Part shown: positions 1-64,000 of the stretch, one piece after another
Numbering within the stretch: the first letter of the stretch is position 1
Layout of the letters: every line of letters starts with the position of its first letter
Origin: Raillietiella orientalis
Taxonomy: Eukaryota
Length of the DNA: 64,000 bases
Assembly: GCA_036172245.1 (NCBI GenBank)
Contig: JAYWIR010000023.1
Location: 1,054,001-1,118,000, forward strand
Direction: 5' to 3'
Notes under the pieces: model-generated
The model's input: only the letters and a program-made list of their open reading frames with translations
What the model was told of the DNA's origin: nothing
The model's database searches: none
Position numbers and translations under genes: made by a program

Positions 1-42
1 TAATTTACACACATCCATTTTCTTTAGAATTAGCAAACGAAA

Positions 43-549
43 TCAGCCAGTCACAGTGCTGCTATGTGAAATGTTTATGAAAAGTTTCACTTTTCCATCC
101 AACTGTTTTCTTATTATATCACAAAGAGAAACACTCGAGTTTCCTTTCAAACTTGTCCAAAAATTTCTCGATGCACCCTGCAATACATGTGATCCAGCAC
201 TTGATCTAGAATTCACATGTGACATGTGATCTCGGAGTCTATCGAAAAAATCAATAAATGCATGCTAATCATTCTCTGGATAAGCATTAAGAGCAGTTTT
301 TGAACAAGTTTCTAAAATGACCTAAAGATGAGAATTATAATTGTTCTTTGAGTTTCCTGTAATTAACGATCGATAATTAAATACTGAATCTAAGGTATGG
401 ACGTTTCTTCTGAAAAGAATTGGGGAAATGAAATTGGAATGAATAAATCATACACTACTGCATTAGGAGTAATCAATACATTTTAGTGCAAATTTGTAAA
501 ACAAACAAGTACTTACCAAATTCATGGCCCCAAAATTCAATAATGTGAT
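43..549 (-). pseudogene. Exon-like fragments of an unidentified gene or pseudogene at the window edge
   Basis: A 33-nt exon 549-517 (ttttcag|ITLLNFGAMNL|gtaagt) splices in frame to an acceptor at 321 (tttag|VILETCSKTALNAYPEND*HAFIDFFDRLRDHMSHVNS...). The frame has TAG at 267-265 and TGA at 45-43. No family recognised. Confidence 0.3.
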
Positions 550-2276
550 CTGAAAATTTAAATTTACTTTATGATTTTGTAATGTAACTTTTCCTGATAG
601 CTATCGGTGATGACTGTTGGTACACGAATGTTCTAATGTTGGAATCATAAATGAACTTATTAAAATAGATAAATTTATTCAATGTGAAACAAAGCATAAA
701 TAGACAAAATAAAAAATGGGCATAGATGAAAAACTACATGCAGCTAAGGATTTTAGTTCTCAAGCTTCATGATTCTAATTTTCTATCGTATAAATTGATA
801 TCTGTTCATTTACATTAGAAATTCATTTTATATTATGATGATCTTGAACATACATTAAATTTTGTGTACACCGGGCATTTCGAAATTAAAGCAAGAACCA
901 GGCATTTAGAGAGAAATACGAAGGTTTAATTTCATGGTAATAATACAACAAATATCAGTTTGAAACCTCATGAGGACTGTACCAAAATCATACATACTTG
1001 GAATTAGAACACACCTAATGGACAAAATTTTCTTGCAGTTTTGAATAGAAAAGTCTATTTCTAAAGTTGAATGCATACATCATAAAGTTTAGAAAGAAGA
1101 ATTTGTAGACATGAGCAGTCAGATATTGTGTGAGACTGAAGAATCCTTTCTTCCAGATTCCTTCAACAATTCCATACTGATTGCTCGTGATTCTGAGCGT
1201 CTGTTTATTCCACTTTGGTTGTTTCACAGGAAACGTACGATTTGTATTATTCATAAAGTTAAGTATGCCTACTTTTGTTATCGATCTCCTAAGTATAAAC
1301 GTAAATCTTGTGAAAATCATCAAAAATCAACTCGTGGCTGCTTAAAACTTATGATGGAATACAATGCAAACTTTTGTTTTGGGTTTACAAGTCTTGTCAT
1401 TTGACACAGGTCATTAGATTCGATTAAGATAAGGATGTACTTATTCTGTGTTTTATCAAAGAACTTCTTGGGAGTTGATAATTTTTGAAATATTTCGTTT
1501 TGAAAGAAAATTAATTTAAGATATTCATGGATTTAATAAATCTGTGTTTTATTTATTATACCCAACGATATTTGAAAGTTCTAGTGCTCCACAAACAATT
1601 GAAATTGGAGGAAAAAAAAATTAAAGTGAATGGGGGTTTTTCATTCCAATGACACGACCACTTTCACAATACAGATGACTGCACAGTCGGTGAAACAGAA
1701 ACAATTGGTGTCTTAATAAAGTATGACTAATGCATGCACTAGAAACATTTTGAAGTGCAGTTACACTTTTAGATAACTAAAATATGGCTCATTATAAATA
1801 ACAAGGGAAGCAATGAGGGTTCTCGACCTTTTAATGAGTAATTTCAGCGAAATATGTTAATTTCAAAGTTATGTTTGCAGTTCTTCAAACCGCAGTTTAT
1901 GAGAAAGATGCAAGGAACAATTTGAATGTCACAATAGCACCAAATGTGTGGCAACGAAAAATAATTTCATCGGCTGTGCCAATTGGCAATTGCATAGCTT
2001 ACCGATTTTATACATCGGAAATTTTTTTTTTTATACCAGTTTTTAAAAGATCAGATCCTTAATGGGGGCGCAGGTTTTGAATTATTTTTCGATTTCCTTG
2101 GCATGGATTCCAATGAGTTTCATTGTTATCTTTGTTAATGCACTTGAAAGAGAACTTCAGCTGTGCAAGGGTAGTGTCACTTGTTTCCCTAATGTGAACA
2201 CTTACACACGTATACACACACATACAGATCTACATTTGTTTCCGTCATAGGCTTACAGAAACCAAAATAGATCGCT

Positions 2277-2316
<40 letters not shown>

Positions 2317-4274
2317 ACTGATGGTCAACTGGTGTCAGGAACTTCTACTTGAGAACGGTTCAATGATGGGATGCACAGCTGCTACAGCATTTAGCAACTC
2401 GAACTTAATTGCTTGATCTCTTTGTGTGTGTTTTTCACTTATTTGTTCACCGATGGAGCCACTATAACTCCAGCACACCCTTAACACATCCTGAAAACCA
2501 GCATTTCTTTATCGAGAATAATGGACCCTGTCCGAAATTTTGTTGCGATGTGAAACACGCTTGTGTGCTATGTGCTACACGGCTTCATCTTTGCAATGTG
2601 CTTTACTCTACTGACCGTTTCGGGACACTGCCGATAGTGTTTGCACTACGATTGCGTTTTTGGCCTTTGCACTGTTATTGTAAAATCGTCACATTAATTT
2701 TACGACGCTAAGTGGTGGGGGGAAAAAAAATAAGTACTCGAATTACGATTAGCACAAGGTGGAAATAAGTATAATAATTTAATATCTGTCGATAAGTATC
2801 TGTTAAATAAGTATGTTAACTTTTTGTACTTACCGAAAAATTCAGCTTTCCTTAATGATTTTTTTTGAATGAAATGTTTCCCCCTCCCCCCCCCCAAATC
2901 GATCGGATCAATAAATTAAGGAAAACGGTTGCTGGGGGAGGGGGGGGGAGGAATGGTGAATGGTGATGCAAGAAACCGTTTACAATCGTGTGTGTATTAG
3001 CATTATTTTGCTAAGGTGAAGTTCTCAGTTCGCAGTTTCGTCTGAGGTCTCCAAAAACGGAAAAGAACTCTTATTTTCCAGATGTGGGAAATGGGAGCAC
3101 GGGTGGGGAAAGGTTTGTGAGAAATGGAATGGATTACAATATTCGAAGTGGTTGGTTGATCAGAGAAACTCATAAGATTCCAAAAACTTGCATCTGTTGA
3201 GACTTTGAATATAAATTACGAAATTCGGAATGTTTTTAATGAATACATTTTACTAGTATATTATGAAAATGCATAAATGATGTAAAAAAAATTGCGCCTC
3301 TCTCTTACAATTCGTTTTTCGGGAACATGTACTCAGGCAGTACATGTTCTATATGACACTAGGCAAAAATTAATCGTAAATGTTGTTAAAGAGGACATTG
3401 TTAAATCACAATTTCTCCAAGTGCGTAGTACTAGTATTAAATAGTCTTCATTGGTCTCCTCATGGGTGAATATTTTTTATCTCTTTCTAATCATTATGAA
3501 TGCCTGTTTAAATGACAATGCATGCAGCTACAAACTTTAGAGTGCTGAGAGACTCGAAATACAAACAGCACTGCAACTCTGAAGAACACATTGAAATTTG
3601 TAGAAATTTCAAACACCCAAATGGCGTTAGAAAAGTGAAAAAAAACTGACTCTCAGACTGCTTTATTGGAAATGTAATATTCAAGAAATCAGCCACTTTT
3701 TTGTTCCTAACTTGAAAAAATTTCCTTTTTATATAATGAAATCCAAAAGCATTTATCACTTGTAAAAAAACCTGATTTCCTCTTCATTAGAGAAAATTAA
3801 AGAAATACGACTAGAATGTAGCTGTAACATCTTGTTTGCTTCTAAAAAAATGACAATTATTATATTTCTGTAAAAACCAATTTTTAATTATATAAATTCT
3901 TCAAGTCAGTAGCTATGTCATGTTTTGCAAATCACATATACAGCAAGACAATTGTATTTCATAAAGTCAAAAAAAAAAAACAAAAAAAAAAGCATGGACT
4001 CATTGATAACACATAATTGTCTTCTATTGAAAACTAACAAGGAAACAATCTTGTTCAGCTTATGTGCTTAACAAACAAAACACAAAAAATACTAGAAAAC
4101 ATTACAGTCAAAACTGTCTGAAAGGAGGCACACAAAAACTGCCAACCAAACCACACAGGAGTGCAAAACTTCCAAACTAGACAAGTTAAATTCATAAGAT
4201 ACCCATGCTCTTTGAAAATAACATCCAACAAAATCCAAACCCCTAATCAAAATCTCGCTTCCTCAACCTTTTCA

Positions 4275-5591
4275 TCACAATTTTGTTTGGTATTCTAATT
4301 TGGAATACCTGAGAGCATTTTTGACTTTGTTCTGCCATTCAGCAGCATCTTTTTTTAGTAGAATTGTATTATTTTGTATTTCTGGATCAGCCAAGCCATA
4401 GTTAGGTGGATTTGCAAAAGGATCATATCCCAAAACAAGCAACATTGGTGCAATTTCAGCCATATCAGTAACAACATCCTCTGGAATTTGACCAACCCAC
4501 TTAGTGAGAGCTTCTAAATTTACTGGTTTGACAACTTGATCTGAAGACTTCTCCAGTCTGACAACATAAAATCCATTTAAGTACTCATAATTATCTACCT
4601 TACATAGATAAGGATATTCCCTTTGGCTTATTGATAAGTTGCTCATGATGCAACACAGCCTCATGCCACTTTATATCCAAAAATGCAAGGATACGACTCA
4701 TCCAAATACGTGGATGTAGAACAAGCTGTTCATAATGGACAGGCAAACAGCGCTTCGGACCCACTTCAATACACTGTGCATGCATTACTTGCATAGCTAA
4801 ATTCCATTTTGCAAGACTCTGGCGATAGCTGTGCAAGTCAAAGCCTGAAACAGTTATCTAGCCAACACAGTGCCAACAATAATCTGCTTTTTACTACTTT
4901 TCTGCTAATGATGGAATGGACAGTTGCTCTTCCATCACGAATCATGAAGATAAACTTTGAACTGGGAAAGAGCTTGCTCAAATAAACAGTAGACTTTAAA
5001 GTAAAAGGATCCTTATTGCACAGATATGGAGCTAGTTCCCCATGCTTGATTACTATTTCCAGGATGAAAGCAGCTACTGCATCATCAATGACCTATTTGT
5101 ATTAAAGCATTATTATGAAGTAAAATCAGAGAGTTCAAAAGTGAAATTAATATACTAAACATAAAGATAAATTGTACTTCAGCAGTTAGACCCGCTTCTT
5201 TTAATCGCAAGTTTTCATGTTCAGATTTTTTCCACTGAGCTCTCATCTGTAGAATTCTAGGAATCACTCGAGTTTCTTCACCACATCTAACATCAGGATG
5301 AGCATCCAACATTGCTCTAACAAGAGTGGTTCCTGAACGAGGCATACCACCAATAAAAATCAATGGAAGGTTTCTATCATACTTGGACAGCAATGTCTGG
5401 GAATAGCTTATTATGGAAAATTTTTTTAATAAGCTCAACAATACCTTTTCATATTCCGCAACACGGATTGGAGATCTGTAAAATGAACTGTACGTAACCA
5501 AGTAACAGACCAGCAGTGACACACCACACCATACTATGATGTTCCTCAATTGAACATTAGAAAAAAAGTACAAACCATACTTCAAGAACAT
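4275..5591 (-). CDS. TPST: Protein-tyrosine sulfotransferase (Golgi type II membrane enzyme), spliced
   Basis: Motifs [99 protein letters not shown], plus an N-terminal TM segment. GT-AG introns inferred at 5444-5397, 5177-5093, 4897-4858, 4603-4558, and possibly 5580-5545. Stop TGA at 4277-4275. Confidence 0.95.
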
Positions 5592-7188
5592 TTATATTCT
5601 TTAATTCATCCCTGGCAAATTTAATAGAAAACTCCAATTACAATAAAAACTTGTTTATTCATCTCTTTTAGAAATAATCACACCATTTGTAAATATGGAA
5701 TAAAGATGTGCATTCACTTAATTAACGGTCGTTGCTCCTACAGCTTATCTACACAAGCCTTTCTGATCCGTTTGTGTAACAATGCAACTCGTGTATTTAA
5801 AATTCGGCACAAGATTACATCATAGAGTTTGCTATGTTTCTGGTATGGAAAACTTTAAATGTTTATACTCTTTGAAGTTAGATGCAGCATCTGTGATACC
5901 AGTTGTACATTTGACACTTTCTCGCAAGGTCATACACTACATTTATAATCATGTCAGGCATTATATTTTGATGCATCAATACTAGTACTGCTCATGGAAT
6001 TTGGAAAAAAAATTATGTGCTACTATGATTAAAGACAAAACCATTCACAACAATGCACACCACAATGCACTCCATAAATAGTTTTGTGATTTTTGTATAT
6101 ACGACAAATTATCGGAAATGTATCTTTAAGAAATTGTCATCGTTTCAACATCACTTATTAGTAAATTAAATGAATTTCATCACCATTTCAAATAAAAATG
6201 AAACCTTGATAAGAAAGAAACATGACTGATTAAATACCAAATATTAGTCTGTTAGGAACAGTCCAAGTATACTGAAGAATACAAGAATGATATAAAGGAT
6301 AAGGAAATTCGTAAATGCTTTGCCATTGGATGTTTACCATCGAAGTCAGTTGCCGAACAAGAATTATCAAACAAAATACGAAATAATAAAAATGCAATGT
6401 GTGTGTTCATTCGGGCAGACATATATCAAATACAGATCCATTTCGTGGTGAAAGCAAAGCATGTATCTGAGAGTTACAAACATCTCATGAGATATAATCA
6501 CCTTGCAAACCGTTCCCGCAAACTTTCGTGTATTTTGTTTATGTTATTCTTCAAACACAATTTTTCAATAACTAAGCAGCAAGACTGAACATGATTTAAA
6601 GCACCTATTTTTGGAAATCATATTCAAAAGATTGAAAGCTTTTATAGGAAACCAGTCACTAATGAGCTTGTTTATCAGTAGTTCAAACTACTGTCCATCA
6701 GTAAAGAAGGCTGAAAATGAAATTCGATTTTGAAAACCCTGACTTTCCTTCCATCCATGCATTCATTAACAAAGCAAGGCAAAATTCTTTTCAGTGTACC
6801 TAAATAATCATCAAAAGATAATTTATGTGTGATTCCTTCTAAAAGTATTCCAGTGCTTCTTTTAATGCTATAGCTACTGTTATGCTTTTTGGAATTCAAT
6901 AATTTTATTACTGCTTTATCTGATGTGAGCGATTCATTTTTTCTGTCTCAACATTCTCAAAGCAGCAATCACTTATGACTGCATTGGATCCCATATTTTG
7001 ATGAGGTTTCGAACAAATTATTCGATTAACTTGTAGATAATGTGGACTTAGATCATGTTGTGAACTTCCATTGCAAAATGTTATTTAATATTATATTAAG
7101 CAATATTTTTTATCCAGTGCGACAAATCACAAAATATAATCACGATTATTGAGTTAGCTCACAGTTATTATCACCTAGATATGCCGGA

Positions 7189-7730
7189 CTATTTGTTTAT
7201 GAAAATAAAAATACAATTACATTTTCCCGTGGTGAGCCCTTGGGTACACCACGTCACAACAGCTTGCTGGTTGCCGGTGCAAAGACCGGAGAGGTCCATC
7301 CAACGCGCGGGAGTAGGAATAAAGTAAACAAAAAGAAACAAAAAGTGAAACGTGGGGAGGGGAGAAATGTCTAGGGGCGGGGAAGGGATCACACTGCGCG
7401 CGGATCGGTCCTCTAGATCCTGTTCAGGATCCTGTTCAAGCAGTGTCCTGCTTGCGTCCAGGTGGGGCCAACTGGATACATTTCGCACGAAGATGCGAGT
7501 CCAATGGATGGCATCCCTGCCATTTTGTCCTCTTCTGTACGCGTTCCATGCCGCCACGATTCCACGAATGCAGCGCAGCACTGCTACAGACGCGGCCGGG
7601 GGTAGGCGGTACGCGAGAAGGGGCGCCTGAAAATGTCCATGGGGTCGCCTCCGCCAATGTTCAGGATCGTCGCAAGACAATTCCAAAGGGGACGGAGGGC
7701 AATGCAGTCTACGAGAAGGTGCGGGAAAGT
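7189..7730 (-). mobile_element. 5'-truncated 3' end of an RLE-type non-LTR retrotransposon
   Basis: GC-rich island in AT-rich DNA. Translation SVAVLRCIRGIVAAWNAYRR resembles the C-terminal helix of R2/NeSL-type ORFs. It is followed by a T-rich/structured 3' UTR ending ...cacgggaaaatgtaattg...ataaacaaa, similar to the 3'-end-like sequence at ~23,260-23,300. Confidence 0.45.
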
Positions 7731-10298
7731 CACAGTTACCTACTGACAAAACCCATAAGAGCAATTGATCACATTCAACTACCAATACACTTCAAACAGC
7801 AGAGTATTGAATTCCAATCAATTGGCAGCAGAGAAAATCAAGAACAATCAATTCCAAAGACTGATTACGCAATTTCCCCTAATTTATGATTATAAATGAT
7901 TTCTTTTTGATTTGTACATAATCAGATTTTTCTACTAACAGATAGTTCTCCTTGATTGAAAAATAGAGGAAAATGGGGAAAGTATTTTTTTAATAATAAA
8001 TAAATAGAATATTTTTTAATGATAATTGCGAGCATTTGTTGAAAAGTCCATTTGATATGACAAAGTTGCATATTCACAAATAGGCAGAAATCCGAGTTGA
8101 TGTTGCCTTTTTTCGTAACACTTTGAATTCTGTTTCCATAGATTAAAAAGGAAAAACATGAAATTAGAGGATCCTCAAATAGTCGGCAGCATCTCATTTC
8201 TGGTTTGGAAGAGAGGAATAAATGCTAATCAGTGAGGATAAGGCATGAAGAGACAAGCTGATAGCATGCAACCAATTTGCAACGAGAAATATTGGAAATA
8301 GGAATTAATGAAATCGTAAGTAATGGATTTTCTGAATTTTATTTCGGACTTCTCTAGAACTCTTTATGTCATCCAGAAAGTATTTCTAGAAATACAATAA
8401 GATAGATAGAACATTCAAACACATTAAACTTTTTAAAGAGTTGCAAAAATCATTTAATCTTTTCATATTTATGAAAACCTTCGTTCACATATATATTTAT
8501 GAAATTCCACAAATATATCACAAAACTTTTGAAATTTCTACACACTTCACACAAATCCTAAATCTAGAATAGGGGCACAAAGGGAATTTGAATTAAATTC
8601 TGTACTTGCCATATCTTACAAATATCATCTATCTCAATTGTAGAACAGATGGGATGTTATTATTCTTACAATTAACAACTCCATTTGTTCATATACTATC
8701 TGATTTGCTTAAATTTCCCATGTATCGCATCAGTTTAAATTTTGTTTGCTTTAGTGATATTAATAAGAGATTACATGAGTGACATGAATGACATGCAGCA
8801 TGCCTTTCGGGTTATCTAATTCGGGTTATTTAATATTCTATTTAAACTTGCTCCCTTTCATTCTTTTCGAATCGTGATTTCAGTGAGTAAGATTTCCGTT
8901 TCGTGGAGTCTTTGAATGATTCGTTTTAGAAATGAAACACACTGATTTGTGTATTTTTGTGGCTTTTATAATGACAGAGCTGCATATTAATTGCGTTCTC
9001 TATAATCTTGGACGGGAAGCTATTTTTAAGAACAGTTTTTAATTCAGGAATTTTTTTTCCTCGGATATATTCATGTTTCGAATCAGTTTTCCTGCTATTA
9101 ATAGCTTATAAACAATAACTGCAATCATACTTTACTGGAAAATATTATCTTTGTTGCCTATTTTAGATTTTCCATCATTTATCAAAGAAATTACAATGCA
9201 AAAATCATAATACAATACATGATGTACACAGAAATATCTAACATATAAAAATTTTCTAGTTCACACTCTTGAAGTCAAGATTATGTTTTAGTTTTTTATT
9301 ATTATCTGACTAGAGAATTGGATATGAAACTAGACCTCTATTGAGAATCATTGATTCGGGGATTTGCTTCTTAATTTGGAAGCATTTAGTTTTTTAAAAA
9401 CGTCACATTATTTCCTAAATACTACAAGGCTTTGTATCTGTAAAACTGCAAATTCTTTGTTCGAACATTTATCATAATCAATTTTCTAACGTGATTTCTG
9501 ATTCCGTTCATATTAATGATTTGTCATATGAGATTTAATACAAGTAAAGCGGTGATCTAACTTAAGAACTGATGAGACAACGGTGCTTAATCTTATATAT
9601 GAAAACTGCAAATTTTTCTGAGCAGTAATCAAACTTATGTACAATTTATCCACAGTCCTATTTTCGTAGCCTATTGTGCGCTAGAAGCAGTATTATGGCT
9701 GCAAATAATAATTAGAAATTCAATTTTATCTTTAAAATGAGTCTATTCATTCCATTCAAACTCATACTTGATTTGCTACAAGTTTCAAAGCATAATTCAC
9801 ATTTTGTATCAGTAATTGAATGTGCTTTAAAATTATTCCCATCTTTTTTTGTAGATGCGATTGTAAAATTTGGATTGCATTTCATCATCTGGCTCTAAAT
9901 TATTATAAATATATACATACTCTTCAAATTAGTATTTATAGACACTTTTGTAGTTTCAAAGCAATTACACTTAGAAGTTTCGTGGGTTTATTTGAGAATT
10001 GCTGCGTTTTGAAATGTGAAAAAATTTCGAGTTTGGTAGCTCCAAACCATCTAACGCATGTAATGTGCAAGTGGGGTCTTCATGTTTATATACAATTCTG
10101 AATGTAAACACCAAAATGAAGAAAGTGTGCTGTTTTGGACATAAGCTTAGTGTTCTGCTCACGTTTATCACAATAAATTGCACAATACGAAAATACCAGA
10201 TTACCTGTTCTTTAAAATAAATCTTTATGGTAACTGCCCGGATCCGATCAGTTGGTGAAATTATTGATGATAGCTGTTTGAAATGTCGAAAAGTCAAT

Positions 10299-13200
10299 AT
10301 GTCGAAAAGAAAATTCCCTTACGATAACGAAAGTGATTATTATTCTGTTCCTGGTGCACAGTCCGATAATCAAATAGCAGTTGGTGCCGCTGCTCAAAAG
10401 AAGCACACTCTAGATTCCGATGAAGAAGAAGAAATTGACAATAGTAAATATGATATTATGAAAAACTCAGATATCCCTGGTAAGTTATATCGGTTCAGAT
10501 GTTCAAGAAAATCCTTGTAAGCATTAATAGTCATACCCGTAGTGAATTTGTAAGTTTCCAACACAATAAAATGGGGGCTTTAATCTTTAGATTGTAAGTT
10601 TTATGTGAGTCTAATCATAAATTTGAGTGATCAATCAAGTACTCTAGCTAGGCTCTTGCATTTTAATCATCGTAGTCTGAGCAGTTTTCAACATTCTTGT
10701 TTTCTCTATGATGTCAAATGTGTTAGGTGAAGGCATCTCAGTTGTTTGGAGGAAAAGTTTACATAATATAGTTATATATATCCACATAAAATCAATATAT
10801 GGGATTGTACATAGTGAAGCCTCTATGTTCTGTAAAAAATTATAAAATCTGTTTGAACATAAACTTCAGAAATGCATGTAACAATTCATAAGTACCTCAG
10901 TAAGAACTGCCTGATATTCAGGCAATGTAGGCTTTGAAAATTTATACGAATCAGTTTAAAGCTGTAATTTTGTGATAAAATCTTTGAAATACATAACTGA
11001 ATACGTTTTTTGTTGAATATGAAAATTTATTGGAAGTCGCAACAAGTTTTAATAAAGTACAGTTTCTCAGGCACTGAATAATTTCTTTATATCATGGCTA
11101 TTTGCATTACTGATTTTTGATTTGCTTCTAGTATTTTTGAGTTCAATGAGTTAATCACAAGAGTGTTTAAAAATGAAGTCATTTCTCTTGTACATGTTTG
11201 ATTATTTTTGTTTTATTTGTAAAAATTATGGGTCACTAATTTATTAAATTGGTTACAAGAGAGTATGTTTATGATTGTCATCAAAATATTTGATCTTGCA
11301 TTTAAGTTACTTTCGAAATGGATAGAGAATAGGTTCGTTTATAAGCTAATATAATTGCTTATAAGGAATAATTTTGGAAATTAAGAATTCCCATCCAATC
11401 AAAAACTACTGGTTAAAACATAAAACTTAAATTCCCACTTTGGAGAATTGCATGTTCTTTGTTATTTTCTTTAACAATCTTGTTTGTCAGAGATGTTTAC
11501 TTGGCATACTGGTGATTGCTTATAGGTGGAAACTTTGTATATCAAAACTGTTGAAATATGACTTGAAGATATGTTTCTAACTGTGAAGCTGGGATTGATT
11601 TTCATGGTAACCAATGAGTATTATTGAACCTTTCACTCTAGGAAATGCCTTTTTTCAATACTTTTCTCTGTGCCTGTCTGATTTTCAGTTCAGACATTAA
11701 AGCCATACTCACTCATTCCATTTTAAATTGAAACTTTTTGTCATTGATTTCCACCTTCATCACAGTTTTTGCTGGCCTTTCGTTCTGCTCACAGTTCATA
11801 GAATGCTAAATACCCAGCTTTTTCAGGATTGCTTCATTTTTTTTGATGATTGTAACGATTTTTAAATGTTTTATCGAACATCTGGTTTCTGTTCTAGTTT
11901 TGTAGATTTGTTAACTTGTGTCTTTCTTAAGACAATATAAGTCTGGAAATTCTTTTCTGATAGTAGCAAACACATTGTTCAGCTATTACAAACAACAAAC
12001 ACACCTTCATCTGTTACTTTACTGTCATTATTAGAGACTTTATTGTTTTCTAATCACTTTTTGAAGTTCTTTTATTATTATTATTATTATCAATTCTTTC
12101 CTATTAATGTTTATTTGACTTCTGGGCAATTTCATGCTCTAATCTTTGTTTCCAGTCTGTTGCTACCAGTGATTTCAAACTTCAGAGTTTAGCATTTTTT
12201 TTACCCTTTTTGGGGCATTGGATTTAGTCAGTAGTAGTGTAAGTTTGTTCTTTTCATAGTTATTTAGCAAGATAATTTTCAATTTATGGCATTGGCATTT
12301 TAAATGTATTGGATTTCTAAAGAATGAACTTCGTATATTAAAAAGTATAGATAGGTATTAGAATAATGATTTATTTTAACAAACTCTTGGTACAAAATAC
12401 TGTGTTCATTTCACATTCTTCTGTTCATTATTTAATACAAAGTTCCATTCTCAATTAGATGGAGTCATGTGGATGTGTTTGGTGTTGCTTTAGCACACAT
12501 GTGGACATTTTGTAATTAAATTCAGCAAAAAAATATTTATATGTTTGTATCCACTTTTTAGGATCATTCTTTGCCTTTTTCTAATTTACAGTTTGCATAA
12601 AAATTTACTTGTGTCTTGCATTTGTGCACTGAATAACTCAGTATTCTCAGGAAGTTGTGTACATGTAGAACTAATAATGATTGTTCTTAGTTCTACATAC
12701 TGATTGATCATTCACATCAACTGGTTTGTTCTTCATATATCCATTTAAAATGGAAGCTTTTGCCGAAATTAATTTTCCATTAAAAAAAAAAACAAAAAGC
12801 TGGATTGAATTTTACAATTTAGAATTACAAGCTCAGCCCATTTCTTGAACAGGGGATAATTTTTTTAGAATTATGTTTCTAAGTTTACAACCTGGTGCTG
12901 TAGGATTTGACTGAGATTTAACTTTTATTTTTGTGCACATTAGGCATTTTTTATACTGCAATTTTATGATTGTATTGCCATGCACCTTGTAACCCTGACC
13001 TGACCTATCCCAGTTCTCTGGTAACTGAGTATTTGCACAGTCACTTCCTCAAAAAACTGCATAATTTTGAAATGTGTTTTGAATGAAAATCCCACAATTT
13101 GTATTAGGGCAAGAAGACAAAACTTTGGAATTTGATGGAGAAATACAAATAACTCCATTTAATATGAAAGAAGAATTGGAAGAAGGTCATTTTGATAGAG

Positions 13201-16200
13201 ATGGTTTTTATCATTGGAACAAGGAAGAAAACGAGATGCATGATAGCTGGTTAGAAAACATTGATTGGGTTAAGGTGAGTTTTCATGTTGTCTTCCCATG
13301 ATCAAGAAAATTCTGTATTGTAATTGGATTAATGGTTTGAATGCAGTCTTCATTAATATAGTATTTGTAATGTAGTCTCCCAACATCTTTTGTGAAGTAG
13401 TACAAGTATGTGTGTTGTTGCTTTGTGTTTCTGCCTACCAAAAATCTTTTGTTTCATTTATGATATAGTATTCTGTCTGCACTATTATACTGTGTGGTTT
13501 TTTATTCATTGTAATTGTTCTTCTAAATTACACCTGGAAAGAGAAAATATTCTGATATAAATTGAACAACTTAAGTGAATGTAGAAAAGATTGCTTCTCT
13601 TTTTAAAAGAAAAAACACATTAAGCTTTATTTCTCACAGACAAAATTCCGAAAATTACTCATGAAAAGTGAGAGAAAAATACAATTTAGGTTTCAAATTC
13701 TGGGTTTTTCTCATGGATGTTCCTTCTTTTCTTTTTTTTTAATTGATATACAAGAAAAAAACATTTTCAATGCATTTTGGAGTTGACTTTCTCACATTTT
13801 TTTTTTTTTTATGTAAGTGAACTGACATGGTATTTTCATGGTTATGATTTTGATTGCATTTAATTTGACATTTACTTCTGAATATACAAAGTATTTAAGG
13901 TGCGCACAAAATGGAATGGTATAGTCTGTTTATGGAAGAGAAAATGACATATCTTCTGCTTCCTATTATAATTTTTGAAAGGATAAGCTTTTTTCTCCTA
14001 ATTTTGAACGAGGATCTGTGGTTTTAACAGCATCCAGATGCCATGAATCAGAAAAGAAATATTAGATTCTTTGTGTAGCTTTCACCTAATATCTTTGACT
14101 ATCTCAGTTGATTTTTTTTTAACTAGCATTTTTCTATGCAATTAAGTTTGTAATTGTAGAAGTTTTTAAAGTGATACTGATGCTCTGCTTCTTGTAATAG
14201 AATCAACTATAAATTTCAAGCACCCTTCTTTTGTGGGCGTTTCAGCAAATGTTGCTGCAAATTGCATTCCAAATAAATTTCATTAAAATGCTGCTGATGT
14301 ATTTTCCGCTAGTTTTGCTGGATATATTAACAGCAAGTATTTCTATTTAATGTTTAACATTTAATGTTAAACACAATGAATGTGTTGTGCTGATTGTACC
14401 AAAAGAATATCATCTGATTCTCCATATTGTAGTATGGTTTATTAAGTAAAAAAATCACAAGCTTTGTTCCATCAGAAGTATTCTCCAGTCTTCAGAAGCT
14501 AATGAGTTTTTTGTTTGTAGAATGCCAGTATTGCAAAAGCAAATGCAAGTTTTATTCGTAGTAATTCTGTATCTTAAGAAAAGTATTTATGGAAAATCGT
14601 AGCATGCTTAATAAGTACAAGTTGTTATTCAAATGTATTTCCCAAAATTGGCTTTCTTAACCCATAAATTTTTCTTTTGCTAAGAAGCAAGTGATAATGA
14701 TTACTGAATGAATTTTATAAGAGTTCAGTTAAACATTTGCAAGAGCAACATTAAAAGCAAGAAAATCAAATGCAAAATGTCTTTGCACATATATCATTGT
14801 ATAGTATTTGTCACTTATTAATTTTTCATGCATTTAATCGTATTAATATACTACGAAAGTTTCCCTAGCATGAAATGTTTTGTTATTTATGCAGAATGTG
14901 CATGTTTGCAGACAGTCTACAGAAGAAAAAAAACTACGTTTCGGAAAACTACATTGCTTCTCAATTTAGTTAATTTTAGATTTATTAAGGATAATGGATT
15001 AGAGAATTTTTTCCAAAAAAAATGTCAGTGTGAGCTTTCATACCAATAATGAGATCAGTTTCAGTTCAATTCAGTCAGAATAGTTTAAGGTTTAATTTCT
15101 TTTTTATTTTGAAAGTTTGTTGTTATCTAATATATTCCACCAAAGTTCCAGTAGTATAAAACTTGCTGTCAATCAAATGATGTTTACCTTTCAATATTTA
15201 AAAGTATGATTATATTTCATAGAGTAAATGGGAATGTTTGAAGAATTACTTGGTCATCTAGAATGGCATTGTTGTATGCTTGTTATTACCAGTGTTCACA
15301 TTTTGTTTGAACATTGTGTTTGGTTAGAGGTTGCTCCATCCATAGATTACTAAGTGTAGCTAATTCTTCTCACTTTGGCTCCAACATTGATGGCTGGAAG
15401 GATTTGATGTTTTAATCTTTTTTCATCATTAGTGTTTGATTTCTCTTCATTCTTCCTATTTCAGTTTTCCTCACTGCATATATTTTTCAAAAATTATCTT
15501 TGTAATTTCAAATCATAAAAAAGTAGAATCTTGAGGTAAATTTTTGGAAAAAACCTATAGTGTCTTTTGAAACAAATCACAGGAAAAAAAGGGTGGTAAA
15601 ATATGAAAGGATTATTGTATCTCAGGTCCAAGCACAAAAATTACCAGCTGATACTTCTGAAGCCAATGTGGAAAGTGAAGATGCTCCAAATTTAAAAAAT
15701 TATCAATCTTCATTAGAACAAATGCTGGAATTGATGCGGCCGGGTGAAACGGTAACACAAGCATTGCGCAGATTAGGTGTGTAGGTATTTTAGTATGTTC
15801 ATGGTTTCACTGCTTATTTGATCAGGAGGTTCCAAACACTTATCTGCCTCTGAAAGATGGAAAAAAAAAAAGAAAGGAGAAGCTGTGAATGATGATGTGT
15901 GTAAAGATGATTTACTTAAACTTACTGGTCTAGCTGATCATATCTTAAGTGCTGTTGGTGATATGGATATTTATCAGCAAACATATGAAAGATTGCAACA
16001 GAAGGTGAATTGAGATAAGCCTTACAAGTTTTGAATTTGAATCATCTTTATGTTCCTTTGTTTATCATAAATTCTGTGTTTTCTAAGACAAAAGAATTGG
16101 ATAATTCTGTGTCAGAACCAACATCAACTTCTCATGTTTCACCTGATGATGCCTCCACTTGTCAGTCTTCAGATACAGCTAGTTTAAATACTATTCAAGA

Positions 16201-16455
16201 AGCAGTTGCAGGTATGTATTGTAGATATTTTCATATATGATTAATTGTAAACATTCAGAGAGTGTATTGTGGGAGTATCGCTTCCATGAGTTTGATGAAA
16301 GCAAAGTTTATGGACCACATTCTAGCAAAATAATGCTGCAGTTACTCCATGAAGGCCATTTTAACTCAGGAGCATGGGTACGACATTTTGGTGTTGATGA
16401 ACCATGGTGTGCAGTTAGCAGTGTTCAGTTTGAAGATGTCATTACTGTAAAATAA
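10299..16455 (+). CDS. CD2BP2: CD2 antigen cytoplasmic tail-binding protein 2 / U5 snRNP 52K (Lin1/Snu40 family), spliced
   Basis: Exons 10299-10479, 13108-13274, 15626-15776, 15826-16004, 16088-16211 and 16259-16455, all GT-AG and in frame. Motifs KHTLDSDEE, ITPFNMKEELEEGHFD..G.Y, DSWLENIDW, MRPGETVTQALRRLG, LTGLAD..L..G..DIYQQTYE, and a C-terminal GYF-like domain. Confidence 0.93.
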
Positions 16456-17379
16456 AAAAACTGTGCTGCAATGTGACTTAGAAGATAAGTTTATAATTAA
16501 TGTAAAATTACTGGAAATGTAAAATCAGTAGGCACAATAAATGGTTACCAACTTGCTCATTTGTGGGGTCAATGATTCAGAATTTTTATTAACCTGGAAG
16601 TTGTCATATTTTGTATAAACCCCTTCTACCTTCCATAATATTCATTTTTGGCATCAACATTATCATGGCTTTTGTAAAGCGAAAAAAATATTCGAATATG
16701 AATATTAATATTGTATTTTTCGATCATTGTCACAGTAGGTTTCGTGCTTCCGATCAGCAAAGATTGTGTTTCCTTGTGATGTGCACCTTTTGTATGTTAA
16801 ATGTAAAAATTCTGTAAAAATTTTACAATTACAATCGAATTTCCGCAACACTTCTGACTGTTAATGATCAAAGTTATTTTTTTGTATGAAAGAGTACTTT
16901 ATACTTTTGTTTTTTATGTTTTGGTGCATTTTATTTGTATGTTCTGAGAATTTCATGCCAGAGCTCTTGCGGAACTTTTCTTTATTGAATTTCGTTCCTT
17001 TGCACTATATGTCTAGCTTTTGTATCGACTTTCTACTATGCCTGATCTTATAAAAATGGTGTTTATACTTATTTGTTACCATTATGTGAACACTGTTTTG
17101 ATTTATAATAGTGCAAAATTTATCACCTTGTTTGCTATTTTCAAAAGGTGAAATACACCCTTTAAGTTCTATAAATGACCACAGAGTTAGCCTTAATAAG
17201 TGGAAATCCAGCCTTAAATATAATGTAGCGTATTTTCTAAGGAAAGTTTTCCTTATTTTTAAATTTCGGAATCCGAGCTAGCAATCCACTCTTAGTATTA
17301 TGTGCAGCGGATACTGCCAAAAGGAGTGGACCTGTGGTGGACTGGTTGAGTAGTCCTTGAACGAAATCCATAACAAGAG

Positions 17380-19460
17380 TGTTCAACATCTTCATGATTT
17401 TTCCAAACTGTTGAAAACATTTGTTATATTCCCAACTTTACCTGATGCAGAACAACTCTAACCAAGAAATTTTTCAAGCATGCATGCCTGAACTCAAAAA
17501 GGCAAAAAAAAAAAAAAAACTCGAAAATCCCCCCCCCCAAAAAAAAACCCAAAAACAAAAAACAAATCTCGTTAATGTATTTTAAAAATGTATTTTTCGA
17601 TCCATTCTGTTGAAAAAGAATAGAAGTGCTATGCTTCTTAAAAAGAAAATTATTTTGTCGTTTGTTCCCTGGTTTATCGTGAAATCAAAGACTTTTGTAA
17701 ATCAAGAGATGTAGCTACAGATGATTTAACAAATACCCAGTTATCTGCAAGATTTCGAAGAAAAGAGACACAGGGCGTTTTATTTTAAAAGAACCTTTGG
17801 AAAGCATTGCTATCAAAAATCCATTTTAAATACTTTATTTATCGGTTAAAGATGATTTATTTTTGTTAATTATGTACATTTACCGTATTGAACACGGTTT
17901 TCCAGTGTACCACTTCGTGAACATTTCACTGACTTTTGGTAACCGCAATGACTAGAAGGGGTGTGAGCAGCACCCTTTCCAATTCTGAAGCCCCAAATGA
18001 ATGGAAAAATCGTCGGGCTCGATGGGAAATATGCTGGATACTACTAATCAATCAGAGGGAGAAATTTGACGGAATATGCTGAAAAGAATATTCCAGAGTA
18101 TTCTCGTTCTGTGGGTACTTTGCAGAAATCAAGAATTATGCATTTGCCGAAATATGTTGCCATGAAAGTGAAATCAACATCTTGAGGACAATTTTTTTTT
18201 TTCTTAATAAGGAAAGGAAAATCAGATTATCAACACGGTGAAAACTACTCATAGTTACGCTGTCCTGGCTAGATTGTGTCTTCAACTCAATTTTCGAACA
18301 AGAGTTCTACAAATTGCGAAGTTTCCTGTGCCCTCGTCGTGGAACTTTTTTTTTTTTTCTATAGAAAACACGGTACATGTGAATTTAGGAAAATCAAACT
18401 ACTAAAGTCATTTCCGCTCAGTTCATTAGAAAAAAAAAACGATTCGTAGGGGTTCTTCATTTTTCTTAATAAATCCATTACCTGCATTACCAGAATCCAT
18501 TCGGTCATCTTATGTGACCACAAAGAATCCCATTGTAAATTATAAGGATGGCCAAGCAACGTTTGGCACAAACCCTATTTGCAGCCAGACGTTGCTTTTT
18601 ACAGTCAAATTAGTAAAATTGGATTCCTATTTTATACAGCATTTCTCCACTGAGTCGTGAAATCGCTTTAAATCCAGCGATAAAACCCAACCGTACAAGA
18701 TAGGAAATTAGAAATAGATGACTCGATTTTATAGAAATGTTCCGGTACATTAGCCACCTAAAGTGGAAAAACAATCAACACAGATGTGTGTTTTGGTTCC
18801 AATGGTGAACTGAAAAGAACAACCGTATTTAAGAGTTTTAAGGTTGCCGGCAAGGCTGGAAATGATTCGGCACATGAAATTTTGTCATAAAAACAATCCT
18901 TTAAGCTTCGAAGGTTATTCGCTGCAGAGAATAGAGGAAAATAGTTTGTAAGCAGCCATGGGGAATAACATCAACGAGATGTGGAAATCATGCACGCTGA
19001 AATCATTAGGGATTGGAAGGAATTATATCGAATATATGTGGGACTTTTTCCTGTGCATCAGAAACGTCCTGAGGAAAAGGAAAAATGTGAAAGTAGGTGC
19101 TCTTGAACAAATCGAATTCTACATCATGTTTAATGTGGAAGCTCCCCATATATGTGTGTATACATATGAACAAGTACACATACTGAAGTTGAGTTTGTAA
19201 TTGCCTATCCGACCCGGAGGCACTGTACTTCCAGGAAATGCCATTCAGAAATTTCTTTGTCGGTCTCAACTCTTTGCCTATTTGTTTTGGTATATCAACC
19301 TGTTTTGAACCCATTTTCCCAAGAGTTTACTTCCTATTGTTCCTGGCCGATTGCATGATTTCGTAAAAGATCTCCCGAATTCAAACCAGAAACTGCAACC
19401 GCTATGATTTGATTTTTTCTTGCGCAAAAATTCAGAAGAATATGCAATAAGATCATCTAT
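17380..19460 (-). mobile_element. Possible scattered Penelope-like remnants
   Basis: Very degenerate motifs: *IDDLIA (~19,440; YxDD-like), KELRPTKKFLNGIS (~19,260; ..L..NGYP-like), and VLHQVK...CFQQFGKIMKML (~17,400; GIY-YIG-like). Confidence 0.2.
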
Positions 19461-21199
19461 CTATCATCCCTTGGCTTCTATTGTAAATGCATTGATCCGT
19501 TTTACTTAGATTCAATAACTCTCATCCTCCTTCGTTCAGTTCGTTTATTTTCAATGACTTCCATGCAGGTTTAACATCCTTCGTTCCATCTCTGTCTAGA
19601 ATTATTGAAAGCTTCATTCCTATGTTTGAAGTTGTGCAGTGTTTTGGCTCATTTTGTGCTTCGTTTTGCTAACGATCCTTTTATCTCACGTTAGAACTTT
19701 GAGAGGTTTTGAAAACGTGGGAAAACTTTGAATTGCATTCCTATCAAACTTTCAAAAACTCATCCCTCATTTTACTTCGGGTGCAAGGAAATCGGAAGAT
19801 TTCCTATATTAATCCTGAAAGCTTCATTATTTTTAGTTTTTCTAAATTTAGACTCATTGAATAAACCCCGACGATTCCTTTGTGACTGTTTCTCGAAACC
19901 GACATCAGCTCCAAACTTTCAAGTGCCTAAAATCTAGATCCGGTAAGAAAATAATCTCTTTTCGTACAGGCCGTCCAGCATCATGAGGGCATTTTTCATT
20001 TCATTTTGCTACTGATCAACTGGAAAGATGCCTGGGATAGTTTACAGTTTCAATTTTATTCTCTGCGAGAAAATTCAAGAGGGTTTAGATGGCCAAATAC
20101 TTCGATCCACTACGAAAAGCACACAACCATGATGATCCGTGGCTGGAATAGCGGTATTTGTGGCAAAGGACGTCGACTACATCCTCCTTGGCTAGCGTTC
20201 TGTATGTAATGTATACTTGGAGTCTTCTTGGTAGCTTTGCATTTCTCTGACTATCTTCTTAATACATTGTGCACTTTCTGCTGATCCGAAAGCATGCCAA
20301 TTACGTTATTTAGAGGATATGAATCTTGACTTCGTCTTCCTATTGGTTTGTATGCACCATCATTTCGACACGATGCATAGGTTACATCTAACATAACTGG
20401 TTGCAAAATTCTTTTGTTTCTAAAGTTCCAGTTCTGTGATTTTTTGCATAACTCTGAATCACTTTCATCTCGCAAAACTTATGAGTCTTTTCTCTTTTGA
20501 TTCCTCTCTCTAATTTCCTAGATTTCGTATCACTCGATTTCTCTTTATCCATGCTTTGTTTTTAAATGGTGGTATGGTCCATTTGCCAGCATCTTTTGTT
20601 CTCCTTGAAAATTCACAGCACTTTTTTTTTTTTCATTAAGTACATCTCGACTTTGGTTGTCTTTAGCTGGATTTGTAGATGGAATAGAAGTAAGCAAAAA
20701 GCAATGTTTAGGTGGCAGATGAGAATCCAAATTTATCGCGCGTCATTCACTGAGGGCACAAAAATGTGACGTACGATCTGAGGATGAACGGATGAGTGTT
20801 ACTAAAAGTCCTGCACAGAGATTTATGTACATGTTCTTGCACATGTACATATATATTCCTGTAAACATACATGCATGCACATGTGCAGATGAATCAGTCC
20901 ATTCACATGAATTATTAGTTAGCCGCTTCTCCCTTCCAACTGATGAATTATGAATTGCAATTACAATTTGTTTTGTCGTGGTTTCCATCGTGACACTCTG
21001 CCCGTCTGAACGTGCTTCATTCAGTCTGAGGCCCCCTTTACATCCGCTGCTCACGCATTCATCAATAGAAGCGGATCCAAAGTTCAAAATGGGAACGTGA
21101 TTCGTTTCCAGAGGTGATCAGCTCCTGGATGACTTAGCACTCAATTCTATAGTACGGAACTACTGTTTTTTCAAAGAAAAAGCCAAGAATGATGAGAGT

Positions 21200-23130
21200 T
21201 GAACTCCGTTAATCATCCCAACAGAGCCAATCTGACTCCAGAGGAAGATGGATTTCTTCTAGCTCTGGTTTCTCACCAGTTAATGGAGCGGAGCGCGCGC
21301 TACGTAGAGTGGTTGTCTGGTCCTCGAGGCAACACGTCCTCCCTGCTGCTGTCCGCGGGGTTCCGGGAGGAGTACAGCTGTTTGGGACAACGGTGCCAGA
21401 GACCGACTTTGCAGCTTTCCCTGCGGCGCACTGCGCGAAAAGATGTGGAGTTTTCTGGAGAAGTTGATGTGCACCTCGGAAGAAACGACTGGTAGCGTAA
21501 GAGAGGCATAGACCACAGCAACCTAGATGACAGCCGACAACCTGAACATACCGAAAACCAGGAAGCAGGATGGAAGCAGCCCATGGAAGCAGATCAGATG
21601 AGACTCCTGAAACTTGGGGAGACAAATGTGTCAGGGCACGTCACGCTGGTTTTCCTCCGGAGGGAGGGAGACCGTCCTGATCATGGGACTTTTTGAGTGG
21701 GGGACGAAGACGGCTGAGAACAAGACCTCGAATAAGGATGACTCTTTCTCCCTTGTAGTTCTCTCAGAGATCCCTTGGATGCTTCCACCATTTCTCTGCT
21801 CTAGAGTGACGAGCCGCCATCTTGCTGTTACGCAAGGCTTCTCGTTCATGAGCAACGAGTTGGTCAGGCAGGACTCTCCGAAGAATGAGCGGCTCAAGGT
21901 CCACCGTGGAGCGCCGCTTCCACTGCCCCTCCTGAGATATGGGAGAGATAGCGCGTCACGAGGGAGCCGACCCTCTCGATGACGCCTTCTCTTGGTCTCG
22001 AGCAGAGGGAGACTGCTGACTTTCTCGAATCCAGTCCAAACCCATCCACCCTACGAGGGGCGATGGTGTCGAGGATGGTGGAGGTGCATTGCCGTCGCAC
22101 CGGGAACCCCTTGGACGGCAGTGAGCGCCGGAGCGGTACGGATTGCGATTCGAATTGGCTCCAGCTGGAGGAAGGTACGGAGAGACGCACCTCAGAGGTG
22201 AGGCCAGCTGGAGTCGTGGCCCAGTTTTAATCCTCGATCCTTCCCTAGGCAGCCCAATTCTAAGGGCACAGCCTAGTTCTCATGCTGTTTCAGCATCTAA
22301 TTCGAGTCAGTACTGAAAGCTATGCGGTGTGATCCGGTGATCTGTGGATGACCTTTCCCCGCACATCCTCTCCCTATGCTGTCCGTTCCCGTCCCAGGGG
22401 AGCGTCTTCCTCCCGAAGCTTTTCGGGAAGCCGGTATGTGGAAAAAAGCACAGGCCAGCAGGAAGAAGTCGACAGTCTTCTCCGTGGAGGTTTCATAGGA
22501 GGGCTGGAAGGATTGCAGATCGGCGCTTCCAAGTACTTTGGCGTGTGCTGTGCAAGTCTGCACTTCAGGAGCACTCAGAAGATAGAAAGGACACCAGTCT
22601 GCTCTTAGGCGGCCTCAATTGCCAGAGAGGGATGTAATATGAAGCATTCTCCTCTCCGCTTCTCCTTGATTCTTACTTTTTGCTTGCTCTTCCCCCTACA
22701 AGGCGGAAACCCGTACTGATATTCTCTTAAGTAAAGCCTCGTGTGATCCAGGAGGGGGGGGGAGATGGAGCCAAGGTTGCGTTCCCGAAGACCGGGAGCG
22801 GCGGTGCGGTTGCGGAAACAACATTGGCGTCCTTCCCCTCCCCCTCCTCACTCGGGTGGTGCATTCCGAGGCTCATGATCCTTTGCGAGGACCTAGAGTC
22901 CCTACTTCCTCATCAGTTTTCCACCATCGCAGCATCAACGAAACTTCTGGGTGTCTGGACTGCAGAAGCCCAGCTGGCTGATGAAGCCATTCCTGGCGCA
23001 GGCACTCAAGGACTGCTGTGTTGCAAGGGTCTGTCGGACTCTCCGAGAACTCTTGGCAATTCCCTTGTGAGTGGGTAACTTCGCACCCTCCCCCGCATGT
23101 GACCTGCACTGGATTCTCCAGTGCGTCGTC
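21200..23130 (+). mobile_element. Degenerate R4/Dong-like RLE non-LTR retrotransposon (RT to zinc knuckle)
   Basis: Frameshifted motifs in the expected order: VHRGAPLPLPLL (QGxPLSPLL), VDSLLRGGFIGGLEGL (ERLYxP..GGRGL), LCCKG/SENSWQFPC (CCHC remnant), ACDLHWILQC (IHWxLC, typical of the R4 clade). Confidence 0.5.
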
Positions 23131-25539
23131 ATCATCAAACGGCAGAGAGAGAGAGAGAGCGAGGGAGGGGGGGAGAGAGAACGGGTTGAGGGGAGGAGAG
23201 CTTTCCCTAGGTTCGGGTGGGGAGCACTTGGCAGGAACCGTTCATTTTTGCGCCGTCATCTCAACGGGAAAATGTGTTTCTTTAAAATAAACTCCTGTTA
23301 AAATAAGCGTGGGAGGAACCGTTAACTCGCAGGTCGGCAGCACATGAGGGCGAGAGCAGAAGGGAAAGGGACATTAAATGTGCAAGAAAGAAGAAAAGGG
23401 AGAAAAGGGATAGGAATGTCTTTGGTTTTACCACTTGGAGCCTACCACAGCCTGTGCGAGATGCAGGTTTCCCTGAAGACTTCTTTTTGCAGGCGAAAGT
23501 CACCTCGTCGCATCCTTCATCAGGGAAGCGGCTTCATCAGCCAGCTTCCCGTCGTTGCTGGCGAAGCTGCAGCTCGTAGCGGACGTCGCGGTGCAGCGGA
23601 TGCAAACAATTCGTGGTGGCAACCACAGCCGCGGGAGTTCGTCCCGCTTGAAGAAGCGAGACCTCAGCAGCTCTTGAAACGCATCCTCTGACCGCAGACG
23701 TGTGGCCGCAGCCGCTGCCACACGTCACAAAGGGCACCGCATCCCATCAGTAGGTGCGGGAACGATTCGATCGTCCTCAATTCTCCCCGCACCTGGTGCA
23801 ATCCAGGGACGCACTTTCTCAGAACACGAGGTGCTGGCACTCATCGTGCTGGAGTCTCCAGTGTGAAAAAAGAGATTCGCCTCCTGCTGCCTTTTAAGAG
23901 GGAGAACCGAAGCATCCAAACGCAGGGGAGGACCCACAAGTTCTTCTGGGGGCGCATCTGACAATTCAGCTCACCGGAGCAGTCTCTTAGATTGAAAACG
24001 TGGTGCGACCTCGTTCACTAACTGGGAATCTTGCACTTGAACATCCCCAGGAACCCCATCAGCGTCTTTTCGTCCAGATGGATTTCCTCTGTTCATAGTA
24101 GTCCAGTCACACGCTCTCGTGCTGCATTTGTGGCATCGGGGTAGCCCGTTCTTCGGAAGGAACTGCTTGCTGGAAGGGGTGTGAGGACTTCCTGTCCATT
24201 TCCTTATAACACGCCAAGCAGACCTGACTCCAGCAGCAAGGAAGAAATCACCCTTCAGGATGCAAGATCTGAGAGTGGAAAGAACGAGAGCTTGGAGGTC
24301 TGTCACCACCTGCATTATTCATTCCTTATCGTTTATCGACGACTCCCTTGCGCTGCACTCCAAACCTCTTCTCCGTACCGAACGGCAGTCAGACGGCATT
24401 GCCCTCCACCTCCGCTGTAAGACCCTGGCAGGAAATCGGTTCCTACGCTCACTTCGTTGATGCTAAGCAAGCGACCTAAGGCAGCCAAATGAAAAAGATT
24501 TTCCATACTTAGACCCTCGGAATCCATCAGTTCCGAGAGGACTAGACAATGTCCATCATTACTTATTGATCCCATCATCCACTCATCCCACCTTCCATTC
24601 ACTCTCGAGTACTGACTGGCACGAGATTTGGTCCCCATGGGTGACTGTCAAGCTCAGCCTCACACTTTCTTTTATTCGCGTATTCAAGTGAATGTAAACA
24701 AAAAGATGCAAGAAAACCTGACTTGGCACAGCTAGGCGCGAAGGTTGAATCATGGTAGGGAAAAAGGTGCTCCCACGGATCATATAGGAGAGCTTTGGAC
24801 AAGATTCGGACGACACGTAGAGAAGCGAAGGCTGAATTCTTTCGGGAAGAAAGGTCTGCTTCCTCCTGTCTCGCTTCACATTCTTGGAGAGCGACAGCCA
24901 ACCTGCTTCGGCACGGGTAAACCTCACACCGTGGGTAATCCGAGTGTTCGAGCGTGTTCATCGGATGCGACACTCTCAGTGGTATGAAGGGACAGACGAC
25001 TTGCTGAGTGGGAAGGGAGGTGCGAGAGTAGCAGGAAATCTTCAGATTTTGCATCGAATTATTTTTCGATGGATCCGCAGGCAAGGGATCCATGACGCTG
25101 TTGACACGAACACTACTGGCCTCCACTGCTGGATCGTTCGAAAAGTCATCTCTGTTTCCAGGCAGTAGAAAAGAAGGAATGCTCTTCCCACGCGCGGACC
25201 ATTCGGTGGCCACGATGAGAATATGGAAAGATCAGAATGCAAGCGAATGCTCTGAGGTGTTTCGGGCCTTCCTTCTTGGCGGGAGGATCGCAAAGAATCA
25301 AGAGCCCTTCGGCAGTCGTACAGAGGTGCTGATTTTATCTCATTTTTGCACAGATCCTTGAGGAAATTTCCAACGAAGTGTACCATCCTTTCTTTTCCTT
25401 GGATGCATATTCTTGGTCTTCGTTTCCCATAACTGACAATTCAACTCAGCATGCGGTTTTTTTTTTTTTAGAGCCCCTTTCTCACAAAAAACAAAGATCA
25501 CTTGCGAGACCTCTGAACACTGAATGTCACCAAGCAAGG

Positions 25540-25900
25540 CCAGTGAGTTTGGACGACCCACTTTTTTTTAGTGAGGGTGAAATACTTTGTTTCAGGATGT
25601 TTCCTCTGTAGTCTTCCCCATGAACTGATGCGACGATCGAGCGTCGAAAGATGCAAAGGTTTCTCATCTTCAACGCTTTAAATATTGAAGACAGTGCCCA
25701 AACGTCACACCTGTTACCCCTAACGTCACACCACCTCACTCTCACCTCGTCACTCCTCACAAAGGGGTAAAGCCCGAAGAATGGCATAATCATGGGTAAC
25801 AGGTATGTTGCAACATTCGCTTAAGGCTATTTCCCCCCCCCCCTCCCTTGCCAAAACGAACGTCTGAAAGTCGTCAACAATCCGGGACAAAAACCTGGAA
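25540..25900 (-). mobile_element. hAT (Buster/Charlie-type) transposase C-terminal remnant
   Basis: FWQ...LSE...MPFFGLY(L)CE...WALSSIFKALKMRNL resembles the hAT dimerisation consensus FW..E.P.L....L.PF.TTYLCE..FS.L..IK.K.RNRL. Ends near ...gggtcgtccaaactcactg. Confidence 0.35.
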
Positions 25901-26629
25901 GAACGTTCTGCAATCCTCGCTAAGGTAAACATCTTTCGCTTTTCTTTGGAACAACTACTGCTTGATCTTGTCGAGAACTTATGTGGTCCGGTGATAATCG
26001 GCACACCGAAAGGAACAGCGCGTTGGGAAACATCGCAAGACCCATTTGTGTTCCATGGAATGAAATTCGGCGAAAGGGAGGAAAAATGGGACCTGTTGGC
26101 TCATTTCGAAGTGCCTTCATGGGACTACAATAAACGCAGGATACACGGAACACTGGAATCTGGGAATCATGCATACGGAAGAAAGGTTGCAGAGGTCTCT
26201 TCTGGCGACGGAGGTTCCTCCGTCAACAGGAGAGAAATCTCAGATTCACGATGCACCGCAGCGTTTTCCTTGGTTGCAGTAGCGTCGCTGATGAATTCAC
26301 GGTGTGTCATTAAATATATATGCCAAGATGTAGGTATGTGCTACCTCAGGTTGTGTGCAATCCTGGAGATGGCGATTATTAGAAAACAAACAAACAAACA
26401 AACACGTAAATGCTTCAATGCTTTCCAATACATTTTTTCTTTTTTCTTTAAAAGGCCAAGTAGCTATCTCATGTAGGGATCTTTACGTTACTGTTGGCCT
26501 AATGCGATGGAGATCCTTTTGAGTGCCATTTTCCTGCTTCCCTTCCAGCTTTTTTTTTTTCCTGCAGTTTTCTTTAGCCGTTTCTGGTTCGCTGAGTATT
26601 CAAGAACAGTTCACTTGGGTGCTGGGAGC

Positions 26630-26945
26630 ATCGATGACTCCTCCACGTGGAAGCTCACGAGGTTCTGACTCTGTCACGCCACCTGAAGCTGCGTGTAACT
26701 CGGGCAGGGAGGGAAGGGGGATCCTAATTACTCCAGGAGGGCTCCCAGGATGGAGTCCATTCCTCTTACTTTCGGGTGGGGACCCAGAAGGGATCCGTTC
26801 TCGATTTTTCTCCTGAGGGAACTACTCCTCGTTCAATTCTCTGGAGAGAACTCCGAAGAGCGCTTCCAACACAAACTGCATCAACCCCTCAGGAGGAGGA
26901 AGACTCAGTTCCATAGCGCAGACTGGAGAGGAACTCCGAAGCTCC
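26630..26945 (+). repeat. Dispersed repeat, copy A (paralogous to 50,440-50,795)
   Basis: ctcctcgttcaattctctggagagaactccgaagagcgcttcca here versus ctcctcgtttccttctctggagagaaccccgaaagaacgcttccca at ~50,645. The block actggag.ggaac is also shared. Confidence 0.6.
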
Positions 26946-27062
26946 CTGATTCCTGCTCTCTGCGGAGGGCCTGCTCCCAATTCCGGCCGGTCAACAGGAG
27001 CATCCGGTTTTCAAGGCGCACGCGCGCCATTTCAGTGCCGCATCTGAAAGCCGTAGGCCAAA

Positions 27063-27356
27063 CATTTGTGGAATCTCATCCATCCTAAGAGCTATTAACT
27101 TTACTACCACCATCATCAACATACACCCCTCAAATATCTCTCTCCCCCAAATACCCCTCCTCCCGTGATCAATCCTCGTTACCAAAGTTCTATTAATCCC
27201 CATCCTTCTCCATACTACTCCTCAGTATCTTACACTCAAAAGGACCAAGAGCAGGCTGAACCTTATATCCTCCCCTTACTAGAACCCCCTTTAGACCGTC
27301 CATAAGAATCGATCTAGCCTTTTTCTCTCATTCCTGCTGGGGGGTCTGGAGACCCA
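27063..27356 (+). pseudogene. cox1: NUMT: fragment of mitochondrial cytochrome c oxidase subunit I
   Basis: From 27,070, the invertebrate mitochondrial code gives [43 protein letters not shown], with TGA at 27,166 at the conserved Trp position. After frameshifts come DR... and PAGGSGDP (cf. FFDPxGGGDP). The strand is C-rich and G-poor, unlike its flanks. Confidence 0.85.
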
Positions 27357-27466
27357 CGACGCGCCCATTCTCGGCGTCGATCCTTCACGAAGGGAAGGAG
27401 AGAGGCGGGGGGGGGGGGGAAGAAGAGATTCGAACCCGCGCCGCCAGATGCCGCAGCGACACGGTC
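27351..27466 (-). mobile_element. tRNA-derived SINE-like head, copy A
   Basis: The minus strand reads gaccgtgtcgctgcgg...gcgggttcgaatctc (A-box-like, then B-box). It shares the exact 20-mer ctcggcgtcgatccttcacg with 51,661-51,680. Confidence 0.5.
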
Positions 27467-29394
27467 GCCAACGCGGGCATGTCACTGATTTGGTTTTTCA
27501 ACGGTGGAGTAATGTGATTATCGACAGAACAGGTCATCATCGCGGACGTGCACAGAATGGTCCAATGAAAGTCCAATTTCTTTCGGCAGCTTGCCTTAAA
27601 GAGTTTGGCTCTCTGAAAAAATTTCCGCAAAAGGCGGCGAGCGTCACGTTGACAGTTATGTCGTGATGGTGATCACGCGTGCGAACCTGGGTGCGAAGCT
27701 TCAATCCCTGGTGGAAGCATGAGAATGGCGAGAAGCATCCTTAAATGTAGTATGTGGTTTGTACGAGGAGGACAGAGAAGGTGCCGAGAGAAGGAAAACG
27801 AGGCATTCCTGCCTGAAATTTCGTGTGCCGTCTCAGCTCGATAGATCATGGATTTCCATTTTGCCACAGATGTGTGGAGACGGAAAGCGAGCTCTGCTCA
27901 TGCGCGGGCTGAAGGTGAAAGAGGACCCTTCTAGATGCGCGGTGACAAAAAGCGATTCTCCAAGAGGGTTGAAAGCAGAAGAGGCACAGTCACGAAGAAC
28001 GGTCGTTGATGCTAGAAGCAAGTCAATTTCCGGAGTCGGAGATGAACTCGGACGTTCTTCATCATAAAGCACCATCATCAAGGAACACTTCATAGACCTT
28101 TTTAGCCCACGTAATGCCATCCCCCAGTGCGCACCTTCGAGCATTTCTCGTCACCCACGTCCACATGATGTCACGGCCAGCGTCTTGATTCGGCCCACCG
28201 GGATGACTGAATGAGAGACGCGACTACCGTGCCTTGTGGAAGGCGCAACGGAGACACAGATTCAAGCAACTAATTGTTCCACACATTAAATAATTATCGG
28301 CTGGCTTCAAGGTCCGACCGAAGGCTCAAAGACTCTCCATCCCGACGAAATTTTTTGGAATTGCCCTTTGGAGAGTGCACTGCGCTCATGATGAAGAGCT
28401 AATATAATTAAAAGAGAGGTGTTTCACGCAGAGAGAGCAGAGTCACTGCTAATTCGGTGGTGCTACGAAATTATCGTGGTTGGCAATAGGGGTCGCTTGG
28501 AAGACAACTCTCTGATTAAGCCAACCTTTTTTTACGAGCTAAAATTCTCTGGCGTGAGCAACGTGCAGGAAGGAGGGAATGGAGGGAAGGAACCAATGTC
28601 GTTTCGGGCGAGACTACATTGGTCCTCCTACTGCCTTTGGAAGTCGCAGGGATCCACACTGATGTTCATCACGCCACTTCTGGAGAGGAATCTTCGCTAG
28701 GATAGGTCACTTTCCCTGCTTGTGCGGAAGGAGGCGGGAGCAGTAGGTTTCGAGGCAGGTTGAGTCGGGGCGCAGAGAGCAGGAGGGAGAGAAACGGGGA
28801 TGCGCTTGCGTCCCGGCTTCCGGGAAGATGCCGTGCTGGAACGCGTATCCAGCCAGTCCAGAATGCCTTATTCCGCGATAAGCATTCCGTGTGTTCCCAT
28901 GACAACCACGGGGCCCCTTGCTGCAGCTGCCCGAAGAGAAAAGTGCTACCCGGACGGAAAAAAACTTCCAAAAATGCTTCTCTGCGCATCAGCGAGCTAC
29001 ATAAAAGCCAGCACTACTAAGGACGATTCGGGTTGCGTTCCTCTGCGTTGTTTGCCGTCTGAAAAGCAGAACCAACAGTGCGGCCAGCAGCAGCCGTCTG
29101 CGAAGTCGGGTCCCGCACATCAGAAACGGCCGCTCGATGTAAACAGTGAAGGCTCGAGGTTACGCTTTCTCCTAACGGTTTTGTTGACAGACACACTGGC
29201 TGCTATGCTAATCAGTGGGCTCGCTTTAAACACACATACCGTCCCTACGTCCGACTACGTCTGAGATCTGGGAGTTGCAGCTCTGCTAGGTCCGGTGACT
29301 TTGAGACGAAGAGAGGCACAACCGCGAACACCGCCATGGACAACAGAGATCATGCTCAATGTTTGAATTTTTCTTTTTCTTTCTCTCTCTCCCT

Positions 29395-29680
29395 TATTTT
29401 TTTATTTACAAAGGCAGCCTTCACGGGCTGCCTCTAGGAGAACAATCGCGAAGACTCATCCCGCTATCTCTCCTTGTATGCGGAGATCAATAGGAGTCGA
29501 GAAGCTGGAGCTGATTGTTCGATCGGCACCTAATGCTTCCATGCGGTTTGTACAGAACCTTCTGTTGGTCGTCAGAGTCTCATCGCTTTAAGCATGTCAG
29601 CGTACTCTCACGCGCCTGTGGCAACAACAGCGTGCGTAAGATGTTTACACGATACGCTCATGAAGGTTTGCACATGTGAG
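29395..29680 (-). mobile_element. 3' end of an RLE-type non-LTR element
   Basis: HAVVATGA* (VVGAxGxW-like) and EGSVQTAWKH, then a terminal hairpin aggcagcc-cgtgaa-ggctgcct followed by ttgtaaataaaaaaataa. Confidence 0.4.
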
Positions 29681-29899
29681 AAGTGTCTTTCAATGTAACA
29701 GTTGCAACAATCGACGCAGAAGTTGAGGCACAGCGTAGCAGACCTCTCTTCATGGATCTCAGTTCTGTGTACAGCTTAAATGCAGTGTTCATAAGGAACA
29801 AGTGCATAGCAAACGTTGAATCCAAATGTACTCAAATTTTTGGAGGGCACTTTCAAGAATGTTCTAAAGTGTGCAAATCACATTATACTGAATGTCAAA

Positions 29900-30726
29900 C
29901 TTTCTGGACAAGTGGTGAGCAGCCTTTTTATCATCAGTTCCTAGACATTGTTCTGGCAGATGAACGTGCTTGCTTGCTTGCAGACTTTCCAAGGCACATC
30001 AGGCAGCGAGCACGGTCGACTTCAACTGACTTGCAGCGAGATGCCACCTTCGAGCCGACTCACGCATGCCGAAATCATCTGAAGATTTTGTTGAGTCTAC
30101 AGAATGAACGTGACTCAGTGACGCATGGCCATCCAGGATGGCGTTAGATGCAGTGCAGGCGGTCTCTTTGACAAATACAGCTGCTCGGAACCGCGCTGCA
30201 GCATTTTCGAACGGACGGCACACACGTCGAAGACGCTGATCCGATTTTCTTGACGCGACACCAGACCTGGCTTCAGGGTCAGCTGAACCCCCGGAATCGG
30301 CTGATCACGGAGTACCGTTTCTCTTTTTCTATGGATTGCCTCCATGGTGGGGGCTCCAGGAATCGTCACCGCGTCTCCTGCAGTGCAGACGAGAACACCG
30401 GATGCAGTGGTTGAGTATATGCGGCATCCCGAACGAGGCATCTTCTCCTATTTCTTCATGGACAGGAGACCAAGGCGAGATGAGTGGCAACAGGGATGAC
30501 TCGAAGAAGTAAGAAGTTCGGAATTGTCCAAACGTTCGACCCGGTCCGACTCAAGAGGTGGTCCTGCCTGGTGGTTTTCTCGAAAATGCCATTCATGCTT
30601 ACATCGGGACGACGAGACGTCACAAGATGTGAGCTTTCGTCGCATGCTTCTTCCGGCCGCCAATAGCAGCTCCGGGAGGTGCAACATGCAAGAAGGCAAG
30701 AGGACGCCTCCCTTCCAGCAGACCCA
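29900..30726 (-). mobile_element. 5'-truncated Utopia/NeSL-like RLE retrotransposon abutting the duplicated U2-upstream segment
   Basis: In order: MPHILNHC (CCHC knuckle), RRR (RH site), VLRDQPIPGVQLTLKPGLVSRQENRISVFDV (NQxIPG..LRPD..IxDV), PFENAAARFRAAVFVKE (PFEN..AF..A..K..KY), VGS..W. Frameshifted. Confidence 0.75.
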
Positions 30727-30741
30727 GATGCTTGTCGCAGC

Positions 30742-31815
30742 CATCATCTCGCCGTGAGGATTTTCATACTCGCTGCATCATCTTGCACGGTCAAAATGGC
30801 GCACCCAGTTGTCAGGTGAGTTCGAGATTCATTCACGAACCGCCAATGCAAGAGCGGATGATCGCTTGCAGAGCCCCTCGATTCCTCGCTGCGTAACCAT
30901 GGTACAGTTTCAGTTTGGGGTTCTTCGTCGGCAGCAACACAGCCAGCAACAGCCGATCTCCAAACGCCAGGGGACTCGTTGCTGACGCCTGTCTTCACAC
31001 GGCAGTGAGAGAGAGAATGAGATTTCCGGTGGCTCAGCTGAGCACCAGCTGGCATCGCAACGAATTCCATCGATCCACCGATTCGAGCGGCGTCGGGCAA
31101 CGTGCCTGTCGCAGAGGGCCGCGTATTCCGCCCCGGGAACGCGCGGCCGGACGCGGTCCGTTCAAGAAATGCGCCGCAATGCGTGCGTCGGTCTCTTCCT
31201 TCTTCGCGCGGCTTCATAGCGACGCCATCTTTCTCGAGTACCGGGCGCGGGCTCGAAGCCAGGTACTCGAGAAAGATGTTCGGTCGCCTGGATTCGCACC
31301 GAGGGTCGCGAATCCAGGCGACCGAAGAAGCCACTCCTTTCCTTAAGCAACAACGAGCGGAGCGCTCGCTCGCAGTCGGGAAGCCCTCGGTGCGAGACCA
31401 CAGCAATCCGCCGTTTCCAGCTCCACCTGCACGGCTTTGCGACCCGTGGCCAGAGGAGGAAGAGAGGCCTCGCCACGCGCGCTGCCTTTCGCGCGGCGTT
31501 CGACTGCCGCCGGTCAGCTTGCCCGACGCGCCGAATGGTTTTCGTTCGCGGTGCGCGAATGGGGGGGGAGGGGAAATGGTTTGCGCGCAGGAAACCGCAG
31601 GGAAGGAGACAACGAAGGGGAGAGGTCCACGACGACGGCTTCTTCCACGTGGCCGTCCGCGGTCAGCTTGAAACTCGCTCATGGCGTGCGGAGGTGGCAG
31701 GCGCGCGGAAGCGACTCGGGATGAATTTTCGCTGTGAAGCCGGAGGCGCTAGAGGTGCTGGATTCACGGGAGCGAGTGTGTCCTAACAGAGGGGTCAGCA
31801 CCGATCAAAGCCTCG
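30742..31815 (-). repeat. 1,074-bp inverted duplicate, copy 1 (U2-upstream segment)
   Basis: Reverse complement of 59,319-60,392. All overlapping ORF translations in the track are identical between the copies. A near-match extends to 30,727. Confidence 0.97.
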
Positions 31816-33049
31816 CGGGCCTCGCAAATTGAAACTAACGGACTGCCCGAGTCTGGTCGAAACTGATTGTACTGAACGCAACCGAGGCTCCTGTGTCGTG
31901 TCGAGGGTAGAAATTTCATCTGTCCTTACGACTCTGAAGGAGTACCGCTTTCCGAAAGAGGAGATCAGCAGCAGAGAAGGTGTCGACCCTCAGATGCTGC
32001 TCGAGAAAGAGTCGCCATTCAGTTCTTCATGCCCGGAAGCTGACCATTTCCGGGTAGAGCCAGCCGCTGGGGCTCGGCTCAGTTTCCAAGACGCGGATGG
32101 CGAATGTTCAGAAGGTGAGCGGGGGGAGGGGGCGAGTTTTCCACCACGCCCTGCACGGTGAGGTGCGCCACATTCTGCAAGCCACCACCACTGCATTTGT
32201 TATTGAATCGGGAAGATTTTTTTCAACGAAAAGCAGACATGTGAGCGGCTAAGAAACGAGGCCCACAGACGCAGTGAGGATTTCTTCACCTTCACCCTGA
32301 GCACGTGAACCAGCTGCTCGACGAGTGAGGGTGGTCCATTCTGACGAGTCAGCGCATCTCGCGTGCGTCATGCGCAGAAGAGGAAGGTGACATGGATTCG
32401 GAGAAGGCGCAATTCCTTCACTAGCCGTAAGCCGCTTGCGCAACTTTCGGAGTATGCGGAATGCCAACCGGCTTTGGTTGCTGAGCGCGCATCTTTGTCG
32501 AGGTGGAACGCTTTTTTCCAATTCGGCGACCCTCGACGTCCGTGAGAGCGCTCTCGCCTTTGCCGCTGTACTCATTCTCTCCGGATCTCATCGCCCAGGG
32601 TAGGAACCCCCACGGCCATCAGACAAATGGCGCTCAAGGAATCGTAAGGGCGTTTATTGAGGATCAACAGACTTGCAAAAATCAGCAGCAGGACCCGACA
32701 TCCCACCAAAGCCACGTTCTCCTGGAAACGTGCCGAGATGACGGCATGCAGGCCGGCGAGGCGCGCCTCGGCAACGGAGGGGAGGGAAACAAACGAAAAG
32801 AAAGCAAAACGAGGATAAATGAATGGATACAAATAGGTGTTCTGGGGGGGGGAGAGGGAGTTCGGCAAGGGATTGCAGTCTTTTGCGAGGCCCTTTGCAT
32901 CCTCTGGAGGATTCCGGAAAGGTTCATTTGAATATCTCATTGTGATCCTCAAGAAGCGAATCACAAAGCGGATGTCCTCCCCTATCTTTCTGGCTTCCTT
33001 CGGCGGCGCTCCTGGATGCCGCAATCCCGCGATGGCAGCAGACAGCTGC

Positions 33050-34000
33050 TGGCGGCGCGGCTGGCGGCAGTGCATCTCTCACGAAGACTTGCTTCAAAAA
33101 ACGTCTCTGGAGTTGCCCCCGGGGATCAGGAGGGCCGTGGCAAAACGTTCCCAGACGGGCTGTGGGCAACACAGTCCACGAGCAGGTGCGGAGAAGACCC
33201 GATTTTCTGGCACAGTTAGGGCGTAAGCTGACCCTGGACCAACGATGCCAGCTGGGCGTTGTATGGGATACCTCAGCACAACATCAGTAAGTGCTCGGCT
33301 CCTTCCACTTTAGGGAAGGGTGGATATGTGCCTCAAGACCGCGGGCGGCCCCGGACCTTCTGAAGCTTGGACCGGCGGAGCAGTCCTTTGGGTGGGACGC
33401 CGGGAGTTGCAGCGTCGGCTTGCTCTCCTGTGTCCCAGCCATCGATGGGTCTGGTTCTTCGCTCGATGCTGCATCCCATCCCATGCTGCATCCTTCCTAG
33501 AGGTGTGCCACCTTCTGGGGCTTCCTCTGAGAACAACAACGCTGCTGCTGCAAGGGAGAGGGAAGGGGTTCTCGAAGCCTTCGCGGACTTCACTGGACTT
33601 CTCGGCATCTCCTGTGACGTGCAACGAGCGTTCTCGGAGCATCGCGGACCTACGACGTTAATCCTTCTCCGCGTCAGGACCGTTTTCCGAAAGAAGTCCT
33701 TCCAAGGGAATCGTGAGGTCGAGCGAGCCGCCTGCATTTCCTTGCACCGGACTTCCTGGAGCTTGCCAGTCTTCCCACGCGCGAAGGGAGAGAAGAACAA
33801 GCCTCCGTCTCCATTCTGCCTAGCTTCTGGGACTGCCTTCCTGTCGAGACAGGGAGAGGGAGGGATGTCTGCGGAGGCTTGGAAGGTGCGCGTGCCCTTT
33901 TCAGCAGGATCGCGACCGCCCAAGACTACTCCGCACCGAGGCCTCTCCTTCGAAGCTTCCTCAAAGAGATCTCGACACGCGATCCGGAGGACCCGTCCAG
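33050..34000 (-). mobile_element. Degenerate Utopia/NeSL-like C-terminal region (CCHC + RLE)
   Basis: RFPWKDFF...RRRINVVGP (RFxDWRF..RARLN), knuckle remnant, KNQT...KPTL (NQ..RPD), and RGLCCPQPV. Nucleotide similarity to 50,930-51,060. Confidence 0.5.
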
Positions 34001-34259
34001 GCACGTGATTTGTACCCGATCACGTTGGGAAGTTCATCTAAAAAACAAACCACAAGTCAGAGGGGAATGGCGTACCCTAATACAAGAAATGTCCCCTTCC
34101 CTCTCCAAAAAAAAGAAAAAGATCGTTGGCGATGACCACCGGCACGCAGACTGGCTTCTAAGGAAGTGGGGAACGGAAAAAGAAGATAAATAAACGAAAA
34201 ATATGGGAAGGTAGGGAGAAAATTCTTTCTTTGGTTTTAATCGTTCCTTTCTTCCTACA

Positions 34260-35900
34260 AGAGGCTGTGGTTGGTGGCGATCTCCTTGACGACTTCTTGT
34301 AGGTGAGGCCACCGTGATACCGTCTTCATCAAGGCGGCTGTCATGCTGGTGACCCCCCTTCGTTGCGAATGAAACTCCAACACACGGCGTCAGCATGGCA
34401 CGGATGCAACGTCTCGTTGTGATCACGTCTTCGGTCCGCCTCGCGTGGAGGAGCGCCGCATCGATTCCGAAGGGGTGCACTCCGGTTGACGGAGCACCGA
34501 AGGAAGTCTCCGCCACATGTCCTGCAGGGTGCTGCAGTCCAACAGGAGGTGTGGGAACGATTCCATCGCCCCGCACCTGGAACGATTCGGAGAGGCGACT
34601 CCCCCGGAACCAGGTGCCTGCACTGGTTGCATCGGAGTCCCCAGTGCACACACAGCAGAGCATCCCGTTTCCAGCAGAGCCGGAACACGGAGATGTCCGC
34701 AAGCAAAAAAGGGAGTGCGAATTCTTCAGAAGGGGAGCACATCGAGTAGGTTTCTCCGCCGAAGGAGTCCCTTCTCCCGGGAACGAGGAGTGGCGGCGTC
34801 CACCAATTCGCTCGCCTTGCAGCCGTCAGGGACTTTCTCGGTTCCTGCAACGTTTCACTCTCCACGCCGGTTGGCTGCTGTCATTCATTGCTTGCCCTGG
34901 CCGTACTGCAGCAAGGGTTGCGACGGTACCCGGCACGATGGTGGCCGATGACTGAGAAGCAAACGCGGCATCTGTGAAGAAAACCCGAGAAGCGGGCGGG
35001 TCGGTTGCGAGAGCGTGGCGTCGTTGCCACCACGTAACCGAGTCTACGGGAAGGCTCTCGGGTTCCCGCCGAGGCGGATCGCTATCCTCCGACAAGAACG
35101 CCAGCGGATTCCACTTGCCGCCCTGAAAACTCCGAATGCTAGGCGGCTGGAGGCCAGCAGTCACGCAGATGAGTACCACACCGACGTAAAAAGTTGATGC
35201 GCAACCAGGGAGAGATCGGAGGAGACCCTGACCGTTCCTCGGAAACGCTGCGTCCAGTTCTGCAGGAGATCTCCCAGAGGCTTGCACAGGGGCTTACGCA
35301 GCGGCTCCATTGGGCTCCACTGGGCTCAATTCTAAAGTGGCAACTCAAGACTCCAGCGTCTCCTGCAATTAGGTGTTCCAGTTTTGGGGGAGGCATGAGA
35401 TCCCGTGGGACGAGCTACCAGAGGTGAGGGCAGATGCTTCGAGGGATAGCCAAATGTAATTGCTTTATGCTGGCTGTGCGGCAGCAGGGAAAGAAGTTCC
35501 GTGCTTCGCGCGCATCGCCGGAGGATGTGGCGTGCCAGAGTACACCGGTGACACGTCCACAACTTGCCACAGAGGGTCAGAAGTCCGAACTGCATCTGCA
35601 GCCCGACCTTGTGGACGGTCGGGGATGCCCAATCCGGCAGCCAGGCACACGAGAGGGATCCGCGAGGGCAGATTCGTCCGGCAGGCTCGGTATTAGTAAG
35701 GCGGAGGGGTGGATCTCTCCCACAGCCATCCGGTCCTCGTCTCTTGCATTTCGTCGAGGCTGGGCAGACAAGCGGACAGAGGGTCCCGGCCGCTTCGAGC
35801 GAGTCGCCTGGCCGGCGGACGCTCGCCACCGGTGCCGAAGGGAGCCAAAGGGCGGGGAGAAGAAAGGAGGCGAAAACCGGTCAGGGAAGGACCCCGCCTC
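34260..35900 (+). mobile_element. Degenerate R4/Dong-like RLE non-LTR retrotransposon (RT end, CCHC, RLE)
   Basis: DLLDDFL (YMDDLKL-like); DVRKQKR...GAHRVGFSAEGVPSP (LDRKTRK..H..ERLYLPR); SETLRPVLQEISQRLAQGLTQRLH (ET..HI..C..LA..Y..RH); TRPQLAT...VDG (RPD..D). Confidence 0.55.
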
Positions 35901-38900
35901 CAGGCTTTTGCAGCCCAGGACACTTCCTGCTGCTCCGGCTCGTTGCTTCGGGAGCACCGTGGCCTTCCCAGAGTCGGGGGAATTTTTCACGTCCCGCTCC
36001 TGCGTTTCGCCTCGCCTCACCTTCCTCCATGTTGTGTGTGTGGAAAATTACGGGACAGGAACGACGACAACAACAGCAGTAGATGACTCTTCATTTGTGA
36101 AGAACCGAGTGTGAAGCCCGTGTTCCACCTCTTCAATCGAGGCGGCTCCACAACCTACAAGAGGCGAATCGCTCCCGCAGCGAAATAATTGATTGAAAGA
36201 ATTAACTGAGAGGCCGGATGGATGTTCTTCGAGAGAAACCGATCCTTTTTTTCTCTCTCGCTCGGTTTCCAAGGTGATGGGGAGGGAATCGAGCGGCTGC
36301 GTGCAAAAATGAGAGAGCGGCCTCGCACCCTTCCACACATTCCAGATGAGGAACCCCTTCGTCTCCTGAGACGACTCCGCGCTCCGCGGGTTCCCACGTT
36401 CTTCGTTCGGTTCCAAGCACGCGGAGGGACAGGGGCCGCACGCGGGGTCAGTTCCGCGCTCGGCCTCGCGACTCTCCCTTGCTGTGCGCGCGGCCGTTCT
36501 AGGGAGTAGTCCCCTTCGCAGCTCATTCCGCCGCCGCCTCTCGACGCTCCTCTGCCCGTGGGCAGTATCGCGTGCGGAGGACGCGTGCCCTCCTACCAGG
36601 AGTGTGGGCTGGAGGAGGGCATTCGGGTTGAACAGGAGGTGCATGTGATGGCGGGAGGGAGAATGGGCGTAAGGGATGGGGAGGCGTTCCCGAGCACCCT
36701 GCCAGCGTGAAGCGCCCGAATCCCAGCGAGCGGACCTCCGCTCATGTGAGCCAAAGTCAGTCCCCCCGCGCCCCAGGGAGGACCTGTTCCGTGTCCTCGA
36801 GTGCGGAGGCAGCCGAGAATGAGAATGTGCTTCTGGGAATCGGTCTGAGGATAAGAGCGACTTCCTGTCTTCGTAGCGATGGGAGGAGGGATGGAGACTT
36901 TTCTGCCTCGAGGGTGCGGAAGAGGTCAGCAAGGAAGGAGCACTCGCATCCGGAGCTTCGGGAAGGTGCCGCTGGACAGGGGGTAGGCAGCTGAACGCAG
37001 CTCCTCTCATTCCCTTCATGCGGACAGCGAGCGGAAGGGGTTCGGTCCACCTATAACTTCGAGGCTGGGGGTCGTTCCTCTTCCGGCCAAGAGGGTTGCT
37101 TCGACGCTCCTGAAGATATGGAGGCGCTTCCCGTTCGGCGTCCGCGCGATCCTGGGCTGTGGGCTCGCCGGCGCTCGTTCGGCGGTGAACTCTAAGGACG
37201 GGCAGCCTTCCTCCTATTCCGGAAGAGAGGAAGGCTGGGATGCTCTTGAACGCTGGGACCTGGAACGGCACAGAGCGATCTCTGCCCCTGGCACGCCGCG
37301 CCGGGAGGCCTCCGCGAAGCAAAGGGACTTTCGAAGAGCGCACGGAAGAAGATCCTCTCCTCATCTTGCCCATCGCCTACTGAGATCATCCTCCGGTCAT
37401 TGTTTTTTCTTTTGTCTCCTCGGTCCACGGATCCGTGTAGTCCTCTTCGCAGACATCTCTGCCGCGGCGACGCCTCCGACGTCTCATCAGGCATGGGGGG
37501 AATGGAGATCCCTCTCTCGGCCCGTGTGTGCAGCAAGTGGCCCCAATACGTAATGATTCATTGCGCCGCGAAGGCACGTGCGTGCGCGCAACCGCGCGGG
37601 GCATGAGCCTAGAGGTGAGCGCCGAAAGGCGCCTTGTCAATTAGAGGGGGATGCGGCGGGAAACGCTCCGCAGCCCACTGGTTTCCTCAGGAACATCTTC
37701 GCCGTCTAGAGCCCCGAGATCCGCTGCTGCGAGCCGATCGCTCCGTCTCGCGGCCTTTCGGGCGGCAGAGGAGGCGGCTCGCGCCCGTCACGATCGCATG
37801 CAGCTCTGACCGCACGATTCCGGCGCCCGGTTCATCATCATCATAATGATGGTTGCGTTTACCTCTCTTTCTCTCTCTCTCTCTCCCCGTTCGGTCCCGG
37901 GGCGTCGAGAATGGCGGACCCCGTTGGTGACAGAGCGGTCCATCGAGGCTGAGCGCGCGGCCCGGCGCCGCGCGCTCGAGAGCACCTCTCGGGATGGGAA
38001 ACAAGCGCTCCGCTCCCTGAGGTCGGCTGGCGTTCCTCGCGTCGCCTTGCGGGTCTCCTCCTCCGCCCCGGTTCCTCCAGGCGTCCCTGCCCCTCTCCCT
38101 GCTTTTCTCTCCCTCGTACTGCCTCTCCTCAGCCCGCTGCAGCCGCGGGAGCGTCTCGAATGTTGGATGCCGGAGCGGCGGCGGGCCTCATGCGAAGGGG
38201 AGCGAGCAGCCACCACGTACCGGCGGTGCGTCCCTGATCTATCCGGGGAATGCACGGCGGCACTTTTTTTGCAGGACGCCCGCGGAGACGGGTCCTCGCG
38301 AGGTGGCCACACAAGCGGGCAGGCAGAAGACGAACCGCCTGACCACCCTTTCTCTCCTTCCTAGGGTCATCCGGATTCGTCGCCCTCTCTCCCTCGTGGG
38401 GAAGGCAGACAACTGCCGGTGTCTCCACCGCACGCGGAGCGATGCAACAGAAACGCACAACGGGCGAAATCGGGAGCTGCGAATCACCCCATTCTTTTAT
38501 CCCTCTTTGCTTCATCCGCAAGCGCACTTGTGAGAGGCACCGCGGTGAGGCGAGGGGTGCCACCATGCACAAGGGAGCAGCAGTGACGAAATGGGAACCT
38601 TCCTCCCCCCTCATGACGTTTCCAAGGTTTCTCCTTCCTCCTGCATCCCAGAGCGGAAGGCGAAAAAGGAAATGAACGCGGCAGCTTTCCTTTTGAACGG
38701 GGCTGCAAACCGCGTCAGGCGAACTGCATCGGAAGACGGTCCGGAGCGATCAAAGAGATCGCGCGTTTTATCACCACGCAACGGCAGCACCTCCTCCCTC
38801 CTCTTTGCTCACCTGTCCGGACAACCCGCAAAAAGAGGAGGAGGGAGAGAGGAAGAGTTGCCGTTCCTTCTCTTCTTCCTTACTTTCGATTTTCGGCTCC

Positions 38901-39479
38901 TTCGAGACTCTCGGAGCGGCCGCGTTGCCTCCATGTTTCAGAAGTCACGGAGGAGGACGCGCTCCTGCCGCGAAGTGTCCCTCCGATGTCGCCTTCTCCC
39001 GGGATCGCCTGTCGGCCGCTCCGCTATCAAGGCAATCGCGCTGCGGGTGAGCGAGGGATCCGAGAGAGGCGGCAGTGCTTCTTGCGACGCGATCGCGGAG
39101 CGGATCTTTCGACAGGGAATTCCTCGGTTCTCGCCGAGCTGTCCTCTCCCTTTCCCCCCGTCTCGCCTTCCTGCCCGGGCTTGAAAGGTCCCGAGAGCCA
39201 GGCGTGGCCTCGGAGATCCGGCCAAAGGGCGACTGCGGCTGCGGACCGTGGGTGTTGCCAACGAAACCCACATCCGAGGCTTTGGCGAGGGAGCAAAGCT
39301 GTCGCCTGAGGCGAGGTCAGCTAGGGGCGACCGAAGACTTCGCTCGCATCTTCGCTCCGGCGCCCGACGCGCGGATGCTGCTGCTGCCGCTCCGGCATAC
39401 GGCGGGCGCTTTCCATCGTCGAAGGGTCGGACGCGAGAGATGCTAGAGAGAGGGTGCAGGGGATGAAGGAAAAGTCCTC

Positions 39480-39665
39480 CCTCCTCACTACTACCACCAT
39501 CATCTTCACTATCTACATCACTACCACCGACAATCCTGATTGTGCCTCGTTCTGATACGGAGGAGAGGAGAAGCTGCTTATCGTCCTTGACCTCCCTCCT
39601 TCCACTAGATCCTTCGGATTTCCTGGGAAACCTTTTCGGGAATAGGAGCCGGAGAGGATGAGTCA
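39480..39665 (+). pseudogene. Possible second, more decayed cox1 NUMT
   Basis: C/A-rich island. It contains tga..ctccctccttcc (W.LPPS-like) and ataggagccgga..ggatga (MGAGxGW with TGA=Trp). Needs frameshifts. Confidence 0.3.
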
Positions 39666-41901
39666 GCGAGACGGAGATCGGATTCCCCGTCGGGGGGCTC
39701 CCTTTCCTCGCAGCTTCCTCGCGGACGGGAGGGCGGCGCCCCCTTTACATGCCGACCGGGAGATCGGAAAGTGTCGCTGTAGACGCGCCCATCGGTTGAA
39801 TCTCCCCAAAACCCTTCGGTGGAGGTATGTTGGGATGCTCGGAGGCGCGAGGAATGAAGGCCATGTGACAGGCAGCCTCCGGCGTTCGGAGTATGCCTCC
39901 GGAAGGCGACCGCGATGGAGGGGCCGCGCAGTTCCAGCGTCCTCGCGCGGAAGCTCGCTGCCTCCTGCGCACGAGCAGGCGGGAGGTACTCCGCGCGAGG
40001 GGGCGCTCCCGAGGGGCACGCGACTCGCGAGGCGGGTTTCGCCCCGCTTTGCCTCTGTCGGGCTGCGCTGCGGGGCAGCGGAGACCCTCGTCCGCCCTCT
40101 CCTCGTGCGGCAGCTTCCTTGCCCTCTCCTCTGCCTGAGGTCTGGTGGCAGTCGCGTTTCCTACTCTTCCTCCTGCGCCGCTTCGTCCCTTTCACGCAAG
40201 AAGAGGTTGTCGGACGTAGGCGGACGTATCAAGATAAACGGAGAGGAAGCTGCGTCTCTGAAGGAGGGAAGGAGGAGAACAGAAGCCTCCGTTTCGACAC
40301 TGTAGCTCAAGGGTGCCTCGTCGTCGTCTCAAAGGAAGTTGCGTAACTCCCGTTCCCACCCACCAGAAAGAATTTTCCGCATGATGGATGGAAAAATTCA
40401 AAATGGCGGCAGCGTCCAGAAACCGCGACTCCCTGGTGGCATTCGCTTTCTCTGCCGACGGACCCGACGGCGGAGTTCTCGGGGGCGACCGTCGCAAGGA
40501 GAGGAGGAGGGAGGGGGACTAAGGGTAGCGTCTTTCCTCTCCTGGTCCAGCGCTCGGGGTTCCTCCCTGGGAGCGGCGAAAGGCGGGCAGCCAACCAGCG
40601 AACGGGAGGGCAACCGCTGGCTGCTCGGCGGCGCAGCCGAGCCCTTCACAGCGACTGTCGCCCCTCTTCCTAGGAGTCTAGCCGGCCACATCCCCCAGCA
40701 ACGATCTCTCCTGCCCCTCTATTTCAAACAGAGGAGTTCTCTGAGGAGAGTTGAGGGACCCAACCAGGTCATGACTCTCCCCCAAGAGGTCCGCTCCCCT
40801 GGGAGAGTGAATCCGCTCTCAAGGACCTTCGATTTCGAGAGGGAGGAGTCCCAAATCGAATGCCGAGTCAGGTCCCTTCTTCCCGCCCCTGTTCTCCTCT
40901 GCAGCCTCCCTGGAGTCCTGCCGCAGCCTGAACTCAGCGCGGAGGCGGTCGGAGGTCCAGGGCTGCTACTGGGTGAGGTGACTGGGTCCGGAGACTACCG
41001 CAGCATCGTGTCTCCCTCTCTCCCCCGATGGCGGTCTTCAAGTGCGGCAGGCCCCACCAGCATATAAAATGGCGGGATTCACCCCCTACGAGGTGCAGCA
41101 ACTCTTCGCTTGCGCCAGCCAGCTCGGTCCGCCGCAGCGATGCATCCCAGATCTGCGGACTCCTTCCTCTTCTCCCAGCTCTTTGTGAGTGGAATCCCTT
41201 CCTCGAGGAGGAAGGCCCATTCTCCCCACCAGGACTCAGTGGAGGAGGGGAGAAGGTTCTGAGCTGGGATGGGGTGGGGAAGAGGAGGAGGCCAGGGATT
41301 GGGGAAGGCGGGAAGCGGAGTTGACGCGCACAGCTCGGAGTGGTCTGGCAAGGGTCATGCCATCGCTCCGTGGGTCCATGGCAGTCCCATGGGGAGGAGA
41401 GAGAAGAATGTTAAAGAGACGCACTCGAGGAAGGTGGCAGAACCCAGAGGGCATGGGCAGAAAGCACCCTTTTCTTTGGATCTTTGGAGGACTTTTCGGA
41501 CCCAGGTGTTCCATCCTGCCTTCCTCTGAAGAACGACGCGGTTTCCGGAAGGAATGTAGAGGATTCTAGGGAAGCATAAGGAACGGGTGCGAGAAGAGGG
41601 TCACTGACCTCGAGATCGTGAAGGTGACTAGGGGAGATGGGAGGGTGGTGTCTGCAAAAGAGAGGAAAAGGCAGCTCAGTGACCTGAGGAACCTCCGTGG
41701 TTCAATGGGTGTGACAGTGAGTTTGGGAGTCGACCTCACGATGGCAGCAGCACCTAAGTCTTTTTTTTTGTCCTTGCCATGCTCCGTCCTCCGCGACATC
41801 CCCTCTCTCCGAGTTTCTACGGGGGTTTCTTCGCAATCAGGAGGACGGAGAGGAAAAAGAGGCCAAGAAGAACAAGTGCATCACGAATCGGGGTCAAGGA
41901 T

Positions 41902-42447
41902 ATGTATAAACTAGATAAATTAATATTTTTTGCACTAAAGTAAAATAAATACACGAAAGTCATCGCATTATTCTCATCAATTTTTTTAATTTTATTTAGT
42001 GTAATATATTGTAACTATTCACTAAGAAGCAATTTTCTCTCTCCTTATCGCGATTCAAGCGTAGGTTTAAAAAGCGTACTGGAAAACAGCATAATAAAAA
42101 AATACCATTATTTACTAATAGAAAAACATCACATTAAATACAAAAATTTTGATTACATAAACCAATTAATAAAACTGCGTGCTGAATTATTGCAATCAGT
42201 GAGCGAAAAAAGAATCTTAGCTTGATACTGTATGATCAAAATGGCAGAATAATATTCAGTAACTTCAATACTCAAGATCATGGTTATGAACAGTTACTTA
42301 CAAACGATGAAATCGATAAACTACGAAGTAATCAAGAAATATTTTACACTACAGGGAATATATTAACTTCTATCATTCCTATATTCCATGAAAATAGCGC
42401 TAAACCGTCGTTTTTTTTTAAAGATTCTTCAAAACTATGACAATTTC
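41902..42447 (+). pseudogene. pleC: Wolbachia-like sensor histidine kinase N-terminal fragment (nuclear transfer, NUWT)
   Basis: Sharp AT-rich island in GC-rich DNA. It reads MYKLDKLIFFALK*NKYTKVIALFSSIFLILFSVIYCNYSLRSNFLSPYRDSSVGLKSVLENSIIKKYHYLLIEKHHIKYKNFDYINQLIKLRAELLQSVSE/NLSLILYDQNGRIIFSNF...IPIFHENSAKPSFF/LKILQNYDN. There is a TM segment and a periplasmic sensor, and no introns. I recall it resembling the Wolbachia PleC N-terminus; this has not been checked by search. Confidence 0.7.
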
Positions 42448-42699
42448 TGTGACAGAAACTCGAGAAAGAAAAAGAGAAACATTCGGGCACTTCTTCCAAA
42501 CGCATGCTGATCTGTAAATGACACGGTTGTTAGCGAGGGTCAAGTGACCCCAGAAGATGGCGGCAGGCTCATGACAGTAGCAGAGGATGAGAACCAAATA
42601 GCTCCCGTTTGCAGATTGGATCAGATATATTGGGATAGAAGATCAAGATGAAGATGAACAGCTTCTCTAGCTACAGGCGCAGGCAATCCTTCGTGGTCT

Positions 42700-43870
42700 T
42701 CTCTTCTCTGAGGAAGGATGAGGAATTGTATCAGAACTGACACAGCTTGCAATTCAAGCAGCCCCAAGTTGGAGTTCTCCAGGGAGGAGCTCCACTGGCA
42801 GCTTTCCTTGTCGAAAAACACACATCCTTCATCACATCAAATCACAGACGGTTGTTTCTCTCGGGAACAGACAGTGGCAGAGGTGATGGTGGTGCTGGTG
42901 GCAAGCGCACCTTGCCTGAAAGACGGTTCCTCCTCTCATCCATCCAGCTACTGTCTGGAAGGCACGAGTGGGCGCCGCTGACTCTTGCGTTGACTTTCGG
43001 AGCCCTGTTGTCCGTCAAAGAATGTCCCGGTAATTGCCCGAGGGAAGACAAGCAAGCCAGAAGAGAACGGCGGCAGAAAGCAAGAAGCGGTGGAGGTGAT
43101 CGGTGGACGCGCTAGCTGTCGGACCCGTTCCCGATGATGCGAGAGGCATCCACGGAGGAGGAGATAACGGATCGTCGGAAGGATCTTAGATCCACGTGAG
43201 ACCTGTTTCGTCTGCATGGATGCCACTACCCAGGCAAAGAGATCACTTCTCTTCCCGTGGCAAGGAGACGACGCCGGAATCGGAGGAGGTCCTGGTTCCT
43301 GTTTCCAGTTTCCTCCCCTCCTCCCAAGAGACAGCCTACACCACCGACTTCCCATTCCTCTGGGGGAGGACAGGGGACGATTTTCCCCTCTCCCTCAGCT
43401 TTCCCTAGTTTTCTTTGAAGGTGTCGCAGCGCTCTTTCTCTTGAAGAGGATGCGGAGATGCTGGTTCTTTTTCTCAGGTGGGTAGCAGACTGCAGCTTCT
43501 TCTGCGAGATCCTTGGTCAGTTGGGCTTGCCGTGAGAGGTGGTAGACAGCAAGGGACTGATCGTGAACGTGGCCATCCGAGGGTGCGTCCACAAAGCACC
43601 TCCCGCTCTGCAGTATTGTCTCCTAGTCTTCGGCGCTCCTTTCTCTCCATGCTCGCGGGATGCTGGATATATGCGGTCGCGTGCGTCAAGTTGCGAAGGT
43701 TTTGCTCGATCAGAGGGAGGCAGAGGATGAAAGAGGCGATGCCATGGAAACCATGGAGGGGTGCCACTCCGCTGGTGATGGAAGCTGTGGCATTTGCAGG
43801 ATGCGTGAGATCCCAGAGACCAGCGGACTCCCGGACGTGGTATTCCGCTTCCAGGAGGAAAGAGGCCTCT
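42700..43870 (+). mobile_element. R2-like fragment nested in the Tx1-like element
   Basis: IYAVACVKLRRF (..AxKLRxN) followed by GDGSCGICRMREIPET (CCHC remnant). Opposite strand to the host element. Confidence 0.3.
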
Positions 43871-46800
43871 GACTGGCTCTTGCGTTCCGTAGAGGAAAGT
43901 CTAGGGGATGTCTTCCAGGGGTGAGTAGGACTCTCCTCTTCTGATGAAAGATCTCTTCTTAAGCTCTGCTCCGCAGCTGCTTCCTTCGGAAGAACGCTGA
44001 GACCCTCGGCGTTGTTCCTCCGAAGGCTGCGACCACCTGAAATATGCCTTCTGCTACTTCTTGAGTAAGCTGTCAGAGCGCTCCTCCCGAACAGTCCGTC
44101 CAGGAGCTCCAGTAGCATCCCTCAGCTCCTTTCGATCATCGTGGGTTTCGGCAGGCGGTTGATCCCGGCGGACTCGACGGTAGTTGAGGCACAAAGGACA
44201 CCGAGTATAGGGAAGGGGGAGAGAGGTCAGATCTCTGAGTTGCTCGAGGAGAAGGCTCCAGGTGGACGAAACTGTCCTGGAGAGTCGATTCTGCCTTCTG
44301 GAGGTGTCAGGAGTTCAGATCGGCATCTCGAGGGCATGTCATCAAGCCACCTGCTCCTCCAGCCAAACAGCATTCAGACTCATGAGGGGAAGCTGAAGGC
44401 CCGGGAAAACCATCCAGAAGACGTTCTAGATGGTTTCCATAGTGACCGAAAAAATTTAGAGGGAAGAGTCCGCTTCCGGACCCTCCTTCGCTCCGTGCTG
44501 GGGAGAGTGGATAAGGAGAGGAGGGTGGGTACGAGAGAGAAGTGAGGTAAGTGCGAGAAAAACAAAGGCTGTACATAGACACAGCCTCTGGAAGCTGAGG
44601 GTGGATGTGTCTTATCCGGTCATCCTGATGTGCTCTTCTAGGGCAGGGGGGGATGAGAAGAAAGAGCACCAGAAGGATGTGGCTGCGACGGCGATAGGTC
44701 AGAGCAAAGTTCAGAGATCAAAACTTCTCGTTTCTTTTGCGGTGGAAGGAGATGGAAGGAGCATTACTTCGGATGCCCTCTCCGCCTCTTGGAGGTTGCT
44801 CTTGCATGCGAAAGGTTCTTTCCTTCTTGTTCAGGTGAAGTCCTCCTTCTTCCTTCTTGCTTTCCTTTCGGGAACCTACAGAGCCTCCGGAACCTCTGAT
44901 GGAAGGAAGCTGCCTTCTCTGTCGCTTCGAGACATCTTTGCGACCTTCGTGCATGTTGGGGAGAAAAGGGTCAATCGCAGCTCCCTTCCTGCTCTAGAAA
45001 GAGAGCCTCTTTGTTGTTAGGAGATCAGCACGCTTCCTACAAAGCTCCCTCTTCCTCCCAAGAAAAGCAAGAGGATGCACCCCATCAAGCGGACTGGGAA
45101 TGCAATTCAGGGAGGTGACGCTCCAGGAAGGATGCTGCGAGGACAGGCGACCAGGTGACTCCTCACTCACATGTAAGATCCACGTACGCACATGCGGACT
45201 CGGAAAGAGGAAAGAGAAAAACGAGGAGGAGGAAAGATAAGAGCTTTTCGAGAAGGAGGAATAAAAAAGAGGAAGAGGAAGAAGGGTGATCAGTCCTTTC
45301 ATCCTGTGGGTCTTCTTTTGTGGTGAAAGTCCGAAAGAGAGTAAGAGAACAGGAATGAGCCAACGGTAGTTGATGCCTCAGGCGAGCAGGGAAAGAGAGA
45401 GTCCGAGGTCCCCAGGAAGTGCTGCCTTGGAGCCGAAACAGCGCCAACTCTACCGTCGCAGTCAATTCGATTCCGAGGAAGGGTGCATCTCCCTGAGAGT
45501 CTAGAGAGACCAGTATGGCGCTTTGTATTCCCTGTGGTCATCATTCTGAAAAAGCTGGACGAGAAATTGTCACCCGTTGCTGGTCATCGACCTCGAGCAC
45601 TTGGAGAGAGGAGACCAAGTGTTCTTGGGACTCCCTCGCTCATCATGGCAGTTCCGAAGAAGTCCCAGGCCGAAGAGGGCACACTCTTGAGACCTAGCAC
45701 GGGGAAGCTGTGTGCGCCTGGTGGGTAGTCGTCTTCGGATAGAGAACGGTCAATCACGGTCCCTCAAGCAAAGGTCAGTTCCTGCAGACTCTCGCGCCGA
45801 GCTTCTGTGGCTAACACACCTCTCCACGCCTGAGGCGACTACGAAGGGAAGGCCGACCAAGGATCCTTCTTGCCCCTACTGCCCACTGTGAGAGGAAAGC
45901 ACGGTCAAACTAAAGTCTCGTACTCCTTCGAGGTGGAGACGATGCCGGAGGAACGCAGAAGACCTGAACAAGCGTTGAGGGAAACCATGTGTGACAACTC
46001 GTCGCAGCGCGTGCGAAATTTCGGTCGATTGCCCTCTTCCCCTCTTCGCTCTTCTTGGATTTTTGGTATTGCTGGATCCGTTCACGTCTACTGGCTCTTG
46101 AAAATAGCACCGCAGAGGAGGAGAGGAAGAACGGGAACGCTCGTCGCTGCCATCTTGGAATGCTTTCATGGTGCAGAGAAATAGGAGGAACCAGGATCAC
46201 GTGGTCATCCACTCTTGCACGCTCCCCTAGGGAAATGGCTATGCAGGGAATTTGGTCAGGAATCCGTCGACATTCACTAGATCGTCCGTTCTTTCTGCCA
46301 ATCCTGGATTCCTGGATTAGGAGAGACGTGAAACTCCCACTTCCGGAGCCTTCGCTCCAGAAGACCTTGGGAATGGAAAGGAGGGAGAAGTCCGTCGTCT
46401 GCCCTCTTCTTGAAAAGGTTTTCGTCGGTCTCCTCTCGAGAGAAGCGTTCTTCCTAGGCTTCCCTGTTGCTTGTCTTTCCAGGCTACAAATCGCCTTCCA
46501 TTTATCCCGGGAGTCTGGATCATTCGTTTTCTCTTGGCCAAGAACTTTGTCCCCTAGTCTCCGATTCCCAAGAAACCTTGTCCATCTTCTCGCTTCTTCC
46601 CGTCTCCGTTTGCTTCGCGATGCTTTGAGCTCCCAAATCTCCCTGAACTGCGATCACCTCTTCCGTCGCACGCTGACAACGCACGCCTTCCATGGATCAC
46701 GACAGAGAGTAAAGAAAGAAAAGAACACCTGAAGCTGATCAGGCAATCCAGGTGCCGTCCGTTTTTTCTGTTTCAGCACCCACCTATTCAGGGCCATTTT

Positions 46801-48559
46801 GCAAGGCTTCCCTCCCGAAGAAGAACGCCTTGCTGCCTCGATGGGTGGGTGGCTCCTCACTGAGGAATCGGTACGCAGCGCGCCTTTCTCCTGCGGCGTC
46901 GGCAGGATGCCACTGAGGCGCATCCGGTGGTGATGATGGTGTTCCCGCGAGACCTCGAGCGGAGAAGGGCTGCTGACTTCCTTCCCAGCTCCAACGGCCA
47001 CTTCCCCTCGCCGGCAATGCAGCTTCTGGCACCTATTTACGAAGAGTTGCGCCGAAGTGGCTCTGGCTACTGGGGGAAAGACCTCTCAGGGTAGCGGTGG
47101 GCAAGTTGGGGTGCTACACCGGTGGAAGAACAGGTCGTGCCATTAGCAGCAGGCGTCCAGTCGGCGTCCTATTTTCTGAGTTACGCTCAGTTGCCTGCCA
47201 TACCAGTCTTCCGCCTACACATCACGACTTTGACTCCCGTGGATGAATTCGCCTGACCTTTTTCTCGCATCTTTTTATTTATCTGAAGTAAATAAATGCC
47301 TGGGGTAACCAGGATGAGAAAACCTTGCGCTAAGCTGTTGAATGCGGTGCACTTGGGCCTTCCTGCCACTTTCCCTCCTCCTTTGCCCATCTCCTCTGCC
47401 ACCAACTGCTCCATTTCTCACAATAAATTGTTTCTTCTGCACTTATCTGTCTCTGCTCCTTCTTCCCGAAACTCTTCAGGCGCCTCTTTATCGCGTGACC
47501 TTCCACTGCTCTTACAAATCCAAGTCTTCTCTTGTCGGGCTGCTCCCTGCTGAGAAGCTGCCCAGTGAACCTCCGGACCAGCTTTCCTGTAAAGCTTGCC
47601 CAGGCTTGAGGAGAGTCTCCCCACGGAAGGACCCCCCCTCGCATCCGCAAGTGGGTTTCCCTTCCCTTCCCAGCTCGGAAAGAAACTCGACTTTCGGACG
47701 GCGTGGCCTCCTGGAACCACCAGCTGGAACTCCCACCCACGGATGCAGGTCAGCGGATCACGCTGTTCTTCTGTGAACCAGAATATTCGTGCAGAGAAGA
47801 AAATTTCCTTGGCGATGTTTTTCGCATCCGAGCTCTCGTTTCGCGACGAAAGCGCCCTTGTCACGACGGGAAGCTGCAGCTTCTCAGCGGCTGCCGAACC
47901 CGCCCAGCTTGGCAAAGAATCCCCTCGCTTTCGCCTTGGGAGAGGGAAACGCTTCGGGAACACGCAAACATTACACGAAAAAAGCATTAGACTCCTCCTC
48001 GTAAGCGATTAAGAGACAAACAATCGAGGTGTCTGGACACCGCGCTCACGTCGCGAGTCGTTAGGGCGATCGAAAATTCCGGAAGATCAATCGGATCCAC
48101 GCCGTGGAATGGTTGGCTCGCACAATACGGCTATCTGGAACACGGAAGAACTCGAGGCCACGCTCTGCACGGAGGAAGTCAGTCGTTTCGGGAGCTTCCG
48201 GAGTCGCCGGACGCAGGAAGCGTGGAGGCACAAAACTATCCCGTCTTTCCTGTCGGGTCACCGGGCGCGTGGAAGCAGAACTGCTGCGTCGGAAAGCGCA
48301 GGTGTTGGCTCCTCCTTTTCATTCCGATTCCGGGGAAAGGGGGCGGACGGCACCAAACCCTCGCTTCGGAATTGCTAGAACAAACGGGTCGCTTCGTAAG
48401 AGAGGTGTGAGGCTCCTGTGGCGCCCCTTTGAGGGATTTAGCGGCCCTATCACTGCTTCGTAAACTGGAATGGTACCTCGGCAGGAACCGCTCTTGGGAC
48501 CTGTGAGCGGGGAACCCTTTCCAGGTCATTAGACTTTGCGTCCCTCCATGCTGGACCTT

Positions 48560-50350
48560 TCGAACATCGTTTCATCTACTTCTGAGTTTTTACACCATGA
48601 AAGAGAGCTTGAGAAGTGGTATCCAGTGTTTCGACAGGTCCAGAGCACCGTCCGCACAAGGTTCCTGCTTCGCGGCAGTTGTCTCGGAGACGGTTTCCAA
48701 GGATGCTGCGAGAGAACTGGAATATAGGAGCGGGTCCTTTTTGACGTGTTCTACCTGAAGTCTCGGGGTGTTCTCGAGTCCTCCCAACACCAAACACCGC
48801 TTCATCCTCTCAGTTGCAATCATTAGGAAGACTACTCATATGAGCGGGAAGCTGGTGGACTGCAACCAGCATACACCCAGCGCCGACCTGAACCCGACTC
48901 GGCAGAGCAAAGGGATGGAGAATGAGAGTCCTCAACGAAGCAGTTATAAATCTTTCGAAAAAGAGGGCAATACCTAAAATGACGACACGTTCCTGCTCCT
49001 CCTCTTGCAGCTCCGAATCGGGTCTGAGGTCTGGGAATCGGCGCTGGGTATGTGTTAGTTGCAGCCCTTCAGCTTCCAGCTCTTCGTGAGTAGCCTTTCG
49101 GATGAGCGCGAAGGCCTTCTCGTGGCTAAGTGGAATGGGAGGATGGCTGCGGATGCAATGGTTCTCGTTCAATGCATCTCCGGGTACATTCTGCCTGTGC
49201 CGTTCCTGGCGGGCACGGCTCTTTCGGGAAGTAGACTGCACCCCACCTCATGTACGAACCTGTAGTAGCTCTCCGTCGAGGAGGATCCGTCCTCACGCAC
49301 GATGCAAGACATGGGCCTCCCTTGATTGGATGTGCAAGAGGTATTTGCTTGCCAGAGGGGCAATGCTTCTTTGAGTTGAAGGGCGCCGAGTGGAAGAGCG
49401 TATTTTTTCTCTGAGAGCTATTCGAGTCTCGCCGTTGGCGAACATCCAAGTGGCGTTCGTTCTTCCGGATGTTTGTCTCCCAACTGTCCAAAGGCTCTTC
49501 ATATCACTTCCTGACCTGCCGAAGTTCACTGTGACGTCTCCAAGAGCGAAAACTCCCATGTCCTCTTAAGTTTGCGTGGTTCTTGAAGTGTTCTTTTATT
49601 TTTTTTTGGGACGCTGAGAGTAGATTCCGGGGAGATGGGTCCAATACGACCGATTCTGGTGACGTAAGGTGATGCTGAACACAGCATTCATCTCCAGGAC
49701 TGTTGGCCTCATCCGGAAGATCGGAAAGCCTTTCATCTGACACCCATCTACCCGAGATGATAAAGCTGGCGTCATCAGTTTGGCCTCTTCCCAACCTTTT
49801 CGCTCTGCCTTTCGATTTCCTTGATCTGGACGTTCTCGAACACAACTGTGAGGACCAGGAGATGCTCACAGCAGCCTGTTCTCTCCGAATGTCGCTGCTC
49901 CAGAGCCCTGAGCGGACAGTGCTGCGAAAAGAGGAGGTAACCTTATCTGAGGAGGTTTGATCCCGTGGCTGCCGTGAAGGCGAGCTTGCTCAGGGGGGGC
50001 TGCGCGTAAGTGGCACGCAGCTGAGGAAATTTCCAGAAGACCTCCATTGCCCCCTTCTTTGGTCACCTGCGCGCGCGTTCTGATTTGCGACCACAACAAG
50101 CTCGCCGGACCGAAAGTAACGCTCGAGGGGGTTCTTTGCTTGCCGTCGGTAGCTTTGCCCTCGTTTGGGTGCGAGGAAGCACTCCCGGGGTTCTCGCTTA
50201 CTCACTCACATTCGAGGCACCAGGGCAATGGGGGAGGGAGGCTGGGGGAGGGTAGCAGGTCTGAGCTCTTCCGTCACCTGTGATCCACGTGAATGCCTCG
50301 AAGACGAGTCCTTTGGACTGTTCTGGTTTACGTAGACGCCCTTATGATGG
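48560..50350 (-). mobile_element. Degenerate Utopia/NeSL-like retrotransposon (RT end to RLE)
   Basis: REPRECF (FNPxKC); HLTSPESVV..RNLLSASQKKIK (LLTSPD..V..L...V.K.I); SDMKSLWTVGR (GDxxSLWSxAR); PDLRPDS...ERVVILGIALFFE (RPD..VxILDV..PFE); LVLGGLENTP (VGALGSW.P). Confidence 0.7.
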
Positions 50351-50439
50351 ATGTTGCTAGGGTGATGGAGATTTTTGGAGCTCAACACCATCCACGCTAC
50401 CCGAGGGTGCGTGTGACAACTCAAGTTATAAGGGACCAC

Positions 50440-50795
50440 CCTATGAGTCCAGGAAGGGCACCGGAGGAAGGAATCCGTTCCTCTCACGACCCAGAGGAAA
50501 CTCCAAGGGGAACCTCTTCCTTCTCTCCGGAGGGGTCCCCTGTAGGGGAAGGGGGGAGAGTATTCCTCATTTCTTCTCCGAAGGGAGACCGAAAAGGATC
50601 TGTTCCTGGAATTTCTTGTCCAGAGAAAACCCGCAGGGGAACCTCTCCTCGTTTCCTTCTCTGGAGAGAACCCCGAAAGAACGCTTCCCATGTTCCCTGA
50701 AGGGTCTGCTCCCCGAAGGGAGAAACTTCTTGCACTCTGGAAAGGCAGCCCCTCGAAGGAACGGCTCCATTTTCACAACTGGAGGGGAACCTCAG
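50440..50795 (+). repeat. Dispersed repeat, copy B (paralogous to 26,630-26,945)
   Basis: See copy A. It has an internal duplication of ggggaacctct. Confidence 0.6.
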
Positions 50796-50899
50796 TGGGA
50801 GTCAGTGCTCCTGGATTCCTGGAAGGATCCCGGACGGTCAACTTCCAATCCCGGCCTGCCAATGGAGTCATCTGGTTTCTGAATTCCACCAGTACCGCA

Positions 50900-51540
50900 C
50901 AGCATTGATGCTGCTGCAATGGGGCCTCCCGTGCAACGTCCGTCGGCATCATTAGACACGGTTATGTGTGGATCCAAGCTATGCAAGGTGGAATCCCTCC
51001 CGCACCTCCTAGTGGACTGTGTTGCCCTTCGGCTCCATTAAGGGCGCTTTGCTGTGACCTTGGAACCCCCGGCAGCAACCCCAGAGACGTTTGAAAGAGT
51101 CTCTTCCTACGAGACGCCCTCACGCCGGCCGCATCCCTCTCTAGCTGCCAGGCGGCGGACCGTGGCTGCATGGAGTAACGCCAGAGGCCAGAACAACAGG
51201 GACGCCATCTATTTTGCTCTCCTCTTCATGAGGACAGCTTAAGATGGACCCATCTGGGAACCATAAAACCGGAACTTGCCGGTATCCTTACAAGGATGCA
51301 GAGAACGCCCTCCAGCACACAGTGATCCTTTCGCGACCCACTCATCCCTACCCATTTTTTGACTGCATTTTTTGTTTTGTTTTTTTCTTTTTTTTGTCTC
51401 CCTTCCCCCTGTGCCTCCGAGGCGAACCCCTCCGAACTGCGTGCCAGCTCCCGGCAGGTTTCTTTTCGTAGTTATAAGTAGCGTGGCAGAATCAAACGTC
51501 CTGTCATAGACGTGTGTCTTTATTTTTTATAAATAAACAT
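50900..51540 (+). mobile_element. 3' end of an RLE element, same family as 33,050-34,000
   Basis: cgcacctcctagtggactgtgttgccc versus cgcacctgctcgtggactgtgttgccc (reverse complement of ~33,165-33,190). T-rich 3' UTR ending ataaataaa at ~51,537. Confidence 0.55.
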
Positions 51541-51638
51541 CCTGACGTGACTAAGTGTCAGCCAGCGCCGCACTCGAAGCCTACAGGACACCAGAGTCAT
51601 CCTGCATGGAAGGAAGGGGGGGGAGAGGAGAGATTTGG

Positions 51639-51737
51639 AACCCACGGCTCACTGTCCATCCTCGGCGTCGATCCTTCACGTGGGGATTCGACCCCACAAC
51701 GCTTAGTGCCACGCGCGGAGACCGCAGCCACACGGCC
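51639..51737 (-). mobile_element. tRNA-derived SINE-like head, copy B
   Basis: The minus strand reads ggccgtgtggctgcgg...cgttgtggggtcgaatcccc (A-box-like and B-box-like). Homologous to 27,351-27,466. Confidence 0.5.
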
Positions 51738-51759
51738 TGCGTTGGAGGCCGTGTGACCA

Positions 51760-54700
51760 TGCTCTTCCGATGCCATGTTTCCGTGACTCGAGACCGTGGG
51801 TATCGACCTGCAGGGATAACTCTGAACCACGTCTTCCGCGCTCCAAACACTCGAGTCCTTGACGAGTTTGATCTTCCGCAGAAGTCCTCTCTACGAAGGA
51901 GATATCAGCTTCTTGGGAAAGGGAAGGTCATTCCGCTCACGGTGGTGCCGCCATCCCAAGCTGAGGAGCCAGGATCTCCTCTCCTCTGCCCCAAGGAACA
52001 TGGGAAAAGTCGACGAGGCAACCCCATAATCTGCGAGCTCCGTTCCACGGTCCAGCTCTTTCCCACGGAAAGTATAAGAACCTTTGACAAAGGAAGAAAG
52101 AAGCTCTCGCAGAAACGAATCTGCTGCAACCAGATAGAGAGTGGATGGCAGGGCCTTGGACCTCTTGAAAGGAGGCACTTCCCGAGTGACTCACCTTGAA
52201 ATGAAATCACGTATGAGGCACCTTTGCAAGGATCAGTCGACGACGGCACCCACTCCAGAGGCATAGCTATAAAAACCTCTTCCTGCCTGAGACAATTTTG
52301 CTTTTACCAGATCTCAGAACAGCTATTTGGAGTGTCTTCGCACTGTCCTGAGGGAGCAGTCTTTGCGTGTGCAAGATAAGTGGACTCTCACTCCGCTGAG
52401 ATCTGTTCTTGTAATGCTGAAACCGCGGTGGTTTTCATCCTCTCCTGACTGGGGGTGCAGCACAGCAGAGGGTTTGAGATTTCCTCAAGGGCAACTAGTT
52501 TCTGACCGTGAGCTGATTCGCTCCTTCTGCGAGACAGAGTTGCAGACGATGACTCGTGTTCCCTGGCGGCGTCGCGAGGGATCGAGCCACGTCTAAGCCC
52601 CCTGCGACCAGCCCGAGTTTCCACATTCCGGACCCTAGCAGCACTCCTTTTTTGACACCTCGCTGATCGAAGTTTTTGCGTCCTCCTCGGCCATGATGAA
52701 ATCACCATCCATGAAGCGAAGGCAGGAAGACGTCCTTGAGCACTCAACGCTGGCCGGGGTTCCCCATTACGGTCCAGCAGCGAGAAATCTTCGCAATTAC
52801 CTCCATTTGCACTTTGAAGCCGGCACTCGGGTGGCGTGGAGAGCCAGCACGCCCGCATCCACGTCAATCAGTCTTCCAGAGCTTTCTTGGGAGACGGATA
52901 TCCTTGGAGGGCCCAAGCGTTTCAGGGAGCGGAACAGTTTTCTTATTTCTCGTGGGCTCTTTTTTGGTGGACCAGCGCATCTTTTCCATTTCTCTACGTG
53001 GAGCGGGGTCTGTTCTTGTCGTGTCTTAATTTCAGGCCGGGCACGTTGATTGGAGTGTGTTCTATAATGAGGTGCTCTGTGATAATCCTGACCAGTGGAC
53101 CAAACAAAGATGGCATTTGTAAGTGCAATCTGAGGCAAAAGAAAACAACGATGGTGCTGGACGGTCAAGGAATCTGCTCCTCCTCTTCGAACAGACATGC
53201 TGGTAAGATATCGAGTCCAGAGGAACGCAATAGCTCCAAAGAGCAAGGAAGCAGTTAAATTTCCTTTGAGAGGACCCAAAAAGCATGCGGCCCGAGGATA
53301 CTTTGGGTCACGGAAAATTTTACACAATGTAGAAACACACAGGAAGTGGCGAGTCGGCAATCACCTACGACGGTGGAGGAGGACCTATGGGCAAGATGGG
53401 AGACCACTGGTTCACCCTGCTGGGTGTCTCGGAAGCAGCTGCCTTCCCTTCGCGGAGGCCGTTTCCAAGGATTCCACGAGGGAGTGGGGGGAGGAAGGAC
53501 GTCGCTGTCCGTCTGAGAACGATCCAACGTGGCTTCCTCCCGTTACAAAGTCTCACCCCTTCCCGACCAATGGAAGGCCACCGTTCTCTATAGGACGGCG
53601 TCGTGCATCAGTACGCTTCACGGTAAGTAGAAAACACTCAAGATTTGAGGACTGCCGATTTGTCCCTGAAGCGTAGATCGACTTGTGCGAGCAATGCCAT
53701 CCTTGGGAGGGTGTCACATGTGCAGGAGGTGTGCCGTATGAGAGGAATCCCTCAAGAGCATCCTCGATCCCGCTTCGGTAAGTTGAAGGTGATGAGTACC
53801 ATGAGGCTTGGAGGACTGGTGGCTCGGATTAAGATGGCTACCTGGGAAAAACGGGAGCTGGTGGGTCATCCTATCCCGGGAGCTACGAGAACGGATGTAC
53901 CGTGGCTACGGAAGGAGAAGGAGAGTTACGCTGGACGCCCGTTGCCCTCCCGAATAGTCAGTCGAGCATCCAGTGGAGGAGGCAAGGCAACTTCGGGAGA
54001 GCGGGTGCCAAGGAATGGATCTCCATGGCGAACCCAAGCGAGTACCTTCATTGGCGCGAGAGATGGGCGTAAGGTTCGTGAGATCCAGCTAACAACAGCG
54101 TGGGGAGAGAGTCTGAAACCACTGGAGAACACATCACCTGTTGCGGAACATGTGCTGGAAGCAAATGTTGGGCCACCGTCCGTAGTTTTAAGTCACCCTT
54201 GAGAATCACAGGCCAACCAGGAGGGAGAGATGAAGAGGCAGAATCGGTTGCAGAGCAGGTGGTGGATTTCCTATGATTGGTTGCACTCTTTCTCCCACCC
54301 CTAACCCGTAGCATACTTTGTGAATAACAAATCCAAACCCATCGAAGATCGGAAGCCTCCCATGGAGGGACGAGGAGGATGATGGTCTCAAAGTAAACAT
54401 GGAAGACGAAAATCGCAAAGCGACGAGGAACTCAGAAACATCCGAAAGCTCCTGGGAGCTTCTGGAATCTATTGATCACTTCCTGAGATTCGGAGATCAG
54501 GGAGGTCGTTGCAGATGCAAACTCTTTCCAGAGTGAGGAGCTGCAGGCTGGAGTGCTCTTGAAGTATCCAGAAGGAAGGAGGGACCCCACATGCTTTCTC
54601 ATTCGAAATGGAGATCCCCTGGAACTTGGAAATCCGTCCGGCCCGACTGCGCCAAAATGTTCCTCTTCGTGCATCCTCGAGAATGCACCCAGCAGACGAC

Positions 54701-55600
54701 TGGAATGCGTCACGAGCACGGTTACTGCCGAGCGCCCATATCGAAGACGCAATCCATTTATTTCCCCGTGCTTTCACGGACAGGTCCTGTGATTCTCCTG
54801 GCAACTGAATAGGCAGGATTCGATTACCGTGCAACGAGGGAAACGAGGTGTCCGAGGAAGCGTGAGGAAACGCCGGAATCCACCATCATTTCGGGCACCT
54901 ACTTCGTCACAGGATGGGCACAGCAAGCGAGGGCGGTTCGTGTGACGCAGGGTCGCGTGGGAAGCCACGCACGACGACGCAAGGAAGCGATGGTCTTTTA
55001 TCAAGAATGCCGGTGGCAGCATTGAAAGAACGGCAACAATAGAGTGATTCTTTAGGAAAGGAAGAGGAGGAAGAGGAGGGAGCAGATCGCCGCCAATTCA
55101 GCAAGGGCTCATTCGCGGCACGCAGCCATATCAAGAAGATACTGACTACAAGTGGGAAAGAGAACGGGATGCTCCTTCCACGGAGGCAAGGGAGAAGATG
55201 ATCGAGTGGAATAGCGAACCAGGGAGGAGCAGGAAAGAGAGGGATCATCATGGGCGCGTTTTTGATGACAGTTGTAGACAAGGAAGGGAACAGGTTCTCG
55301 GGAGGGCCTCGGAAAGCGAATTATTGGGGAGCGAGGATCAGGAATATCGATGAAACAAGAACACGAGCTTCCGCTGATGCGTGTCTTCGATGACGCCCAC
55401 CTCGTTCCACTCCGCCCCTTGCTCGGCCTTCTGGCGATGGCGAGGACCTGGGGTGAGATGGTAGCTGAAGTGGGAAAATCCTCGTTCCGCTTGCTGCATA
55501 CGCCGTTCCCGAGGGAAAACGAAATGTGCTGCCATGAGACGGTCGCCGGCGACGTCGTGGGGACTTCAAGGTACTCATGTCCCGGGAGTTGACTTCCTGT
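51760..55600 (-). mobile_element. Second decayed Tx1/L1-like retrotransposon (APE + RT)
   Basis: APE motifs SAVTVLV, LLPSGYF..SLWKEF, PGAFGC (GDFNC). RT motifs PREIRKLFRSLK, GRLPAFASWMVIS, LPSTLYLVAADSFLREL...ELADYG (LSPxLF..EPLLR..YADD). Confidence 0.65.
53410..53660. repeat. ~250-bp direct repeat, copy A (copy B at 55,865-56,150)
   Basis: gaacgatcca.cgtggcttcctccc...cttcccgaccaa.ggaaggccaccgt...ggacgg.gt.gtgc.t.agtacgcttca.ggta is shared by both copies. Confidence 0.85.
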
Positions 55601-55864
55601 CGTCCCTCATTCGAAAGTTTTGCTCCGTGGGGGCTGGTGCCTTCCTCGAGCCATCAAAATGAATGCAGTGGAGGAGGGACGTTTGCCGAATAGAGTCCTC
55701 CCATTCTCTCCAGTCTCGAGACACGGTTACCGAGGAAAGAAGGCACAGAAACGAGATGAAGAGTCAGAAGGAGCTGCATCACCTCTCCCCGATTTCTAGG
55801 CGCTGGAAGGAAGGAAAGAATTCAACGTTCTGTTGACTTGGATGCCTGCAAGTTTGTCTGGGAT

Positions 55865-56150
55865 TCGCGCCCTGCTGGTGCAGTGCGTTTGTCTCCACAC
55901 TCACGCGGACGTCGTGCTGGCGGCGGTAGGACGTCGGCAGAATCGCCGGGTTCCTTCCGTTTCCAAGTCTACCACGACGAAGGATGGAAGGAAGTCACCG
56001 CCTGTCTGTGAACGATCCAGCGTGGCTTCCTCCCACTACAAAGCATCCTTCCCGACCAAAGGAAGGCCACCGTCCTGTATTGGACGGTGTTGTGCGTTAG
56101 TACGCTTCATGGTACGTGGAGAACACTTGAGTTTTGGGGACTACCGATTT
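55865..56150. repeat. ~250-bp direct repeat, copy B
   Basis: Homologous to 53,410-53,660. Confidence 0.85.
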
Positions 56151-57699
56151 CCAAGGAGACGGGCGTCGTCCTTGGTCAAATCCCGTGGCTCGCAACTTGA
56201 GCGATTTACGATTTGGGGATTCCCGGTGCCTTCCTGGAACGTGATTTTCCTCTCACTCTTCTGGCGATCTCTGGCATCTGCCACTTGTAGTTAGGCACGA
56301 GATGGAAGATCGTCTCCGGGGTCAGCGGGCAAGAAGGACTTGAGTTAGGGGTGCCGACTGAAAGGTGGATCAGGAATCGCTCGGGAGCGATCCCGGAGAC
56401 AGCGTCAACCATGGAGGTGACCTGCTCCTTTTCCCCTGCATCACACTGCACGGATTTTCCCGACCCGGGGCAGAAGAACCGTCTGGAAAGCGAGGCGGCC
56501 CGCCCTGGGGCACCGTTCCGCATCACGCGGCCGGCCACACGCGTTCCAAAGAGAACTTCGATCCAGATGGACAGTCAATTAATTAGAAGGGGCAGCGTCG
56601 CATCCTCATTATGTGCCGGCGAGGGGTCAGCCTGCATTCCGTGCGCCGCATTGTGATTGCGGGAAAGCTTTCGTTTTCCTCAAGCATGCCGCGCTCCCGG
56701 GATTCCTCGCATCCCCGGTGGAACGCTCACGAAACGAAGATGAAAGGGAGTGAAATGGAGGAACTCTTCGAGTGTGGCCTACAATGGACAAAAGCCGAGG
56801 AGCCGGTGGTGTAACGGACAAGAACGAATCATGCACGAAAAAACGGGAAGAGGAACAAAAAAAGGAACAAAAAAGAGCAGGAGCTTTACCGGAAAATAGG
56901 GGGATCTCGAAAACAGCTGCATCATGCAGGCTCACGGAATAGAGAGCGGCAACCCTGCCAAACCATTTTCGAGATTTACCCTCTTCTGCTCCGGATTGAA
57001 GTCACTCGCGCTATCGCCATGAAAACCTGCCCTGGATGTCCGTGCCAGCTCCGTCTGCCCGTCCATGTCAAGACGAAAGGCATGTGTGGGAGAGGGTGAA
57101 GGGGGGGGGGAAGAGGATTGGACCAAACGGTCGCTCTCTTTTCGGCACGGATTTTTTCTTCCGGGTCTTGCGGCCCGTTGGAAAAAAATCATCGCTTCAC
57201 AGTCCGCTCGTGGTTTGATCTTTGCAAGCGAAAAGTCCGCCTCCTACGTGAGTAAGGGAGAGGACAGGTAACCGAGCATCTGCCATGGCTCGAAGACGTC
57301 CCAAGACAAAAAGGTTATTCTGTTCTTTCTGTTTTTCTTTTTAGGGCGGGGAGAGCGGGACACGAGGAAAGGATGCTTCCACCCACAGCGCTCTTCGAAC
57401 GCCCCCGCGGCGATACGAACTAAAGACGACGGAAGATGTGGGCTTACTTGCGCAAGCGGGCAGGTACATTTCGCAAATCGACGGCATTATGGTAACTATT
57501 ACTACCGGTATTACTGCTGCTGCTAGAAGTAAGAGGGAGAGCTCCATCGAACGGCGAATGAGCTGTATGTGTTGCCAAGGCAGCAGGAGTGAAGCTTCCG
57601 ATGTGATTCTCGTTGCTTCGATATCAGAGGCAACGGAGCAATGAAAAAAGGAGGAGGGGGGAGGGAGAATCTTCGTTTCAAATTTCAGGTGGGAGACAC

Positions 57700-59220
57700 G
57701 GCGCAAATAAGTGACTTTGCTCCGGGCACTGAGAAAGACATCCAGACGCTTTCACCACGACGTTATTGCACCCAACCACCAGCATCCTTGAACCGCGTGC
57801 ATCCCACCGTCCAGACGCTTGGTTTTCCGCACAGTTTTCCGATGATTCAAACAGTTGCCATGGTGCCCTTCCCGCCGGTAATCTGCGCGCCCAACTTGGG
57901 GAGAAGAGGTTCTCGGTCCGCGCGCACCGACCCGCATCGGCTGCCTCCGGATGCTGGCGGGTGCGATACGGAAGTGCAGAAGGCCTTTCCTATCTCACTC
58001 CGCCTCCCTCCCTTTCCGTTGTTGCGTGCACGACCACGAGGCTGGAGCAGATCCGCTTTCCGGAGACGCGGGGAACCGAACTCAACACCGCGATGGACGA
58101 ACGATCGCCATCACCGATTCCAGCATCCGTGAACTGATGGGTTTTCTTTTTCTTCCCCTTTCCTCAGCTCAGCTCGGAAGCATTCAGACTCGTCCCTCTC
58201 CTCTCCCCCTCCCCGTCGCCAAGGGAGCGCGAATCCGAAAGTCGCGTCCACTGCTAACGATGACACGGCAGCGGCGTATTCGGGCCCCTGGCCGTGTTTA
58301 CCGTGGATCGACTTTTGGTTAGCGAGCGGAGAGATTCAGGGTCTGAAACCACGAGGGGCGCATTCTCCCTTGAAGCTGCGGAGAGGGGGGAGGGGGGGAG
58401 AGAGAGATCGGTCCACATCTTGCAGCCAACCTCAGGGCCCAATTTCGTGGGAGCTTCCATAGCACGTTCGCTTCTGCCGTCGGAGAAATGGCCTTTTGAT
58501 TAATCAGCGTTTGCCAGAGCCCCTGTCGTCGGTCCTTTTCCAAAAACGCGGGAACGCGTCTCGGCAGCACTTCCTGAGCTTTCTCGAGCTTTCCGGCGAT
58601 CTCTCGTTACATCGCTCGTTTTTCCCACCGTGGTCCATTCGTTCTCCTGATTGCGGATCCGGGAAACACTTTCGCAGATTCCTCTCTGCTTTCTGGATGG
58701 CTGTTTGTTTTCATCGTAGAAAACGATTATCTTCCACGCACATGTCGATTCTTCAAAGCATCAGAGTCGAGTGGGCAGCGAAAGTAGTGAAGATAAGGAT
58801 GCCGAAGGACTCGAATGTTGAGAAATCCTTCTGCTTATCGCCTGCCTCGAAATGGCGAAGATCTTTCGGTGCAGCTCCGAGAGCAGATCCCAGGGAACGC
58901 GCGGAAATGCTCTGCTGTTTTCGTCTACAACGCCCGAAATTTCCGGTAGAAAGTCTGCATCCGGACCCAAAGGTGCAGCGAAGTGATGTTTACCGTGTGT
59001 GCGGTGGATGGGGAAATCCACGCGCAAATCTCGCAGCAACCGCTGTGCTCTAAGCAACACGAAAATAGGATCGAAGCGAGGAGACTTTCCTTTTCCTCGG
59101 TCTTGAAGTTACGCTCGTGAGGAGCCTGTGGTCCATGGTGATTTATCGTCGTTCCGAGCATTTCGAAATTTCCGTGTTAGTAGCTAATGACGTCACGTTC
59201 TTAAGCATGTGGTACCCGTA
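57700..59220 (-). mobile_element. Penelope-like element remnant (RT end, possible GIY-YIG)
   Basis: TINHHGP...NFKTEEKESL / LLRDLRV (LN..HP.I.FT.E.E..LPFLD-like), with a weak GIY-YIG-like segment near 58,000. Confidence 0.3.
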
Positions 59221-59318
59221 AAAGGAGACCGTTATTAATTCTTTTACTTTGCTTGCATTGGATAGCCCATAGCGGAGGCGGGCAATTCACGGCCCTCGTT
59301 GTCCTTTTGTTAGCCCCT

Positions 59319-60392
59319 CGAGGCTTTGATCGGTGCTGACCCCTCTGTTAGGACACACTCGCTCCCGTGAATCCAGCACCTCTAGCGCCTCCGGCTTCAC
59401 AGCGAAAATTCATCCCGAGTCGCTTCCGCGCGCCTGCCACCTCCGCACGCCATGAGCGAGTTTCAAGCTGACCGCGGACGGCCACGTGGAAGAAGCCGTC
59501 GTCGTGGACCTCTCCCCTTCGTTGTCTCCTTCCCTGCGGTTTCCTGCGCGCAAACCATTTCCCCTCCCCCCCCATTCGCGCACCGCGAACGAAAACCATT
59601 CGGCGCGTCGGGCAAGCTGACCGGCGGCAGTCGAACGCCGCGCGAAAGGCAGCGCGCGTGGCGAGGCCTCTCTTCCTCCTCTGGCCACGGGTCGCAAAGC
59701 CGTGCAGGTGGAGCTGGAAACGGCGGATTGCTGTGGTCTCGCACCGAGGGCTTCCCGACTGCGAGCGAGCGCTCCGCTCGTTGTTGCTTAAGGAAAGGAG
59801 TGGCTTCTTCGGTCGCCTGGATTCGCGACCCTCGGTGCGAATCCAGGCGACCGAACATCTTTCTCGAGTACCTGGCTTCGAGCCCGCGCCCGGTACTCGA
59901 GAAAGATGGCGTCGCTATGAAGCCGCGCGAAGAAGGAAGAGACCGACGCACGCATTGCGGCGCATTTCTTGAACGGACCGCGTCCGGCCGCGCGTTCCCG
60001 GGGCGGAATACGCGGCCCTCTGCGACAGGCACGTTGCCCGACGCCGCTCGAATCGGTGGATCGATGGAATTCGTTGCGATGCCAGCTGGTGCTCAGCTGA
60101 GCCACCGGAAATCTCATTCTCTCTCTCACTGCCGTGTGAAGACAGGCGTCAGCAACGAGTCCCCTGGCGTTTGGAGATCGGCTGTTGCTGGCTGTGTTGC
60201 TGCCGACGAAGAACCCCAAACTGAAACTGTACCATGGTTACGCAGCGAGGAATCGAGGGGCTCTGCAAGCGATCATCCGCTCTTGCATTGGCGGTTCGTG
60301 AATGAATCTCGAACTCACCTGACAACTGGGTGCGCCATTTTGACCGTGCAAGATGATGCAGCGAGTATGAAAATCCTCACGGCGAGATGATG
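59319..60392 (+). repeat. 1,074-bp inverted duplicate, copy 2; lies immediately upstream of U2 and probably includes the snRNA promoter
   Basis: Reverse complement of 30,742-31,815. It ends 11 nt before the U2-like +1. Confidence 0.97.
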
Positions 60393-60403
60393 CTGTGACA
60401 AGC

Positions 60404-60440
60404 ATCCTTATCGGCCTTTTGGCTAAGATCAAAGTGTAGT
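60404..60440 (+). ncRNA. U2: U2 snRNA 5' fragment (interrupted gene / pseudogene)
   Basis: ATCCTTATCGGCCTTTTGGCTAAGATCAAAGTGTAGT: the last 30 nt match the invertebrate U2 5' end (stem I plus branch-point recognition GTGTAGT). The expected continuation ATCTGTTCTTATCAG is absent. Confidence 0.9.
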
Positions 60441-60930
60441 CCTTGTCGATCCTTGGCATTCAGCGCTCCTTGCGCGAATCGTAGGAAAGGCGCGTGCGAG
60501 CGTGGGTGCAAACCGTGGAGTGAGCGTAAGTCCGCACACACCTTCTTCCCCCCTCGGAAACAGAAAGGAACGAAGGCGCATTCCACAGCCACTCTCGGAA
60601 GTTGTGCTCATGGAGATTACGTTTGTGTACGGATAGGAGGGGAACTTATCGGTTTTTGTTTCGTAAACAGATGCTGGATGAAAGTTGCCTCAAGCCTTTC
60701 GAAATGCCCGACGCCATGGATGCTTAAGCATGGTGATCGATTCCTCCTTTGTGTTTGTGTGATGATGCAGTTTTTTTTTTTTTTTTTCTTCTTTCGACTG
60801 CGGGCCAAGTTCCCACGGGCTTAAAGAACTCTTTCGCGTCTGAGGCGCACAAACACGTGGAGGAACCGCCAGTGCTCTGGAGCTCGTGCCGAAAGGAGGT
60901 CTCCCCCATGTCTTCTTGTTCGACCCGCAA
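60441..60930 (+). mobile_element. 5'-truncated Utopia-like RLE retrotransposon inserted in U2
   Basis: Directly after the U2 break the sequence reads LVDPWHSALLARIVGKA...VSVSPHTPSSPLGNRKE...EVVLMEITFVYG* (RHNAILxRL..A..RPD..VxIxDVTxPFE-like), then KLPQAFRNARRHG. Same orientation as U2. Confidence 0.55.
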
Positions 60931-62049
60931 CGGAGGGTTCGGAACCGAGGATTTCGTCTTCGTACCATCATCAGTAGCAGCGAGACTCTTCGTGGCGTGT
61001 TATCCTTTGCGGCACCTCGCGGTACTCCGAGGCATCGCCATCTCGTTGACAGCTCGTGCGTTCGAAGACGGGAACCTTGAAACGCGAGGTAATTGCTGCC
61101 TCTGATGAGGAAAAAGAAAGGGGGAGGGAAAGAAAACGAGAAGAGAAAAAACTTTCAAGGCTGCGTGCTCATCAGACGCAACAAGCGGATACTCGCAGCT
61201 TACTCCAGTGAATGGACGTCGCCCACCCCCACCGTCGAGATGAACGAACCGCGTTCTCGAGAAAACCGTGATCCTTGGGATCGCGGTGCTTTCCGCCGCT
61301 CTTCGTTTTCTCAGCGTCCGCCCAACCGCATTTCTTCACTTGGAGGATCTGATAAAAAGGAAGGGAACTTTCCGAAGAGAGTGGGAAGGAGGTTGAGTGC
61401 AGGCTGCACCCCTTTTTTTTTTTTTTCCCCTCCTCGCCTCCCTCCTTCCTTTCCAAGGGGACTTCTCCCTTTCCTTTTTCCGCATCCGAGGGGACGAGCC
61501 GTAAAATTCGGGCGGATGCCGACCGGGGCCGAACGCCGGTTCCACGCGAATTGCGGCTTCCGGAGGGATGTCGGCTCCTCTGCCTGCCGCCTCGCGTCGC
61601 CGTGGCCACCACACCGCGAGAGGGAAATCTCTTTATCGAGCGATCTCACCTCGACAATCCGTTTCTCTTGAGGCGGAGGACCACAAAAAATACAAGAAAA
61701 GAAAAGAAAAAAAAAAAATCAAAAAAAATCAAAAAAAGAAAAAAAAGAAGCGAGGAAGGACGGAGATCAGGCCACGAGATACAACCACATCTCACGCACT
61801 TTCTAACGAAAACTCGCACTTAATTTCAAAGAATTTGCATTGTTTACCGGCAGCCAGAAGTGTTTAAGGCCGTTTGCTTGAGGAGCCACGGAACGCCGGC
61901 CACGCGAGGGGAGATAAAAAGCCGGGAAGGCTCTCGGGCCGAGATTCACTGTTTCTGCCTCATTTTTCGGAATTGTAGGTCAATGCTATGTGTTCCGTAG
62001 GCTAATTTCACAGTCGGCTCACTTATGCTGAATTATGAAGTAGTTAAAT

Positions 62050-63400
62050 AGTGGAATCATTTCACTTTTCAAACAGTTCGTTCCGCATTGGACTCGCATG
62101 TGCATCGTTAATCACCATGGGAACGCTGGAGGTAAGCCGATCGCGGGATCTCGCGGATCGAGGCTCGGGGACGTTGCCGGAGAAGAAGCCGTTGTCGTTG
62201 ACGTTTTGCTGCTGCTGTTGTTGTTTTTCTGGCCAGAGCCTCCGGTTTATCTCGGGCGTGGAGCGATTCGTCCCGGGCGACGAGCACGGTGGTGGTACGG
62301 AGGCTGGGTCCTCGCAGGGGAGCGCGGTGCCTTCTCACGGAAACCTTCCTCGGAGATCCCGGACTCGCCCCGGTGGCCCCGGCAAAGGCAGAGGTGGCTG
62401 CAGTCGGGCCGTGCGAGAAAACAAAGTGGGGTGCCACCCCAGGTTCGTCGGCCACGAGCCCCGTCCGAGAGGTGTCGCATCTCCCCCCCTCCCTCCCACC
62501 CACTGAAACTCGGGGATGCGCGATCCCATCTCCCTGAGCAGGTAGGGCAGATGCTTGAGACCGGTCGGGGAAAGGAGGTGGTGGGCAAGACGACTACGGC
62601 ACTCGCCACGCAGTCATACGAGGCGAATCTGGAGGCTGTTCTTCCTGGAAATCCGCGAGTACCTTCGGAAATTGCTCCTCCGGGAACTGGGGCGACACAC
62701 GGAGCCAGAGCTGCACGCCGCTGCGGATTCCCCGGCCGTCCGCGGAGGTGCAGCAGCCGTTGCCAGGAGCTCGCCGCGTCGCCTCTCGTTGCCGCGTCGC
62801 TCGCGGTGCCTCCCGGTGGCTCCGGTGATGAGCTGCGACCGTGAGGGTCCCGGTCCGATCGCGAAGGCAGGGGGTGGGGCCGCTCGACCCGACGCCAACT
62901 CGCCGCCTAGGAAGGGAAGCCGGAAAGCAGGCTCGGAAGGGTGAAGGGGAGGGGTAACGAGGCCCCGATCGACGTGCTCGAGGCGCTCCGAAAACCGGGT
63001 GAAAATCGAGGAGCTCCAATATCACACGGAAGCGCTTGATCACGTGATGCACCAGCCGCACGAACGCGGGAACCAAAAAAAGAAAAAAAAAGGGGGGGAT
63101 TACCCCGGCGATGAGAAGCGCTGGAGACGTCTTGCCGAACACGAGACGCAGCTCTTGCTGCCGCCGGGAGCGAAGCGAAATGAGAGGGAAGCGTTGCTCC
63201 TGAGGACGGTGGCTCCCTGGGAATTCAAGCCACCCCCTTCCCGTCTCTCCGTTCCCGTGAGTTGCAGGAGAGAGCGCCGCTTGCAGGATCCGAGGGAAGC
63301 GCAATCCCGACAGCTTCCTGGACGCTTCCGAGCGGCGCAGTTTTAGGCGCCTTCCGGAGAGAGGGAAGCGGGGCAACCCAGAGGAAAAATCGCTCGGGTC
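62050..63400 (-). mobile_element. Degenerate RT of an RLE-type non-LTR element
   Basis: RRQQELRLVFGKTSPAL (L..FLD..AF); ELASGRAAPPPAFAI (GVxQGxPLSPxLF); LRVSPQ (GLxxNP); HLPYLL (YxYLG); LVARDESLHARDK. Confidence 0.45.
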
Positions 63401-64000
63401 AGCCCAGTCCTCCCTAAAGGAGGAGAAAGCGGTCTCTCCGCCGACTGCGAAGGGCAGCCAAAAAAAAAAAAAGGTGGTACTTGCTCTTTGCGGTAGCAGC
63501 TACGTTCTCTTTTCTTGTTTCTCGTGCTTTGGGGTTCTGGAAAATCTCCCTCCCTCCCCTCCCCGCCTTCATTTTCCCGAGCGACCTGTTTCGCAACGCT
63601 TCGGCGGCTCTTGTGGCGCGCTTTCGCGACAACGGCGGGGGATCCCCGAGGCAGTTTTTCTGGAAGGGGCGTGCTGGAGGGCCTGACTTGGAAAAGCAGG
63701 CTCCTCCCCCCCTCCGTTGCAGGCGTGACGTCAGCGCCCCACTCCGGATCCGCTACCAACGAGTTGCGCGCTCTCTCCGCCCAGCGCCCGCACGCACCGT
63801 GGACTCTGCTTCGTCTTCTCCCGCATCGCTCGCTCCAGCTGAACGCCCGCCGGAAGGGGAACGTAGGGGGTCCTCCTCCTCCTCGGGACGAGACAGAACA
63901 TGCTAATCCGAATGAAAGAGGTGAGAGGGTCCTCGAGTCGGTGTTTCGCGGACGGCGCGGTAGCGATCGCATGCCCCATCGCTCTTTGACGAGGAAGAAC

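Follow-up and report, generated by a model that had tools for sequence, protein, structure and literature searches.

A truncated Wolbachia pleC fragment within non-Wolbachia DNA, probably a nuclear transfer from a lineage without a sequenced genome

Nuclear Wolbachia transfers (NUWTs) are common. Many of those described closely resemble a resident or otherwise known strain, and both NUWTs and nuclear copies of mitochondrial DNA (NUMTs) are known to arise by the capture of DNA at chromosomal breaks through end joining. Examples of NUWTs include those of Drosophila ananassae (PMC4299567, PMC4558871) and Brugia malayi (PMC3849323), those of the Wolbachia-free woodwasp Sirex noctilio (PMC8962096), and the filarial "ghosts of symbionts past" (PMC12693587). 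The bacterial gene concerned here, pleC, is treated by Christensen and Serbus (PMC4426382), who describe Wolbachia PleC, the sensor histidine kinase of the PleC/PleD two-component pair, as a protein of 475 aa with two transmembrane (TM) helices and with DHp and CA domains; the same source gives pleC as a pseudogene in wOo.

Here, we analyze an insert of Wolbachia origin within a 64-kb stretch of DNA, referred to below as the window. The insert is very probably a NUWT, consisting of a non-functional 551-bp piece of pleC that would derive from a living Wolbachia of an unsequenced lineage and whose insertion would be young relative to the divergence of that donor lineage.

Identity, extent and lesions of the pleC fragment

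To identify the insert, we used its first reading frame in a word-seeded search of 5.8 billion proteins. Among 349 candidates, 37 proteins had an E-value of 0.01 or less, and all of these that bear an organism name are Wolbachia sensor histidine kinases. The top matches are 83–87% identical to the insert, the lowest E-value is 7.8e-46, and two of the top five carry the JGI label "cell cycle sensor histidine kinase PleC". At the DNA level, 55 of 60 Wolbachia species genomes match the insert, with a best identity of 87% over 550 nt (E 1.9e-191), while the remaining five gave no match. A preliminary description of this DNA had likened the locus to the N-terminus of Wolbachia PleC and had predicted histidine kinases of Wolbachia or other Anaplasmataceae as the top matches of a blastx-type search. 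Both expectations were borne out, the organism-named top matches being without exception Wolbachia sensor histidine kinases and the 475-aa protein being named PleC in PMC4426382.

When the second frame of the insert was run exhaustively with phmmer against 1.84 billion representatives, only 6 matches were returned, and the N-terminal region of PleC therefore seems restricted to Wolbachia. The phmmer match P0042 was rejected as a false positive, as it is a repetitive protein of 4022 aa with 0 aligned stretches. Three short public ORFs of 72–87 aa (P0041, P0043, and P0045), 68–70% identical to the PleC N-terminal region by phmmer, look degenerate and may be NUWT relics or pseudogenes of other organisms. 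Among the Wolbachia genomes themselves, pleC is apparently broken in Wolbachia sp. C61_2 (L022), where in-frame stops occur soon after TM1, and in L047 (G013), where the frame stops at 348 aa and not at 475.

Alignment with Wolbachia genes places the insert at nt -6 to about +545 of the pleC sensor histidine kinase gene, so that its 551 bp correspond to the 5' third of pleC (Table 1). It contains the ribosome-binding site (RBS), the start codon, TM1, and the inter-TM (periplasmic) region, and it ends before TM2. When translated with an X at the stop codon, the first frame gives a stretch of 107 residues; the second frame carries on, and the third follows after the T run. The preliminary description had reported an AT-rich island opening with an ATG and encoding a TM segment. 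The island is indeed evident, with 27% GC compared to 54–60% in the adjacent blocks, and the TM segment is present as the hydrophobic stretch V20–C37. Of the limits first assigned to the island, 41902 and 42447, the right one agrees with the zone in which pleC similarity fades, but the left one has to be moved, as homology begins 6 nt 5' of the ATG. In blastn, the insert aligns over 41896–42445/6 with 26 Wolbachia pleC loci, and the right-hand ends of the individual alignments fall at 42434–42450. A scan for bacterial promoters and terminators around the insert gave counts near the shuffled expectation.

Table 1. Coordinates of the insert, its parts and lesions, and other features of the window
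Feature	Position	Strand	Basis or remarks
Tyrosylprotein sulfotransferase (TPST) gene, four coding exons	4299..5546	-	Very short introns; gaps of ~20-80 nt between aligned exon blocks
Neighboring gene with GYF-domain exon at 16225-16452	10221..16452	+	
cox1-like mitochondrial fragment (NUMT)	27061..27319	+	CoxA homology; TGA at conserved Trp
Wolbachia-derived insert	41896..42447	+	blastn, DNA alignment, protein matches
Ribosome-binding site AAGGA, 5' of ATG	41896..41900	+	Alignment with Wolbachia genes
Original pleC start codon ATG	41902..41904	+	Alignment with Wolbachia gene starts
Premature TAA, codon 14	41941..41943	+	Alignment; AAA, CAA or GAA in Wolbachia
TM helix 1 coding remnant, V20-C37	41959..42012	+	Hydrophobic run in translation
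A6 run, 1-nt deletion relative to Wolbachia genes, frameshift -1	42206..42211	+	Alignment; frame change from P0001 to P0002
T9 run, 1-nt insertion (T8 in six Wolbachia rows displayed), frameshift +1	42411..42419	+	Alignment
Right junction zone, pleC similarity fading, ~codon 182, before TM2 coding region	42447..42451	+	Alignment
U2 snRNA 5' fragment (stem-loop I region)	60403..60440	+	Rfam, below gathering score; 22.8 bits, E 0.047

Alignment with Wolbachia genes also confirmed the premature TAA and the two single-base homopolymer slips that had been noticed from the sequence, the first slip being a loss in the A run and the second a gain in the T run. The reading frame is thus interrupted by a stop at codon 14 and by two frameshifts. 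Being located in homopolymers, both frameshifts might have arisen as sequencing errors; neither the TAA nor the truncation depends on them. Pfam found neither HisKA (PF00512) nor HATPase_c (PF02518) in the frames of the insert, whereas the Wolbachia homologs carry both. All three frames gave only sub-threshold noise against Pfam, and the N-terminal region of PleC has no Pfam model. TM2 is likewise missing from the insert, as similarity stops before the region that encodes this helix in Wolbachia genes, and no pleC similarity was found downstream of the insert, either by blastn against the pleC loci or by a whole-window DNA search against a Wolbachia genome. Judged from its sequence, the insert cannot be a working kinase, because the DHp and ATPase domains are missing, and it is probably without function.

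A remnant of this kind might have been co-opted as a host gene or exon that encodes a small membrane peptide or a regulatory RNA. The start codon, the RBS, and the TM1 segment are all kept, and two open frames of 93 and 84 codons persist, but the original frame closes at its 14th codon and the 93-codon frame offers no later in-frame ATG. Moreover, no near-identical protein copy of the insert was found among the 5.8 billion proteins, a search at "near" length giving 1 match, at 72%. We therefore regard co-option as extremely unlikely, and the insert as a dead piece of pleC.

Selection signature and donor lineage

To characterize the divergence of the insert, we calculated dN/dS by the Nei–Gojobori method (NG86) over 180 codons, leaving out those with gaps or stops. 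The insert shows a dN/dS of 0.07–0.11 against eight Wolbachia, compared to 0.08–0.20 for Wolbachia pairs among themselves. Its dS from the nearest genome is 0.60, and its differences from that genome are distributed over the three codon positions as 17:11:44, with 44 of 72 (61%) at third positions. Substitutions unique to the insert number 13 in 545 nt, divided 3:5:5 by codon position. Despite the GC-rich surroundings, the GC content of the insert (27.0%) lies within the range of its homologs (25–29%). The low dN/dS and the unchanged GC content together argue that the divergence is bacterial and that decay after the transfer has been small, and nearly all of the 13% divergence appears to have built up under purifying selection in a living bacterium. 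From the unique first- and second-position changes, we estimate that the neutral phase since transfer has been short, at most roughly 2%. Because almost no divergence looks neutral, the insertion is probably young relative to the divergence of the donor lineage. The transfer had earlier been called relatively recent, and in this relative sense the dN/dS, the GC content, and the slight neutral decay uphold that view.

The same measurements bear on a contrary reading, in which the 13% divergence is neutral decay after a very old transfer from an ordinary strain, for example one of supergroup A. A long terminal branch (0.12) and three disabling lesions speak for great age. However, both the dN/dS and the excess of differences at third positions are as found between living Wolbachia, whereas in DNA with 73% A+T, neutral decay of 13% should have introduced numerous stops and affected the codon positions evenly. 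The GC content has also stayed at that of Wolbachia homologs within flanks of 54–60% GC, and the insert is excluded from the supergroup A clade (97/98). An ancient insertion is thus highly improbable, and we retain the reading of an insertion that is young relative to the divergence of its donor.

We then placed the insert in a 37-row ML tree based on ~550 nt. The insert falls inside crown Wolbachia (support 99/99) and within no supported clade, at the end of a branch of 0.12. In the best tree it is sister to a clade of 12 genomes (42/56). This clade, supported at 97/98 without the insert, holds wPch (L024) from Psylliodes chrysocephala, a Wolbachia reported in PMC10487741 to cluster with supergroup A. 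The insert does not lie within the wPch-containing (supergroup A) clade and is at best its sister. In AU tests of groups that were named after the tree had been seen, grouping with B (p 0.39), with D (p 0.087), or with the termite-type MAG L008 (p 0.19) was not rejected, while grouping with the F-like clade was marginally rejected (p 0.035). Supergroups in which pleC is lost or broken, such as that of wOo (supergroup C; PMC4426382), lie outside this comparison. The tree places the donor outside every sampled clade, those of supergroups A, B, and D and the F-like one included, and weakly suggests a position as sister to A.

None of the 60 Wolbachia species-level genomes is more than 87% identical to the insert. 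JGI metagenome records contributed two relatives, the better of which belongs to supergroup A at 85%, and nothing closer. The synonymous distance between the insert and supergroup A (0.60) compares with 0.64 between A and the F-like clade and 0.73 between A and D. The donor would accordingly be placed by these distances as a living Wolbachia lineage that is absent from the sequenced genomes searched. More far-reaching is the reading that, apart from the insert, no trace is known of a Wolbachia lineage that has supergroup rank and lacks a sequenced genome. The insert would then be a young fossil, and its host a poorly sampled arthropod, probably not an insect, that perhaps no longer carries Wolbachia or was never recorded as a carrier. 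We put this forward tentatively, as a possibility that is on the whole doubtful.

Flanking DNA, host context and integration

We compared the whole window by blastn with 26 Wolbachia pleC loci that included as much as 3 kb of neighboring DNA per side. The sole match in the 64 kb lies at 41896–42450. No credible further Wolbachia DNA was found in the window by a DNA search against five complete or draft genomes of different clades. A candidate second NUWT at 61692–61749 was rejected, since its match (E~1e-4) is a poly-A tract. The insert is cut at both ends, and non-Wolbachia DNA extends for more than 20 kb on each side of it.

The window comprises two parts of different composition. The first 21 kb have 28–43% GC in 1-kb windows and are CpG-depleted (o/e 0.56), while the block from ~21.2 kb to the end of the window is GC-rich (47–63%), non-repetitive, and has a CpG o/e of 0.8–1.1. 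The AT-rich genic DNA (30% GC) gives way abruptly, within 21000–21400, to GC-rich DNA of more than 43 kb, and this junction could be an assembly join. An isolated island of 63% GC lies at 7221–7770 in the AT-rich part, ~1.7 kb upstream of the coding start of TPST on the minus strand. It may represent a CpG island of the promoter type or else a short stretch of GC-rich-type DNA, and it shares only weak matches of 42–95 nt with the GC-rich block. With Pfam, none of the 140 ORFs between 20.7 and 64 kb that reach 118 aa gave a match, and no family turned up in the 136 ORFs of this size class with a start at or beyond 21.2 kb; the lone match among all 142 ORFs scanned is a TPST exon at 5088–5591. 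Shorter ORFs, of 62–117 aa, number 316 in 21.2–64 kb, and the 100 of them that were scanned, between 33 and 48 kb, likewise yielded no family. No homolog was thus detectable in these ORFs for the flanks, relative to which the preliminary description had called the island far less decayed. Long ORFs of 442, 334, and 301 aa in the GC-rich part were rejected as genes, being Arg/Ser/Pro-rich junk translations. Over the whole window, neither Rfam at its gathering threshold nor Tandem Repeats Finder returned a match.

Intron-bearing animal genes lie on the same contig, 20–37 kb from the insert. Exon by exon, the TPST gene shares ~58–73% identity with the named protein that scores best. Of the 35 organism-named relatives within the best 120 of 984 TPST matches, 33 are from arthropods, the others being one tunicate and one bivalve; none of these 35 is from a nematode or a vertebrate. 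This identifies the host as an invertebrate, most probably an arthropod for which the searched database has no close named relative. The GC-rich block in turn contains a cox1-like fragment, which consists of two pieces in swapped order, with CoxA residues 161–229 ahead of 118–156. It shares 40–51% amino acid identity with Wolbachia CoxA and is much more decayed than the pleC insert. Its AGA codons sit at positions that we take to be conserved glycines in COX1, and its strand is C-rich and G-poor (C 35%, G 9%). From a cox1 base skew, presumably that of this fragment, the preliminary description had argued against a filarial host, and the lack of nematodes among the 35 organism-named TPST relatives (best 120 of 984 matches) adds to that argument.

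A 1.1-kb inverted repeat (30727–31828 and 59306–60406; 99.5% identical) brackets 27.5 kb of the window, including the pleC insert. The U2 snRNA fragment directly adjoins the outer end of its right arm. We rejected the possibility that a giant TIR transposon carries the insert, as the repeat shows neither a target-site duplication nor a recognizable transposase; a segmental inverted duplication is a conceivable explanation.

Based on a single assembly, we infer that the insert resides in nuclear DNA of the germline. The endosymbiont-to-host transfer proposed in the preliminary description gains support, within that one assembly, from the non-Wolbachia flanks, from the cox1 and U2 fragments, and from the spliced genes on the contig. 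Alternatively, reads of a live Wolbachia, whether symbiont or contaminant, could have been misjoined into a host contig. Such an artefact would be compatible with integration being read from one assembly, and the abrupt composition switch at ~21.2 kb might itself be a join. Against it, the piece measures only 551 bp amid non-Wolbachia DNA that extends for more than 20 kb in both directions, its premature stop is missing from the Wolbachia copies displayed, it is cut before TM2, and for a chimera, two false joins would have to have occurred independently. We consider misassembly very unlikely and favor integration into a host chromosome.

Established knowledge of how NUMTs and NUWTs form suggests a mechanism for this integration. 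Wolbachia may have lysed in germline cells and released free DNA, and a chromosomal piece of ~551 bp could then have been captured by end joining at a double-strand break in germline nuclear DNA. After its capture, the insert would have drifted without function.

Significance and comparison with known systems

A small dead NUWT is an ordinary kind of feature. The donor is mildly notable, standing at a supergroup-level distance from all sequenced Wolbachia. A dead piece of 551 bp has no expected effect on the host, and its value is that of a record, namely that the host lineage was germline-infected by a Wolbachia differing by at least 13% in DNA from all sequenced strains. Should the host not yet be recognized as carrying Wolbachia, the recorded host range and diversity of the symbiont would be extended. 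The insert also flags the assembly for a systematic screen for NUWTs and symbionts, and annotators should not filter the pleC locus as contamination.

The insert resembles the NUWTs of arthropods and nematodes in being pseudogenized Wolbachia DNA, probably within host chromosomal sequence, that can serve as a record of present or past infection. It differs from them in being a single 551-bp piece and the sole one in 64 kb, in having a donor far from sequenced strains (at most 87% nucleotide identity), and in that its putative integration is read from one assembly. With Wolbachia PleC as described in PMC4426382, it shares homology over the first ~182 codons (83–87% amino acid identity) and the same order of RBS and then ATG. 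In contrast to that protein, it is a gene relic that lacks TM2, DHp (HisKA), and CA (HATPase_c) and carries one stop and two frameshifts. Like NUMTs, it is a fragment of an organelle or endosymbiont genome, probably captured in nuclear DNA, non-functional and decaying neutrally, and the NUMT of the window lies in the same GC-rich block. Unlike NUMTs, it has its source in a facultative or obligate bacterial symbiont and not in a mitochondrion. It is also far better preserved than the NUMT of the window, with 87% nucleotide identity to living relatives compared to 40–51% amino acid identity to alphaproteobacterial CoxA, a distant homolog that overstates the decay of the NUMT.
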